Below, one piece after another: positions 1-64,000 of a stretch of DNA of 64,000 nucleotides; the first letter of the stretch is position 1, and each line of letters starts with the position of its first letter. A program made the translations under genes and the position numbers. Below the pieces are notes generated by a model. That model ran no database searches. It saw only the letters and a program-made list of their open reading frames with translations, and had not been told where the DNA came from. Source of the DNA: Niveibacterium sp. (GTDB lineage Bacteria; Pseudomonadota; Gammaproteobacteria; Burkholderiales; Rhodocyclaceae); NCBI GenBank assembly GCA_031554255.1, contig JAVBKC010000020.1, forward strand, positions 2,120-66,119, read 5' to 3'.

Positions 1-801
1 TTGCAGCGTCGAACCTAAGCATTTGACGAGTTCGGTCTTCGCGCCGCGCAAAAGCCCCGCAAACTGGTATTCGGACAAACTATCCGGCACCGGCGTCACG
101 GCCGCAAGGATCGTCGCCGGATCGCAGCCGAGCACCACGGCGAGCGGGAAAGGCTCGCCCGGAAAGCGCTGCTGATGCTCGCGAAAATCCAGCGCCCCGC
201 CGCGATGCGCCAACCAGCGCATGATCACGCGGTTCGGCGCCAGCACCTGCTGGCGGTAGATACCGAGGTTCTGGCGCGGCTTGTCCGGACCGCGCGTCAC
301 GACGAGCCCCCAGGTAATCAGCGGCGCCACATCGCCCGGCCAGCAATGCTGGATCGGCAAGCGCGCAAGATCGACATCCGGCCCCTCCCACACGATCTCC
401 TGGCATGGAGCCGAGCCGACTTCCTTCGGGCTCATGTTCATGACCTGGCGGAAGACCGGCAGCTTCTCCCAAGCATCCCTAAGACCGCGCGGCGGCTCGG
501 GTTCCTTGAGAAAAGCGAGCAACTTGCCGATTTCGCGCAAAGCAGGCTTCCAGTCACCCTCCTCGCCCATGCCGAGCGCGACGCGGCGCGGCGTGCCAAA
601 GAGGTTCGCAAGCACCGGCATGCTGTGCGCGCCAAACTCGCCCTGCGGATTTTCGAATAGCAAGGCCGGCCCGCCCGCCCGCAGCACGCGGTCGGCGATT
701 TCGGTCATCTCAAGCCGCGTGCTGACCGGCAGCGTGATGCGCTTGAGTTCGCCAAGCGCTTCGAGTTGGGCGAGGAATTCGCGCAGATCCTTATATTTCA
801 T
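1..801 (-). CDS. ubiD: UbiD-family decarboxylase (4-hydroxy-3-polyprenylbenzoate decarboxylase), N-terminal part; the gene runs off the left edge of the window
   Basis: Absent from the ORF track because it has no stop inside the window. My own minus-strand translation from the ATG (complement of cat at 799-801) gives [54 protein letters not shown]...[21 protein letters not shown], the classic UbiD N-terminus. It lies downstream of ubiC-ubiA on the same strand. Confidence 0.9.
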
Positions 802-851
802 CGTATCGAAACCATTTTAAAATGCCGCCCACGCGCGCCGGGGCACACAAC

Positions 852-1754
852 TCAACCGCCAGACGCACCCATCGGATACAGCCAGTAATCGATTGCCAGG
901 CCCGCAAAAATCGCGCCGCCCAACCAATTGTTATGCATAAAGGCGCGAAAACAGCGCGTGCGGTCGCGTTCACGGATCAACGTGAAGTGGTAAAGCGCGC
1001 AAGCGCCGGCTACCGCTATTCCAAAGTAGAAAACCCAGCCACGGCCAAAATGGTGTCCGACCCAGGCAAAGAGCGCGAGCGCCACGGCATAGCAGATCAT
1101 GATGGCCGCAACATCGAAGCGGCCAAAGGTGATCGCCGAGGTCTTGATACCGATTTTCAGATCGTCGGGCCGGTCTACCATTGCGTACTCGGTGTCGTAG
1201 GCCACCGCCCAGACGACGTTGCCGAGCAGCAATAGCCATGCGGCAAGCGGCACCTCGTACCAAATCGCGGCAAAAGCCATGGGTATACCGAAACCGAAGG
1301 CAATCCCGAGATATGCCTGTGGAATCGCGAGGAAACGCTTGGTGAAGGGATAGCTCGCAGCGAGAAACGCCGCCGGAATCGAGAGCCACAGCACGAGCCG
1401 GTTCAGCGGCAAAATCAGCAGAAGGGCACACAGCGCGAGCACGGTAGCTAGCAGCAGCGCCTCGCGCGTCGAGACGACGCCGGTGGCGAGCGGCCGATTG
1501 CGCGTACGCTCGACCTTGCCGTCGAAATCGCGATCGGCATAATCGTTTACGACGCAGCCGGCCGAACGCATCAACACCGTGCCAAGCACGAAGATCCAGA
1601 CTAAGAAAGGGCTGGGGCGTCCATCGCCAGCGAACCAGAGCGCCCATAGCGTCGGCCAGAGCAGCAGCAAGATGCCGATCGGCTTATCGAGCCGCATCAG
1701 TTTTTCGTATTGGCTAAGTTTTTCTGTGATTTTGCTATTTTTTGTCACGATCAC
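852..1754 (-). CDS. ubiA: 4-hydroxybenzoate polyprenyltransferase
   Basis: 300 aa, multi-TM. Contains [21 protein letters not shown] and the NDYADRDFD prenyltransferase Asp-rich motif. Apparent GTG start. Confidence 0.93.
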
Positions 1755-1881
1755 TCACGCCAGGGCGTGCGGGTAGGCACCATCGGGAAGCGGGGAGACT
1801 ACCAGACCGGCAATACGGTGGCGGAAATCCTGGAATCGGTTCGCAAAACGCCACGGCGTCTTCGCGGATGAACATCGAATC

Positions 1882-2487
1882 CTACGACCGACGCCGCCTT
1901 CCGCGTTCCGGGCATTCTGCGGCAAGGTCATCGAGCTCAAGCAGCGCCGGCAGCAGGACTTCGGTGACGAGCAAGGGCCGACCGCGCCGCAAGAACACCG
2001 AGCGACGCGCCCACAGCCTCGCAGGCGGCGTGGCGGGAATTGCCCGCGCAGCGAGCCGCCAGCGCGGGTCGCCGGCTTTCAGTTGGCGAAAGTGCAGCCG
2101 GCCGCGCGTGACGGCCGGGTCGGCGAAGAGCACGCTGCCCAGAGGCCGCGTGCCGAGGCCTGCGACGAGGTGCCAGGCGCCGCGCACATGGCGCGGCAGA
2201 ACGATCGAGTGGCCGAGGACGACGGGCACGCCGTCGGCCACGAGCAGCACTTCGCGGATCAGCGCGACCGAATGCGCGCGCAGGCCGAGCACGGCGAGTT
2301 CGTCGCTTTGCGCGCGCGCCACGCGCTGACGCAGCACGCGCACTTCGAACGTTTTGCAACGGGCGCGGATTCTCGCAGTCAGCGAAGCGCGATTTTCGAG
2401 CCAGTCGCGCAAGGGATCGTTCGCGGCAAGCGGAACGGTCCCGCGCCAGCGCTCGCATGGCGGTTGGTAGGGTTTGCGGATTCTCAT
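1882..2487 (-). CDS. ubiC: Chorismate pyruvate-lyase
   Basis: C-terminal 201 aa of track ORF 1882..2883. Contains DPLRDWLENRASLTARI...REVLLVADGVPVVLGHSIV...LLVTEVLLP, typical of UbiC, and lies immediately upstream of ubiA. Start chosen at MRIRKPYQ (cat at 2485-2487); the upstream extension is Arg-rich and looks non-coding. Confidence 0.75.
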   Translation of the reverse strand: MRIRKPYQPPCERWRGTVPLAANDPLRDWLENRASLTARIRARCKTFEVRVLRQRVARAQSDELAVLGLRAHSVALIREVLLVADGVPVVLGHSIVLPRHVRGAWHLVAGLGTRPLGSVLFADPAVTRGRLHFRQLKAGDPRWRLAARAIPATPPARLWARRSVFLRRGRPLLVTEVLLPALLELDDLAAECPERGRRRRS

Positions 2488-2648
2488 GACTGGGCACGGA
2501 TGATACCGGAGCGCAGCACGGCACCAGGAGCCCAAATCCATGCATGCTAAACTGCGGCGCCCCCGACCCGGATGGCTGTGGAATACCTCCAGCGCGTTGC
2601 GCCTAAGATAAGTTGCGGCTTGCCTGGAACAACCCGGCACATACTGAC

Positions 2649-3239
2649 ATGGACCTGATTGCCCATATTTCACAACAGTTCGAAGAGAGCGCGCAGGCCA
2701 AACTTGCCGCAATCGAACTCCTCGCGCCGCCGCTTGCGATGGCGGTCGAAACCCTGACTCAGAGCCTGCTCGCCAACGGCAAGATCCTCGCATGCGGCAA
2801 CGGCGGCTCGGCCGCCGCCGCGCAGCATTTCGCCGCCGGAATGGTAGGCCGCTTCGAGCGCGAGCGCCCAGAGCTTGCCGCAATCGCGCTCACGACAGAT
2901 TGCTCGACGCTAACCGCAATCGCCAACGATTACGCCTTCGAACAGGTCTATGCCAAACAGGTTCGCGTACTGGGCCAGCCGCACGACGTGCTGCTCGCGT
3001 TGTCAAGCTCCGGCAACTCACCCAATATCGTCGCCGCAATCGAAGCCGCGCATCAGCGCGAAATGCGCGTGGTGGCGCTGACTGGCAGGGGCGGCGGGCG
3101 CGTCGGCGAAATACTGCGCGAGGCCGACATCCACCTTTGCGTGCCGCACGAGCGGACCGCGCGCATTCACGAAATCCATATTCTCGCCATTCATTGTCTG
3201 TGCGATGGCATCGACAACCTTTTGCTGGGGGACGCATGA
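2649..3239 (+). CDS. diaA: SIS-domain phosphoheptose-isomerase-like protein (DiaA/GmhA family)
   Basis: Contains GKILACGNGGSAAAAQHFAAGMVGRFERERP...LLALSSSGNSPNIV...VVALTGRGGG, the SIS fold motifs. Followed by a BON lipoprotein as in the diaA-yraP arrangement. Start taken at MDLIAH. Confidence 0.8.
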   Translation: MDLIAHISQQFEESAQAKLAAIELLAPPLAMAVETLTQSLLANGKILACGNGGSAAAAQHFAAGMVGRFERERPELAAIALTTDCSTLTAIANDYAFEQVYAKQVRVLGQPHDVLLALSSSGNSPNIVAAIEAAHQREMRVVALTGRGGGRVGEILREADIHLCVPHERTARIHEIHILAIHCLCDGIDNLLLGDA

Positions 3240-3868
3240 AGTTCAAGACGATTCTCACCGCCGCGCTGCTCGCGGTTTCGCTGCCTGGCTGCATTCCGCT
3301 CGTCGCCACGGGCGCCGCCGTCGGCGTAACCTCGACGATAGACCGCCGCTCCTATGGCACGCAGATCGAGGACAGCACAATAGAGACGCGGCTCTCGAAC
3401 CAGATCTCGGCCAATCTGATTGGCGCAGCCCGCGCCTCGGTCACGAGTTATAACCGCATCGTGCTGCTCACGGGCCAGGTGCCCAACGAAGACTCAAAGA
3501 CGCGCGCCGGCCAACTCATTAGCGCGATCCAGAATCCCGTACGCGGCGTTCACAACGAAATCGTCGTCGGCCCGAATGTTTCGGTCGCCACGCAGACGAG
3601 CGACACTTATCTGACCTCGGCAGTCAAGACACGACTGCTCGGCGCCAATGGCGTAAGCGGCAATCAACTCAAGGTCGTCACCGAAAACAGCGTCGTTTAT
3701 TTGATGGGCATCCTCACGCAGAGCGAGGCCAATATCGCTTCGAATATCGCGGCCACGACGAGCGGCGTCGTGCGCGTCGTAATGCTTGCGGAAATTATTT
3801 CGCCCGCACAGGCCAAACAACTCGACGCCCCCCAGCAGAACGCGCAACCCACGCAGCAGCAACCCTGA
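3236..3868 (+). CDS. BON-domain lipoprotein (DolP/YraP/OsmY-like)
   Basis: MKFKTILTAALLAVSLPGC lipobox, followed by two BON-like segments (VTSYNRIVLLTGQVPNE..., VVTENSVVYLMGILTQSEA). ATGA-type overlap with the upstream SIS gene. Confidence 0.8.
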   Translation: MKFKTILTAALLAVSLPGCIPLVATGAAVGVTSTIDRRSYGTQIEDSTIETRLSNQISANLIGAARASVTSYNRIVLLTGQVPNEDSKTRAGQLISAIQNPVRGVHNEIVVGPNVSVATQTSDTYLTSAVKTRLLGANGVSGNQLKVVTENSVVYLMGILTQSEANIASNIAATTSGVVRVVMLAEIISPAQAKQLDAPQQNAQPTQQQP

Positions 3869-3891
3869 CGAATTAATGCCTACCCAAGCAT

Positions 3892-3920
3892 GGGGCTCCG
3901 TTCGCGGGGCCCTTTTTGTT
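3892..3920 (+). terminator. Rho-independent terminator after the BON gene
   Basis: gggctccg-ttcg-cggggccc stem (one mismatch) followed by tttttgtttt. Confidence 0.6.
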
Positions 3921-4027
3921 TTGTTGCGGACTGACCGGAAAACCTTGTAGAACAAGGTTTTCCTAGTCTCGCCGCGAAGTGAACATGGGAGGATTCTGAC
4001 GCGCTTGATCTTTTTTTGGATGAGGAT

Positions 4028-4046
4028 CAAAATGCGAACCGTTATC
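4028..4046. promoter_or_regulatory. Candidate Fur box upstream of bfd-bfr
   Basis: caaaatgcgaaccgttatc matches the 19-bp Fur consensus GATAATGATAATCATTATC at 12/19 positions (hand alignment). It lies about 70 nt upstream of the bfd start. bfd is Fur-regulated in other proteobacteria. Confidence 0.35.
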
Positions 4047-4116
4047 ATTTCAAATCGTTTCTTGGTCCGCAGAGTGAGAACGCTCGCTTGTGGGTCGAGG
4101 GCCGAATCACTAGGCT

Positions 4117-4371
4117 ATGTACGTCTGTGTCTGTAAAGCCGTGACCGAGCGTCAGATCGCCCAGGCTGCCCAGGATGGGGTTCGTCACCTGCGCGATCTG
4201 CGTCGTACTCTGGGAGTCGCTTCCGAGTGCGGGCGTTGTGCGCGTTGCGCGCTCGACTGCCTGCGGAGCTGTCACGGCGAAGACACACAACCCAGCCCTA
4301 GTATTCGGAGAAGCAATAATGAAAGGCGACACGAAAGTCCTGCAATTCCTGAACAGACAGCTTACGCATGA
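4117..4371 (+). CDS. bfd: Bacterioferritin-associated ferredoxin, (2Fe-2S)-binding
   Basis: [14 protein letters not shown]...ECGRCARC gives the four-Cys Bfd pattern. Directly upstream of bfr and overlapping it. Confidence 0.85.
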
Positions 4372-4801
4372 ACTAAGCGCGATCAACCAGTACTTCCTGC
4401 ATGCCAGGATGTACAAAAACTGGGGCCTGGAGCGGATCGGCAAACACGAGTTCGACGAGTCGATCGAGGAAATGCAGCATGCCGACAAGCTGATCGAGCG
4501 CATCCTCTTCCTCGAAGGTCTGCCTAACGTTCAGAATCTCGACAAGCTCCTGATCGGCGAGAACCTCGTCGAATGCATACAGGGCGACCTCAAGATCGAA
4601 CTCATCGTCCACACCGACCTCAAGGAAGCCATCGCCCACTGCGAATCGGTGCGCGACTACGTTTCGCGCGAAATCCTCGACGACATCCTCGAAGATACCG
4701 AAGGGCATATCGACTACCTCGAAACCCAGCTCGGCCTTATCGACCAAGTCGGACTCCAGAACTACATGCAGTCGCAGATGAAGCCGACCGACGTTTCCTA
4801 A
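4319..4801 (+). CDS. bfr: Bacterioferritin
   Basis: [37 protein letters not shown]...[18 protein letters not shown] is a textbook Bfr sequence. ATG at 4319. Confidence 0.95.
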
Positions 4802-4817
4802 CAGCGCAACGTCCCGC

Positions 4818-4852
4818 AAAACGCCCCGGCGCTGTCCGGGGCGTTTTGTTTT
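4818..4852 (+). terminator. Rho-independent terminator after bfr
   Basis: aaaacgccccgg-cgctgt-ccggggcgtttt perfect 12-bp stem followed by gtttt. Confidence 0.8.
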
Positions 4853-4953
4853 AGGCGCTGCGCGCGACCCTATAATCGCGGCTTTGCACCCATGTTCAGG
4901 ATCGCCGCCTCGGCGTCCGGCCCTGACACCACCGACAGCACGGCAGACACCAC

Positions 4954-7539
4954 TTGGCCCAGAACAAGCAAACACCGCGTGCGGCAGCCGCCGATAGCAC
5001 CCCAATGATGCAGCAATATCTGGCGCTCAAAGCGCAGCATCCGGACACGCTGCTCTTCTACCGGATGGGCGACTTCTACGAGCTGTTCTTCGAGGATGCC
5101 GAGCGCGCGGCGAAGCTGCTGGATATCACGCTGACGGCGCGCGGCAAGTCGGGCGGGCAGCCGATTGCGATGGCCGGCGTGCCTTATCACGCGCTCGAAC
5201 CCTATCTTGCAAAGCTCGTCAAGATCGGCGAATCGGCCGTTATCGCAGAACAGATCGGCGATCCGGCCACCAGCAAGGGGCCGGTGGAGCGCGCCGTGAG
5301 CCGCATCGTCACGCCGGGCACACTGACCGATTCGGCCCTGCTCGACGACAAAGTCGACGCGCCGCTGCTCGCGGCAAACCTGATCCGTGGCCGTCTCGGG
5401 CTTGCCTGGCTCAATCTTGCCAACGGCGATTTCCGCCTGCTCGAATGTGCGCCGGAGCAACTTGGCTCCCAGCTCGAACGCCTGCGTCCGGCCGAAGCCC
5501 TCGTGCCGGACGGACTCCTCCTCGCGCAAATGGATGCCCGCGTCGCCGCAGTACGCCGGCTGCCCGATTGGCAGTTCGATGCCGATACCGCGCGCCGCGT
5601 GCTGCCCGAACACTTCGGCACGCGCGATCTCGCAGGCTTCGGCGCCGAGGCCATGCCTGTCGCGCTTAGCGCCGCCGCCGCGCTCTTCGATTACGCGCGC
5701 GCCACGCAGCGCCAAAGCCTCGCGCACATCAGCGGCCTTACCGTCGAACAGGAAACCGAATACCTGCGCATGGATGCGGCCACGCGACGCAATCTCGAAC
5801 TGACCGAGACGCTACGCGGCGAACCCGCGCCAACACTGTTCTCGCTACTCGATCTATGCGAGACGCCGATGGGCTCGCGCTGGTTGCGCCACGCGCTGCA
5901 CCATCCGCTGACCGACCGCGAACGCGCCGCGCAGCGCCACGCGGCCGTCGAAGCATTGCTCGCCGAGCAGGGCACGGCGGCCGAAGCGCTCGCGCGCATG
6001 CTGCGCGGCATTGCCGACGTCGAACGGATTGCCGCGCGCGTCTCGCTGCGCAGCGCGCGCCCACGCGATCTGGCCGCCCTACGCGACACGCTGGCCAAGC
6101 TTTCGGCCTTGCAAGAGGCGGTTCCATGCCTTGACGCGCCACTACTCGCGCAGCTCGCGCAAGATCTGGCGACACCTGCGGCCGCGACCGAATTGCTCGC
6201 GCGCGCCATCGCCAGCGAGCCGGCCACCCATATCCGCGACGGCGGCGTGATCGCCACGGGTTTCGACGCCGAACTCGACGAACTGCGCGACATCCAGGCC
6301 AACTGCGGCGCTTATCTGCTGGAACTGGAGGCGCGCGAGCGCGAGCGCAGCGGCATCGCGAGTCTCAAAGTCGAATATAACCGCGTGCACGGCTTCTACA
6401 TCGAGGTCAGCCACGCCAACACGAGCAAGATTCCGGACGACTATCGGCGTCGCCAGACGCTCAAGAACGCCGAGCGCTACATCACGCCCGAATTGAAAGC
6501 CTTCGAGGATAAGGCGCTGTCGGCGCAGGACCGCGCGCTGGCGCGCGAAAAGAGTCTGTGGGAATCGATTCTCGAACAGCTCGCCGGCGACATCCCCGCC
6601 TTGCAGCGCATCGCGCGCGCACTGGCGCTGCTCGACGGGCTCACCGCCTTCGCGCGGATTGCGGCGCGTCACGATTACCGTCGTCCCCATTTCCGCCGCG
6701 AAGCCGGACTCCATATCGAGGGCGGACGCCATCCGGTCGTCGAGCGCCAGGTGGACGATTTCATCGCCAACGACTGCGATTTATCGCCGACGCGCCGCAT
6801 GCTGCTCGTCACCGGCCCCAATATGGGCGGCAAATCGACCTATATGCGCCAGATCGCGCTGATCGTGCTGCTCGCGCACTGCGGCGCCTTCGTACCCGCA
6901 CGGCATGCCGAAATTGGCCCTATCGACGGCATCTTCACGCGTATCGGCGCTTCCGACGATCTGGCCTCGGGCCGTTCGACCTTCATGGTCGAGATGACCG
7001 AAGCCGCCGCCATCCTCAACGGCGCGACCGACAAGAGCCTCGTGCTGATGGACGAGATCGGCCGTGGCACATCGACCTTCGATGGCATGGCGCTGGCATT
7101 CGCAATCGCGCGTCATTTGCTCGACAAGAACCGCTCGCAGGCGCTCTTCTCGACGCATTACTTCGAACTCACACGGCTGTCGCTCGAACACCCCGAATGC
7201 GCAAACGTGCACCTGGGTGCGGTCGAACATGGGCATCGCATTGTTTTCCTGCACGCGGTCGAGGACGGCCCGGCAAGCCAGAGCTACGGCATCGAGGTCG
7301 CCGCGCTCGCCGGCATCCCCGCGCCTGTCGTGCGCGAAGCGCGGCGCCGCCTGCGCGCACTCGAAAACCGCGAAGCCTCGGGCGGACCGCAGGCGGATCT
7401 TTTCTGCGCACTGCCGCCCGAGGACGAGCCGGCCCCGCCGCATCCGGTGCTCGAAAAGCTCGCGAACATACTCCCCGACACCTTGAGCCCGCGCGAGGCG
7501 CTCGAACATCTGTACGCCTTGAAGGCGCTCGCCGGATGA
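4954..7539 (+). CDS. mutS: DNA mismatch repair protein MutS
   Basis: 861 aa. Contains [34 protein letters not shown], Walker [14 protein letters not shown] and [15 protein letters not shown] start as in the track. Confidence 0.97.
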
Positions 7540-8525
7540 AGCGCTGGCCCGCGCTCGGCGCGCTCCTCATCTCCCTTGGCGCACTCCTGATCTCGCGTAG
7601 TCTGCATGCCGAGCCCTATTCTTTCGCGGTGTTCGGCGACATGCCCTATGACGCAGAGGAGCGCGCCGAGATCCCCGGCATGCTGCGCGAAATGGGCACC
7701 CTCGGCGCACGCTTCGCGGTCCATGTCGGCGACATCAAGAGCGGCAGCGAGCCATGCTCCGACGAGCTTTATGCCGATCGCAAACAACTCTTCGGGCAGG
7801 CGCTGCTGCCGGTGATTCTCGTCCCAGGCGAAAACGACTGGCTCGCGTGCCAGCGCAGAACCACTGGCAAGCACGATCCCGCCGAGCGCCTGCAAACGCT
7901 GCGCGATATTTTTTTCAGTAAATCGGTTATCGCGGCAACCACCGGTCTCGTGGTCGAACAGCAGGGCCAGGTCGACTTCGCTTTCGGCGCCAATATGGAG
8001 CATCTGCGCTGGCGTCAGGGTCCGGTGCTCTATTTCACGCTCAACGTGCCGGGCAACAACAATAACTGGGGCAACGGCGCAATCGGCAGCCAGGAATATC
8101 AAACGCGCATGGCCGCCGCGCGCGACTGGATAGAAAAAAGCTTCATGCTCGCCGAACGCGAAGCGCTGCGTGGCGTCGTGATCCTCGCCCATGCCGACCC
8201 GGATTTCGAAGCCTGGGCCGAGGACAAGCCGGCGCGCGGTTTTAGCGAATTGCTCGGCGCGCGGCGCCGCGCGCTCGACACCTACAAAGGCGAAATCCTG
8301 TATATCCACGGCGATACGCATGTCATGCGCTCCGACCGACCGCTGATCGGTGCCGACGGCCAACCGATACAGCGCTTTCGCCGCGTCGAAGTCTATGGCT
8401 CGCCAATCCTGGGCTGGGTCGAATTGAAGGTCGATCCTGACGGCGAACGCCTGTTCCGCCTCGCCATCCATCCGCTACGCCCGGAAGGCGGCCAGGTCGA
8501 ACAACTCACACCCATGATGCAATGA
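7536..8525 (+). CDS. Exported calcineurin-like metallophosphoesterase
   Basis: C-terminal 329 aa of track ORF 6558..8525. Signal peptide [25 protein letters not shown], then [24 protein letters not shown] and ILAHADP...IHGDTH metal-ligand motifs. ATGA overlap with the mutS stop. Confidence 0.75.
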
Positions 8526-9259
8526 CGCCCCCAAATCATCCCCTCGAAATCAGCGAACAAGCCGGACTACGCTATCTGCATTTCGGCTCCGAATGGGTGC
8601 AAAGCGCAATGCGCGTACGCCGCCCGTTCGCGCTCGAACTCGAATACACGCGGCATATGGCGGCGGGCCTTTTGTTGCGACCCGCGCCGTGGCCGCGCCG
8701 CGTGTTGATGATCGGCCTGGGCGCAGGCTCTCTGGCGAAGTTCTTCTACCGCAATGTGCCCGGCTGCAAGATCACCGTGGTCGAGATCGACCCGCGCGTC
8801 GTAGCGGTCGCCCACGCGCATTTCCGTCTGCCCGAAGAAGACGCGCGGCTCGCCATCGTGATCGGCGACGGCGCCGAGTACATCGCGCGGCGCAGCGGCC
8901 ATTGGGACGCAATCCTCGTCGACGGCTTCGATCACAAGGCCAGCGCCGGCCCCTTCGTCACTGCACCATTCCACGCTGCCTGCCGCGCCGCGCTGACGCC
9001 GCAGGGGCTTGCTGCCTTCAATCTCTTCGGCAGGCAACGCGGCTACAAGGCGCAATTCCAGCGTCTCGCGCAGAGCTTCGACGGCCGTATCCTCGCGCTG
9101 CCCGAGTGCGCGGCCGGCAATATCGTCGCCTTCGCACGCGGCGACGCGGAAGTCTCGCTCGCTCACGACGCATTGCGGATGCGCGAAGCGCAAATCCGCG
9201 CCGCAACCGGCCTCGATCTGCGCAAGATGGTTGCGCAGATCGCCGACATCCGTTTCTAG
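8522..9259 (+). CDS. Spermidine-synthase-like class I SAM-dependent methyltransferase
   Basis: Contains VLMIGLGAGSLAKF (motif I), VVEIDPRVV and DAILVDGFD, a spermine/spermidine synthase-like fold. ATGA overlap with the upstream gene. Confidence 0.7.
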   Translation: MTPPNHPLEISEQAGLRYLHFGSEWVQSAMRVRRPFALELEYTRHMAAGLLLRPAPWPRRVLMIGLGAGSLAKFFYRNVPGCKITVVEIDPRVVAVAHAHFRLPEEDARLAIVIGDGAEYIARRSGHWDAILVDGFDHKASAGPFVTAPFHAACRAALTPQGLAAFNLFGRQRGYKAQFQRLAQSFDGRILALPECAAGNIVAFARGDAEVSLAHDALRMREAQIRAATGLDLRKMVAQIADIRF

Positions 9260-9427
9260 CCAGCATGCCGATTTCATTGTCGGCTTCGCATCGGTAGGAC
9301 ATTTGGGCATTTCACTGACTAAGATGCAGGCAGAGCCTATGCAAACGGACTGCCGGCGGCAGGACCGCGCGCGCCGCTGACCTGGAACGCTCCGGGCCGC
9401 GATCCGGGCTCCTGAACGGGGGTTCCC

Positions 9428-12400
9428 GTGGATGCTCCGGAACAGAAGAACGACAGGCCGCCCTTCCAATTGCCGGCCCTGATCGCGGCCCTGCTGGCGG
9501 CGGCGCTGGCGGCGGTCAGCCTCAATCGCGCGCCAATACCCGACAGCAATCGGCCGCCACCTGACAAACCGGCGATCAGTGAGAGCCTGCTTGTCGATGC
9601 GCGGCTCTGGGAAGATCCGCTCGAAAGCCTGCCGCGGCGCGACGAAGCCGGCAAATTTAATAGCGCCTGCAAGCCGACGGATCTCGCCTGGCCCTCGAAC
9701 GAGGCCGACGACGATTCGCGCCAAGTCGCGCTGGTCGTGATTGCCGACGAAGGGCGTTCGAGCGAGGACCGCGAACGCCGAATCCGCGCGCGCGCCGCGG
9801 TGCTCGCCGCGCTCAATCGCTGGGGCTACGAGCCCGACGATCCCGAACATCTGGCAATCCGCTGCCTGTCGGACACGGCGTCCGCTAACCCTGCCGAGGT
9901 AATCCAGGCTGCCACCGTCGAGCAATACAAGCTCGTCAAGGACAAGGAAGATCAACAACGCGCCTCCCGCCTCGGCGGCAGCGACCCTTACGCCGGGCGT
10001 GCAGCGCGGGCGCGGATTTACTGGATCGGCGACAGCCCGCTGCGCAGCCAGCCTTCGTCGCAAGGCGTCTTTACCGCCTATGCGCGCCAACTCAGGAGCA
10101 TCGTGCAGGATGCAGGTCCCGACGTTCCGCTGCTCGTCTTGGGTCCGCTCAATCGCGATGTCGCCGATGCGCTCTCGCGCGGCGCGCGCTGCAATCCCGC
10201 TGCCGCGAGCAAACCGCTGCCGGATTGCAGCGACGACTTCGTGCCGGCGCATCGGGCATTCCGCGCGTTCCATACCCATCCGGGTTCGCCAACGCAACAC
10301 GGGCAACCCGCTTTCACCAGCTTCGAGCTTGGCCACACCGACGGCGAACTCGCCCACGCATTGATCACCGAACTCGAACTGCGCGGGCTCAACGTGACGC
10401 GCCCAAACGACGACTACGCGATGCTGCCGGCTGCGACAGGCACCGAAATACAGCGTTACGCCTGCCTCTTCAACGACCACGTGGCGCTGCTCAACGAGTG
10501 GGATACCCAGTACGCACGCGATTTCCGCCGAGCCTTCGCGAGCGAGCTCGGCAACACGGCATCCGGCCTCAAGGCCGAAATAAAGCGCTGGGAAACACCC
10601 AACCTGCATGGCTTCGCCTTCACGCGCGGCCTCGACGGAAAGTCGCTGCGACAGGAAAAATCCGCCACAAATAAGGACGCCCGCCAGACGAAGGACGGCG
10701 ACGCTGCAAAAGCGCCCCAGGCCGACGATTACGAGCAGTCGAACGGCACCAGCCAGCGCGACTACGTACGCCGACTGGCCGAAGAGATCGCCGCGCGCGA
10801 CGCTGCGCTCAAAGCCTCGTGCCGGCGCGACGCTATCGGCATCCATGCAATAGGCATTTTAGGGTCGGATTTTTACGACAAACTGATGCTCTTGCAGACC
10901 TTGCGTGCGCGCTTTCCGAACACCTTGTTTTTCACAACCGGCCTCGATGCGCGCCTGCTCGACCGGCAGAACACCGCATTCACGCGCAATCTGATCATCG
11001 CATCGCAATTCGACACGGCGCTCGCGCCGGCGATCCAGCGCTACATCATCCCGTTCCGCGATTCGGGCCAGAGCGCACTTTTCCTCGCCAGTTCGCTCGC
11101 GCTGCTCAATGCCAACGTTGCCGATCGGCCCGAGTCCACACGCGAACTGGACCGCCTGATCGGCCGCTGGAGCAAACCCGGCCCGCGCGTTTTCGAAATC
11201 GGACTTGCTCAAACGCATCCGCTCAATCCGTTCAGCGCTGCCGACCAATGCAGGATGGCAGCCAGTTCAGAAAGCGCCGATAACCTCTTCGGATGCCTCG
11301 ACGTGCACCCACCCCGCACGCCGCTCCGAGGCGGCGCGCTCAAAAGCGCGGTGGCGCTGATTTTCGTCCTGATCGCGGTCTATCTGCTCGGCGCGACCGT
11401 TTGGGCACCGGCACAGCGCGGCGCTTTCTTCGTCATTCTCGGCGCGGGCATGCTGCTCTTGATCCTGCCGCTCGCGATCTTCGGCATCCTCAGCCAACTC
11501 GCCAGCTTCTGGCGCGAAGAGCCGCTGGCCTGGCTCGATGGCGTCAGCATCTGGCCCGGCCTCTGGCTGCGTTGGGTCGCGCTGATACTCGGCCTGTGCA
11601 TGCTCGCGCTCGTCGGCCGCCTGATCATGCGCTCGGTGATCGAAACCGGCCGCCAATTCGATCTCACCTCGCTGCCGCCAGCCCCTCTGCCCACCTGGCG
11701 CCACCGCTGCTGGCGCACATTGCAACTGACGCGCGAGATCCTGCAACGGCGCCTGCGCGCGGCCCTGCTTGGCGGCCAGGCCGGCGCCCCGCTCCGCCCC
11801 GCGCAGGAAGCCTGGGTACTCTTCAAAATCGGCATCGCGCCAGGCCCGCAAAGCCTCATCGGCTGCATTTGGGCGGTGCTCGTGCAACTTGTCATTTTCC
11901 GGGTCTGGTACAGCCACCCTTCGTTGGTCCCGATTCGCGGCCCGCTGTCGACAACGCTATTCACGATCGTGGCGACGGCAAACGGCTTTTTCTTCCTGCT
12001 TCTGCTCTTCCTCTCGTTATCGACTGCCCTGCGCCTGAAGGTGCTCGCGCGCGATCTGTCGCGCATAACGTCCAACTGGCCCAGCGCCGTCGTCGCAGCG
12101 GCGAAACGGCATCTCCAGGGCGGATTTTGCCGCGCAGCGACAATCGAAAAAGCGCGCTGGGAAGCCCTCAACGCACAACGCGAGAGCGACTTCTGGACAC
12201 ACGACACCACGCTGCGCACGAATTACGACAGCGCGATGGACATCTACATCGACATCTCGCTGCTGGCGAGCGTATCGCGCGGCAACGAATGGGTGCTCTA
12301 TATGCCGGGCGCGCTGCTCTCGCTGATCCTCGCCAGCCGCTGGAGCTATTTCGACGCCTGGACGCTCGATCCCGTGGTGCTCGTCATCCTCACACTGTTC

Positions 12401-12676
12401 GCGGCCAGCGCACTTCTGACCGTCATGATCGCAAGCTCGGCAGGACGCCGCGCGCGCAGCGCGGCACTGCAAGAACTCGACAGCATTTCGGCCGGTATCC
12501 GCACACAGCAAGAAAACCTCGCCGAACTCATCCGCCATATCCGCGCCTATGTCGGCACAGTGAATGACGGCATTTTCCGCGCCGGTCAGTGGAACCTGCT
12601 GCGCGCGCTGATCCTGCCGATCGCGAGCGCAACGGGGCTGCGCGGGATCGAGGTGATGATGAACTTGTTCCAGTAG
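9428..12676 (+). CDS. Large (1082 aa) membrane protein of unknown function
   Basis: Uninterrupted ORF with strong GC3 bias. N-terminal TM (LPALIAALLAAALAAVSL), then a hydrophilic region of about 600 aa with alternating beta-alpha-like segments (VALVVIADEG, LLVLGPLNRD, IHAIGILGSDFYDKLMLLQTLRARF), then about 8 predicted TM helices. I recognise no catalytic motif. GTG start preceded by GGGGG. Confidence 0.7.
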   Translation: MDAPEQKNDRPPFQLPALIAALLAAALAAVSLNRAPIPDSNRPPPDKPAISESLLVDARLWEDPLESLPRRDEAGKFNSACKPTDLAWPSNEADDDSRQVALVVIADEGRSSEDRERRIRARAAVLAALNRWGYEPDDPEHLAIRCLSDTASANPAEVIQAATVEQYKLVKDKEDQQRASRLGGSDPYAGRAARARIYWIGDSPLRSQPSSQGVFTAYARQLRSIVQDAGPDVPLLVLGPLNRDVADALSRGARCNPAAASKPLPDCSDDFVPAHRAFRAFHTHPGSPTQHGQPAFTSFELGHTDGELAHALITELELRGLNVTRPNDDYAMLPAATGTEIQRYACLFNDHVALLNEWDTQYARDFRRAFASELGNTASGLKAEIKRWETPNLHGFAFTRGLDGKSLRQEKSATNKDARQTKDGDAAKAPQADDYEQSNGTSQRDYVRRLAEEIAARDAALKASCRRDAIGIHAIGILGSDFYDKLMLLQTLRARFPNTLFFTTGLDARLLDRQNTAFTRNLIIASQFDTALAPAIQRYIIPFRDSGQSALFLASSLALLNANVADRPESTRELDRLIGRWSKPGPRVFEIGLAQTHPLNPFSAADQCRMAASSESADNLFGCLDVHPPRTPLRGGALKSAVALIFVLIAVYLLGATVWAPAQRGAFFVILGAGMLLLILPLAIFGILSQLASFWREEPLAWLDGVSIWPGLWLRWVALILGLCMLALVGRLIMRSVIETGRQFDLTSLPPAPLPTWRHRCWRTLQLTREILQRRLRAALLGGQAGAPLRPAQEAWVLFKIGIAPGPQSLIGCIWAVLVQLVIFRVWYSHPSLVPIRGPLSTTLFTIVATANGFFFLLLLFLSLSTALRLKVLARDLSRITSNWPSAVVAAAKRHLQGGFCRAATIEKARWEALNAQRESDFWTHDTTLRTNYDSAMDIYIDISLLASVSRGNEWVLYMPGALLSLILASRWSYFDAWTLDPVVLVILTLFAASALLTVMIASSAGRRARSAALQELDSISAGIRTQQENLAELIRHIRAYVGTVNDGIFRAGQWNLLRALILPIASATGLRGIEVMMNLFQ

Positions 12677-12869
12677 GCGAGAACTCCGTGCCGGATTTCA
12701 TCCCGGAACGCGGTCCACACGGTATGGGACAGTATCCGATCCTGGTGATATCGCGACGAAAACGGGCGTTTTTCGAGAAACCCTTGAGTCATCGACGGGA
12801 TTTGGCGTGCGATTTTTCCCATTTCGCGAGCTGCCCCGTTAAGCTCGCGTCTTTGCTCGAAACGCTGCC

Positions 12870-13715
12870 ATGCACCGCCTGCTCTCCTTTTGTTTCATCG
12901 CCTTGGCCTGTCTTTTCGGCGCGGCGCACGCGCGCGCCGATAGTTTCATTACGCGCCTGCTCGACAAGCGCGTGCCCGGCGGCATTGCCGTGCTTGCGCT
13001 CGGCAACGCAGCAACGCCGCCCAGTGCGTTCTACCTCGAAAAACCCGTCATGGTGGTACGCGAGGAGGGTCGCGATTGGATCGCAATCGTCGGTATTCCG
13101 CTCGCGGCCCAGGGCGCGCAACAGATCGAGGTACGCGACGCCGACGGTGCGCGCCAACTGACTTTCGCTCTTGGCACCAAACGCTATGCCGAGCAGCACA
13201 TTCAGCTCAAGGACAAGCGCATGGTCACGCCGCCGCCCGAGGAAGCGGTACGCATCGAACGCGAGATGGCCGAACAGGCGCGCGCCTATCGGAGCTTCAG
13301 CCCAAACACGCCGAGCAATCTGAAACTCGATAAACCGGTGGCCGGTCCGCTATCGAGCGCCTTCGGGCTGCGGCGTTTCTTCAACGGCGAAGCGCGCAAT
13401 CCGCATTCCGGGCTGGATTTCGCCGTGCCTGCCGGCACGCCGATCAAAGCACCCGCTGCAGGCAAGGTGATCCTGGCCGACAAGCTTTACTTCAATGGTA
13501 ATGCGGTGTTTATCGATCACGGACAGGGCTTGATCAGCATGATCTGCCATATGTCGCGCATCGATGTCAAAGTCGGCGATGAAGTCCCGCGCGGCGGCAT
13601 CATCGGCGCCGTCGGCGCCACCGGCCGTGCAACCGGGCCGCATATGCACTGGAATGTGAGCCTGAACGATGTTCGCGTCGATCCGGCGATTTTCATCGGC
13701 GCGTTCAAGCCCTGA
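12870..13715 (+). CDS. M23-family (LytM-type) peptidoglycan endopeptidase, exported
   Basis: Signal peptide, then HSGLDFAVPAGTPIKAPAAGKV...IDHGQGLISMICHMS...GATGRATGPHMHW (HxxxD and HxH motifs). Confidence 0.9.
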   Translation: MHRLLSFCFIALACLFGAAHARADSFITRLLDKRVPGGIAVLALGNAATPPSAFYLEKPVMVVREEGRDWIAIVGIPLAAQGAQQIEVRDADGARQLTFALGTKRYAEQHIQLKDKRMVTPPPEEAVRIEREMAEQARAYRSFSPNTPSNLKLDKPVAGPLSSAFGLRRFFNGEARNPHSGLDFAVPAGTPIKAPAAGKVILADKLYFNGNAVFIDHGQGLISMICHMSRIDVKVGDEVPRGGIIGAVGATGRATGPHMHWNVSLNDVRVDPAIFIGAFKP

Positions 13716-13958
13716 ATTTTTACTTATTTTTTGGTCGCAGCCGTTTTACTTTGCGGTTGCGTAGCCGTTATTAGACTTAGCGGCTAGACATGGCACGGCG
13801 ATCGGCGGTCCGTGCGGTGCAACTCGCCTCGGACGCTGACAAAAAATCGCAATCGCTTCATGCCGATCGATATGAATTTGCAGAACTTAACATCGTGAAT
13901 GTCAAAATACCGTCGCGGCCAGTACAAGCATTTGAAGAGATAAAACTCGGGGCTTGCG

Positions 13959-14987
13959 GTGCAAGAGATGCATTCGAATATAAAAATATCCGTTAACACC
14001 ATGAATCAAGCAGCCGGCACGATCACACACATCACAGGCAGGGCCTGGGTCCGCCACGCCGACGGCAGCATGCACGCGCTACGCCTCGGCGACCGCATCC
14101 TTGAGGCGATGGTTATCGTCACCGAGGCTAACAGCGGCGTCGAACTACTCGGCGCGCATGGCCATGCGCTGACGATAGGCGCAGGGCGCGAAGTGCTTGC
14201 CGACATCAACCTGCTGGCGCAGGATGTGCCGGCTCCGCACGAGGCAGCCGTACGGCAGCTCGACGACAACTTCGATCGCACCCCGTTCGACGCGGTCAAC
14301 GCGCCGTCCGCCGATCTCGATCCAAACTCGGTCAACTATGCCAACGGCGAATACAGCGAATCGCATGGCCTGGTTCAGATGCTACTGCAGCGACTCGGCG
14401 GAACCGAGGCCGCGCCAGGGGTTTTGGCAGCAAGTGGGCAGGCCCATGCCGCACACGGACTCGACAATGCGCCGGTTCCGTTCGCGCTGCTCGATCCTCC
14501 GTCCGGCAGCAGCGCGCAGCATGCGACCGCCATTCCGATCCGCCTCGACGATAACCCTGTCGACACAAGCAAGGTTTTGATCGATGGCCCTGGCAACGAA
14601 ACGCTAACCGGTGGCTCCGGTGCCAGCACCTTTGTCTGGCGACTTGAGAGCGTCAGCGTGAAGGACCACGCCCCGGTCGATACGATCACCGACTTCGGCC
14701 ACAACGGCAAACACGATGTGCTCGATCTGAGCGATCTGCTCCAGGGCGAGAGTCACAATGGCAATTCGAGCGGTAATTTGACGAATTATCTGCATATCGA
14801 GCAGTCCGGCGGCGATGCGGTAATCCATATCAGTAGCCAGGGCGGCTTTTCCACCGGTTACTCGTCGCGGGCCGAGGACCAGACAATCGTGTTGCGTAAT
14901 GTCGACCTGACGCAGGGCGGCGCGCTGCATTCCGACCAGCAAATCATCACGGATCTGTTCAAGAGCGGAAAGCTGCACACCGACTAA
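13959..14987 (+). CDS. Small type I secretion substrate with an N-terminal LapA-like retention module and a C-terminal T1SS target domain (VC_A0849 subclass)
   Basis: N-terminus ITHITGRAWVRHADGSMHALRLGDRILEAMVIVTEANSGVELL resembles retention modules. C-terminus TGGSGASTFVW...VDTITDFGHNGKHDVLDLSDLLQGE...NLTNYLHIEQSGGDAVIHISSQGGF...DQTIVLRNVDL...IITDLFKSGKLHTD matches the T1SS C-terminal target domain. An alternative start is MNQAAG at 14001. Confidence 0.8.
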   Translation: MQEMHSNIKISVNTMNQAAGTITHITGRAWVRHADGSMHALRLGDRILEAMVIVTEANSGVELLGAHGHALTIGAGREVLADINLLAQDVPAPHEAAVRQLDDNFDRTPFDAVNAPSADLDPNSVNYANGEYSESHGLVQMLLQRLGGTEAAPGVLAASGQAHAAHGLDNAPVPFALLDPPSGSSAQHATAIPIRLDDNPVDTSKVLIDGPGNETLTGGSGASTFVWRLESVSVKDHAPVDTITDFGHNGKHDVLDLSDLLQGESHNGNSSGNLTNYLHIEQSGGDAVIHISSQGGFSTGYSSRAEDQTIVLRNVDLTQGGALHSDQQIITDLFKSGKLHTD

Positions 14988-15012
14988 GCTTGACGTGCGT
15001 GTTGCGGAAGGT

Positions 15013-15744
15013 TTATCCGTCCGTCTTCGCACCGGCGACCGCTTCGGCCAGCCAAAGGCAACGGCTCTTGTTGGCCTTGGCAATGCCCGCGAGCACTGCG
15101 GCATGAGCCGCGAGTTCCTCGGCGCTCGCACGTAGGACCTTCAAAGGCTTGCGTTCGCGCAACAACGCTTGCGCCGCTTCTCCAGAGGCAGGAGGCGGAT
15201 CGATTTCGAAATCCATGATCAGGCTGTCCTGACCGCGCGTCATCGCAATAAAGACATCGGCCAAGAGTTCCGAGTCGAGCAGGGCGCCGTGCAGCGTGCG
15301 ATGACCGTTATCGATTTCGTAGCGCTGACAAAGCGCGTCGAGCGAGGCTTTCTTGCCTGGGTTCAGCTCCTTGGCCATCTTCAGCGTATCGGTCACGCTG
15401 CTGCTGAGTGCAGAGAGATTCGGCAGGCCGAGTTTGTCGAACTCCATATCGAGAAAGCCGACGTCGAACGGCGCGTTATGAATGATAAGCTCGGCGTCAG
15501 CAATAAAATCCGCGAAATCTGCCGCAATTTCGCGGAATTTCGGCTTATCTTCCAAAAATTCGTCGCTGATGCCGTGTACCGCCATCGCACCGGGGTCAAC
15601 CGGCCGTTCCGGGTTGATGTAGGCGTGATAGTGGCGGCCCGAGAGCTTGCGGTTGAGCAGCTCGACGCAGCCGATTTCGATCACGCGATCGCCGTTGCGC
15701 CATTCGAGGCCAGTGGTTTCGGTATCGAGCACGACCTGCCGCAT
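15013..15744 (-). CDS. dnaQ: DNA polymerase III epsilon subunit (3'-5' exonuclease)
   Basis: Contains [13 protein letters not shown] (Exo I), HGISDEFL and IIHNAPFDVGFL...HGALLDSELL (Exo II/III). Start overlaps the rnhA stop by 1 nt. Confidence 0.93.
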   Translation of the reverse strand: MRQVVLDTETTGLEWRNGDRVIEIGCVELLNRKLSGRHYHAYINPERPVDPGAMAVHGISDEFLEDKPKFREIAADFADFIADAELIIHNAPFDVGFLDMEFDKLGLPNLSALSSSVTDTLKMAKELNPGKKASLDALCQRYEIDNGHRTLHGALLDSELLADVFIAMTRGQDSLIMDFEIDPPPASGEAAQALLRERKPLKVLRASAEELAAHAAVLAGIAKANKSRCLWLAEAVAGAKTDG

Positions 15745-16193
15745 CACTTCGCCCTCACTTGTTCGACGCCGCGCCGCGCCAGCGCGTCGGCGCGTTCGTT
15801 CTCGACATGGCCGGCGTGGCCGCGAACCCAGATCCATTCGACTTTGTGCTGAGCGGCGAGCCGGTCGAGTTCGCGCCAGAGGTCTTCGTTCTTGACGGGT
15901 TTATTGTCGGATGTCTTCCAGCCGCGTCGCTTCCAGCCGTGAATCCATTCCGAGATGCCCTTCTGCACATATTGCGAGTCGGTATGGACGCGCGCCGCGA
16001 CCGGCCGCGTGAGGCTGGCGAGCGCCTGAATAACGGCGGTCATTTCCATGCGGTTATTGGTCGTTGCGGGTTCACCGCCGAAAAGTTCCTTTTCGTGCGC
16101 GCCACAGCGCAGGATCGCACCCCAGCCGCCAGGACCAGGGTTTCCGCTGCAAGCGCCATCGGTGAATATGTCTATTGCCGATTCGTTCATCAT
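15744..16193 (-). CDS. rnhA: Ribonuclease HI
   Basis: Contains [20 protein letters not shown]...[15 protein letters not shown]...VHTDSQYV...[18 protein letters not shown]. Start at MMNES (16193). Confidence 0.93.
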
Positions 16194-16927
16194 GGTTCCA
16201 TCGTTTTTTGGGTGGGAGCCGGCCGCTTCTGCGCCACCGCAGCCAGAGCCTTGGAATTTTTGCGGCCATTGCGCCAGGCGGGCGCGATCAAGCGCATGCC
16301 TGGCACGCGCTTGATCGCCTTGACGCTGTAGGCGCCGCCGGCAAATGGCCACCAGCGCTTGCCGGCGCGGTCCATGAAACCATAGCGCTCGATCCACCGC
16401 TGTTGCATCACCGGCGGAATATAAGCGCCCAAGTTACCGCACTCGATCTCGAAACCGAGCAATTGCAACCAGTCCTTGAGTCGCAAAGGGCTCAGGAACT
16501 GGCCTTGCCACGGGAACACGCCGTCGCGCCGCGCAAGCAACCGGCGCGCACCCCAGAGACTCACCGGGTTGAGGCCCGTAATCACGAGCCGCCCCTCAGG
16601 CACGAGCACGCGCTCGACTTCGCGCAGCACCTGGTGCGGATGCGGCGAGAATTCGAGCACATGCGGCAGCACGACCAGATCCACGCTCTGGTTTTCGAGC
16701 GGCAGCGCGTAGGGCACGGCACAAAGGTAGCCGCAGCCATGTTCGTCGCAGCAGAAACGAAAACCGATCCGGTTTTCGCGCAGGTAGTCGCGTTCGGGCA
16801 GGCCGACCTGGACAGCGCGAAAGCCGAAGACATCGGCGACGAGGGCGTCGACCCGGCCCAGTTCCCACTCGATCAGGTACTGGCCGAGCGGGGTTTCCAG
16901 CCAGGCGGCAAATTCGGGAATTGACAT
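16190..16927 (-). CDS. Class I SAM-dependent methyltransferase (the conserved gloB-rnhA neighbour)
   Basis: Contains [37 protein letters not shown] and sits in the conserved position between gloB and rnhA. Start at MSIPEF. ATGA overlap with rnhA. Confidence 0.75.
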
Positions 16928-16955
16928 CGGTACGGGGAAGCCGAAAATTGCCAGA

Positions 16956-17723
16956 ATGCAGATTGTTCCGCTTTCCGCCTTTTCGGACAACTATATCTGG
17001 GCGCTCGTGGCAGGCGGCGATTGTATCGTCGTAGACCCGGGCGATGCTGCGCCGGTCGAAGCATTTCTTGCCGAGCGCGGTCTTGCGCTGCGCGCGATCC
17101 TCGTCACGCATCATCATGCCGACCATATCGGCGGCCTGGCCGAACTGGCCGCGCGCCACGCGCCGCGCATCGTGGGGCCGCAAGACGCGCGCATCGCCGG
17201 GCTTACCCAGAGCGTGGCCGACGGCCAACGCGTCCGACTGATGCTGGATGGCCGCGAATACGCGTTCGAGGTCATCGGCGTCCCCGGCCATACGCTCACC
17301 CATATCGCCTACCACGGCGAGGGCCTGCTGTTCTGCGGCGACACCTTGTTTTCGGCTGGCTGCGGCCGGCTCTTCGAGGGCAGTCCAAAAGAAATGCACA
17401 GCTCGCTCGCGCGACTCGCGGCACTGCCCGCCGATACGCGCGTTTGCTGCGCGCACGAATACACCTTGTCCAACCTGCGCTTCGCGCTGGGTATCGAGCC
17501 TGCGAACCCGGCGCTGCGCGCGCGCGCGCAACAGTGCGAAGCCTTGCGCGCCGAAGGCCGGCCGACGCTACCCTCGACAATCGCAATCGAGCTGGCCACG
17601 AACCCGTTTCTGCGCGCCAGCGAGCCTACCGTCGCAGCGGCGGCGGCCAAACACGCAGGCCACGCTATGGCCGACGCAAGCGAAACCTTCGCAACCCTGC
17701 GCGAATGGAAGAACGGCGTCTGA
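16956..17723 (+). CDS. gloB: Hydroxyacylglutathione hydrolase (glyoxalase II)
   Basis: Contains FSDNYIWALV...VDPGDA...ILVTHHHADHIGG...PGHTLTHIAY...FCGDTLF...CAHEYT. Confidence 0.93.
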   Translation: MQIVPLSAFSDNYIWALVAGGDCIVVDPGDAAPVEAFLAERGLALRAILVTHHHADHIGGLAELAARHAPRIVGPQDARIAGLTQSVADGQRVRLMLDGREYAFEVIGVPGHTLTHIAYHGEGLLFCGDTLFSAGCGRLFEGSPKEMHSSLARLAALPADTRVCCAHEYTLSNLRFALGIEPANPALRARAQQCEALRAEGRPTLPSTIAIELATNPFLRASEPTVAAAAAKHAGHAMADASETFATLREWKNGV

Positions 17724-17734
17724 TTTGCGAGCGT

Positions 17735-18697
17735 TTACGGGGCCGGCAGCGCCACCCTGTTGCGGCCCGCGCGCTTGGCGAGATAAAGCGCAGCGTCGGC
17801 GCGCGCAATCAGGCGCGCCGGCAACGCATCGTTGCGCGTGGGTACCAACGCGGTAACGCCCAAACTCAGCGTCACGGCGTCGCAATCGCTATCGACTTCC
17901 GGCGCATGCGGAATTTTTAATGCGAGAACGGCAATGCGCAGATTCTCCGCCACCTGCTGCCCGCCGGCCTCATCGGTGTCGGGCAGGATGACCGCGAACT
18001 CCTCGCCGCCGTAGCGTGCGACCAGATCGCCGGGGCGCCGCACATTCGCAGCCAGGCAGAGCGCGACCTGGCGCAGACATTCGTCGCCGGCCAGATGCCC
18101 GTAATGGTCGTTGTAGCGCTTGAACCAATCGATATCGCAGAGAATCAGGGCTAGCGTCGCGCCACGCCGCTGGGCGCGACGCCATTCGCGCTCAAGGGCT
18201 TCGTCGAAACGGCGCCGGTTCGCGATGCCGGTCAGGCCATCGCTGGCGGAAAGATGCAGGAGTTCGCGGTTTGCATCGTCGAGACGGCGCGTGAGTACGA
18301 CAAGCGAGGAACGCATCTGGGCGAAGCGCTGCATCGCGCGCACCTTGGCCGCCAGCACGACGCGGCTGACCGGCCTGAACAGATAGTCGTCGCCGCCCGC
18401 CGCGATGCCGCGTTCGAGATCCTCGTCCGTGCTGGGCTCGGCCAAGAAAACAATCGGCGTCCATTCGCCGCGCAGTTCGATCTGGCGAATCCGCCGAGCC
18501 AGCCCGAAACCATCGAGGTCCGCTCGGCTCGCGTCGAGCAGCACAATAGCGGGCCGTTGTTCGCGAAAGCATTGCAAGCCCTCTTCGGCTTCGTACGCAA
18601 TCAGCGCCTCGATGCCGAGAGACCACAAGTGTTCCGAGATCAGCGTCGCGTCCGCGACCGATGCTTCGAGAACAAGTGCTTTGAGCGCCTCTTTCAT
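17735..18697 (-). CDS. Response-regulator-type diguanylate cyclase (REC-like domain plus GGDEF)
   Basis: Contains DGLTGIANRRRFD, DIDWFKRYNDHYGHLAGD and RPGDLVARYGGEEF (canonical A-site and I-site). The N-terminal CheY-like domain has several non-canonical residues (see findings). Confidence 0.88.
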   Translation of the reverse strand: MKEALKALVLEASVADATLISEHLWSLGIEALIAYEAEEGLQCFREQRPAIVLLDASRADLDGFGLARRIRQIELRGEWTPIVFLAEPSTDEDLERGIAAGGDDYLFRPVSRVVLAAKVRAMQRFAQMRSSLVVLTRRLDDANRELLHLSASDGLTGIANRRRFDEALEREWRRAQRRGATLALILCDIDWFKRYNDHYGHLAGDECLRQVALCLAANVRRPGDLVARYGGEEFAVILPDTDEAGGQQVAENLRIAVLALKIPHAPEVDSDCDAVTLSLGVTALVPTRNDALPARLIARADAALYLAKRAGRNRVALPAP

Positions 18698-18829
18698 GTT
18701 TCACGCGGGAAAATCGCGCCACCTCTTGACTAAGTCGTTCAAATTACGGACTTTTTTGGGTTCTGTTCGGTTTGACCCTGTACCCGATAGGCGAATAAAA
18801 TCCGGCCTTCAACAGGTTTGGGCAACGCT

Positions 18830-20272
18830 ATGAAGTCTATCGTGCGTCGCGCTGTTTTGCTGCTGTCGGCGACGATGGTATCGATCTTCTGCGCATCCGG
18901 CGCCAACGCCGACGACCGCTCCGGCGTCGCGGCCGACGCGCCTTCCGCAAGCGGCCCGGCCAATACCCGCGCCACAACGTCCAATTCGGCGGGGCTCTCC
19001 GCTGTCGCGTCCACCGCCGCCGTCTCGCGGCTCGATCTTTCGGTACGTGACGCAGGCTCGATCTCGACGCTCGATCTGACGAACGAACCGCAGGATCTTT
19101 GGGAGCGCATGCGTCAGGGGTTCGCCATGCCGAACCTGAACTCCGAATTCGTGACCGATCGCCAGGCTTGGTATCTGGCGCGGCCGGGCGCGCTGAAAAC
19201 GATGCTCGAACGCGGCCGCAAGTATCTTTACCACATCGTCGAAGAACTCGAAAAACGCGGCATGCCGACCGAACTGGCTCTGTTGCCGCTCGTCGAGAGC
19301 GCCTTCAATCCGATGGCTTATTCGCCCGCCAAGGCCTCGGGCCTGTGGCAATTCGTGCCCTCCACCGGCAAGGATTTCAACCTTACGCAAAATTGGTGGG
19401 TGGACCAACGGCGCGACGTCCTCGCCTCGACCGACGCGGCGCTGACCTACCTGCAAGCGCTGTATGAAATGCATGGCGACTGGCAACTCGCGCTCGCCTC
19501 TTACAACTGGGGCGAGAACGCAGTGATGCGGGCGGTCAATCGCAACAAGGCGGCCGGCCTGCCGACCGATTTTTCCAGCCTCTCCATGCCCACCGAAACG
19601 CGTTACTACGTACCGAAGTTGCAGGCGCTCAAGAACATCATCGCCAACCCCCGGCTCTTCGGCATCACGCTGCCGGACATTCCCAACACCGCGTATTTCG
19701 CAGCGGTCGAAGCACAGGCGAGCATGGATCTGACCGCCGCCGCGAGGCTGGCCGAGATGCCGGTCAAAGAATTTCTCGAACTGAACCCGTCGTTCAACCG
19801 CCCGGTGATTCCGGGTCAGGGCGAACGCATGCTGATCCTGCCGAAGGACAAGGTGCCGACCTTTCTTGCCAATCTCGAAACCGGCGAACAACCGCTGCTC
19901 TCGTGGCGCACCTATAGCGTCGAACAGCACGAGCGCGTCGAGCAGATCGCCGCACGTTTCGGCATCGGCGCGGCGAAACTACGCGAAGTCAACGGATTGC
20001 CGCCGCGCGGCCAACTCGCTGCGGGCTACACGCTGCTGGTGCCGGCCGTCGAAAGCATGGCAATGTCCGAACCTCTGCCGGTGCTCGCGCCACAACTTGC
20101 GAACGCGACAATCCCGGCTGCGCGCGTGCGCCTGACGTCGGACACGCACAGCAGAAGCCACGCTCATTCGAACAGCCGCCGACACACCGGACACAAGGCC
20201 GAAAAAGCCCCCGCCGCCAAGAAGGCCAAACCTTCGAGCAAGCCCGCTTCCGCGCATAAGCGCCATCACTGA
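18830..20272 (+). CDS. mltD: Membrane-bound lytic murein transglycosylase D-like protein (SLT domain plus LysM repeats)
   Basis: Signal sequence, then LALLPLVESAFNPMAYSPAKASGLWQFVPSTG (SLT catalytic Glu motif), two LysM-like segments and a basic His/Lys-rich tail. Confidence 0.88.
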   Translation: MKSIVRRAVLLLSATMVSIFCASGANADDRSGVAADAPSASGPANTRATTSNSAGLSAVASTAAVSRLDLSVRDAGSISTLDLTNEPQDLWERMRQGFAMPNLNSEFVTDRQAWYLARPGALKTMLERGRKYLYHIVEELEKRGMPTELALLPLVESAFNPMAYSPAKASGLWQFVPSTGKDFNLTQNWWVDQRRDVLASTDAALTYLQALYEMHGDWQLALASYNWGENAVMRAVNRNKAAGLPTDFSSLSMPTETRYYVPKLQALKNIIANPRLFGITLPDIPNTAYFAAVEAQASMDLTAAARLAEMPVKEFLELNPSFNRPVIPGQGERMLILPKDKVPTFLANLETGEQPLLSWRTYSVEQHERVEQIAARFGIGAAKLREVNGLPPRGQLAAGYTLLVPAVESMAMSEPLPVLAPQLANATIPAARVRLTSDTHSRSHAHSNSRRHTGHKAEKAPAAKKAKPSSKPASAHKRHH

Positions 20273-20533
20273 CGTCGCCGCACGCGACCCCACAGAAAAC
20301 CGATACCAAAGCACGATTACGTCACGCCAGCATCTGCCCGAGCCGCGTAAGATCGCTCGATCCGCAGGGCGCGCATCGCTGCCGACTTCGCCAGACTCGA
20401 TATCGCGGCCCAGTCAGTCTACGCTCCATGTATGGGCATCACGCGGTAAAAAAGAACGTGCGTAGGCGGCGCTCTCGGCAGCCGCCTCGCGCTTTGAGTA
20501 ATCGAAGGAATCCGATTTAAGGAGAGGACTCCG

Positions 20534-21016
20534 ATGGCGAATGAAATCGCAGGTACGCCGCTATTCTCCGCAGAAAATTACCGCGTGGAGGAAGGTTTCG
20601 GCTTTTTGGTCAATGCCTTACGCGCCCGCATGATGGCGGTAATGGATCGCGAGCTGGCCGAACTGGCCATCACGAGCGCCCAATGGGCAATACTCGTACA
20701 GATCGCCGACACGCCGGGCTGCACGGCGGCAACGCTTTGTCGACGCGTGCACTACGACACCGGTTCGATGACCCGGATGCTCGACCGGCTCGAAGAAAAA
20801 AGCCTGATCCGTCGCGCCCGTAGCGACCACGACCGGCGCGCAGCCTATCTATATTTGACCGAAACCGGCCAGGACATCCATACCCGCCTGCCCGTCCATG
20901 CCGCACGCGTGCTCAACGCACACTTCGAAGGTTTTTCGCCGGACGAAGTGAAAACGCTGCAGGTGTTAATGAAGCGCATGCTGTACAACGCGGAACGACT
21001 TTTGAACGGGCATTGA
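20534..21016 (+). CDS. MarR-family transcriptional regulator
   Basis: Contains ITSAQWAILVQIAD...TATLCRRVHYDTGSMTRMLDRLEEKSLIRRARSDHDRRAAYLYLTETG, a winged HTH. Strong SD (aaggagagg). Confidence 0.88.
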   Translation: MANEIAGTPLFSAENYRVEEGFGFLVNALRARMMAVMDRELAELAITSAQWAILVQIADTPGCTAATLCRRVHYDTGSMTRMLDRLEEKSLIRRARSDHDRRAAYLYLTETGQDIHTRLPVHAARVLNAHFEGFSPDEVKTLQVLMKRMLYNAERLLNGH

Positions 21017-21023
21017 AAACCGA

Positions 21024-21056
21024 CAAAAAAAGGCGCTCCAGAGCGCCTTCTTTTTT
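21024..21056. terminator. Bidirectional rho-independent terminator between the convergent marR-like gene and tpiA
   Basis: aaaaaaaggcgctc-ca-gagcgccttctttttt: a GC stem flanked by an A-run and a T-run. Confidence 0.75.
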
Positions 21057-21070
21057 CCGGCTGAGAGCGG

Positions 21071-21844
21071 TCAACGCTTCGCGAAAGTCGTCGCCGCCGC
21101 GTTGAAGATGCCGACGAACTCCTCGACGATCAGCGCAGCGCCGCCGACAAGGCCGCCGTCGATGTCCGGCATCGCGAAAAGCCCCTCGGCATTGCTCGCC
21201 TTGACGCTGCCGCCATAGAGAATTGCCGTCTGCGCAGCAAAGGCGGCACCGCTCTTTTCGATGTGTTTGCGGATGAAGGCGTGAGTTTCCTGCGCCATCT
21301 CCGGCGTGGCGGTCTTGCCAGTGCCGATTGCCCATACAGGCTCGTAGGCGATCACGATGCTGCCCGCAACCGGTGCGGGGATCGCGGCGAGCACGGCGTC
21401 GAGCTGCCGCGCGAGCACTTTCTCGGTCAGGCCGCCTTCGCGCTCCGCTTCAAGTTCGCCGATGCAGACGACCGGCACGAGGCCGCCGGCCAGCGCTGCG
21501 ACAGTTTTCTTCGCGACCCATTCGTCGCTTTCGCCAAACAGCGAGCGGCGCTCGGAATGACCGATGATCGCGTAAGTCGCGCCGACTTCCTTGAGCATCG
21601 AAACCGGCACTTCGCCGGTGTAGGCGCCTTTTTCGTATTCGGAGACATCCTGCGAACCCACGGCTATCGGCGAACCGGCCAGCGCGGCGGCCACCGAATC
21701 GAGGTAGACGAAAGGCGGGCAGACTGCGATTTCGACACCGCCCTTCTTCGCAGGCACGCCGGCCTTGAGACCATTTAGCAGCGCCGCGTTCGCAACACGC
21801 GAGCCGTTCATCTTCCAGTTGCCGATCACATAGGTCTTACGCAT
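21071..21844 (-). CDS. tpiA: Triosephosphate isomerase
   Basis: Contains VIGNWKMNG...IIGHSERR...VCIGE...AYEPVWAIGTGKTA...ILYGGSV. Confidence 0.95.
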   Translation of the reverse strand: MRKTYVIGNWKMNGSRVANAALLNGLKAGVPAKKGGVEIAVCPPFVYLDSVAAALAGSPIAVGSQDVSEYEKGAYTGEVPVSMLKEVGATYAIIGHSERRSLFGESDEWVAKKTVAALAGGLVPVVCIGELEAEREGGLTEKVLARQLDAVLAAIPAPVAGSIVIAYEPVWAIGTGKTATPEMAQETHAFIRKHIEKSGAAFAAQTAILYGGSVKASNAEGLFAMPDIDGGLVGGAALIVEEFVGIFNAAATTFAKR

Positions 21845-21959
21845 GGGAACTCCTTCTTTTCGGGATAAGCCCGGCGGGGGCGGCCGGTGCAGGAAAACGC
21901 TTATTTTACGAGCACGGCGAAGCAGCGCGCACCCGCTCGATCAAATTCGACGAGCGGGA

Positions 21960-23333
21960 TCAGGCCTCCAGCTCGCGCGCCTTGGAAATCGCCTGCTCGA
22001 TGCGGTCCACGCCAATGGTTTCGAGTCCGGCGATGGCGTGTTTGGGCAGATTGGCCTTGGGCACCAAGGCGATCTTGAAGCCGAGTTTCGCAGCTTCCTT
22101 CAAGCGCTCCTGACCGCGCGGCGCCGGTCGGATTTCGCCGGCGAGTCCGACTTCGCCGAAGACGACGAAATCGCGCCGCAGCGGTTTATTGCGCAGCGAC
22201 GAGACGATGGCCAGGCACACGGCAAGGTCGGCCGCCGGTTCGCCGATGCGCACGCCGCCGACGGCGTTGACGAATACGTCCTGATCGGCGCAGACCAGGC
22301 CCGCGTGCCGGTGCAGCACGGCAAGCAGCATCGCGAGCCGGTTCTGTTCGAGGCCGACCGAGAGCCGGCGCGGATTCGGCGCGTGCGCAGGATCGACGAG
22401 CGCCTGGACTTCGACAAGCAGCGGCCGCGTGCCTTCCTGGGTGACGAGCACGCAGGCGCCGGAGACATCCCTGTCGTGTTGCGAGAGAAAGATCGCGGAG
22501 GGGTTGGAGACGCCGCGCAAGCCGCGCTCGGTCATCGCGAAGACACCGAGTTCATTGACCGCGCCGAAGCGGTTCTTGATCGCGCGCACGAGGCGAAAAC
22601 TCGATTGCGTATCGCCTTCGAAATAGAGCACTGTGTCGACGATGTGTTCGAGCACGCGCGGACCGGCAAGGCTGCCGTCCTTCGTGACGTGGCCGACCAG
22701 CACGAGCGCACAGCCGTTCTGTTTGGCAAAGCGCGTGAGCTGCGCCGCGCATTCGCGAACCTGCGCGACCGAGCCGGGCGCAGAGTTCAGCGCCTCGGAA
22801 AATACCGTCTGGATCGAGTCCACGACGGCAAGCGCGGGCTTCTGGCCGCGCAGTGTTTCGAGAATGCGTTCGAGGTTGATTTCCGGCAGCAGTTCGAGTT
22901 CGCCACAGTCGAGCTGCAAACGCTGGGCGCGCATCGCGACTTGTTCGGCCGATTCCTCGCCGCTGATGTAGATTGCGCGGCTTTTTTGGGCCATGCCGGC
23001 AAGCGCCTGCAAGAGCAGCGTCGATTTGCCGATACCAGGATCGCCGCCGATCAGCACGACGCCGCCCGTCACCAGGCCGCCGCCGAGTACACGGTCGAAT
23101 TCATCGACACCAGTGCTCATGCGCACATGCTCGCTCGGCGCAATCGTCGCGAGTTTTTGCAGCTTACCGGTTTCGCCAGCCAACGCGGCAAAGCGACTCG
23201 TTGCGGGCAAGCTGGCCGTCGCAATGGTTTCAACGAGCGTGTTCCACTGTCCGCAGGCCGGGCACTGGCCCTGCCAGCGCATCGCGTTGCCGCCGCATTC
23301 GCTGCACTGGTAAACCGTTTTGCTCTTGGCCAC
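21960..23333 (-). CDS. radA: DNA repair protein RadA/Sms
   Basis: Contains YQCSECGGNAMRWQGQCPACGQWNT (zinc finger), GGDPGIGKSTLLLQ (Walker A), the KNRFG motif and a Lon-like C-terminus. Confidence 0.96.
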   Translation of the reverse strand: MAKSKTVYQCSECGGNAMRWQGQCPACGQWNTLVETIATASLPATSRFAALAGETGKLQKLATIAPSEHVRMSTGVDEFDRVLGGGLVTGGVVLIGGDPGIGKSTLLLQALAGMAQKSRAIYISGEESAEQVAMRAQRLQLDCGELELLPEINLERILETLRGQKPALAVVDSIQTVFSEALNSAPGSVAQVRECAAQLTRFAKQNGCALVLVGHVTKDGSLAGPRVLEHIVDTVLYFEGDTQSSFRLVRAIKNRFGAVNELGVFAMTERGLRGVSNPSAIFLSQHDRDVSGACVLVTQEGTRPLLVEVQALVDPAHAPNPRRLSVGLEQNRLAMLLAVLHRHAGLVCADQDVFVNAVGGVRIGEPAADLAVCLAIVSSLRNKPLRRDFVVFGEVGLAGEIRPAPRGQERLKEAAKLGFKIALVPKANLPKHAIAGLETIGVDRIEQAISKARELEA

Positions 23334-23347
23334 TTTTATTTTGGCTT

Positions 23348-24430
23348 TCAGGCGAGAGCGCCGATGCCGCGCGGCACCCGTTGCGCCAGCGCGCAGAACA
23401 ATTCATAACTGATCGTGCCGGCCGCCGCCGCGACTTCATCGGCCGACAAGCCTTGGCCCCACAGCACGACGCGCGCGCCGACGCCTGCCTCGGGCAGTGC
23501 GGAGAGATCGCAGGCCAGCATGTCCATCGATACCGTGCCAAGCGTGCGCGTACGCACGCCTTCGACAAGAATCGGCGTACCTGTGGTTGCATGGCGCGGA
23601 TAACCATCGGCGTAGCCGCAAGCGACAACGCCGACGCGCATGGGCCGCTCGGCGGTAAAGCGCGCGCCGTAGCCGACAGACTCGCCGGCCGCAACGTTCT
23701 GGACCGCGATGATGCGGCTCTCCACTTGCATGACCGGCCGTAAATCCAGGCTTGCGGCCGTTGCGCGCGCCGGCATCGGCGAGGCGCCATAGAGCATGAT
23801 GCCGGGCCGTACCCAATCGCGCGCGGCTGCCGGAAAACGCATCAGTGCGGCCGAATTCGCCACGCTCTGCGGCAGATCCAGGCCGGCCACGCCGGCATCG
23901 AAGCGGGCCAACGCGTCAGCGATACCGGCCTCTTCGTCGGCGCGCGCGAAATGCGTCATCAGCGTAATGCACTTGGCGGCCCCGCTCTCGCGCAGGCGCG
24001 CGACGAGCGCAGGCGCGGCGGACGGAGGGAAACCGAGCCGATTCATGCCGGTGTTGAATTTGAGACAGAGGTCGAGCGGTGCCGTGGGCCGCGCGAGTTC
24101 CAGCATGCGCAGTTGCTCGGCGTCATGTACGACGAGCGAGAGCCCTAGCCGTGCGGCATCCTTGATGTCGGCCGGATCGAACGCGCCTTCGAGCAGCAGG
24201 ATGGGCTGCCCGAAGGCGGCCTCGCGCAACGCTACGGCCTCGGCGAAATCGAGCATCGCGTAGCCGTCGGCGATGTCGCGCACCGCGTTGGCGCAAGCAA
24301 AGAGGCCGTGACCATAGGCGTTGGCCTTGACGACGACCCACGCGCGCGCCACGCCGGCGCGATGCTTCGCGAGCATGTAATTGTGGCGGAAAGCGGCCGG
24401 ATCGATTGTGGCGTGGATCGGCCTAGGCAT
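23348..24430 (-). CDS. alr: Alanine racemase
   Basis: C-terminal 360 aa of track ORF 23348..24808. Contains VVKANAYGHG (PLP Lys), MTHFARADE and VGYGARF...VVACGYADGYPR. Start at MPRPIH (24430). Confidence 0.93.
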   Translation of the reverse strand: MPRPIHATIDPAAFRHNYMLAKHRAGVARAWVVVKANAYGHGLFACANAVRDIADGYAMLDFAEAVALREAAFGQPILLLEGAFDPADIKDAARLGLSLVVHDAEQLRMLELARPTAPLDLCLKFNTGMNRLGFPPSAAPALVARLRESGAAKCITLMTHFARADEEAGIADALARFDAGVAGLDLPQSVANSAALMRFPAAARDWVRPGIMLYGASPMPARATAASLDLRPVMQVESRIIAVQNVAAGESVGYGARFTAERPMRVGVVACGYADGYPRHATTGTPILVEGVRTRTLGTVSMDMLACDLSALPEAGVGARVVLWGQGLSADEVAAAAGTISYELFCALAQRVPRGIGALA

Positions 24431-25349
24431 GCTTCTGCGCCTCGGACATCGCGCGAATATGCTCGGTCGCGAAGTCCGCGAAGATGCTGACGACACGCGG
24501 CATGAATTTATCTTTTTGTAGCACGACGCTGATGGTTTCGAAGACCGGTGGATCGAACGGAATCGCGACGAGCGTCGCCGCGCGAATATCGCGCTGGATC
24601 GAGGCGCGCGCGGCAGCAGAAAAACCGTGGCCTTGCAGCACCAGATGCTTGATCGTCGTGAGGCTGCCGAGTTCGGCTGCGATATTGAGGTTCTCGGGCG
24701 GATAACCGGCGTCGCGGAAGAATTCTTCGATAAGCTCGCAGATCGCCGCACCCGGATCGCGGTTGATGAACGCATGATCGCCGACGTCCTCGGCGCGCAG
24801 GCGTACATTACGGCTCAAGGGATGGCCCGGCGGCATGATCGCAAGCAACTCGTCGCGCGAGACTTCGCGGCATTCGAGCGCCGGATCGTTCGGACGCGAT
24901 TCGATCAAGCCGATGTCGAGTTCCTTTTCGGCCACGCGGCGCTCGACCCACTCCGAATTACCCTGAAACACGCGCGGAATCACTTTCGGGTATTCGCGCT
25001 TGAAGGCGTCGAGCAGCGAGGGCAACCAGTACGAGGCAATCGTCGGCGACAGCCCGATCGAGACGACGCCGTTGGGCTCCTGCGTCAGACCGGCAACCTC
25101 GTCCTCCATTTCGGCGCTGACGCCGAGAATTTTCTCGGCATATTCGAGCACGATGCTGCCGGCTGGCGTCAGCGTGACCTTGCCGTAGCCGCGATCGAGC
25201 AGGCGCGTATTGAAATGCTCTTCGAGCTGCTTGATCTGGAAGGTGACGGCCGGCTGCGTCATATACAAAGCCTCCGCAGCACGGGTGAATGACCGGTGCT
25301 TGGCGACGGCAAGAAATACTTGAAGCCGACGATCGGCCATGGTTGCCAT
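24423..25349 (-). CDS. LysR-family transcriptional regulator
   Basis: Contains LQVFLAVAKHRSFTRAAEALYMTQPAVTFQIKQLEEHF, an HTH plus LysR substrate-binding domain. Divergent from lplT. Confidence 0.9.
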   Translation of the reverse strand: MATMADRRLQVFLAVAKHRSFTRAAEALYMTQPAVTFQIKQLEEHFNTRLLDRGYGKVTLTPAGSIVLEYAEKILGVSAEMEDEVAGLTQEPNGVVSIGLSPTIASYWLPSLLDAFKREYPKVIPRVFQGNSEWVERRVAEKELDIGLIESRPNDPALECREVSRDELLAIMPPGHPLSRNVRLRAEDVGDHAFINRDPGAAICELIEEFFRDAGYPPENLNIAAELGSLTTIKHLVLQGHGFSAAARASIQRDIRAATLVAIPFDPPVFETISVVLQKDKFMPRVVSIFADFATEHIRAMSEAQKHA

Positions 25350-25562
25350 GATGAACTCCCGATGCGCGCCCGGCCGCTCCGCTTCTACGGAATCGAGGCA
25401 AAACGCCGCGCGCGTGGATTTTTATTGCAGCGCGGCAATTGCAACACAAATGCGGCGGCCTCGCCAGCGAGCAAGGCTTGCCGCCATATGCCCGAGCAAG
25501 GCGTCATCCGATACTTCGTGTTATAAAGCCGCGATCCCTTCGGGGCCACTCGATACGAACGG

Positions 25563-26813
25563 ATGACCCCAGGCTTCTACATCATCATGGCGGCGCAGTT
25601 CTTTTCGGCGCTTGCCGACAGCGCGCTGCTGATCGCCGCCATCGCCATCCTGCGCGACATGCACGCCGCGACGGCGGTCGAGCCATTACTCAAGCTCTTC
25701 TTCACCGTGTCCTATGTCGTGCTCGCGGCCTTCGTCGGCGCCTTCGCCGATTCGATGCCGAAGTGGCGCGTCATGTTCATCAGCAACGGCATCAAGATCA
25801 TTGGCTGCGCGACGATGTTCCTCGGCGTGCATCCGCTCGCGGCTTATGCCATCGTGGGTCTTGGCGCAGCGGCCTATTCGCCGGCCAAGTACGGCATCCT
25901 GACTGAACTCTTGCCGCACCGCCTGCTCGTCGTCGCCAACGGCTGGATAGAGGGCCTGACGGTCGGCGCAATCGTGCTCGGCACGCTGATCGGCGGCGCG
26001 CTGATCGAACCTGTCGTCGTAAAACATGTGCTCGCGCTTGGCATTCCGGGTGTGGGTACGCGCGGCGAAGTCGCGATCACGGTCGTCGGCGTGCTCTACG
26101 TAATCGCCGCGCTCTTGAATCTGCGGATTCCCGACACCGGCGTCGACCACAAGCCGCTACATAACAACCCGCTCTACCTGCTGCACGAATTCAGGCACTG
26201 CGTGAGCCTGCTCTGGCGCGACAAGCTCGGCCAGATTTCACTCGCAGTAACGACGCTGTTCTGGGGCGCCGGCGCCACGTTGCAGTTCATCGTGATCAAG
26301 TGGGCCGAGATGAACCTCAATCTCAACCTGTCGAAAGCCTCGATGGTTCAGGGCGTTGTCGCAATCGGCGTCGCTGTCGGTTCCATCCTTGCCGCACGGC
26401 TGATCTCGATGCGGCGCGCGGCCTCGGTCGTACCGCTGGGCATCGCGATGGGCATCGTCGTCATGGTGATGATCTTCGTCTACGACATCAAGCTGGCGCT
26501 CTTCCTGATGATCGCAATCGGCGCACTCGCAGGTTTTTTCGTCGTACCGATGAATGCCTTGCTGCAACACCGCGGCCACATCCTGATGGGCGCAGGCCAT
26601 TCGATCGCAGTGCAAAACTTCAACGAAAACCTCGCCATCCTCTTGATGACCGGTTTTTATTCGATCCTGATCGGCTACGGACTCCCGGTCCACACCGTGA
26701 TCGTGCTCTTCGGCTGCTTCGTCGCCGGTACGATGCTGCTGGTGCAAATACGCCACAGGATGAACCAGCGCGAGTTCGATTCGGTTTCCCAGCTTGAGGA
26801 TGTGCGTCACTGA
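25563..26813 (+). CDS. lplT: MFS lysophospholipid transporter
   Basis: 416 aa, 12 TM. Contains FYIIMAAQFFSALADSALLIAAIAIL...FADSMPKWRVMFISNGIKIIGC, typical of LplT. Confidence 0.8.
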   Translation: MTPGFYIIMAAQFFSALADSALLIAAIAILRDMHAATAVEPLLKLFFTVSYVVLAAFVGAFADSMPKWRVMFISNGIKIIGCATMFLGVHPLAAYAIVGLGAAAYSPAKYGILTELLPHRLLVVANGWIEGLTVGAIVLGTLIGGALIEPVVVKHVLALGIPGVGTRGEVAITVVGVLYVIAALLNLRIPDTGVDHKPLHNNPLYLLHEFRHCVSLLWRDKLGQISLAVTTLFWGAGATLQFIVIKWAEMNLNLNLSKASMVQGVVAIGVAVGSILAARLISMRRAASVVPLGIAMGIVVMVMIFVYDIKLALFLMIAIGALAGFFVVPMNALLQHRGHILMGAGHSIAVQNFNENLAILLMTGFYSILIGYGLPVHTVIVLFGCFVAGTMLLVQIRHRMNQREFDSVSQLEDVRH

Positions 26814-26840
26814 TATTGTTGTTAAGGGAGAAGTGTCCCA

Positions 26841-27566
26841 ATGGACTTGGATTTCTTCAGCATCCAATTTGCGCACGGTAACGACGAAGCCGTATACAAG
26901 TACGCTATTGATCAATTGCGCGTCCAGACCATCATTCTCGGCACCCACTTCTCTCTGGACGGCAAAACCCGGCAAGCCTATGCCTTCAACATTTCCCGCC
27001 TGGATAGCGAATTCCGCATGAAAGTCCTCGCAGGACACCTGAGCTGGAAGGAAGCCGCCAAGCAGGCCAATGCCTTGCGCAACCTCATGCTTGAAATTCA
27101 ACGTGGGCAGAGCAGCACGTTAGGGCGAGCCATTGCCGTGGCCATGAAGGAGAGTGGCATAAGCTTCAATGCACTGATTGCCCACAATACCCTGAAGCTA
27201 TACGGCCAAAACGCCGATTTCACACTGCTTAGCGTGGCCGAGAAAAATGCCGTCTATGGCGCAATCATTGAATCCTCGGCAAGATCCAGTCCGAGAGTCA
27301 CAGCATTGATGCGCATACTCGGTCCTGTCGGCAAAGGGCTTATGGTCCTCAGTCTGGGAATTGCCGTCTATAACGTCATGACGGCCGACAACAAAACCAC
27401 GGCAATCCTGCATGAAGCCGGCATCACCGCCGCAGGTGCAGCCGGTGGTTGGGCCGGCGCTGCGGTGGCGGGCCTAGCCTGTGGCCCCGGCGCGCCGGTT
27501 TGCGTGGGCCTCTATGTTTTCGTCGTCGGCGCGGCCGCCGCACTGGGCGTCAGCCTGCTCATGTAA
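26841..27566 (+). CDS. Hypothetical protein; membrane-inserting / pore-former-like toxin candidate with a Gly/Ala-zipper hydrophobic C-terminal hairpin
   Basis: 241 aa. In-frame stop at 26823-26825, SD aagggag about 8 nt upstream of the ATG, no signal peptide. Helical N-region, then KGLMVLSLGIAVYNVM-(polar turn)-ITAAGAAGGWAGAAVAGLACGPGAPVCVGLYVFVVGAAAALGVSLLM. AT-richer than the flanking genes. Confidence 0.7.
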   Translation: MDLDFFSIQFAHGNDEAVYKYAIDQLRVQTIILGTHFSLDGKTRQAYAFNISRLDSEFRMKVLAGHLSWKEAAKQANALRNLMLEIQRGQSSTLGRAIAVAMKESGISFNALIAHNTLKLYGQNADFTLLSVAEKNAVYGAIIESSARSSPRVTALMRILGPVGKGLMVLSLGIAVYNVMTADNKTTAILHEAGITAAGAAGGWAGAAVAGLACGPGAPVCVGLYVFVVGAAAALGVSLLM

Positions 27567-27589
27567 GCGCACCTGAAATTCGAGCAGAT

Positions 27590-28528
27590 ATGCGACTCGC
27601 GCCCGAAATCACGGCGAAACTGATCTTTGAGGCAACCGACAAGGAAGACCCTTACAGCGCAATTCTGTTGAACGGCATGCCAATCGGGGTGTTCGTATTG
27701 GGCGAATACTTGGAAGCGGCCCTTGCCTGGCACGATTGTTTCGTTGTGCTATTAAGCGACAATTGCTTCGCAGAAGCTATCTATATTCACCTATTAGATG
27801 CAAAGGGCAATCTGATTGATTCGGCGGTTATTGGTACGATCTTGTCATTGGGGAACTTTAGGTCATTTCAGATAACAGGATCTGATCAGTTTTCATTTAG
27901 CTTCTTTGCCGACGATCAGTTTCAGGTAACCCTGCTTTCCAGACCGCGCTTCCGCGGATTCTGGCCCGCAGCTTTTGGCCTGCTACGGGGATTCATGTAT
28001 CTTAGGGTGGGCTGGTGGCGCCATTTCAGCATCCGCCGACAGGTATTCGTTGCCGAGAAAACCAAGGACGGTATGCGCTTGGCGCCCGAGATCACGGCCG
28101 AACTACTCGTCAAAGGACGCGCCGGGAAAGCTTCTTATAGCGCAATTCTTTTGAACGGCAGTGCAATCGGAGCGTCCGTGAAAGGCGAGCGTCTGGTGAC
28201 GGCCCTTGCCTGGGGCGATTTTTTTGTTGTGCTTTTCGCTGACACTTGTGCCTTCGCCACCCGCATCTACGTCCATTTTCTGGATTCTAAAGGACGACTA
28301 CTGGATTCTGCGATTATTGGAGCCTTCTCTTCAGAGGGAAATTTTAGATCGTTGCAGATAACCGGATTAAATCAGTTTTCGTTCCGCTTTCATGCCGAAG
28401 ATATATGGCATATTGAGCTATTCTCAGAATTACGCTTACGTTGGCCATTGCCTTGGTCAAAATCTCGGCTCGCTTGGAGGGGTTTTAGGCTGTGGCACCA
28501 TTTCGATGTCCGCCAACAAACTCGCTGA
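27590..28528 (+). CDS. Hypothetical protein made of two fused tandem copies of an unknown ~160-aa domain (candidate cognate immunity/partner)
   Basis: The ATG at 27590 lies 23 nt after the stop of the upstream gene. Residues 1-161 and 162-312 align end to end (MRLAPEITAKL.. / MRLAPEITAEL.., SAILLNG, ALAW.D.FVVL, IY.H.LD.KG.L.DSA.IG, GNFRS.QITG..QFSF.F). The region is AT-rich. Confidence 0.7.
   Translation: MRLAPEITAKLIFEATDKEDPYSAILLNGMPIGVFVLGEYLEAALAWHDCFVVLLSDNCFAEAIYIHLLDAKGNLIDSAVIGTILSLGNFRSFQITGSDQFSFSFFADDQFQVTLLSRPRFRGFWPAAFGLLRGFMYLRVGWWRHFSIRRQVFVAEKTKDGMRLAPEITAELLVKGRAGKASYSAILLNGSAIGASVKGERLVTALAWGDFFVVLFADTCAFATRIYVHFLDSKGRLLDSAIIGAFSSEGNFRSLQITGLNQFSFRFHAEDIWHIELFSELRLRWPLPWSKSRLAWRGFRLWHHFDVRQQTR
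27590..28528 (+). repeat. In-frame tandem duplication, unit about 483 nt (copy 1 at 27590-28072, copy 2 at 28073-28528)
   Basis: Both copies begin atgcg(a/c)(c/t)t(c/g)gcgcccga(a/g)atcacggc. By eye the protein copies are roughly half identical. Confidence 0.85.
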
Positions 28529-28865
28529 CGGGGAACTCGACGACTACGCGGGGTCGCCCGTCTGCGAAGTATATCGGCGGGCGTGCCCCGCAGGCCGCTA
28601 CGAACTACATTATATGAATGTATTGCCGTCCTACGCCGAGAGACCGATAAGCATTGCAATATTGCAGGTCTGGGATATACGACAAGACTGGTGAGCCTTT
28701 CAAGGACGCTCCGCCGCCAAGCTCGAACCACCATGCACGGAATTTGAACCGAGTCTTGCCTGCCTTGCGCAGCGGCGCGCTGCGGCATCGAATCGTCGGC
28801 AGCGCGGAAGGCTTCTTCGCCCGCAAACTCTCATGCAATAACGCCCACGCGGCAACGAAACACCA

Positions 28866-30662
28866 ATGAATCAGCCTAGCCAAAATCCCTCCGACATTGC
28901 CCGCGAAGCATTGCTCCGGATCGCGGTCAACCGCGTCCCGCCAACTCCGGACAATTTCCGCAAGTTCTACGAAGAGATCGCAGGAACAAGCGAAGAAGAG
29001 AGCTTTCCCAAGCGCGAACTGCGTTCTCTGTGGACCGCGCTGGCGCGCAAAACCGCCAAGCAGAAACAGATTGCGCAACGTTTTGAACGTGCAATCGGCG
29101 ATGCGGATTGGACGAATTTCCGTGCGCAAATGAAGCAGCTCCTGCAGGAGGCCGCCGAGACGAGTCCGCCCTGGGGCATTTTGATCCACGATCTGCTCGC
29201 GCAGCTCGAACGCCCCCATGCGGAGATTTCAAACGAGCAGAAACGCAAGGCCATCGAACAGGTGCTCGCCGTGAGCCCCGACGACGAGCTGCAACTATTC
29301 CAGCAGATCCGGGGCGTCATCCGGAGCTGGCGTACCGAGCCTCCGGCAGACCCTGCCGCGCGAATCGAAGCGCCGCCGGAAATCAAAGCCACGATAAAAC
29401 AGGAGCCAGAGCCGCAGGCGCCTGCCGAAGAAATCGATCCGCGCGAATTCGACATGCGCCCGCTTGTCGCGCATATCCTCGAAGAAGCCGTCGCAGGCTT
29501 GCTCGTCGAAGCGCCCGAACTGGCCGAATCGGCAAAGGCGCTCGCGGCCGAATTGCGCCAGCCCGAGGACGAATTCGATGCCAAGGAATTTCTCAGCCGG
29601 CTGCGCAGCTTCTCGTACTCGGTCGAATGGAATGCGCAGGATCAGGCCGGCGTTCGCAATGGCCTCGTCAAGCTGCTACGGCTCGTCTTCGAAAATATCA
29701 ACGATATCGTGCTCGGCGATAGCCGGATGCAGGGGAAAATCGCCGACGCGCTCACGATCACCGAGGGTCCGCTCGATCGCAAAGCGATCGATAACCTGAG
29801 TCAGCGCCTGCAAGATCTGATCCTGAAACAAAGCGCGCTCAAGAAGAGTCTTGTCGAAACGCAGGAGCGGCTCAAGACGCTGCTTACCCGCTTCGTCGAG
29901 CATCTCGCAACGCTTTTCGATTCGACCGAAGACTACCGCGAACGCATCAAACGCTGCGCAATACAGGTCGCAAACGCTGCATCGATCAACGATCTTTCCA
30001 CCGTCATAGAGGATCTGGCGCGCGAAACGCGCAGCGTACAGATGTACGCGGAGGCGTCGCGCAGTAATTTCTCGGGATTGCGCGACGAGGTCGATAGCGC
30101 CAACGAGGAAATCGCGCGACTGCAAAACGAACTCACGACGACAAGCCTGCTCGTGCGTCACGACCCCTTGACCGGCGCGCTCAACCGCCAGGGCATGGAC
30201 GAGATGCTCGCGCGCGAAATCGACCTGGCTCGGCGCCAGAACAAATCGCTTTGCCTCACGCTGATCGATGTCGACGATTTCAAACAAATCGGCGAGCGTC
30301 TCGGCCAAAAGGCCGGCGACGATGCACTTGTCCACCTGGCGCGGGCGCTCGGCGATCTCGTGCGGCCGCAGGATTCCATCGCGCGTTACGGCAGCGAAGA
30401 GTTCGTCATCATCCTGCCCGACACCGACATCGACGAGGCCGCCATGATCATTCGTCGCCTCCAGCGCGAAGCCACGCGCCGCTTCTTCATGCATGAAAAA
30501 CGCAAGCAGCTCGTCACGTTCTCGGCTGGCGTTTGCGAACTGGCCACGGACGAAACGCCGGAACAAGCCTTGGATCGCGCCGCCGCAGCAATGCAGGAAG
30601 CCAGGCGCTCGGGGAAAAACCGCGTCGAGATCGCCCTCGGACCCGACATGCCAGAGGCGTAA
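28866..30662 (+). CDS. GGDEF-domain protein with a long coiled-coil N-terminal region; degenerate active site, intact I-site
   Basis: 598 aa. C-terminus DPLTGALNRQGMD...DVDDFKQIGERLGQKAGD...RPQDSIARYGSEEF...ARRSGKNRV. No TM segments or recognisable sensor domain. Confidence 0.85.
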   Translation: MNQPSQNPSDIAREALLRIAVNRVPPTPDNFRKFYEEIAGTSEEESFPKRELRSLWTALARKTAKQKQIAQRFERAIGDADWTNFRAQMKQLLQEAAETSPPWGILIHDLLAQLERPHAEISNEQKRKAIEQVLAVSPDDELQLFQQIRGVIRSWRTEPPADPAARIEAPPEIKATIKQEPEPQAPAEEIDPREFDMRPLVAHILEEAVAGLLVEAPELAESAKALAAELRQPEDEFDAKEFLSRLRSFSYSVEWNAQDQAGVRNGLVKLLRLVFENINDIVLGDSRMQGKIADALTITEGPLDRKAIDNLSQRLQDLILKQSALKKSLVETQERLKTLLTRFVEHLATLFDSTEDYRERIKRCAIQVANAASINDLSTVIEDLARETRSVQMYAEASRSNFSGLRDEVDSANEEIARLQNELTTTSLLVRHDPLTGALNRQGMDEMLAREIDLARRQNKSLCLTLIDVDDFKQIGERLGQKAGDDALVHLARALGDLVRPQDSIARYGSEEFVIILPDTDIDEAAMIIRRLQREATRRFFMHEKRKQLVTFSAGVCELATDETPEQALDRAAAAMQEARRSGKNRVEIALGPDMPEA

Positions 30663-30694
30663 TCGGGCGTTCCTCGCCTCGCGTATTGCGCGCC

Positions 30695-31477
30695 TCAATC
30701 CTCGCCTTGTTTTTCCATCAGATCGCGCGCAAAACAAAGATCTTCCCAGCTCTTGCGCTTGTCGGCCGGGTTGCGCAGCAGATAGGCAGGGTGATAGGTC
30801 ACAGTGACGGGAATCCCGCCAAATCGATAGGCGCGGCCACGCGCACCGGCGATCCGCACTTCCTGATCGAGCAAGATCTGCGCGGCAGGACGGCCGAGCG
30901 CGACGATGAGCCTGGGCCGCACGAGCGCGATCTGGCGTTCAAGATACGGAAAACACGCGGCGGTTTCTTCGGCCTCCGGCGTGCGGTTGTTAGGCGGCCG
31001 GCATTTGACCGTATTGGCGATATAAACGCCGCGCCCGCGCGCCAGCCCGATTGCCGCGAGCATCGCATCGAGCAAACGTCCGGCCTGGCCGACGAACGGC
31101 TCGCCGCGCTCGTCCTCCTCGGCCCCTGGACCTTCGCCGACGAACATCCAATCGGCATCGCGGTCGCCGACGCCGAGCACCGCCTGCTTACGCCGTTCGC
31201 ACAGCCGGCATTTGCGACAGCCGGCGACGATCTCGCCAAGTTCGTCCCATGTCCATTCGGGCGCCGATCCGCCCATGACAGGCGACTGAACGATTTGCAC
31301 CGGCGTCTTGTCGCGCGCAAAATCGACGCGCGCAAGTACATCGCCGAGCGGCGCGGGGAGATCCTGCGCGCGGGGCGCCTCCACCGGCACGTCGGCAACA
31401 TCTTCCGCAGCAGACGCCCGCAGGCGCCAAACCGGGCCAAGCCCCATGCGCGCGAGCGTCTTGCCGGAAACCATCAA
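30695..31477 (-). CDS. Uracil-DNA glycosylase, family 4
   Basis: Contains CRKCRLC...WMFVGEGPGAEEDERGEPFVGQAGRLLD...YIANTVKCRPPNNRTP...HPAYLLRNP. Confidence 0.9.
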   Translation of the reverse strand: MMVSGKTLARMGLGPVWRLRASAAEDVADVPVEAPRAQDLPAPLGDVLARVDFARDKTPVQIVQSPVMGGSAPEWTWDELGEIVAGCRKCRLCERRKQAVLGVGDRDADWMFVGEGPGAEEDERGEPFVGQAGRLLDAMLAAIGLARGRGVYIANTVKCRPPNNRTPEAEETAACFPYLERQIALVRPRLIVALGRPAAQILLDQEVRIAGARGRAYRFGGIPVTVTYHPAYLLRNPADKRKSWEDLCFARDLMEKQGED

Positions 31478-31923
31478 AGCCCCCTCATCATTACGATTGC
31501 ATCCTCGCGCCCGTCGGCCGCCGGATAGTAGGCCCTGCGACGCCCGACGACCACGAAACCCTCGCGCTCGTAAAGACGAGCGGCAGCCAGGTTGGAGGGC
31601 CGCACCTCAAGGAAGATCGACACCGCGCCCAGCGCCGCCGCCCGCGCGTAGAGATGGTGCAGCATCCGCGTGGCGACGCCGCGTCGCTGAAAGTCGCGCG
31701 CAACACCGATATCGAGTAGATGCGCCTCGTCGATCGCGTGCATCAGAACCGCGAACGCGAGCGGGCGTCCACCGCTCTCGACAACCCATACGTCATGGCC
31801 TCCCGCGAGCGAGTCGCAAAAATTCCTCTCGCTCCAGGGGAAGCCCTGCAACTGATGCTCAAGTTCGACGATCCAGGGTAGATCGCCTTCCACGCCGGCC
31901 CGGATCGATAATGTTTTTGTCAT
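31474..31923 (-). CDS. rimI: Ribosomal-protein-alanine N-acetyltransferase
   Basis: 149-aa GNAT protein containing LLDIGVARDFQRRGVATRML...LEVRPSNLAAARLYEREGF. Sits between tsaB and UDG with ATGA overlaps on both sides. Confidence 0.85.
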   Translation of the reverse strand: MTKTLSIRAGVEGDLPWIVELEHQLQGFPWSERNFCDSLAGGHDVWVVESGGRPLAFAVLMHAIDEAHLLDIGVARDFQRRGVATRMLHHLYARAAALGAVSIFLEVRPSNLAAARLYEREGFVVVGRRRAYYPAADGREDAIVMMRGL

Positions 31924-32609
31924 TTCCTGAGCAAAAGGCGCTCGCGCGTGGTCAGCGCAACCTTGTCGCGCACATATAGCGGCGCGGCTGCAGCCGCGTC
32001 GCCGCGCACACCAGCCGCATAGCGTTGCAGCGCCAGTTCGCAAATTGCGAGCGCCGCTGGCCGAATATCGTCGAACACAGCGGAAAACTCGCCGGGATTC
32101 GCGGCCGCGAGCGCGCCGTCCTTCACGGCAAAACCGGTTCCGACGCCGACCCAGGGACCATCCGCAAGGCGGAACGCCGTCGGATCGACACATTCCATTG
32201 CGCCATCGAGCCGCAACACGCCCGCATCTTTACGAAAACGGGCGATGTAGACCTCGCCCATGCGGGCGTCCAGCGCGCAACAGACGCGATCGGCCGCCGC
32301 CTGCGTGTGCGCCAGCGCTTCGAGCGAGGGGATGCCGATCAACGGAATGTCATTGGCAAGCGCGAGCGCCTGCGCCACGGCGCAACCGCAGCGGATGCTC
32401 GTAAACGCACCGGGACCGCAGTCGTAGGCCAAGGCGTCGAGCATCCCGACCGACACGCCCTGCGCGGCAAGCAGGCTCCCGATTTTAGCCACTAGGGCTT
32501 CCGAGGCGCGCGGCGAATCGTCGGCCAATTCACGAACGAAAATCCGGCCCCCATAACTTAAGGCCAGAGAAATTCTGTCCGTCGAGGATTCGATTGCAAG
32601 CAAAATCAT
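31920..32609 (-). CDS. tsaB: tRNA threonylcarbamoyladenosine (t6A) biosynthesis protein TsaB
   Basis: Contains MILLAIESSTDRISLAL...DALAYDCGPGAFTSIRCGCAVAQALALA. Confidence 0.9.
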   Translation of the reverse strand: MILLAIESSTDRISLALSYGGRIFVRELADDSPRASEALVAKIGSLLAAQGVSVGMLDALAYDCGPGAFTSIRCGCAVAQALALANDIPLIGIPSLEALAHTQAAADRVCCALDARMGEVYIARFRKDAGVLRLDGAMECVDPTAFRLADGPWVGVGTGFAVKDGALAAANPGEFSAVFDDIRPAALAICELALQRYAAGVRGDAAAAAPLYVRDKVALTTRERLLLRK

Positions 32610-32840
32610 TCGGGTATTTTACGTGAAGACGAAGCATAGGCCCGCCACCCGCGCCCGCTTCGATTGCGGTCGCCACCGCTTGTCGCACGAAACCCTGCCA
32701 AATACGTCACAAGGCCGCGCCGCGCGACCCGCTTATTTCGCTATTCACCCCTTCATCATATCCAGCCGTGAAGACCCCGCTATAAAGGCCGAGGCTTCCC
32801 GCAAATTTTTGCGGCGACGGGGAAAGGGGGAGATTCCGAC

Positions 32841-33377
32841 GTGGTATCCGACAAACCCGGAAACCGTGGTTTTACGCTCATCGAGCTGTTAGTCACGCTA
32901 TCGATTGCGGCAATCCTGGCCGCAATCGCGCTGCCAAGTTTCGATGCAACCATCCAGCGCAATCGCATCAGCATAACCGCCAGCAATCTGCAGGCGGATC
33001 TGGCCTATGCAAGAAGCGAAGCGGTGCGCCGCGGCCGTTCCGTTGCACTATGCCCGGCAACACTTGGCGCAAGCGCGTCCTGCAACGGCGGCACCGACTG
33101 GGCCACGGGCTGGATCGTCTTTGTCGATCAGAACGGCAACGGCGCGCTCGACGCGGACGAGAGCGTGCTGCGCCAGCGCAGTCCGGAAAGGAACTTGTCC
33201 GTGTCGCCGTTGAGCGGTTCGCTGGCTTCGGCCAGCGCAATTCGCGCGCTACCGGTCGGAGAGTTTTCCCAGGACGGCGTGATCCGCGTCTGCAAGCCCG
33301 CATACATCGGCGTAGACCTTGCCATTCAACGCGGCGGCGGCATACGGACCCAGCCCAGCGGTACGGTGTGCGCATGA
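32841..33377 (+). CDS. fimT: Type IV pilus minor pilin, GspH/FimT family
   Basis: Prepilin leader [28 protein letters not shown]. First gene of the minor-pilin operon. GTG start. Confidence 0.85.
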   Translation: MVSDKPGNRGFTLIELLVTLSIAAILAAIALPSFDATIQRNRISITASNLQADLAYARSEAVRRGRSVALCPATLGASASCNGGTDWATGWIVFVDQNGNGALDADESVLRQRSPERNLSVSPLSGSLASASAIRALPVGEFSQDGVIRVCKPAYIGVDLAIQRGGGIRTQPSGTVCA

Positions 33378-33925
33378 TGACATCGAAGTATCTCCAGCGC
33401 GGCCTGACGCTGATCGAAAACCTTATCGCCCTGCTGCTTCTGTCGTTCTCGCTGCTCGGCCTGGCGGGGCTGATCGCCAAGACGCTGGTCCGCGAGAAGG
33501 ATGCCGTTTCCCACTCGCTCGCCGCCCTGCAAGCGCAGGACATTGCCGAGCGCATGCGCGCCAATCGCAAGGCTTATGACGCGGGCATTTACTTCGTCTA
33601 TCTGAGCGCAGCTGACACACTCGCCAACGCGCAAAACTGTAGTGCTGGCGGCTTTGCTGCGACGCCCTCCCCCGCCGTTTGTTCGCCGGTCCAGATGGCG
33701 CAGGACGATGCCTTCGACTGGCGCCAATGGGTCGCCAAATCCCTGCCGGGCGGCGTCGCCGTCGTCTGCCGCGACGACACGCCCGACGACGGCAGCGACA
33801 CCGACGTCGCCTGCGACAACGGCAGCCGCATCGCGATCAAAATCTTCTGGCGCGTGGCGCGTGGCGGCGGCCGGGCAAGCGATCGCAGCGACATACAACG
33901 CTTCACGATGGTGTACCAGCCATGA
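33374..33925 (+). CDS. pilV: Type IV pilus modification protein PilV
   Basis: Contains MMTSKYLQRG/LTLIENLIALLLLSFSLLGLAGL. Position and size are typical. Overlaps the fimT stop. Confidence 0.8.
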   Translation: MMTSKYLQRGLTLIENLIALLLLSFSLLGLAGLIAKTLVREKDAVSHSLAALQAQDIAERMRANRKAYDAGIYFVYLSAADTLANAQNCSAGGFAATPSPAVCSPVQMAQDDAFDWRQWVAKSLPGGVAVVCRDDTPDDGSDTDVACDNGSRIAIKIFWRVARGGGRASDRSDIQRFTMVYQP

Positions 33926-34899
33926 AGCCGAATTTCGCCCACCCGCGCGGTTTCACGCTCGTCGAATTGTTGGTCGCGATGACCGTTGGCTTGCTGATTT
34001 CGGGCGTGGCCGCCGCAGTCTTCATCACAAGCAAGACGACCGCCCGGTTCGGGGATGCGCTGGCGCGCTATCAGGAAGGCTTCCGCTATGCCTCCCACAT
34101 ACTCGGGCGCGATATGCGGATGGCTGGCTTCTTCGGCTGCAATTCCGGCCGCACGCCGCTTACAGTCGCTTCCGGCATGCCCGCCGAACTTGCCTACGAC
34201 ACGCCGGTGCGCGGCTACGACGACGCTTCCGCCGCAATCGCGGGGCGCATCGCCGGCACCGACGTGATCAAGCTGCAGTTCGGCGCAGGTGGCGGCTACC
34301 GTCTTTCCTCCGACATGGCCACGGCCGACGCGGCGATCAACATCAATGCCTTGGCGGGCGATTTCGTCGCCGGCGACTACGCCGTCATAGCCGATTGCAG
34401 CAACTCGACGCTTTTCAAGGTGACGGGCGTCACCGGCTCCGGCGCTCCGCTCGCATTGAGCCACGGCGCGGCAGGCAACAGTTCCGCCAGTGTTGCGTCG
34501 CCCTATGCGCGCACTGCCGAAGTATTCGATTTCATTACGAGCTATTACTACGCGGCAACCAGCGCGGATAAGCGGCATGTGCTGATGCGCAGAACGTTGC
34601 GCGGCGGCAGCGCAAGCGACGAGGAAATCGCCGAAGGCATCGACGATCTCCGTTTCCTGTATGGCATAGACACCGATGGCGACACGACCGCCAACAAGTA
34701 TGTCAGGGCGGCGGACGTCGGCGACTGGAGCCGCGTGTTGAGCGTGCGCGTGTGCCTGCTCACGAGCAGTCTCGACGACGGGCTCGCGACGGCACCGCAA
34801 ATCTATTACGACTGCGACGGCGGCGCAGTCACTGCAAGAGATCGTCGCCTGCATGCGCCGGCGTTTTTCACGGTATCCCTGCGTAACCGCACAGGCTGA
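33922..34899 (+). CDS. pilW: Type IV pilus assembly protein PilW
   Basis: Contains HPRG/FTLVELLVAMTVGLLISGVAAAVF. About 325 aa; ATGA overlap with pilV. Confidence 0.8.
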   Translation: MKPNFAHPRGFTLVELLVAMTVGLLISGVAAAVFITSKTTARFGDALARYQEGFRYASHILGRDMRMAGFFGCNSGRTPLTVASGMPAELAYDTPVRGYDDASAAIAGRIAGTDVIKLQFGAGGGYRLSSDMATADAAININALAGDFVAGDYAVIADCSNSTLFKVTGVTGSGAPLALSHGAAGNSSASVASPYARTAEVFDFITSYYYAATSADKRHVLMRRTLRGGSASDEEIAEGIDDLRFLYGIDTDGDTTANKYVRAADVGDWSRVLSVRVCLLTSSLDDGLATAPQIYYDCDGGAVTARDRRLHAPAFFTVSLRNRTG

Positions 34900-34901
34900 T
34901 C

Positions 34902-35399
34902 GTGACCAGATCATCGCAAAACGGTTTTTCGCTCGTCATCGTGCTCGTTTTCATGCTCGTGCTGCTCATGATCGGCATCACCGGCATGCAAGCCTCGGGC
35001 ATGCAGGAACGCATGGCCGGACACAGCCGCGACCGCTCCGTCGCCTTGCAGGCGGCCGAGGCGAGCTTGCGTGCGGCCGAAAACAGGACGCTTTCGCTCG
35101 GCGCCTTCGATGGCGACACAGCCTGCACGAACGGCATTTGCGCCACCGGCTCGGCGCCGGATTCGTTGGGTTACGACTGGAGCGACGGCCGCTCGGCCGC
35201 GCTCGATCCGGCCACGGACGCTTCGCTGCAGCTCTCCTCCGCGCTTGCCGGCAAACCGCGTTATTACCTCGAATTTGCCGGCTTGAAACCGACGCCGGGC
35301 GCCAGCGAGGGCGCGAGCTTCGTGTTCCGCGCGAGTGTCCATGCTGTCGGGCAAAACGCCCGAACCGCCGTCGGATTGCAAAGCACCTATGCTCACTGA
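34902..35399 (+). CDS. pilX: Type IV pilus minor pilin PilX
   Basis: Contains QNGFSLVIVLVFMLVLLMIGITGMQ...RDRSVALQAAEASL, a PilX N-terminal motif. GTG start. Confidence 0.75.
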   Translation: MTRSSQNGFSLVIVLVFMLVLLMIGITGMQASGMQERMAGHSRDRSVALQAAEASLRAAENRTLSLGAFDGDTACTNGICATGSAPDSLGYDWSDGRSAALDPATDASLQLSSALAGKPRYYLEFAGLKPTPGASEGASFVFRASVHAVGQNARTAVGLQSTYAH

Positions 35400-38300
35400 G
35401 CAGAAAAACGGCCGAATGCCTTTTCCCGTTAAATCCTTACGTCATGGCGTGAAACTTACGCTGCTGGCGCAAATCGCATGGCTCCTGCCCCAAGCCGTGC
35501 AGGCGACGCCGCTTGCAATTCCGGACATTCCGCTCTTCGTCTCGCGTCCGGTCGCGCCCATCGTCATGCTGGACGCTTCCCGCGATCATCAGCTTTTCTA
35601 CAAGGCTTATAACGACTACACCGACCTTGACCCCGAGAAGAACGACGGCATCGAGACGACCTACAGGCATTCGTTCGACTATTACGGCTACTTCGATCCC
35701 TACAAATGCTACAGCTACAACGTCGGCGCGAGCCGCTTCGAGCCTGCCGCCACGACCGGCGACAAATATTGCGCGGGTAACTGGAGCGGTAATTTTCTCA
35801 ACTGGCTTGCCATGACGCGTGCCGATGTCATGCGCAAGGTGCTTTTCGGCGGTGCGCGGAGTACCGACACGGCGGGCGAAACCGTGCTCGAACGCGCGAA
35901 CCTGCCGTCCGACGCGCATTCCTGGGTCAAGTTCTACGACGGCTCCGATCTCGCCCGTCTGACGCCGTTCGCAAATGCGAGCGCGAGCGCCAAATCCTTT
36001 GCGACGCAATCGAACCAGGCCGGGACTACGCTTTCGCTGCCGCTTGCCAGCGGTTTCGGCTATATCGGCGATCAAGTCGTCATTACGCTGTCGGCCACGA
36101 GCAAACTCTACGGCGTCATCTCCGCCACAAGTTCGGACAGCGTGACGCTCGATATGCGCGACAACGTCACGCTTGCGCAAGGCGCTTACGCTGCCCTGAA
36201 TCTGTCGCGCAACGGCATTTCCTTTTGCAATACCACGGCGGCCGATAGCGGCCATTCGGAAAACACGACAGCACCGCCCGTGATTCGCATCGCACAGGGC
36301 AATTACGCGCTTTGGTCGGCCAGCGAAAGGCGCCAATGCCAGTGGTCGGAAAAGTACAACGCTACGCAGAACGGTTTTGCGGGCGGCATATTGTCGAACG
36401 GCAACCGCTACGGCGCGGGCAACAGCGTGTTGTCGGAGCTTGCCGCCTCCGCCGAGAATCCCGTCCAGACGAGCGTCGGGCTCAAGCTGGCCGGCATGAC
36501 GGACCCCGATTACGTTGTCCGCGTCAAGGTCTGCGACAGTGCCTTGCTCGGCAGCGAGCGCTGCAAGCTTTACGACGCAGCTTATAAACCTATCGGCCTC
36601 CTGCAAAAGTACGGAGAGGGCGCCAACCCGCGCATTTTCTTCGGCCTGACCACGGGCAGCTTCAAGAAGAATATATCCGGCGGCGTGGTCCGCAAGAACG
36701 CGAATTCGTCGTTGTCTGGAAATACGAGCACGGCAAATGACGAAATCGATCCTGCTACGGGCATCTTCAAATCCGGCTACAACGGCATCATCGGAACGCT
36801 TTCCGCGCTGCGGATTTACGGCTGGGATTACGCCAGTTCGGACTATATCGGCGGGGACAGTTGCAATTATCAGCAGATCGGCATAACGACCAGCGGTGGC
36901 TCCAATGCGCAAGGCCAGCCGGCGCAGGAAGGCAATTGTTCGAGCTGGGGCAATCCGATGTCAGAAATTTATGTCGAATCCCTGCGTTATCTTGCGGGAC
37001 GCGCCAGCACATCCGCATTCGGCTATACCCATTCCGGATCGAAGGACGCCGCCGTCGGACTCGCCGCTCCGGTAAGCTGGGCCGATCCTCTCGATAGTTC
37101 GAACTACTGCGCGCCGCTGAACGTACTCGTCTTCAACGCCAGCGTTTCGTCCTACGACGACGATCAGGCCGCCAGCGCATTTTCATCGGGCACCTCCTGG
37201 GGCGCACTGAACGACTGGACGAACAAGGTCGGCGTCGGCGAGGGCATCAGCGGCGGCGCGAACTACTTCGTCGGCGCCAACGGCGCCGGCTCGGACGGCG
37301 TTTGCACCGCCAAGGCGGTCGGCAATCTTTCCGATGTCTCCGGCATTTGTCCCGAAGCGCCAAGCCTGAAGGGCACCTATGGCATGGCCGGCGCAGCCTA
37401 TTTCGCGCATACGAACCCGATTCGCAGCGCGCTAGGGCCGGCGGGCGACGCCACGTCTTACACGGTGAACACATACGGCGTGTCGCTCGCGACGAGCGTA
37501 CCGCGTATCAACGTCAAGGTCGGAAACCGCAACGTGGTGATTCAGCCGGCATACCGGCTCGATCTGGGCAACGGCAAATATGGCACCGGCACGATCGTCG
37601 ACTTCAAGATCATCAAGCAGGACGCCACCTCGGGCAAGTTCTATGTAAATTGGGAAGACAGCAACCAGGGCGGCGACTACGACCAGGACGTGCTGGGCCT
37701 GATCAGCTACTCCGTCACGGGCTCCGACATCACGGTGACGACCCAGGTTACGTCGGCGTCGACGAACAACCCGCAGGGCCTAGGCTTCATCATTTCCGGC
37801 ACGAACAGGGACGGGCCGCACTTCTATTCGGGGATTTACGACTTTTCGTACACCGACCCCACGCCGCTCGTGGTCACGCCGGCCGGGAAACTCAATGCCT
37901 CCGGCGGCTGCAACGCCTGCACCGACCAGACCGACCGCACGGCGCGTTCGGCCACCTTCAACGCAACGGGCGCAGCAACGGCCGTGGCGCTGCAGGACCC
38001 GCTCTACTACGCCGCGAAATGGGGCGGCTTCGTGGATCTCCATAAAACCGGAAGCCCCGATACGACCGATACCTGGGACGCCAAAAAGGTAGATGGCGCG
38101 CCAGGCGGCGACGGGCAACCCGATAACTACTTTTTCGTCACCAATCCTGGCGCGCTCGAACAAGCGCTCGACACGGCCTTCACCGCGATCGTGAGCGCTT
38201 CGGCGGCATCGGCAGTCGGCGCCAATGCCGCATCGCTGACCAACGGCACCACGATTTACCAGGCGCGGTTCAATCCGCTCAATTGGACCGGCGATCTCGT

Positions 38301-40086
38301 CGCTTACGCGGTGGCCCCGGCAAGCGGCACGCTGACCCAGAAATGGAATGCCCAGACAACCCTTGCTGCGCCCAACCCGGATGCACGCGTCATCCTCACC
38401 GCGCGCGACGACACGCGCGCAGCGACGGCCTTCCGCTGGGCCGATATTTCGGCCGCCCAGCAGGCGAGAATCCGTGGCGGCGACAGCGTTGCGCTCGGAC
38501 AAAACCGGCTGGAGTACCTGCGCGGCAGCAGCGCGAACGAGGGCGGCAGCCCGACTCAATTCCGCCAGCGGCCGATTACGAAACTCGGCGACATCGTGGA
38601 TTCCGGCCCGATCTATGTCGGCACGCCACGAGCGCAATATTCGTCGCCGAACCGTTTTCTGTCCGCCTATCTGAACCCGGAGTATTCGAACTGGCGTGCG
38701 AGCTTGAGCGGGCGCACGCCGATGGTCTACGTCGGCGCCAATGACGGCATGCTGCATGGTTTCGATGCAACCAGCGGGGTTGAAAAGCTGGCCTACGTCC
38801 CATCGCAGGTCTATCCGAATCTGATCAATCTCGCCAGCCAGGCTTACAACGCCAATCATCGTTATTACGTCAATGGCTCGCCGGAAGTGGCCGACGCGAA
38901 ATTTTCCAGCGGTTGGAAGTCCGTGCTCGTAAGTGGCCTGCGCAAAGGCGGAGCGGGCGTGTTCGCGCTCGACGTGTCGCAACCCGCAAACTTTTCCGAG
39001 AGCCGTGCCGCCTCGGTCGGACTCTGGGAATTCACGTCTTCCGACGATCCGGACATCGGTTATGTCTATGGCACGCCGCTGATCGCACGGATGGCCAACG
39101 GCAAATGGGCCGCGATTGTCGGCAATGGCTACAACAGTGCTGGCGAAAAGGCCGCGCTTTTCATCCTCTTTCTGGAAAAGAGCGGCGCAGCCTGGACTGC
39201 CACCGACTACAAAAAAATCGTAGTCGACAGCAAGGGCGCGAACGGCCTTGCCGGCGTGGCCAGCTTCGACGCGAATCTCGATGGCACGCCGGAGGCGCTC
39301 TATGCTGGCGACCTTAAAGGCAATCTATGGAAATTCGACATCTCCGATGCGGACCCGGCGAACTGGAAAGTCGCGCTATCGGGCAACCCGCTCGCAGTCG
39401 CCTGTATCGATACGACAAACCCCTGCCCGAGCGCGAAACGGCAGGCAATCACGGCCACGCCGTCGATCACGCGCCATCCAATCGACATTAATAGCGCAAT
39501 TGTCTATTTCGGGTCCGGCAAGTACATCGAGAACAGCGACGCGGTGCTTGCCGCAGGAAGCCAGGTTCAATCGATGTACGGCGTCTGGGATAAGGACGTG
39601 GCGACGCGGCGCGCCGATTATCTCGTGCAGACGATAACGGCTAGCGGCGCCGAGCGGACGCTCGCGAATATACCGATCGACTGGAGCGTGAACACCGGCT
39701 GGGTCGAAGACCTGCCGGCCACGGGCGAGCGCGTCGTCGGCACGCCCACCGTTCTGAGCGGCATCGTGTTCTACAACACCTTCATCCCCTCGCCCTCGTC
39801 GTGCGATTTCGGCGGCACCGGCTATCTGATGGCGGCGCGTTACGACTATGGCGGTTTACTGCCCGAGGTGTTCGTGGGCAAGGATTCGACGGTCGCGGGC
39901 GTGCCCGTGGGCGGCGCCCTCAACGGCAGCACGATTCTGGCTGCCGGTACCGGCGCCACGACCGCGATTGCCATCTCGAACATCACCAAGCTCGACCCGG
40001 CAGATCCCGCGCCGCCCGCAACGCGCCTGCCACCCGGCGTGCTCTCCGGAACGCGGATCAGTTGGCGCGAAGTGATTCTGCGCTGA
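35389..40086 (+). CDS. pilY1: Type IV pilus tip-associated adhesin/biogenesis factor PilY1 (long form, about 1565 aa)
   Basis: Signal sequence [20 protein letters not shown]-terminal beta-propeller motifs ([26 protein letters not shown]) and a Ca-site-like [24 protein letters not shown]. Operon position between pilX and pilE. Start is 35389 or 35416. Confidence 0.88.
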
Positions 40087-40096
40087 GGTGCACTCC

Positions 40097-40474
40097 ATGC
40101 AACGCGGATTCACATTGATCGAACTGATGATCGTGGTCGCGATCATTGGCATCCTGATCGCAATCGCCTATCCGAGCTATCAGGATCACATCAAATCGGG
40201 CCACCGTGGCGAGGCCAAGGCCGATCTGGCCGAACTCGCGCAATTCATGGAGCGCTATTACACCGAGAACAACCGGTACGACAGCGCAACGCTGCCTTTC
40301 GCCCAATCGCCACGAAGCGGCGCGGCGCTGTATGCATTGACGCAAACTGCATCCGGCGATCTCTACACGCTGACTGCGACACCGACGGGCAAGATGAGCG
40401 ACGACCGCTGCGGCGCGCTCACGCTGGACCAGGCCGGCGTCAAAGGCGCAGCGCTAACGAGCGGCTGCTGGTGA
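40097..40474 (+). CDS. pilE: Type IV minor pilin PilE
   Basis: Contains [32 protein letters not shown] and a C-terminal Cys pair (DDRCG...SGCW). Confidence 0.88.
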
Positions 40475-41064
40475 TGCACGGCGTTTTCCCGCCGCAGGAT
40501 CAGCGGCTGACATTGGCCTTCGTTCTGTCGGTTGCGGCCCATCTGCTGCTTGTTTTCGCCGGGCCAAGCAGTATGCCGTTCAAGACACCGGACACGCAGG
40601 TCGATACGCTTCGCGTAAGTATTTCGACTATCGAGCAGCCGTTACCCGAGGCGGCCAAAATCCCGCTGCCGCAGAAGGATGGCGCGCAATCGTCGGCCGT
40701 CGCCGCCAGCAATCGCCCATTGGCCCTCCCCGGCCTTGCCGCGCCTTACATCGAAGCGAGCGCGCTGGATCAGCGCCCGCGCTTTGCTGCGCCGCTTCCC
40801 GACGAGCTTCCTTTCGGGCTCGCGGGCGAAGCGACGGGGGCTATACGTTTCGTACTCTATGTTTCAGAACGAGGCGCAATCGACCGCACGGAGACCTCCG
40901 CGCCGGCCGGGCTCGAATACGCGGCGCGCTATGTCGAACAGATCATCCGCGCCAGCCAAATCGTGCCGGGTTCACACAAGGGCATGCCGGCCCGCGCACG
41001 CTGGACGCTGGAATTCGCGTTCGGCCCAGGCACGGGCAGCGCAGTCGAGGATGCACCGCGATAA
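40471..41064 (+). CDS. TonB C-terminal-domain-like membrane-anchored protein
   Basis: N-terminal [21 protein letters not shown], a Pro/Ala-rich linker, and C-terminus [62 protein letters not shown] resembling the TonB-C fold. Start overlaps the pilE stop. Confidence 0.65.
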
Positions 41065-41073
41065 AGACGCCCA

Positions 41074-41997
41074 CTATATGCGGGCGGCTTCGCTATGGCC
41101 CGCGTCCAGCGGCGTCGCGGCGAAAGCCTGCTTGAAGCCATCCACCAGGAGCCGCACGCGCAGGGGAAGCTGACGCCGCTGAGGGAAAACCGCATACACA
41201 CCGATAGGCGGCGCAGCGAAGTCTTCGAGAACGGCCTTGAGCCGGCCGGCCTTGATGTCTTCGCCGACCTCCCAGAACGAGCGCCAGGCAAGCCCCAACC
41301 CCGCGAGCGCCCATTCGTGCAGCACCGCACCATCGTTGCAAACGAGCCGGCCGCCGACCTTCGCGCTGCGCACGCCACCCGGGTATGCAGAATCGGCGAA
41401 CAGCCAGCCGCGCTGCTGGCCCAGCGTCAAACAATTGTGCTGCGCAAGCGCCTCGATGCTTGTCGGCTCGCCCAAGCGCGCGAGATAAGCCGGACTCGCA
41501 ACGACTAGACGGCGGTTCTGGCCGAGCTTGACTGAAACGAGGCTGGAATCCGCAAGCTCGCCAAAACGAATGCCGCAATCGAAACCTTCATTGACCAGAT
41601 CGACGATCCGGTCGGAGAGATCGAGATCGACCGTAACCTCCGGATGCTCATCGAGAAAACGCTGCACCAGCGGCGCAATATGCCGACGTCCGAAGCCGGC
41701 CGGCGCGGTCAACCGGACGTGCCCGCTCGCCTTGATACCGCCTAAGCTCACGGCGGCTTCGGCGTTCGCCAGCTCGTCGAGGATGCGCAGGCTGTCTTCG
41801 AGGAAAGCCGCGCCTTCGTAAGTCAGCGACAGCCGCCGCGTCGTACGCACCAGCAGACGCACGCCGAGGCGCGCTTCGAGCGCATCGAGCCGCCGACTGA
41901 TCACGGCGACCGATACTCCCTCGGCGCGCGCCGCAGCGGAAAGGCTGCCGCGCGAAGCCGCCACGGCAAAACTTTCGATCTCCTTGAAGCGGTCCAT
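41074..41997 (-). CDS. LysR-family transcriptional regulator
   Basis: Contains MDRFKEIESFAVAASRGSLSAAARAEGVSVAVISRRLDALEARLGVRLLVRTTRR plus a substrate-binding domain. Confidence 0.9.
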   Translation of the reverse strand: MDRFKEIESFAVAASRGSLSAAARAEGVSVAVISRRLDALEARLGVRLLVRTTRRLSLTYEGAAFLEDSLRILDELANAEAAVSLGGIKASGHVRLTAPAGFGRRHIAPLVQRFLDEHPEVTVDLDLSDRIVDLVNEGFDCGIRFGELADSSLVSVKLGQNRRLVVASPAYLARLGEPTSIEALAQHNCLTLGQQRGWLFADSAYPGGVRSAKVGGRLVCNDGAVLHEWALAGLGLAWRSFWEVGEDIKAGRLKAVLEDFAAPPIGVYAVFPQRRQLPLRVRLLVDGFKQAFAATPLDAGHSEAARI

Positions 41998-42080
41998 ATT
42001 TGCGATTTAGTCAAAAATAAATTGATTTTCGAGAGGATTCTAATCTCGCAACACATCGAATACAGTGCAAACGTACAACG

Positions 42081-42632
42081 ATGTGTTTAAAAAACTCTTC
42101 ATCTCGGGCAACACAGCACGAAGAATGGCGAAACGCTCCAAGATTATCGTCATGCTCACGGGGGATTATGATTTCGGCGCTCTGCAATAACAGCAATTCA
42201 GTCGCGTTCATTTATCAATACCGAAGTGCTTGCGCGCAGGTTGCCGCATCACTCGATGTGCCGATGGAAAACATTTTGGGTTTGGCTGCACAAGAAAGTC
42301 AGTACGGCACCGGACGCATCGCTCGCGAACTCAACAACTATTTTTCCCTACACGCACCCGCTCCGATGCAGATTGGCGCGGAGTCTCCAAAGGGGAACAC
42401 GAAAATAAAGGTCGCAAAATTTTCTTCATTTCTGCAGTGCGCCCAGTCGTTTGCCGTGCGATATGGAAGCGCGGTACGGGGTAAAAAAGATCCTCTCGAT
42501 TTCGCTCGGGCGCTGGTTCGCGCTGGTTTCAATTCTGGCAACGCATCTAATGGCGGGCGAGCGGGTTTCGACCACTATCTTGCCGGAATCATCAATGCAG
42601 TAAAGGCGCGCGCGACATGCCCCGCGAAATGA
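42081..42632 (+). CDS. Glucosaminidase/muramidase-like protein without a signal peptide (candidate peptidoglycan-hydrolase effector)
   Basis: ACAQVAASLDVPMENILGLAAQESQYGTGRIARELNNYFSLHA resembles the FlgJ-type mannosyl-glycoprotein endo-beta-N-acetylglucosaminidase motif (..P.E.ILAQAALESGWG....N.FGI). AT-rich. Start uncertain (42081 or 42168). Confidence 0.55.
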   Translation: MCLKNSSSRATQHEEWRNAPRLSSCSRGIMISALCNNSNSVAFIYQYRSACAQVAASLDVPMENILGLAAQESQYGTGRIARELNNYFSLHAPAPMQIGAESPKGNTKIKVAKFSSFLQCAQSFAVRYGSAVRGKKDPLDFARALVRAGFNSGNASNGGRAGFDHYLAGIINAVKARATCPAK

Positions 42633-43081
42633 ATCGTTCGTTTGCATTGCTGTTGATGTTTTTCGCCCACGCTGCATTTGCCGCATCATTTTCGCTTGCC
42701 GGCCAGCCGATCGATTCCGCTGGATTGACCCAGACGCAAGCCAGACAGGTGCTAGTGATGGTGCTCAAACACGAGAAATTCAAGATTTCCAGACCCGGGG
42801 TGTTCATCGACGGTGATTTGACTACCCCGGACGGCAAACCACCACACCCGGGATATTACGATTTCAGTGTTGGTTCTGACTCTCCGTCAGCAGGCGCAAC
42901 GGAATACCTGGGCCTGTTTTCGGTAAGCGCCGCAACGGGGGATGTCTGGGAAATAAATCTATGCAGGCGCTACATATTTCCTGATTTGAGCGTTGCACAG
43001 AAAGCAATCATGAAACGGACAGGTAAAACGTTTGAGAGCGAGAAACCCGAACGCCGAGGACTTGGGTGTACCGATGAGTAA
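42629..43081 (+). CDS. Small exported protein (candidate periplasmic immunity protein)
   Basis: Signal peptide MNRSFALLLMFFAHAAFA. The ATG at 42629 overlaps the upstream TGA (ATGA). I recognise no family. Confidence 0.6.
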   Translation: MNRSFALLLMFFAHAAFAASFSLAGQPIDSAGLTQTQARQVLVMVLKHEKFKISRPGVFIDGDLTTPDGKPPHPGYYDFSVGSDSPSAGATEYLGLFSVSAATGDVWEINLCRRYIFPDLSVAQKAIMKRTGKTFESEKPERRGLGCTDE

Positions 43082-43238
43082 TTCTAGGGGCGACGTGCCG
43101 TTGCCCATCTGCTATTGAAGGAGCCGCATGAAACGCCAGAATCAGAAGCCGAACAACTAGGTTTTTTTGCTCACGGCCCTGCTCGAAACAAATACATAGA
43201 CATTTATTGGCCACAAACTTTCAATAGAGGAAAACAAC

Positions 43239-44828
43239 ATGGCCCTGAATCTGCCCGCCGGCATACGGATCGATGCCGCGATCACGCCCGAATTCGAACG
43301 CATCCTGACGCCCGCGGCGCTCGCCTTCGTCGCCAAGCTGCACCGCGCCTTCGACAGCCGCCGCGCAGCCTTGCTGGCCGAGCGCGTCGTGCGCGCGCAG
43401 CGGCTCGATGCCGGCGAGCGGCCGGATTTCCTCGTCGAAACAGCGCATATCCGCAACGGCAACTGGCGGATCGCGCCGATTCCGCCGGCGCTCGAATGTC
43501 GTCGCGTCGAGATCACCGGGCCGGTCGAGCGCAAGATGATCATCAACGCGCTGAACTCGGGTGCGGACAGCTACATGAGCGATTTCGAGGACTCGAATAC
43601 GCCCAACTGGAGCAATCTGATTCAAGGCCAGATCAATCTGTACGACGCGATTCGCCGCCAGATCGATTTCGAAGCCGGCGGCAAGGCATACAAGCTCGCC
43701 GACAAACTCGCCACGCTCGTCGTGCGGCCACGCGGATGGCATCTCGACGAAAAGCACGTGAGCATAGACGGCCAACGCATTTCGGGCGGCATCTTCGATT
43801 TCGCGCTGTTCCTGTTCCACAACGCTCACGAACTGCTCGCGCGCGGCGCCGGCCCGTACTTCTATCTCCCGAAAATGGAATCGCACCTCGAAGCGCGGCT
43901 CTGGAACGACATCTTCTGCTTAGCCCAGGACGAACTCGGCCTGCCGCGCGGCACGATCAAGGCTACGGTGCTGATCGAAACGATCCTGGCCGCCTTCGAG
44001 ATGGACGAAATCCTTTATGAATTGCGCGAGCACTCGGCCGGCCTCAACGCGGGCCGCTGGGACTATATTTTCTCGTGCATCAAGAAGTTCAAGGTCGAGC
44101 GCAATTTCTGCCTCGCCGACCGCGCCAAGATCACGATGACCGTGCCCTTCATGCGCGCCTATGCGCTGCTCTTGCTCAAGACCTGCCACAGGCGCAATGC
44201 GCCGGCGATCGGCGGCATGTCGGCGCTGATTCCGATCAAGAACGATCCGGAGAAAAATGCCGTCGCCATGCAAGGCATCATCAACGACAAGAAGCGCGAC
44301 GCGGGCGACGGCTACGACGGCGGCTGGATCGCGCACCCCGGCCTCGTCGATGCCGCGATGGCCGAGTTCAAGGCCGTGCTCGGCGACAAGCCGAACCAAA
44401 TCGACAGGCAGCGCGACGACATCGTCGTGGCCGCCGCCGATCTGCTGAACTTCCAGCCCGAAGCGCCGATCACCGAAGCGGGTCTGCGCAACAACATCAA
44501 CGTCGGCATTCACTACCTCGGCTCGTGGCTGGCCGGTAACGGCTGTGTGCCCATCCACAATCTGATGGAAGACGCGGCCACAGCCGAAATCTCGCGCTCG
44601 CAAGTCTGGCAATGGATTCGCTCGCCCAAGGGCGTGCTCGACGACGGCCGCAAGATCACGGCCGAACTCGTGCGCGAACTGATCCCGCAGGAACTCGACA
44701 AGGTGCATGGCGTGGTCGGCCCGCACAGCACTAGCTACGCGCGGGCAGCGAAAATCTTCGAAGACATGAGCACGCGCGCGGACTTCACCGAGTTCCTGAC
44801 CTTGCCGCTGTACGAAGAACTCGAATAA
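43239..44828 (+). CDS. aceB: Malate synthase A
   Basis: 529 aa. Contains ECRRVEITGPVERKMIINALNSGADSYMSDFEDSNTPNW, HLDEKH and GGWIAHPG. Confidence 0.95.
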   Translation: MALNLPAGIRIDAAITPEFERILTPAALAFVAKLHRAFDSRRAALLAERVVRAQRLDAGERPDFLVETAHIRNGNWRIAPIPPALECRRVEITGPVERKMIINALNSGADSYMSDFEDSNTPNWSNLIQGQINLYDAIRRQIDFEAGGKAYKLADKLATLVVRPRGWHLDEKHVSIDGQRISGGIFDFALFLFHNAHELLARGAGPYFYLPKMESHLEARLWNDIFCLAQDELGLPRGTIKATVLIETILAAFEMDEILYELREHSAGLNAGRWDYIFSCIKKFKVERNFCLADRAKITMTVPFMRAYALLLLKTCHRRNAPAIGGMSALIPIKNDPEKNAVAMQGIINDKKRDAGDGYDGGWIAHPGLVDAAMAEFKAVLGDKPNQIDRQRDDIVVAAADLLNFQPEAPITEAGLRNNINVGIHYLGSWLAGNGCVPIHNLMEDAATAEISRSQVWQWIRSPKGVLDDGRKITAELVRELIPQELDKVHGVVGPHSTSYARAAKIFEDMSTRADFTEFLTLPLYEELE

Positions 44829-44991
44829 GCATCGCGCGGGCTTGTTCCGGGCAGGATCAAAACTTAGCCTGGAACAAGCCGACTTCCTTGATCCGACGGG
44901 GGTTTCGCGCGGCAGCCGGATGGTAGAATTCTGCGCTTGATTTTCCTTGGCGCATTGCCGCGCCGATGCCCCGTCCGACTCTGGAGTTACG

Positions 44992-46200
44992 ATGACAGCC
45001 TCGCTTTTCGCCGCGGTGGAGATGGCCCCGCGCGACCCGATTCTCGGTCTTAACGAAGCCTTCAACGCCGATACGCGCACGACCAAGGTCAACCTCGGCG
45101 TCGGCGTTTATTTCGATGACAACGGCAAGATTCCGCTGCTCGCCGCCGTCAAGGCTGCCGAGAAAGCGCGGCTCGAAGCGATGCCGCCGCGCGGCTATCA
45201 GCCGATCGAAGGTCTTGCTGCCTATAACAATGCGGTCCAGACGCTACTGCTCGGCAAGGATTCCGCCCTGATCGCCAACGGCCAGGTCGTCACGATCGAG
45301 GCCCTGGGCGGCACCGGCGCGCTCAGAGTCGGCGCCGATTTCCTCAAGCGCGTCGTGCCGCAGGCCACGGTTTACATCTCCGACCCAAGCTGGGAAAACC
45401 ATCGCGCGCTGTTCGAGGCCGCCGGCTTCCCGGTCGAAACCTATCCGTACTACGACGCCGCGACGGGTGGCGTGAACTTCGCCGGCATGCAGGCCAAACT
45501 CGCGAGCCTGCCGTCCGGCGCCATCGTCGTGCTGCACGCCTGCTGTCACAACCCGACCGGCGCGGATCTGTCCGACGCGCAGTGGAACGAAGTCGTCGCG
45601 ACCTGCCAGGCGCGCGGCCTCGTGCCCTTCCTCGACATGGCCTACCAGGGTTTTGCCGACGGCATTGCCGCCGATGCGGTTGCGGTACGCGCGTTCTCGC
45701 AAAGCGGTCTGCAATTCTTCATTTCGAGTTCGTTCTCGAAGTCGTTCTCGCTTTACGGCGAGCGCGTCGGCGCGCTGTCCATCGTCGCGTCGAGCAAGGA
45801 CGAAGCCGGCCGCGTGCTCTCGCAAGTCAAGCGCGTGATCCGCACCAACTACTCGAACCCGCCGACGCATGGCGGGGCCATCGTCGCAGCCGTGCTCGCC
45901 AATCCGGAACTGCGCCAGATGTGGGAAGACGAACTGGCCGGCATGCGCGAGCGCATTCGCCAGATGCGCGCCGGCCTCGCCGAGCGGCTCGCCGCGCGCG
46001 GCGTCGCACGCGATCTGTCGTTCGTCACGCGCCAGCGCGGCATGTTCTCTTACACGGGGCTCTTAGCCACGCAAGTCGAACAGATCAGGACCGAAGCCGG
46101 CATCTATGCGGTATCTACCGGCCGCATCTGCGTTGCGGCGCTCAACAACAAGAACCTCGACTACGTGGCCGACGCACTGGCCAAGGCAATGAAGGGCTGA
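44992..46200 (+). CDS. Aromatic-amino-acid / aspartate aminotransferase (class I)
   Basis: Contains [26 protein letters not shown]...[12 protein letters not shown]...[16 protein letters not shown] (PLP Lys)...RTNYSNPP. Start at MTASLF. Confidence 0.92.
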
Positions 46201-46217
46201 ATTTGCCTCGCCGCATG

Positions 46218-46244
46218 AAAAAACCGGCCTTGCGCCGGTTTTTT
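46218..46244 (+). terminator. Rho-independent terminator after the aminotransferase gene
   Basis: aaaaaaccggc-cttgc-gccggtttttt. Confidence 0.8.
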
Positions 46245-46513
46245 CAAATATCGGTGCCATTTTGTTTGTCACCGAGGTTTGTGAGTTGGACGGCCCGCAC
46301 TGGATCGTTAATTTTCCAACCAAGCAGCACTGGCGTGGCGATTGGAAATTCTCCAGTGGTTTTTCCGCTGTAACACTTTACGGCGGACATTTTTTATAGC
46401 TTAGACGCGCTTTTGGAAAAAAGCGCCAACGCCTCTCTCCCGAAAGCCCGCAGCGCCAGTGCTACACTCGCCGCAGCCCGCGCCGTCAGTGGCCCGAAGC
46501 CCGGAGAGAGAAG

Positions 46514-47197
46514 ATGCGCATCCTGCTTGCCGAAGATGACGAGATCATTGCGGACGCCCTCGTACGCGCGCTCAAGCGTGGCGGTTTCGCGGTCGATCAT
46601 GTTGCAACCGGAACCGATGCCGACGCAGCGCTGGCAAGCCAGGGTTTCGATCTCGTGTTGCTCGATCTGGGCCTGCCCAAGCTCAATGGCATCGATGTGC
46701 TCAAGCGCCTGCGCGCACGCAAATCGACCACGCCGGTGCTGATCCTGACCGCACAGGATGCAATCGAGGATCGCGTACGCGGCCTCGACGCGGGGGCCGA
46801 CGATTACCTGACCAAGCCCTTCGCGCTGCCCGAACTCGAAGCCCGCGTCCGCGCGCTGACGCGGCGCGGCACCGGCCAGGGACGCTGCATCGCAATTGGC
46901 AATCTGACTTACGACCAAGCCGACCGCGTGGTGACGATGGGCGGGCAGATCGTCGAACTGTCTGCGCGCGAGATCGGCGTGCTCGAAACGCTTTTGCTGC
47001 GCGCCGGCCGGCTCGTCAGCAAGGAGCAACTCGTCGATCACCTGTGCGGCTGGGGCGAAGAGGTTTCGCACAACGCAATCGAGGTTTATGTGCATCGGTT
47101 GCGCAAGAAGCTCGAACCTTCGGGCCTGCGCATCGCAACGGTCAGAGGGCTCGGCTACTGCCTGGAAAAACCGGATGCGACTACGGCGCTGGCGTGA
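46514..47197 (+). CDS. OmpR-family response regulator (TctD/QseB-like)
   Basis: Contains MRILLAEDD...DLVLLDLGLPKLNG...LILTAQD...DDYLTKPF plus a winged helix (VYVHRLRKKLE...TVRGLGY). Confidence 0.92.
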   Translation: MRILLAEDDEIIADALVRALKRGGFAVDHVATGTDADAALASQGFDLVLLDLGLPKLNGIDVLKRLRARKSTTPVLILTAQDAIEDRVRGLDAGADDYLTKPFALPELEARVRALTRRGTGQGRCIAIGNLTYDQADRVVTMGGQIVELSAREIGVLETLLLRAGRLVSKEQLVDHLCGWGEEVSHNAIEVYVHRLRKKLEPSGLRIATVRGLGYCLEKPDATTALA

Positions 47198-48644
47198 AGC
47201 GAAAGGCGGCCCCGGCGGCGCGCGTACGCCGTACTCGCTGTTCGGCGAGATCCTCGACTGGATGCTCGCGCCCCTGCTGTTCCTGTGGCCGATCTCGATT
47301 GTCGCGACCCACCATGTCGCGCAGAACATCTCGAACCAGCCGTACGATCGCGCGCTCGCCGAGAATGTCGCCGCGATTGCGCGACTCCTGAGCATAGACG
47401 CAAAAGGCCGCATCGTTGCCGGCGTGCCGGCACAAACGCGTGTGCTCTTGCACGCGGACGAGGACGACGCGGTTTATTTCCAGGTGCTAGGCCCGGCCGG
47501 CGAACTCATTGCGGGCGACACCGAGTTGCCGCGGGGCGGCGGTACATCCCTGCAAAAACCGGGCGATGCAGTGCAGTTTCGCGACGCCGAACTCGGCGGC
47601 GAGGACGTTCGCATCGCCAGCCGCCGGTTTTTGCTCGGCGGCCGGCGCGTGATCGTCCAGGTTGCCGAAACGCGCAACAAGCGCGAGCAGCTGACTTCGC
47701 GCATCGTCACCGGCGTGCTGCTGCCGCAATTCCTTGTGATTCCGGCCACCGTCCTGCTCGTCTGGCTCGGGCTCACGCGCGGCATCGCGCCGCTCAACCG
47801 ACTGCAAGCGCTGATTCGACGCCGCCGGCCGGCGGACCTCTCGCCCATCGATCCGGGCGGGGTGCCGGAGGAAGTGCGGCCCGTGATCGTCGCTTTCAAC
47901 GACATGATGCTGCGGCTCGACGAAAACCTCCAGGCGCAGCGGCGCTTTGTCGCCGACGCGGCGCACCAGATGCGCACGCCGCTCGCCGGGCTGCGCGCAC
48001 AAACCGAACTCGCGCTGACCGAAAGCGATCCGGCCGCGCTGCGCGCCTCGCTCGAAGGCATCCTGACCGGCACGCAGCGCGCTGCGCGCCTGATCAACCA
48101 ATTGCTCGCGCTGGCGCGCGCCGAGGCCAGCTCTTCGGCTTCGCACGGCTTCGAGCCGGTCGAACTCGAAGTGCTGGTGCGCGAGGTCGCCGCCGAGTTC
48201 GTTCCGCGCGCAATCGAAAAAGGCTTGGATCTGGGCGCCGAGACGAGCGGCTGGCCGCTCCTCATCGACGGCAATCCTGTGCTGTTGCGTGAATTACTGC
48301 GCAACCTCGTCGACAACGCCATCAAATACACGCCGCGCGACGGCCGCATCACGGTTTTCAGCGCTTTTGACGCCGAACGTCCGCGCGTGGCCATGATCGG
48401 TATTCAAGACGACGGCCCCGGCATCGCGGAAAGCGAGCGCGAGCGCGTGTTCGAACGTTTCTACCGCGTGCTCGGAAGCGGCGTCGAGGGCAGCGGACTG
48501 GGCCTGCCTATCGTGCGCGAAATCGCCGAATTGCACGGCGGCAAAGCCTATTTAGGCGTATCGCACGAAGCCTTCGGCGCGCACTTCTGCGTCGAATTCC
48601 CGCGCAGCGGCGAACATTCGCTTGACATCACGCCTCCAGGCTGA
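47175..48644 (+). CDS. Sensor histidine kinase (TctE-like)
   Basis: Two TM segments, H-box FVADAAHQMRTPLAG, N-box LLRNLVDNAIKYTP, and G-boxes DDGPGI and GSGLGLPIV. Start at 47175, overlapping the end of the RR gene. Confidence 0.9.
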   Translation: MRLRRWREAKGGPGGARTPYSLFGEILDWMLAPLLFLWPISIVATHHVAQNISNQPYDRALAENVAAIARLLSIDAKGRIVAGVPAQTRVLLHADEDDAVYFQVLGPAGELIAGDTELPRGGGTSLQKPGDAVQFRDAELGGEDVRIASRRFLLGGRRVIVQVAETRNKREQLTSRIVTGVLLPQFLVIPATVLLVWLGLTRGIAPLNRLQALIRRRRPADLSPIDPGGVPEEVRPVIVAFNDMMLRLDENLQAQRRFVADAAHQMRTPLAGLRAQTELALTESDPAALRASLEGILTGTQRAARLINQLLALARAEASSSASHGFEPVELEVLVREVAAEFVPRAIEKGLDLGAETSGWPLLIDGNPVLLRELLRNLVDNAIKYTPRDGRITVFSAFDAERPRVAMIGIQDDGPGIAESERERVFERFYRVLGSGVEGSGLGLPIVREIAELHGGKAYLGVSHEAFGAHFCVEFPRSGEHSLDITPPG

Positions 48645-48854
48645 ACGACTACTGCCAAGTCACTGTTTTATCTCGCTTTTATGTGCACCGCAGTGTAAGC
48701 GGGGCGTAAGCCTCTCTGCCTAGCCTCAAGCGACCGGATGCGTCATTGCGGCGGATTTCGATCGAGACTCGGGTAGCGGCGAGGCTTACGCGGTAAGCCG
48801 GTCTCGCAAGGAAACCGGGTTTCCTTGGCACCCCAAACCACAACGGAGAGACCC

Positions 48855-50531
48855 ATGGCAGAGAGCGGCAGCATGACTGCGGGCACGGCCCCAAATCGCG
48901 GCATGACGAAGGAGGAGCGGCGCGTCATCTTCGCTTCCTCGCTCGGCACCGTATTCGAATGGTATGACTTCTATCTATACGGCTCGCTCGCGGCGATCAT
49001 CGCCAAGCATTTCTTCGCCGGCGTCAACGAGACGACATCGTTCATCTTCGCCCTGCTCGCTTTCGCCGCCGGCTTTGCCGTGCGGCCCTTCGGCGCCATC
49101 GTGTTCGGCCGGCTCGGCGACATGATAGGGCGCAAGCACACCTTCCTGATCACGATTCTGATCATGGGTTTGTCTACCGCCATCGTCGGTATGCTGCCGG
49201 ACTATTCGAGCATCGGCGTCGCTGCGCCGGTGATCCTGATCGCCCTGCGTCTCTTGCAAGGCCTGGCGCTCGGCGGCGAATATGGCGGCGCGGCCACCTA
49301 TGTGGCTGAACACGCTCCCAAGGGTAAACGCGGTCTCTTCACTTCGTGGATTCAAACCACGGCCACGCTCGGCCTCTTCCTCTCCCTGCTCGTGATCCTC
49401 GCCTGCCGCACCGTGCTCGGCAAGGATGCGTTCGAAGACTGGGGCTGGCGCATTCCGTTCCTGATCTCGGTGCTGCTCTTGATCGTATCGGTCTACATCC
49501 GCCTGCAACTCAACGAATCGCCGGTCTTCCTGAAGATGAAGCAAGAGGGCAAGGCGTCCAAGGCGCCGCTGACCGAATCCTTCGCGCGCTGGGACAACCT
49601 GAAGGTCGTCATCATGTCGCTGCTCGGCGGCACGGCCGGCCAGGCGGTGGTCTGGTACACCGGCCAGTTCTATGCGCTGTTCTTCCTCTTGCAAACGCTC
49701 AAGATCGAAGCGCAGACCGCCAACCTGCTGATCGCAGGCTCCCTTTTGCTCGGTACGCCGTTCTTCATCATCTTCGGCAGCCTCTCGGACCGCATCGGGC
49801 GCAAACCTATCGTCATGCTCGGCTGTGTACTGGCGGCACTGACCTATTTCCCGATTTTCAAGGGGCTGACCGAGTTCGGCAATCCGGACGTATTCGCCGC
49901 GCAAGCCGCTAACCCGGTCACCGTGGTGGCCGATCCGGCCCGTTGCGCGTTCCAGTTCGATCCGGTCGGCAAGGCCAAATTCGTCAGTTCCTGCGACATC
50001 GCGAAAAGCCAACTTGCACGCAAGGCGATCCCCTACACCAATGAGGCCGCCGAACCCGGTACGCTGGCCCACATCAAGATCGGTAGCAAAACGCTAGCAA
50101 GCTTCGAGGGCACCAGTCTGCCGAAGGAAGATTTCAGCGCCAACTTGGGGGCCTTCACGATGACGCTCAGTGCGGCCCTGAAAGAAGCCGGCTATCCCGA
50201 GAAGGCCGACCCGGCCAAGACGAATTACCTGGCTGTGCTGGCGCTGCTGACGTTGCTCGTGATCTACGTGACGATGGTCTACGGTCCGATTGCCGCCTGG
50301 CTCGTCGAATTGTTTCCGGCGCGTATCCGCTACACCTCGATGTCGCTGCCATATCACATCGGCAATGGCTGGTTCGGCGGCTTCCTGCCCACGGTGGCCT
50401 TCGCCATGGTGGCCGCCACCGGCGATATCTACTACGGGCTGTGGTACCCGATCGTGATTGCGGTCATGACGGCGGTTCTCGGCACGCTGTTCTTGCCCGA
50501 GACGAAGGACCGCGACATTCATCATTCATAA
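48855..50531 (+). CDS. MFS transporter, metabolite:H+ symporter (MHS) family, with a large hydrophilic insertion
   Basis: Contains VFEWYDFYLYGSLA, GRLGDMIGRKHTF and LQGLALGGEYGGAATYVAEHAP, the MHS signatures. About 120 hydrophilic residues interrupt the C-terminal half. Confidence 0.88.
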   Translation: MAESGSMTAGTAPNRGMTKEERRVIFASSLGTVFEWYDFYLYGSLAAIIAKHFFAGVNETTSFIFALLAFAAGFAVRPFGAIVFGRLGDMIGRKHTFLITILIMGLSTAIVGMLPDYSSIGVAAPVILIALRLLQGLALGGEYGGAATYVAEHAPKGKRGLFTSWIQTTATLGLFLSLLVILACRTVLGKDAFEDWGWRIPFLISVLLLIVSVYIRLQLNESPVFLKMKQEGKASKAPLTESFARWDNLKVVIMSLLGGTAGQAVVWYTGQFYALFFLLQTLKIEAQTANLLIAGSLLLGTPFFIIFGSLSDRIGRKPIVMLGCVLAALTYFPIFKGLTEFGNPDVFAAQAANPVTVVADPARCAFQFDPVGKAKFVSSCDIAKSQLARKAIPYTNEAAEPGTLAHIKIGSKTLASFEGTSLPKEDFSANLGAFTMTLSAALKEAGYPEKADPAKTNYLAVLALLTLLVIYVTMVYGPIAAWLVELFPARIRYTSMSLPYHIGNGWFGGFLPTVAFAMVAATGDIYYGLWYPIVIAVMTAVLGTLFLPETKDRDIHHS

Positions 50532-50540
50532 CCGGACGAC

Positions 50541-50572
50541 ACGATGCCCCGGCGCGAATGCCGGGGCATCGT
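50541..50572 (+). terminator. Strong hairpin after the MHS transporter gene (no clear U-tract)
   Basis: acgatgccccgg-(8 nt)-ccggggcatcgt, a perfect 12-bp stem. Confidence 0.5.
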
Positions 50573-50617
50573 TGCGGACAGCCCGACTTCGCGCGGGCTG
50601 TTTTTTTGGGAGCGCGA

Positions 50618-50797
50618 ATGCAGAACGGGAAAGCGTTCAGGATCGCGGTGCTCGCATCCACGGCAATGCCATCGGCTTACGGTGCAATGGCGATCCAGGG
50701 CAGCGCCGATTCGGCAAGCGCCGGCTGGATGATACTGGCGGGTCTGGCGATAATCGGCCTTGCCTTGTGGCAGACCCTCCGACTACTCGACAAATGA
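50618..50797 (+). CDS. Possible small (59 aa) exported/membrane protein
   Basis: MQNGKAFRIAVLASTAMPSAYG signal-like N-terminus and a C-terminal TM WMILAGLAIIGLALW. No homology recognised. Confidence 0.3.
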   Translation: MQNGKAFRIAVLASTAMPSAYGAMAIQGSADSASAGWMILAGLAIIGLALWQTLRLLDK

Positions 50798-50920
50798 AAT
50801 CCTGGGCGCAACTTTGCCGCGCGGTCTTGCCGCGCCGCGCTGGAGCGCTTAAGGTAAAGACCCCTGTAAGTCCGTGCATCCCACGGATTTGCATAATCGC
50901 CCCCGCAAACCCCGCCGCAC

Positions 50921-51661
50921 ATGAAAATCGCCCTGCTGGCCGACATCCACAGCAATATCGAAGCGCTCGACGCCTGCCTCGACGACGCTTTCGCACGCGA
51001 AGCCGATTGCGTCGTGGCGCTGGGCGACCTTGTCGGCTACGGGCCTGATCCGCAAGCCGTCATCGAACGAATCCTTGGCCTGGGTAACCAGTTGCGCTGC
51101 GCCATCATGGGCAATCACGATGCGGCCGTGGTCTACGGCTATACCGATATGCACGACGAAGCGCTCGCGGCAATCGACTGGACGCGCGCGCGCCTATCCA
51201 AATCGCATCGGGCATTTCTCGAATCCTTACCGCTGGTCATCGCCGATGGCGACACGACCTGGGTACATGGCAGCGCCGAAGCTCCCGCGGCCTTTTCCTA
51301 CGTCACCGATGGCGCACAGGCGCGCGCGAGTCTCAATGCCGCGCGAACGCACTATGTATTCTGCGGTCATGTGCATGACCCGGCGCTTTATTTCACCGGC
51401 GCCGACGGGCGTTTCGCGCCGTTCGCACCGACGCAGGGCGTGACGATCCCGGTTCCGCCGCACCGGCGCTGGCTCGCCATCGTCGGCTCCTGCGGCCAGC
51501 CGCGCGATGGCCTGCCCGGCGCCTGGTACGCGATCTTCGACAATCGCCAGGCGCAACTCACCTGGCACCGCGTGCAGTACGACACCGCTGCGACCGCGCG
51601 CAAGATCCGCGCGGCGGGTCTGCCCGAGCGCTTCGCCAGGCTCGTGGAGGGCGTCTATTGA
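50921..51661 (+). CDS. Calcineurin-like metallophosphoesterase (putative protein phosphatase)
   Basis: Contains MKIALLADIHSN, ALGDLVGYGPDP, MGNHD and FCGHVH. 1-nt stop/start overlap with the downstream kinase gene. Confidence 0.8.
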   Translation: MKIALLADIHSNIEALDACLDDAFAREADCVVALGDLVGYGPDPQAVIERILGLGNQLRCAIMGNHDAAVVYGYTDMHDEALAAIDWTRARLSKSHRAFLESLPLVIADGDTTWVHGSAEAPAAFSYVTDGAQARASLNAARTHYVFCGHVHDPALYFTGADGRFAPFAPTQGVTIPVPPHRRWLAIVGSCGQPRDGLPGAWYAIFDNRQAQLTWHRVQYDTAATARKIRAAGLPERFARLVEGVY

Positions 51662-53058
51662 TGCTGGCTGCCGAGCTTGAGACAGGCGTCGAACTGGATG
51701 GATTTTGCATCGCGTCGCGCCTTTACTCGGGCGGCATGGCGGTCGTTTATCGCGTCGCGCACCAGGACTTCCCACAACCTCTTGTCATGAAGGTGCCGCG
51801 CCTCGGACACGGCGAACCGGCGGCTACGATCGTCGGTTTCGAAGTTGAACAAATGGTTTTGCAAGCGCTGGATGGCGGCCCGGTGCCCAAGCTCTTCGCG
51901 GTCGGCGACCTCGCGCGCAATCCCTATCTCGTAATGGAATTCATCGAGGGGGCGACACTCTTGGCAGCGCTGGAACAGGCGCCGCTACCGCTCGCGGAAG
52001 TCTGCCGGCTAGGCACGGCGAGCGCGCTGGCCGTGCAGGCGCTGCATCAGCGCGACGCGATCCATCTCGACCTTACGCCTTCGAACATCATGCTGCGCCC
52101 CGATGGTCGCGCGGTATTGATAGACCTCGGACTCGCACATCACGCGCATCTACCGGATCTCCTGGCCGAAGAGTTCCGCCGTCCGCTCGGCTCCGCACCC
52201 TATATGTCGCCCGAGCAAGTGCTCGGCATCCGCGACGACGCACGCAGCGACATCTTCGCGCTCGGCGTGATTCTTTATCAGCTCGCCACCGGGCAATTGC
52301 CGTTCGGCTCACCCTCTTCGCCAGCCGGGCTGCGCAAGCGGCTCACGCACCATCCCGTGCCACCACGCGCGCGCATGCCCGATTTGCCGCCTGCATTGCA
52401 GGAAGTGATCTACCGCTGCCTCGAAGTCGCCGCCGACAAACGCTATTCGAGCGCCGGCCAACTCGCCTTCGATCTGCAACATCTCGATAAAGTGGAATTG
52501 GGCCGGCGCGCGCACTGGCGTCATCGGCCCGGGCTCCTGCGCCGCTTGCGCGACGGATTACGCGGCCTCGGCTACGAACCCCGCGCCGCGGCAACGCCCG
52601 CCGCGCGCAGCGATTCGGCGCCCATCATCATGGTGGCCGTCGCGCTTGCGCACACCAACGAACTTCAGCAGCAGGCCATCCGCAAGATCGTCGCGCGGCT
52701 TGCGCAAGCCATGCCTGCCGCGCGCATTGCCTGCGTAAGCGTTGGGCGTCCGGCCCCCGCGTTCGGCACCTCCGACGAGGCCACGAGCGCACCGCGCGCG
52801 CATCTGCAACAACTGCTGCAACTGCGCGCCTGGGCAAGCCCTATCGCCTTGCCGGGCGCACGCACGAGCTTTCATGTGCTCGAAGGCAGCGACCCCGCTG
52901 CCACGCTGCTCGAATACGCGCGCGCGAACGCGGTCGATCACATCGTCATGGGCGCCGCACCAGCGAATCTGATTGGCCGCAATCTGATGCCCGCCGTCGC
53001 TACGCGCGTCGTCGCGGAGGCGCCGTGCAGCGTGACGCTCGTGCGGACGCAGGATTAG
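51658..53058 (+). CDS. Hanks-type Ser/Thr protein kinase fused to a C-terminal universal stress protein (Usp) domain
   Basis: Contains SGGMAVVY, VMKV, HLDLTPSNIML, IDLGLA and GSAPYMSPEQ. C-terminus IIMVAVALAH...VDHIVMGA...VATRVVAEAPCSVTLVR is Usp-like. Confidence 0.85.
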   Translation: MMLAAELETGVELDGFCIASRLYSGGMAVVYRVAHQDFPQPLVMKVPRLGHGEPAATIVGFEVEQMVLQALDGGPVPKLFAVGDLARNPYLVMEFIEGATLLAALEQAPLPLAEVCRLGTASALAVQALHQRDAIHLDLTPSNIMLRPDGRAVLIDLGLAHHAHLPDLLAEEFRRPLGSAPYMSPEQVLGIRDDARSDIFALGVILYQLATGQLPFGSPSSPAGLRKRLTHHPVPPRARMPDLPPALQEVIYRCLEVAADKRYSSAGQLAFDLQHLDKVELGRRAHWRHRPGLLRRLRDGLRGLGYEPRAAATPAARSDSAPIIMVAVALAHTNELQQQAIRKIVARLAQAMPAARIACVSVGRPAPAFGTSDEATSAPRAHLQQLLQLRAWASPIALPGARTSFHVLEGSDPAATLLEYARANAVDHIVMGAAPANLIGRNLMPAVATRVVAEAPCSVTLVRTQD

Positions 53059-53154
53059 TAAGCATTCCGTCAGTCCCCCGTAAGAGCCAAGTCAGTCATC
53101 AGGCCTAGTCTCTATGGATGCCGCGAAGTCGGCACACACCAAGGAGGGGGCAAT

Positions 53155-53475
53155 ATGAACACCAAGTCGATTAACTGGACGGCAATCGATGCCGATCCAC
53201 GATTCCAGCGGTTGCATGCGAAGAAAACGAGCTTCCTGATGGGACTGATGTTTTTCTCGCTTGCCTATTACTTCATGCTGCCGCTCGGCGCTGCGTATTT
53301 CCACGACCTCTTCGCGATCAAGGTTTTCGGGCCGCTGAATCTCGGCCTGCTGTTCGCGCTGTCGGAATTCATCGTCGCCTGGGGCATCGCTTTTTATTAC
53401 TCGAAGAAGGCCAATACCGAGTTCGATGCAATGGCCGACGAACTCGTTCGCGATGCCGAACGGATTGGAGCATAA
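53155..53475 (+). CDS. yjcH: DUF485 (YjcH-family) inner membrane protein
   Basis: 106 aa with two TM segments. Contains DPRFQRLHAKKTSF and lies immediately upstream of actP as in other proteobacteria. Confidence 0.85.
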   Translation: MNTKSINWTAIDADPRFQRLHAKKTSFLMGLMFFSLAYYFMLPLGAAYFHDLFAIKVFGPLNLGLLFALSEFIVAWGIAFYYSKKANTEFDAMADELVRDAERIGA

Positions 53476-53477
53476 AG

Positions 53478-55373
53478 ATGTCACTACAAAAGAAACTCCT
53501 GCCCGGCGCGCTGGCGCTCGCGGCCATCCTGGCGGCTGGGCCCGTGCTCGCCCAGGGCGCAGTCAAACCCGAATGGCGCTGGCTCACGTTCAGCGTATTC
53601 GCAGTGATTATCGCGGTGACGATGTTCGTCACCTACGTGGCTTCCAAACGCGTGCATTCGGCAGCCGACTTCTATACGGCAGGCGGCGGCGTTTCCGGCC
53701 TGCAAAACGGTTGGGCAATCGCGGGCGACTATCTGTCGGCCGCGTCCTTCCTTGGTATCGCGGGCCTGATCAGCCTCTATGGCTATGACGGATTCATGTA
53801 CTCGGTCGGCTGGCTCGTCGCCTACATCACGGTACTGCTGGTGATCGCCGAACCGTGCCGCAACATCGGCAAATACACGCTCTCCGACATTCTGGCCTAC
53901 CGCAACGATCCGAAGAAAACGCGCATCGTCGGTGCGCTCTCGGTCATCACGGTTTCGACCTTCTATCTGACCGCGCAGATGGTCGGCGGCGGCGTACTCG
54001 TGAAAACGCTGATCGGCATCGACTACGAGATCTCTGTCATCGCAGTCGGCATCCTGATGCTCGCCTACGTGCTCTTTGGCGGCATGGTCGCGACGACCTA
54101 TGTGCAGATCATCAAGGCCGTGCTACTCGTGATCGCCTCGCTCGTGCTCGTCGTCCTCGTCTGGGCGCCGTACGGCTTTAGCCTGCCGGCCTTCCTCGAT
54201 GGCGTCGTGGCCGATCCCAAGGTTCAGGCCCAAGTCGCAGCGCTACTCGGCGATCCGGCCAAGAACATGAGCGCCACCGAACTGGGCCAGCGCTTTCTCG
54301 AACCCGGTCTCTACTTCAAGGCGCCTATCGACCAGATTTCGCTCGGCTTGGCGCTCGTTTTCGGCACGGCCGGCCTGCCGCACATCCTGATGCGCTTCTT
54401 CACCGTGCCGACCGCCAAGGAAGCGCGTAAGTCCGTGATCTGGGCAATGGCGATCATCGGGGGCTTCTACGTGCTGACGATCTTCCTCGGCATGGGTAGC
54501 GCAATCAAGGTCGGCCCCACGGCGATCAAGGAAGTCGATGCCGGCGGCAATATGGCCGCTCCGCTGCTTGCGCAATTCCTCGGCGGCGGCGGGGACAGCT
54601 TCTTCGGCAATTTCATGCTGGCCTTCGTGGCGGCCGTAGCTTTCGCGACGATTGTCGCGGTCGTCGCCGGCCTGGTGCTGGCCTCGGCCTCGGCGGTGGC
54701 GCACGATCTTTATGTCGGCGTCGTCAAGGGCGGCCACGCGAGCAATGCCGAACAGGTGCGCGCGGCACGCATCGCAACCGTGGGCGTCGGCGCAATCGCC
54801 ATCGTGATCGGTATCGCAGCCAAGGGGCAGAACGTCGCCCACCTCGTCGCGCTAGCCTTCGCGGTGGCCTCCTCGGCGAACTTCCCCTGCGTGCTTATGA
54901 CGCTGTACTGGAAGCGCTGCAATACGGGCGGTATTGTCGCGGGCATGGTGATCGGTACATTCACCGCAATCACGCTGGTGCTCGTTTCGCCGAACATGAC
55001 CTATCCGAAACAGATCAAGGCCGCGGCGCAAAAAGCGCTCGATGGCGAAGTCGCGAAGCGCGAGGCAATCGCCCAGGTCGTTGCAACCGGCGATACGGCA
55101 AAGGCTGCAAAACAACAGCTTGCGCTCGACAAGGTCATCACCAAGGCGAAGGACGATCTGAAGAAGTTCGAGGGCCAAGAAACCTCGTTCGTCGGTCTCG
55201 AAAAACCCTTGTTCGAACTGAAGAATCCGGGCCTGTTCTCGATTCCGATCGGTTTCCTTGCGGTGATCATCGGCTCGCTGCTCTATCGCGACAAACGCGC
55301 GGAAGACATGTGGGACGAACTCTATGTTCGCCAGAACACTGGCATCCTGGCGGCAAAGGCGGCCGCGCACTGA
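53478..55373 (+). CDS. actP: Cation/acetate symporter (SSS family)
   Basis: 631 aa. Contains DFYTAGGGVSGLQNGWAIAGDYLSAASFLGIAGL, typical of ActP, and is paired with yjcH. Confidence 0.9.
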   Translation: MSLQKKLLPGALALAAILAAGPVLAQGAVKPEWRWLTFSVFAVIIAVTMFVTYVASKRVHSAADFYTAGGGVSGLQNGWAIAGDYLSAASFLGIAGLISLYGYDGFMYSVGWLVAYITVLLVIAEPCRNIGKYTLSDILAYRNDPKKTRIVGALSVITVSTFYLTAQMVGGGVLVKTLIGIDYEISVIAVGILMLAYVLFGGMVATTYVQIIKAVLLVIASLVLVVLVWAPYGFSLPAFLDGVVADPKVQAQVAALLGDPAKNMSATELGQRFLEPGLYFKAPIDQISLGLALVFGTAGLPHILMRFFTVPTAKEARKSVIWAMAIIGGFYVLTIFLGMGSAIKVGPTAIKEVDAGGNMAAPLLAQFLGGGGDSFFGNFMLAFVAAVAFATIVAVVAGLVLASASAVAHDLYVGVVKGGHASNAEQVRAARIATVGVGAIAIVIGIAAKGQNVAHLVALAFAVASSANFPCVLMTLYWKRCNTGGIVAGMVIGTFTAITLVLVSPNMTYPKQIKAAAQKALDGEVAKREAIAQVVATGDTAKAAKQQLALDKVITKAKDDLKKFEGQETSFVGLEKPLFELKNPGLFSIPIGFLAVIIGSLLYRDKRAEDMWDELYVRQNTGILAAKAAAH

Positions 55374-55395
55374 TACACGTTGTCGTGGCTAAAGA

Positions 55396-55425
55396 AACGC
55401 CTCCCCGCACGGGAGGCGTTTTCCT
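55396..55425 (+). terminator. Rho-independent terminator after actP
   Basis: aacgcctccc-cgcac-gggaggcgtt followed by ttcctttc. Confidence 0.75.
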
Positions 55426-55452
55426 TTCCCGTTAGTCTCGCGAAATTAAATT

Positions 55453-55480
55453 TTGACTTGTAGGGAATCGTTGCTATACT
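55453..55480 (+). promoter_or_regulatory. Sigma-70-type promoter for tRNA-Phe
   Basis: TTGACT, a 16-nt spacer, then TATACT, ending about 12 nt before the first tRNA base. Confidence 0.6.
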
Positions 55481-55492
55481 GATGGACTCGTT

Positions 55493-55568
55493 GGCCAGAT
55501 AGCTCAGTTGGTAGAGCAGCGGATTGAAAATCCGCGTGTCGGTGGTTCGATTCCGCCTCTGGCCACCA
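55493..55568 (+). tRNA. tRNA-Phe (anticodon GAA), CCA encoded
   Basis: GGCCAGATAGCTCAGTTGGTAGAGCAGCGGATTGAAAATCCGCGTGTCGGTGGTTCGATTCCGCCTCTGGCCACCA folds as a cloverleaf: 7-bp acceptor stem, GCGGA/TCCGC anticodon stem, loop TTGAAAA, GGTTCGATTCC T-arm. Confidence 0.95.
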
Positions 55569-55574
55569 GAATTC

Positions 55575-55608
55575 GAAGCCGGTTTGCGCATAAGCGCGAA
55601 CCGGCTTC
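55575..55608 (+). terminator. Long hairpin immediately after tRNA-Phe
   Basis: gaagccggtt...aaccggcttc outer stem with a gcgc-ataa-gcgc inner stem. Weak U-tract. Confidence 0.5.
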
Positions 55609-55887
55609 TCCATTTCTGGCATCTGCTCGGTAGCCATTTATGGCAGCAGCGCTTGCTACGCCGCATCAAGGTCTGCAAACGACTCGACAGGAAATCGCCG
55701 ACCGCTGCGATCTTCAATCGTAGTCGGGCTGACGTGTCCGAACGCCTACAGAATGCTCCCACAGCACGACGATTGAGCTTACCCGAACAGACGGCGCGAG
55801 CGCCAACGCGCATCGCGACACCGACACTTCAACCGGGTTTGATGCCTGCGGTACAGGCGAACAATACGCGATGGCCCATGCAGGGAT

Positions 55888-56199
55888 TCACGCTTTACCA
55901 TTGCGTACGCGCGCCTCGGCGGTACACTGGACGGCGCGAAAGCCTTGAGGGCGGCGAGAGCCGTCGTCGAAGTAGCGGCTGGGCCAGATTTCCTTCGGAT
56001 GTAGACCGAGGGCATCGGCGATGCGTTTCTCGCCTGCCGGATAACTGCGTACGAGCGCTACCGACAAGGTGGAGGTGCTGGTCAGACCGTGGGCTTTCGC
56101 GATGCCGGCGAGAGTGATGCCTGCCTTGTGAAGGGTCGCCTTGACGTCAGCCGGGTGCCAGTCTTCCTGACTGGCTTTTTTTGCTGCACGCTTTGCCAT
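55888..56199 (-). CDS. Ner/Nlp-family small DNA-binding protein
   Basis: WHPADVKATLHKAGITLAGIAKAHGLTSTSTLSVALVRSYPAGEKRIADALGLHPKEIWPSRY is very close to the phage Mu Ner / E. coli Nlp consensus. Confidence 0.8.
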   Translation of the reverse strand: MAKRAAKKASQEDWHPADVKATLHKAGITLAGIAKAHGLTSTSTLSVALVRSYPAGEKRIADALGLHPKEIWPSRYFDDGSRRPQGFRAVQCTAEARVRNGKA

Positions 56200-56419
56200 C
56201 TATCGCTTCTTTTTTTCGGATTGCGATAGGTGACATTAGATACCGCATTTGGAATGTCGTCAACCAAGTCGGCGCCCGTTTTTGGTTATACGCCTTTTGG
56301 CCAGGCAAAAAAACCTGCCTGATATGGGATTTTTGTTTTGACTCAATCAGATAGTGACGTGCGAGGCACGAGCGCACCACGCCCTTCCGTGTTCGCGCTT
56401 TCCAGTGGAGAAGTGCGAA

Positions 56420-56833
56420 ATGAATATCCCTGAGCGGATCAAGTCTGCAAGAGCTGCGCTTACCCTAAAGCAGGAAGAGGTAGTATCCATATCCGGCATC
56501 CCCTTGAGTACTTATCGAAAGTACGAAGGAGGCACCAGCGAACCTGGCGCACAAGCCATCGCAGGGCTCGTGCGCGCCGGCATCAATGCAAACTGGCTGC
56601 TAACCGGCGAAGGGCCGATGCTCTTGAAGGATCTAACGCCACCGGTGCCTTCGGCGCCACCCATCAACGTGCCGGCCCTCAAGGCGATTTTCTCGGGCGT
56701 CATGCACGTTCATGGCGGCCGGGCTTCGCCGGAACAAATCGCCGATATGGTCGTGGAGTTTTATAACCGGGCCATCAGCGAACAACTGATTACCTCAACC
56801 GGCGTGGGAGAAGGGGGTTCAAAAGCCGCATAG
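56420..56833 (+). CDS. XRE-family HTH protein (phage-repressor-like)
   Basis: Contains MNIPERIKSARAALTLKQEEVVSISGIPLSTYRKYEGG (HTH_XRE). SD ggag upstream. Divergent from the Ner-like gene. Confidence 0.75.
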   Translation: MNIPERIKSARAALTLKQEEVVSISGIPLSTYRKYEGGTSEPGAQAIAGLVRAGINANWLLTGEGPMLLKDLTPPVPSAPPINVPALKAIFSGVMHVHGGRASPEQIADMVVEFYNRAISEQLITSTGVGEGGSKAA

Positions 56834-57339
56834 CCGAGGTAGCTAGCACTTTTTTCTTTTTTATGCACGGAAAAACTGTGATAGTTCGTTCGTGTCAGAC
56901 AGGCGTCAACAGTTTTCCTGGCTGGAAGGACTCTCCATGTTTTGGGCGGTCCGCACGGACTTCGACTCTGTCCGTATTCAGCACAAAGCGCATCTACAGG
57001 CCATCGTCGGTACTGTAGTTGGCCTAGCTCGCTCGGAAACCGAAGCAGCCAACGACCCGCAAGTACCCCAAACGAACGAAAACCCACACGTCCACTGGCG
57101 TCCGGATTTTTGCCGGCGCTGTATGCTCGACGCCAAACCGCATGCGGAGTAATGGGCGCCTCGAAAAACCCCGGTTTCCAAGCGAAACAAGGCGCGAGCA
57201 AAAATTGCGACACAACATATGTTTGATATGTAAGGAGTAATTTTTTGCGAGCAGCACAGTATCGCGACGAAAGCGGACGTTTTTCGAGATACCCTAATGT
57301 TGTTCCAGTGCCCCCTCGCAAGCGCTCACAAGACAGCGT

Positions 57340-58800
57340 ATGGACACCCTGATCCATCTTTCAGGCTATTTCGCGCTCATCGCGCACGCGGCGATCTTTA
57401 TCGGGCTTTGCCTGCGCGTATTGATGCAACGCCATCCACCGGGCACTTCGCTTGCATGGATGCTGCTCGCGCTCGCTCTGCCTTATGTCGGCGCCGGCTT
57501 GTATCTTTTGATCGGCGAACGGCCGCTCGGCCGCCGCCGCGGCAAACGCGCGCGGGAGCTTTTGCCGCTGCTCGACGATTGGGTCCGCCGGTTGCCAAGG
57601 CAAAGCGACGCAGCCGACGCCAGTGCGCATCGCTGGCGTCCGATCCAGCGGACATCGATGGCCGCTACCGGCCTGCCTTCGCAGATCGGCAACCGGCTTG
57701 CGCTGGCCTCCGACAGCGGTGCGATCCTGCGGCAAATCGGCGACGACATTCAGGCCGCCACGCATACGGTGCTGATGGAGTTTTACATCTGGTATCCGGG
57801 CGGCGCGGCCGACGTAGTGGCCGAGGCTTTGATAGCCGCCGCGCAACGCGGCGTGAGCTGCTGCGTGCTACTCGACGCCACGGGCAGCCGGGAGTTTTTC
57901 AAGAGCCGCTGGCCCGCGCGCATGCGCACGGCTGGCGTCAGGCTCGTATCCGCCCTGCCCGTCGGTCTTTTGCGCGCGGCTTTCGTCAGATTCGACCTGC
58001 GCCTGCATCGCAAGCTCGTAATCGTCGACGGACGCATCGCCTGGACTGGCAGCCTCAACCTCGTCGATCCGCGTTTTTTCAAACAGCATGCCGGTGTCGG
58101 CGAATGGGTGGACGCGATGAGCCGAATCGAAGGCCCTGTCGTCGCGACGCTGGCAGGCGTTTTTCTGTGGGATTGGTGCGTCGAAACCGGCATGCGGCCG
58201 GAGAGCATCGCGCCCGGACTGCTAGCCGCGATGAGTCCGCCGCTGACCGATGCAGGCGAAATTCAGGTGCTGCCGTCCGGCCCCGGTTTCGAAGGCGATG
58301 GCGCACACCGGCTGCTGCTCGCCGCCTTTTATGTCGCGCAACAGGAAATCGTGCTGACTACGCCCTACTTCGTCCCCGACGAGCCGCTGGCGCTCGCCAT
58401 CGAAGCCGCCGCGCTACGCGGCGTGAAAGTCGTCGTCGTTCTGCCGGAGCGCGTCGACTCCATGCTCGTGCGTTATGCCAGTCGCTCGCTCTTCGACCGC
58501 CTGCTTGCCGCCGGCGTATGCATCGAACAATTTAGCGGCGGCCTGCTGCACACCAAGAGCGTCGTCGTCGATCGCAGCCTCGCGCTATTTGGCACGACGA
58601 ATCTCGACATCCGCAGCCTGCGGCTCAACTTCGAACTCACGCTCGTCGTCTACGACATTGCCTTCGCCGAACAACTGCACGCACTGCAAGAACAATACCG
58701 GCTCAGTGCGCAACCGCTGGACGCCGCGCGATGGAGCCGCCGTGGGCGCGCGACGCGTCTGGCGGAAAACCTGGCCCGGCTCGTGAGCCCCTTGCTCTGA
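57340..58800 (+). CDS. cls: Cardiolipin synthase (PLD superfamily)
   Basis: Two N-terminal TM segments and two HKD motifs: LHRKLVIVDGRIAWTGSLNLVD and LHTKSVVVDRSLALFGTTNLDIRS. Confidence 0.93.
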   Translation: MDTLIHLSGYFALIAHAAIFIGLCLRVLMQRHPPGTSLAWMLLALALPYVGAGLYLLIGERPLGRRRGKRARELLPLLDDWVRRLPRQSDAADASAHRWRPIQRTSMAATGLPSQIGNRLALASDSGAILRQIGDDIQAATHTVLMEFYIWYPGGAADVVAEALIAAAQRGVSCCVLLDATGSREFFKSRWPARMRTAGVRLVSALPVGLLRAAFVRFDLRLHRKLVIVDGRIAWTGSLNLVDPRFFKQHAGVGEWVDAMSRIEGPVVATLAGVFLWDWCVETGMRPESIAPGLLAAMSPPLTDAGEIQVLPSGPGFEGDGAHRLLLAAFYVAQQEIVLTTPYFVPDEPLALAIEAAALRGVKVVVVLPERVDSMLVRYASRSLFDRLLAAGVCIEQFSGGLLHTKSVVVDRSLALFGTTNLDIRSLRLNFELTLVVYDIAFAEQLHALQEQYRLSAQPLDAARWSRRGRATRLAENLARLVSPLL

Positions 58801-58889
58801 TCAATCGCCGGCAATATCGATCAGGATCCGAAACGCATTACTGTGACATCGTTAGGGAACGAAGTCGGCCGCGTGCCAAAGGAGCCAAG

Positions 58890-60578
58890 ATGTCCCGCAA
58901 GAATTTTGTCAGCATTTTCCCGCGCCTGATCCCGCTCGCACTAGTCGCCGCGCTCGCCTCTTGCGGCGGCGGTGGTGGTAGCGCCCCCGTCAGCCCACCG
59001 CCGGATTCGACGCTCAAAATCACGAGCCTTGCCGGCACAACCGAAAACCGGCTCGCCTGTAACAAAGGCGCGCCGGCCACTGCGTGCGGCCTGCGGATCT
59101 ACCAGATCATGACCGAAGCGTTCATCGACGGCGACGCGAGCGAAAACTACAACACCGGTTACGGCACCAGCCATCACAGGGGCGATCTACCGGGCATCAT
59201 TGCATCGCTCGACTATATCAAGGGCCTCGGCGTTAATGCGATCTGGCTGACGCCGGTATTCGCCTCGAATGCAATCACCGGCCAGGATCAATGGACCGAC
59301 CGGCTCGATGCAACCGGCTACTACGCGACCGACTATTTCAAGATCGATCCGAAATTCGGCACGCTCGCCCAGGCGAAAACGCTCGTCGATGAAGCGCACA
59401 AACGCGGCCTTTATGTATTTTTCGACGGCGTGTTCGGCCATCACAAGAGCAATCTCGTCGCCTCGCCAAGCGGCAAGTTGCCCAAGACACTGGGGAGCTG
59501 TTCGGGCAACACCTACCAAATCTGCGACGACTACAGCAACGCAGCCACGCTCGCCTTCTACCAGGAGGTCGCGAGCTACTGGACTCATACGCTTGGCATC
59601 GACGGCTGGCGTCTCGATCAGGCCTACCAAGTCCCGCCCTCGGCCTGGGCGGCGCTGCGCAATACGATAGAGGGCGCATCGGCGGCGGTCAGTTACACCG
59701 ACGCAAACGGCGCCAGCGTGCATCCGCTCGGTTACATGGTGGCTGAAGTCTGGAGCGACGAAAACACGATTGCGAGCGCCGCCTACGGCAGCAGCGCAGC
59801 GCCGGCGCTCGCCTCGGCTTTCGATTTTCCGGGCCGCTACCGACTCGTGCAAACCTTGGCGGTCGAGGAAAGCGGCGTCGGCAACAAGCCCGCAACGACG
59901 CTCAAGGAAGTATTCAGCACGCATGACGCCTACCCGGATCATGCAATGCCGAACCTGATGCTCGGCAATCATGACCTCGTGCGTTTCGGCGATCTCATTC
60001 AGCGCGGTCATTTCGCCAACCCGGAGCAGACCGACTACTGGAACCGCCATAAGGCCGCCTTCGCTTTCATGGCCGCATACAGCGGGCCGATCACGATCTA
60101 TTACGGCGACGAAACCGGCCAGGAAGTACCGGGCTTCGCGGCTCAGGTCGCATCGAACACCTGCGCCGCGCAGGGCCTCTGCGACGATCATGTCGCGCGC
60201 ACGAGCGGTGTCGTGGAAGGCGTGCCGACGACTGTGGGCGCTACGCCCAGCGTGCTGAACGCGCAGCAGGCAGAACTGAAAAACTACCTTGCCACGTTGA
60301 TGAAGCTGCGCGACGCGCATCCGGCGCTTGCGAGCGGCAGCCGCACGCATGTCTATTCGGATGCGACGCTCTATCTCGACAAAAAGGAGGCCGGCAGCGA
60401 TCACGTGCTGCTCGTGCTGAACACCGGCGGCAGCGAGGCCAAGCTCGCCATCGCGACCAGCGTACTCGGCAGCGCGGGCGGCCTTGTCGATCTGGTTTCC
60501 AGCGCGGCAATCGCCGCGGCGGATAACCAATACAGCCTAAGCGTACCGGCCCGTTCGGCCCGCTTGCTGCAATACTGA
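58890..60578 (+). CDS. GH13 alpha-amylase-family lipoprotein
   Basis: Lipobox LVAALASCGG, then GDLPGIIASLDYIKGLGVNAIWLTPVF, YVFFDGVFGHH, GIDGWRLDQA and MVAEVW, the GH13 conserved regions. SD aaaggag. Confidence 0.88.
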   Translation: MSRKNFVSIFPRLIPLALVAALASCGGGGGSAPVSPPPDSTLKITSLAGTTENRLACNKGAPATACGLRIYQIMTEAFIDGDASENYNTGYGTSHHRGDLPGIIASLDYIKGLGVNAIWLTPVFASNAITGQDQWTDRLDATGYYATDYFKIDPKFGTLAQAKTLVDEAHKRGLYVFFDGVFGHHKSNLVASPSGKLPKTLGSCSGNTYQICDDYSNAATLAFYQEVASYWTHTLGIDGWRLDQAYQVPPSAWAALRNTIEGASAAVSYTDANGASVHPLGYMVAEVWSDENTIASAAYGSSAAPALASAFDFPGRYRLVQTLAVEESGVGNKPATTLKEVFSTHDAYPDHAMPNLMLGNHDLVRFGDLIQRGHFANPEQTDYWNRHKAAFAFMAAYSGPITIYYGDETGQEVPGFAAQVASNTCAAQGLCDDHVARTSGVVEGVPTTVGATPSVLNAQQAELKNYLATLMKLRDAHPALASGSRTHVYSDATLYLDKKEAGSDHVLLVLNTGGSEAKLAIATSVLGSAGGLVDLVSSAAIAAADNQYSLSVPARSARLLQY

Positions 60579-60629
60579 GAGCGTTGCGCGCCATGTCCAA
60601 ATAGCGCGCAACGCGACTAACGACGAGGC

Positions 60630-61928
<1,299 letters not shown>

Positions 61929-62027
61929 ATGGATTCTCCCGGTGCATCGGATCGAAAACCGTCGCAGCCCACTGCCGTGGCGGTCAAGGTGTGGGAGAAG
62001 TATAGGGAAGCGCTCAATCAGTAGCAA

Positions 62028-62047
62028 TATATCTTATATAAGATATA
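62028..62047. promoter_or_regulatory. 20-bp perfect palindrome in the AT-rich aceA upstream region (candidate operator)
   Basis: TATATCTTAT|ATAAGATATA, checked base by base. It lies about 100 nt upstream of the aceA start codon. Confidence 0.5.
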
Positions 62048-62166
62048 AGAAATTTATTAAACTTATAAATCAATAGCTTGCAGATTTATTTTTGCACTAT
62101 GAAATGAAGTTTCGGGCAAAGGAAGCCTGAAGCTGCGACTGCGCTGCCGCAAGGGGTGGCCAGCCC

Positions 62167-62718
62167 TCAGGCGCGCCCGACGAAAGCGAGTTTTTGCAGC
62201 ACGGCGAGGCGCTGAACGCCCTCGGTGACATGACGACAGGACAATGTGGCGCCGGAGATATTCTTGATCGCTTCGCCAAAGCGCATCTGTTCCGCGCCCT
62301 TGCGGCCGATAAATTGCTTGCGCCAGGCCGGGAAACGGATTTCCTGGCCGTGCGATTCGCGGTAGGCGAGCACTTCGACAGCGAGGATTTCGCCGCCCGG
62401 TGCAAAACCGACCGCGTAGGTGATCAGCTCGTATTTGCCTATCGTTTCGTCGAGCATGACCTGACCGAGCAGCTTGCCGCCCGCATCCTTCGCCAGCCAG
62501 GCGCGCACCGGCCGCGCGCGCTGGGCGCTGCCTAGCGCCTGCTCGACGGCCTGGTTCTGCGCAGCATCGGGCGCAAAGCTTGCGTCCTCGAAGCTTGCGG
62601 CCTGCGAAAATAGCGCTTTCTGCGCCTCCTCGATCGAAAGGTAGGTCGAAGCAGCTGCCGGCAGCACGATGGCTGCCGGCGTCAGCGCAAGCGCAACAAG
62701 TACCCAGCGGCGCTTCAT
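62167..62718 (-). CDS. Exported FMN-binding-domain protein
   Basis: Signal peptide MKRRWVLVALALTPAAIVLPAAAS. C-terminus FIGRKGAEQMRFGEAIKNISGATLSCRHVTEGV resembles the FMN_bind (NosR/RnfG-type, flavinylated Thr/Ser) motif. Confidence 0.65.
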   Translation of the reverse strand: MKRRWVLVALALTPAAIVLPAAASTYLSIEEAQKALFSQAASFEDASFAPDAAQNQAVEQALGSAQRARPVRAWLAKDAGGKLLGQVMLDETIGKYELITYAVGFAPGGEILAVEVLAYRESHGQEIRFPAWRKQFIGRKGAEQMRFGEAIKNISGATLSCRHVTEGVQRLAVLQKLAFVGRA

Positions 62719-64000
62719 TAGTAGGCAAAACCCATGCCGAGGTTGATTGCGTTGCGATTGCTGTCCTCGCGGAACCACTGATAGTCGGCCTTGAGCACGA
62801 CCTGCGGATGGAGCTTGAACGAGACACCGGTCGTGACGACCTTTTCAGTCGGCAGGCCGCTGTAGCCATAAGGAATCAGCACATCGTCATAGGAGCGCGC
62901 GGTGTTGTATTCCTCGTAGCGAGCAAACGGATACAGTGAGTAATTGCCCGACTCCCACAGCTTATAAGCCGCCTGCATATACCAGCCACTGAAACGCTTG
63001 GGCACCGGGTACGGGTTGCCGACAAGCGTCAGGTTGAGCGCTTCGGTATTCGAGAAGCGTCCCTCGGCATAAAGCGCAGAAAGATCCCAGTTGCCAGGCA
63101 TCCAGCGCGTATGGACTTCAGCGAGCATCATTCTGGCATCGGGCGAGGGAGCGTCAGGCTGTTTCTGGCCCACCTTACTGGCGAAGATACCGCCGCCGAT
63201 GTTCAGGCCAGGAATGCCATTCCAGTTCAATGCGCCGTAGAGCGCGAGATTCGCAGCCTTGGCGTCCGCGCCCTCCTGGTGGGTCGCGCCTAGCGGCGAT
63301 TCGATCGCTTCCGTGCTGGTTGCGTCCCACTTGGAAAGAGCGAAGCTCGTTGTGACGCCGGCGTCCCAACGCAGGCCGAACTCGGTGTTGCCGGTCAGGC
63401 CGATGCCGATTTCGCGCCAGGTCGTCGGGATGATTGCGGTTTCGACGAAGTTACGGTTTACGCCGTAGTAATTCACCGGCTCGTGATTTTCGTTGAGCAG
63501 CCCCAGCGGCATCAGATACAGGCCGACCTTGGCAGCAAGGTTGTCGCTCAAGCGATGCTCGATATACATCTGCTCGACTTCGACCTCGCCTGGATCGTCG
63601 GCCGAGGAAACGGCGCGCTCGACTTCGAGTTCGGTCACGACCTTGGTTTTGTCGGAGAAGGCGTAACCGGCGCCGAGCACGAAACGGCCGACGGTCGCGG
63701 TCGCCTGACTGGCAGCCTGGGGCCGGCTATAGCTGGCCTCGCCATAGCCGAACAGACTCAGGCCATTGCCGCGCTCCTGCGTGGCAGCTGCCGTAGCGAC
63801 GGGAGCCTGCTGTGTCGTGGCCGCCGGCGTACCGGCAATGGCGACAGCGCCCGGTGTAGCCGCAGGCGCCGCCGGCGCGGCGACGACGGCCGGTGCTACG
63901 ACGCCTTGTTTCTTCAAAGCTGCAACTTCATCGCGCAAGCGCTGGATTTCAGCCTTCATGGCCTGCATTTCGGCACGCCAGTCGTCCTGCGCATAGGCCG
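62718..64000 (-). CDS. Putative outer-membrane beta-barrel (porin-like) protein with an N-terminal coiled coil; N-terminus lies beyond the right edge
   Basis: Coiled coil (AYAQDDWRAEMQAMKAEIQRLRDEVAALKKQ), an Ala/Pro linker, then alternating beta-strand pattern ending ...AINLGMGFAY (aromatic C-terminal residue). The reading frame stays open to nt 64000. Confidence 0.7.
   Translation of the reverse strand, partial: AYAQDDWRAEMQAMKAEIQRLRDEVAALKKQGVVAPAVVAAPAAPAATPGAVAIAGTPAATTQQAPVATAAATQERGNGLSLFGYGEASYSRPQAASQATATVGRFVLGAGYAFSDKTKVVTELEVERAVSSADDPGEVEVEQMYIEHRLSDNLAAKVGLYLMPLGLLNENHEPVNYYGVNRNFVETAIIPTTWREIGIGLTGNTEFGLRWDAGVTTSFALSKWDATSTEAIESPLGATHQEGADAKAANLALYGALNWNGIPGLNIGGGIFASKVGQKQPDAPSPDARMMLAEVHTRWMPGNWDLSALYAEGRFSNTEALNLTLVGNPYPVPKRFSGWYMQAAYKLWESGNYSLYPFARYEEYNTARSYDDVLIPYGYSGLPTEKVVTTGVSFKLHPQVVLKADYQWFREDSNRNAINLGMGFAY

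Follow-up and report, generated by a model that had tools for sequence, protein, structure and literature searches.

The two-gene island described here, a 241-aa toxin gene followed by a partner gene, is probably a horizontally acquired orphan effector–immunity pair of the T6SS, whose membrane-inserting effector belongs to a new family. It lies between lplT and a GGDEF gene in a 64-kb window (the whole stretch of DNA that was analysed, to which all positions refer). The toxin and its partner most likely represent a new family within a known weapon class, the T6SS membrane toxins.

The putative toxin gene and its genomic setting

The island comprises the following features:

26824–26830, + strand: Shine–Dalgarno-like AAGGGAG, read from the sequence, 10 nt 5' of the toxin ATG
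26841–27566, + strand: toxin gene, 241 aa, from a family that has no name and whose proteins are ~235 aa long (open reading frame, homologs, AlphaFold2 model)
27590–28528, + strand: partner (putative immunity) gene, 312 aa, consisting of two diverged ~155-aa units fused in frame

The toxin open reading frame was found as described in an earlier, sequence-only reading of this DNA, with the in-frame TAA at 26823–26825, the AAGGGAG and the ATG at 26841 all in place, and it is not a chance frame, since it has 110 homologs (32–50% identity) and the family comprises 509 representative clusters at 50% identity. The absence of a signal peptide, also claimed in that reading, was borne out, because the N-terminus of the protein is acidic and non-hydrophobic. 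The toxin gene starts 27 nt after the lplT stop codon; neither a sigma-70-like promoter nor a terminator was found in this gap, and therefore co-transcription of the two genes is possible.

The GC3 of the two genes is 0.67 and 0.54, as compared with 0.72–0.82 in the flanks. This low GC3, together with the mutually unrelated genomic contexts of the homologous loci and the presence of the module in only a few E. coli genomes (14 of 5,426), supports the horizontal acquisition of the island. Flanking direct repeats and an adjacent tRNA, both hallmarks of mobile elements, were sought around the island and not found. The module is rare on plasmids, and in some genomes it is located beside H-NS, an integrase fragment or IS630. 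Vertical synteny with an Acidovorax group near lplT–alr was considered and rejected, as the genes are ordered and oriented differently and identity between the host proteins is no higher than 50–54%. A phage origin was likewise rejected, the PHROGs matches being weak (E~2e-3) and directed to Gly-rich or TM parts of tail proteins.

Members of the toxin family occur in alpha-, beta- and gamma-proteobacteria and beyond; Paracidovorax citrulli and Pseudomonas yamanorum are among the carriers. Searches of Pfam, NCBIfam, PADLOC and PDB, as well as Foldseek, yielded no match for the family, and no curated library contains it, in line with the earlier statement that the protein cannot be assigned to a named family. 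One homolog is labelled 'glycine zipper family protein' in one source. However, the glycine-zipper families of Pfam, which had been suggested as a possible home, do not accommodate the toxin: although the motif is present, the curated models (Gly-zipper_Omp, YMGG and OmpA-type) matched neither the window protein nor 43 family members. No studied member of the family was found in the literature searched.

Structure and conserved residues of the toxin

The AlphaFold2 model of the toxin (pLDDT 84.7, pTM 0.72) is all-helical, with helices assigned by DSSP at residues 15–63, 69–90, 93–102, 109–121, 132–146, 151–181, 185–214 and 219–240. About 160 residues of amphipathic helices had been predicted previously; the model agrees with their helical nature, but not with their amphipathicity, since the hydrophobic moment of no helix was significant in comparison with shuffled sequences. 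The following regions can be distinguished within the gene:

26841–27290, + strand: N-terminal soluble helical domain, residues 1–150 (alignment A2, DSSP of the model)
27291–27383, + strand: first hydrophobic helix, residues 151–181, containing KGLMVLSLGIAVYNVM and followed by the polar turn TADNKT (model, alignment)
27393–27482, + strand: glycine-zipper helix, residues 185–214 (model, zipper motif count)
27480–27503, + strand: CGPGAPVC turn, residues 214–221, the best-conserved stretch of the family (column entropy)
27495–27560, + strand: last hydrophobic helix, residues 219–240 (model, tails of 38 toxins)

No other part of the toxin varies as much as the N-terminal domain, whose median net charge across the family is +8. 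In alignment A2, its residues D40, Y47, R80, N81 and R88 are invariant, and R44, K103 and G106 are nearly invariant.

The C-terminus consists of three hydrophobic helices with a glycine zipper. The succession recognised from the letters alone, namely KGLMVLSLGIAVYNVM (residues 165–180), a polar turn and a Gly/Ala-rich hydrophobic stretch reaching the last residue, is present in full; G and A make up 48% of residues 186–241, where nine overlapping (G/A/S)xxx(G/A/S)xxx(G/A/S) zipper matches were counted. The family consensus at the first hydrophobic helix is GRGLxxLSxAxSVYxVATAEDK. Column entropy is 0.84 at residues 211–220, the CGPGAPVC motif is found in 195–210 of the 258 family sequences, and the cysteines C214 and C221 flanking the hairpin turn are each at least 90% conserved. 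The pair is very probably a toxin-type module, as had been suggested, with a C-terminal hairpin that inserts into the membrane. In the last helix, the window copy carries LYVFVVGAAAALG instead of the near-invariant VGAFVGGALAAFG of the family, and among the tails of 38 toxins it is the only one in which two conserved Gly are missing. Because its last helix departs from the near-invariant consensus, the window copy may be attenuated.

A soluble helical body followed by a C-terminal hydrophobic hairpin recalls the pore domains of colicins, which are globular, with ten helices and a hydrophobic hairpin buried among them, and the sequence-only reading had described a colicin- or ionophore-like architecture. 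This likeness did not survive comparison: PF01024 matched neither the window protein (at E≤1) nor 43 family members (at E≤0.01), and a Foldseek search of the toxin model against 350,542 PDB chains returned no structural match (best E 0.22, TM≤0.27) and no colicin among the matches. On the basis of Pfam, the PDB sequence profile and Foldseek against PDB and BFVD, a colicin-like fold was rejected. A bacteriocin pore domain of the colicin type, which would be released and imported without a contact-dependent machine, is also at odds with the absence of a receptor or translocation domain, a lysis gene and a membrane immunity protein (the partner is soluble, not membrane-bound), as well as with the rarity of the module on plasmids. 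We therefore regard such an identity of the toxin as extremely improbable.

The partner gene

The proposed pairing of the toxin with the downstream gene was corroborated by the related loci, since a soluble all-beta protein of ~155 aa is encoded directly 3' of the toxin in 37 of 39 of them. In the window, the partner gene is composed of the following parts:

27590–28063, + strand: partner unit 1, all-beta, 11 strands (AlphaFold2 pLDDT 86.8, pTM 0.82)
28064–28075, + strand: unit junction, AAGGA, 4 nt, ATG (read from the sequence)
28073–28528, + strand: partner unit 2 (homology to unit 1 and to separate-gene copies)

The two units are 53% identical as protein and 69% identical as DNA over 330 nt, and a repeat within the partner gene (D1) has the 483-nt spacing of a tandem duplication. 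Both units share homology with the 155-aa gene located 3' of the toxin in other genomes, and at one locus (L013) they are found as separate genes. Judging from its letters, the junction is a putative ribosome-binding-like site with a start codon, retained from a formerly separate second gene. A third, inverted partner remnant, hinted at by a 19-nt inverted repeat, was searched for and not found. In a Foldseek search, unit 1 aligned with parts of beta-propellers (best E 1.3e-2, TMq 0.35–0.45), and it looks like roughly three blades of such a propeller. The partner family contains no signal peptide or TM segment; its median maximum hydropathy is 1.12, with values above 1.6 in 5 of 120 proteins. 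No Pfam family was detected among 46 partner sequences. As a database query, the full-length partner matched only itself, and its relatives were recovered via alignment A1.

Co-variation with the toxin, faster divergence, duplications and survival in an orphan-immunity array of E. coli lead us to regard the partner as a putative immunity protein. Partner distances track toxin distances (Mantel r 0.80, p≤5e-4), and the partner diverges faster than the toxin (0.62 versus 0.46). Co-variation is strongest for the N-terminal domain of the toxin (residues 15–66: mean distance 0.57, r 0.81, partial r +0.20). Tandem or extra partner copies are present at three loci (L013, L026 and L040) and in the window. 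In E. coli EC42405, a SUKH-like gene on one side and a CdiI_3 gene (63.9 bits) on the other enclose a 46-aa remnant of the toxin tip (E 2e-17) together with a complete partner (E 2e-37); this locus is an orphan-immunity array. Distant toxin branches are paired with other types of partner, namely DUF7079 and 2-TM mini-proteins of 59–76 aa, the latter limited to branches L037 and L046. The family has at least three unrelated partner types, an arrangement also seen in polymorphic toxin systems.

Alternatively, the partner could be a cytoplasmic chaperone or adaptor of the Eag/DUF1795 kind, shielding the hydrophobic C-terminus of the toxin before T6SS loading, with immunity encoded elsewhere or unneeded. 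The partner is indeed soluble and cytoplasmic, the hydrophobic helices of the toxin require shielding, and the module encodes no membrane protein. Nevertheless, we consider this role quite improbable. No match to DUF1795 or another chaperone family was found, while the fold matches propeller blades, albeit marginally (E~1e-2); in E. coli the partner is kept with the toxin tip only, in an immunity array beside CdiI_3; immunity genes typically show tandem duplication and diverge faster, as the partner does; and in other branches 2-TM mini-proteins replace the partner at the same position. A dual role as chaperone and immunity protein is possible, by analogy with ExiAB, and would be compatible with the interpretation of the pair as effector and immunity protein.

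Linkage of the homologs to T6SS

The sequence-only reading noted the lack of PAAR, VgrG and secretion genes around the pair, in which it saw a candidate for an undescribed stand-alone type of toxin. This absence holds for the 64-kb window, in which no T6SS gene was found, but it does not hold for the family. In the PAAR-fused cluster P0111 (6 members, one of them on 39 contigs), a PAAR_motif (65.6 bits) is joined to the module via a Ser/Thr/Pro-rich linker, and the partner gene is still present 10 nt downstream. At another locus (L035), the pair is part of a same-strand operon of the order hcp (132.6 bits), impE, toxin, partner and vgrG, the last of these with the domains Phage_GPD (337.8 bits), T6SS_Vgr and DUF2345. 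At two loci (L021 and L026), the genes directly upstream are tssF (552.9 bits) and tssG (264.9 bits), and a vgrG gene is located 8 kb from the module at L016 and nearby at L051. P0170 is a nuclease effector of 1360 aa, linked to VgrG, in which the module makes up the N-terminal part. P0122 has a neighbouring cluster with an AAA+ ATPase and no other Pfam-recognisable parts; delivery by an eCIS was considered in this case.

In view of the PAAR fusion, the hcp–vgrG operon and the adjacency of tssF/tssG or vgrG in homologs, the pair is better read as an orphan T6SS effector–immunity pair than as a carrier-less new type of toxin. About 30 non-redundant loci are orphans without T6SS genes, like the window, and T6SS delivery is therefore proposed for these copies by homology.

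The prevalence of such loci would also be compatible with a non-secreted intracellular toxin–antitoxin or abortive-infection module, in which a membrane-depolarising effector is checked by a cytoplasmic antitoxin or sensor. Most loci hold a stand-alone two-gene module without secretion genes, the partner is cytoplasmic, the composition is island-like, and the H-NS, integrase and IS630 neighbours seen in some genomes would fit as well. However, the PAAR fusion, the hcp/vgrG operon and the tssF/G adjacency are unexpected for toxin–antitoxin or defence modules, no PADLOC model matched the toxin, the partner or their homologs at E≤0.1, and CDI/SUKH immunity genes neighbour the module in E. coli, which makes an intracellular module of this kind very improbable.

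Proposed mode of action

For the orphan T6SS effector–immunity pair, the following scheme could be proposed. The 241-aa toxin would be made in the cytoplasm, where it is held harmless by the partner, and would be loaded, as cargo of Hcp or of the spike, onto a T6SS whose genes lie in another part of the genome and which would fire it into neighbouring Gram-negative cells. The conserved CGPGAPxC turn would staple the glycine-zipper helices, which would enter the inner membrane of the target and oligomerise, thereby dissipating the membrane potential. The soluble, cytoplasmic 155-aa all-beta partner would be the cognate immunity protein, most likely acting by binding the variable N-terminal helical domain of the toxin; in the window genome, two diverged units of this putative immunity protein have been fused into one polypeptide. 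In this scheme, we infer the toxicity, the secretion of the window copy, the pore-forming mechanism and the site of action of immunity.

Besides the lack of T6SS genes in the window and at the other orphan loci, and the divergent last helix of the window copy, two further observations speak against this interpretation. The immunity proteins of Tse4, Ssp6, Tse5 and colicins are membrane-associated, and against an inner-membrane toxin that attacks from the periplasm, immunity would not usually be expected to reside in the cytoplasm. Moreover, the invariant polar residues D40, Y47, R80, N81 and R88 could point to an enzyme rather than to a pore former.

In the latter case, the pair would still belong to a T6SS, but the toxic activity would reside in the N-terminal helical domain, as an enzyme tethered to the membrane whose substrate might be, for example, a lipid or a precursor of the cell envelope; the C-terminus would have no role beyond anchoring or translocating this enzyme. 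Such a division of labour would explain why polar residues (D40, R44, Y47, R80, N81, R88 and K103) that are invariant or near-invariant cluster in the soluble domain, and why the best co-variation of the partner is with the N-terminal region. An anchoring or translocating role of the module also fits its position N-terminal to the nuclease in P0170, and glycine zippers serve translocation in Tde1 (PMC10240207). On the other hand, no enzyme family or fold was detected for the toxin, conservation peaks at the hairpin turn and not in the soluble domain, and the E. coli remnant retains the hairpin only. An enzymatic N-terminal domain is therefore unlikely.

If the toxin is a membrane-inserting effector, its neutralisation from the cytoplasmic side might be accounted for by the toxin spanning the inner membrane of the target and exposing its N-terminal domain or another segment, which a half-beta-propeller immunity protein would capture. 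The family would then be a new class of T6SS membrane toxin, and the same module would have been reused at the N-terminus of cargo that acts in the cytoplasm, the P0170 nuclease for example, to carry it across the membrane. We put this forward as a conceivable, though rather doubtful, extension of the scheme. The half-beta-propeller immunity protein may work as a dimer, which would be hard-wired here as the fused two-unit chain.

Significance of the family

Membrane-attacking T6SS effectors are few and poorly understood, and the lessons drawn from Tse4, Tse5, Ssp6, VasX/Tke5 and Tme differ. The present family is large (509 clusters) and has neither a curated name nor a detectable structural relative, while its PAAR-fused, stand-alone and nuclease-fused forms and its three or more unrelated partner types offer natural experiments. 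The soluble propeller-like partner raises the question of the side of the membrane on which, and the manner in which, the toxin is neutralised, so far addressed only for the Gram-positive EsxX system. Should neutralisation take place on the cytoplasmic side, the pair would provide a genetically simple system for studying how a T6SS effector crosses the inner membrane. Both proteins are at present annotated as hypothetical, including in E. coli, and could enter the catalogues of effectors and immunity proteins.

Comparison with known systems

The toxin resembles the pore domains of colicins and the CDI ionophores in its general design, as a helical protein proposed to bury hydrophobic helices and insert them into the inner membrane, and CDI ionophore toxins carry a putative glycine zipper, as does the toxin described here (PMC11630599). 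However, these toxins show no similarity to the present one in sequence or fold, have integral membrane immunity proteins and rely on receptor/Tol–Ton import or on CdiA delivery rather than on a T6SS.

Ssp6/Sip6 of Serratia marcescens is similar in several respects. Ssp6 and the present toxin are both small (~215–240 aa) stand-alone proteins with a predicted alpha-helical fold; Ssp6 is a T6SS cargo, as the present toxin would be, and in both cases the gene often lies outside T6SS clusters and is followed directly 3' by the immunity gene (PMC6889166). It is an ion-selective pore-forming T6SS effector that depolarises the membrane (PMC6889166), the action proposed here for the present toxin, and distant branches of our family are also paired with tiny 2-TM proteins. 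Nevertheless, the suggested membership among Ssp6-like proteins was rejected: an SMDB11_0810-type sequence (L050), retrieved with the published primers, scored 0.3 bits against the family HMM (hmmsearch) and reached an hhalign probability of 0.5%. The C-terminal hairpin with its Gly zipper and CGPGAPxC turn is missing from Ssp6-like proteins; Sip6, a small protein with two TM segments, sits in the membrane, in contrast to the soluble beta partner of 155 aa (312 aa in the window); and the Ssp6 family is confined to Enterobacteriaceae, whereas the present one extends across proteobacterial classes and beyond. Weak entries of 229–245 aa in the hit table of PMC6889166 (Supplementary Data 1) share the gene size of the present family.

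Tse4/Tsi4 and Tse5-CT/Tsi5 of the Pseudomonas aeruginosa H1-T6SS are likewise T6SS-delivered and hydrophobic, forming channels and depolarising the membrane (PMC12169545, PMC11630599). Tse4 is an Hcp cargo of a similar size class (19.2 kDa). It was modelled as an Ntox25-like beta-barrel, and Tsi4 resides in the inner membrane (PMC11630599, PMC12169545); by these descriptions, the pair differs from the all-alpha toxin with its soluble partner, and no Ntox25 match was found in Pfam for the toxin family. Tse5-CT, unlike the present toxin, is encapsulated in an Rhs cocoon. In Tde1 of Agrobacterium, the glycine zippers of a T6SS effector promote membrane permeabilisation or translocation (PMC10240207), which parallels the 1360-aa module–nuclease protein, but in Tde1 the zipper occupies a short stretch at the N-terminus of a DNase, whereas the present module is a stand-alone unit of 235 aa with its own immunity gene.

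EsxX, a T7SS toxin of Staphylococcus aureus, depolarises membranes by means of a glycine zipper and is neutralised in the cytoplasm of the producer by the soluble ExiAB complex (PMC12744356). The likeness is one of description; EsxX differs in its secretion system (T7SS), in its LXG domain and in belonging to another phylum, and it has an additional membrane immunity pair, ExiCD, with no equivalent seen in the present module. Among the known systems, EsxX–ExiAB offers the closest precedent for a membrane toxin whose partner is cytoplasmic.

Putative Toxin Gene, Genomic Context and Predicted Structure

The putative toxin gene and the partner gene following it are flanked by genes that represent an ordinary housekeeping context. 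The features of the region are as follows.

21960–23333, 457-aa ORF, read as radA by inspection only
23348–24808, alanine racemase homolog, 50% identical to a Pfam-annotated gene of the Acidovorax/Paracidovorax-group locus L052
25563–26813, lplT
26841–27566, plus strand, toxin ORF, 241 aa
27590–28528, plus strand, partner gene (ATG at 27590), an internal tandem duplication of a unit of about 155 aa
28866–30662, GGDEF diguanylate cyclase (128.5 bits)
55493–55568, tRNA-Phe, far from the island

The toxin ORF of the sequence-only reading was recovered with an in-frame TAA at 26823 and AAGGGAG at 26824–26830 upstream of a start located 27 nt past the stop of the LplT-type MFS transporter gene (NCBIfam, 586.6 bits). 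The GC3 values of the toxin (0.67) and the partner (0.54), compared to 0.72–0.82 in the neighbours, show that the pair is foreign by composition; neither flanking repeats nor an adjacent tRNA were found at the island.

The two arms of a 19-nt inverted repeat (28168–28186 and 28695–28713), which are 95% complementary and separated by 508 nt, lie within the second partner unit and in the intergenic region ahead of the GGDEF gene, respectively. By our estimate the repeat is unlikely to occur by chance in 2.6 kb; derivation from a third, inverted copy of the partner was considered and rejected. In loci of the Acidovorax/Paracidovorax group (L008, L011, L016, L017, L023, and L052), the module also lies within about 5 kb of lplT and alr, in an order and orientation other than those at 23348–26813 and with host proteins only 50–54% identical; the shared proximity may reflect coincidence, an insertion hotspot, or ancient linkage. 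A run of ORFs at 32841–35400, whose translations on inspection carry the prepilin-type N-termini GFTLIELLV, RGFTLVELLVAM, and GFSLVIVLVFML, resembles a cluster of type IV pilus minor pilins with FimT/PilV/PilW/PilX-like members.

The N-terminus of the toxin is acidic. As had been proposed, it has no signal-peptide-like segment, and the hydrophobic C-terminus is likewise present: in the C-terminal third, KGLMVLSLGIAVYNVM and a polar turn precede a hydrophobic run, rich in Gly and Ala, that extends to the final residue. Residues 186–241 are 48% G+A and contain nine overlapping small-xxx-small-xxx-small matches. The AlphaFold2 model, built with 43 homologs as input, is confident and all-helical (pLDDT 84.7, pTM 0.72), with the final three helices at residues 151–181, 185–214, and 219–240. 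The amphipathic character earlier attributed to the helices was not confirmed, since the hydrophobic moment of none of them exceeded that of shuffled sequences.

Putative Toxin Family

A word-indexed database yielded 110 toxin homologs with 32–50% identity, and an exhaustive HMMER scan matched 509 representative clusters (50% identity), with E < 1e-10 for 286. Members are typically about 234 aa long, are labelled "hypothetical protein" in RefSeq, and occur in Pseudomonas, Bordetella, Acidovorax/Paracidovorax, Massilia/Duganella, Frateuria, Roseovarius, Leclercia, and Erwinia, among others, as well as in one Sphingobacteriales MAG and one planctomycete. Pfam, including the colicin pore domain PF01024 and the glycine-zipper families, gave no match for the window toxin or 43 aligned members, and NCBIfam, PADLOC, and a PDB sequence profile gave none for the toxin. 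A Foldseek search with the toxin model returned nothing in the PDB (best E 0.22, TM ≤ 0.27) or BFVD. The analogy to colicins drawn in the sequence-only reading is not supported by these searches.

The strongest conservation was found in AGLACGPGAPVC, the turn joining the final two helices and the lowest-entropy stretch of the protein, the Cys pair of which is kept in 195–210 of 258 family sequences. Conserved positions of the soluble part are D40, R44, Y47, R80, N81, R88, and K103. In family-level comparison, the N-domain is basic and the partner mildly acidic.

The last helix of the window toxin (27495–27560, residues 219–240) reads LYVFVVGAAAALG, with two conserved Gly lost relative to the near-invariant VGAFVGGALAAFG of the other toxins compared. 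Given this departure, the copy may be functionally diverged or attenuated. A further caveat for this copy is that the 64-kb window contains no T6SS gene.

Partner Family

The pairing of toxin and partner proposed earlier gained support: a gene of about 155 aa, homologous to each half of the window partner, comes next after the toxin in 37 of 39 related loci, with a gap of 10–19 nt or an overlap. The two units of the window partner share 53% protein and 69% DNA identity, and AAGGA-N4-ATG is still present at their junction. The partner family numbers at least 129 clusters and lacks both a signal peptide and TM segments; 46 members had no match in Pfam. The partner model contains 11 beta-strands (pLDDT 86.8, pTM 0.82), and in Foldseek it matched about three blades of various beta-propellers marginally (E about 1e-2, TMq 0.35–0.45, about 120 residues).

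Whether the partner is a chaperone or an immunity protein can be approached from its evolution. Across 38 pairs, toxin and partner distances are correlated (Mantel r 0.80, p ≤ 5e-4), with shared ancestry contributing, and the partner diverges faster than the toxin (0.62 versus 0.46). Partner copies are in tandem in locus L013 and fused in the window; L026 has one additional copy, and in L040 a second ORF lies downstream. In distant toxin branches, the downstream slot is occupied by unrelated 59- and 76-aa two-TM mini-proteins, a DUF7079 protein (101 bits), or a 239-aa protein, which is the pattern of polymorphic toxin systems.

The most telling point is an array in E. coli EC42405 (NZ_CP043414.1, 8116–10052), located between ybfA and ybgA, an interval that is the RhsC site in E. 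coli K-12. It consists, in order, of a SUKH-1-like gene (22.9 bits, just below the cutoff), an 85-aa ORF, a 46-aa ORF representing the toxin zipper hairpin alone (E 2e-17), the partner at full length (E 2e-37), and an immunity gene of the CdiI_3 family (63.9 bits). This is an orphan toxin-tip/immunity array; the element occurs in just 14 of 5,426 complete E. coli genomes, where it often adjoins an IS630 transposase. On account of the correlated distances, faster divergence, duplications, partner swaps, and this array, we favour an immunity protein over a chaperone.

Co-variation with the partner is highest for toxin residues 15–66 (r 0.81, partial r +0.20), and the hairpin hardly varies at all; this is suggestive of a partner tracking the variable N-terminal helices rather than the zipper.

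Intact partners also occur beside decayed toxins: in Rivihabitans pingtungensis (L036, 9845–10618) the toxin C-terminus is scrambled and looks frameshifted, and toxins are truncated in Erwinia amylovora (L038, 10001–10477) and Pseudoduganella flava (L039, 10016–10450). These cases are consistent with selection for immunity after toxin loss. On the Eleftheria terrae megaplasmid NZ_CP106953.1 (8062–10554), an H-NS gene and a fragmentary integrase flank a distant toxin with a DUF7079 partner; DUF7079 may be an uncharacterised immunity family.

Linkage of Homologs to Type VI Secretion

Most toxin loci are orphan, and when 146 immediately adjacent genes were scanned with Pfam, 142 families emerged, mostly unrelated. 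The absence of a carrier, noted in the sequence-only reading, holds for the window, but for the family it is overturned by several independent T6SS-linked homologs. In the family proteins P0111 and P0380 (414 aa), a genuine PAAR domain (65.6 bits, cutoff 27) is joined to the toxin module by a Ser/Thr/Pro-rich linker. The PAAR-fused cluster has six members, one of them on 39 contigs; at 46% identity, its toxin counts among the nearest relatives of the window protein, and it is still followed by a 151-aa partner. In a Rhodocyclaceae MAG (L035), hcp (T6SS_HCP, 132.6 bits), impE/tagJ (126.7), toxin, partner, and vgrG (Phage_GPD 337.8, T6SS_Vgr 70.8, DUF2345 63.4) are tightly spaced on the same strand. 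Two Oxalobacteraceae loci have divergent tssF (552.9 bits) and tssG (264.9 bits) directly upstream, and in Paracidovorax oryzae vgrG is 8 kb from the module.

In Mariniblastus sp. (JAOJCK010000049.1, 1–7076), a VgrG-like gene and a 131-aa gene precede a 1360-aa protein whose N-terminus carries the module and whose C-terminus carries Endonuclease_NS_2, followed by ORFs of 144 and 187 aa; no member of the 155-aa partner family is present at this locus. This domain order suggests that the module could act as a membrane-entry domain for a nuclease.

Another family member, P0122 (407 aa; L043/L044, 1–9884), has an N-terminal extension of no recognised kind and is divergent to a cluster of large Pfam-less proteins and an AAA+/AAA_lid_6 ATPase, with a reverse transcriptase gene downstream. 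This neighbourhood may serve delivery, as a contractile-injection locus or one of another, novel kind.

Proposed Mechanism

The toxin and partner are probably a T6SS effector–immunity pair. The toxin would be made in the cytoplasm, held there by the partner, taken up as Hcp or spike cargo by a T6SS whose genes lie elsewhere, and injected into neighbouring cells, where the glycine-zipper helices around the CGPGAPxC turn would enter the inner membrane and assemble into ion-conducting oligomers; partner-carrying cells would be protected. As the toxic act, we lean slightly towards pore formation or depolarisation over enzymatic action by the N-domain. The Cys pair flanking the turn may form a disulfide, provided that the turn is exposed to the periplasm.

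Comparison with Known Systems

A soluble cytoplasmic immunity protein is unusual for a membrane toxin. A precedent is ExiAB, which sequesters the EsxX glycine zipper prior to secretion (PMC12744356); the window family differs in the hint that its partner tracks the variable N-terminal helices. Nearest in lifestyle is Ssp6, which is small, helical, often orphan, and depolarising; however, its family is limited to Enterobacteriaceae and its immunity protein is a tiny two-TM protein (PMC6889166), whereas the window partner family lacks TM segments. Supplementary Data 1 of PMC6889166 includes weak Ssp6-like hits (HMMER score 20–35, 229–245 aa, genes of 687–735 bp), among them Klebsiella variicola, Dickeya, Pectobacterium, Providencia, and Serratia UMH5/6. 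Their size, typical of the window toxin family, prompted a direct homology test, for which an SMDB11_0810/0809-type locus was retrieved from a metagenome via primer sequences in the supplement of that paper. The SMDB11_0810-type toxin showed no detectable relationship to the family (0.3 bits against the family HMM; hhalign 0.5%) and has no C-terminal hairpin, which rules out Ssp6 membership; the weak hits may be misassigned members of the window toxin family.

For Tse4 (19.2 kDa), an Ntox25-like beta-barrel has been modelled, and Tsi4 resides in the inner membrane (PMC11630599, PMC12169545); the model of the window toxin, by contrast, is all-helical. CDI ionophores and colicins have membrane immunity proteins and other delivery (PMC11630599), in contrast to the soluble window partner. 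From these comparisons, the toxin family is new within the known class of T6SS membrane-targeting effector–immunity pairs. It has no name, and its unusual putative immunity protein is soluble, propeller-like, and here tandem-fused; the family represents a well-defined lead for T6SS biology rather than a new principle.
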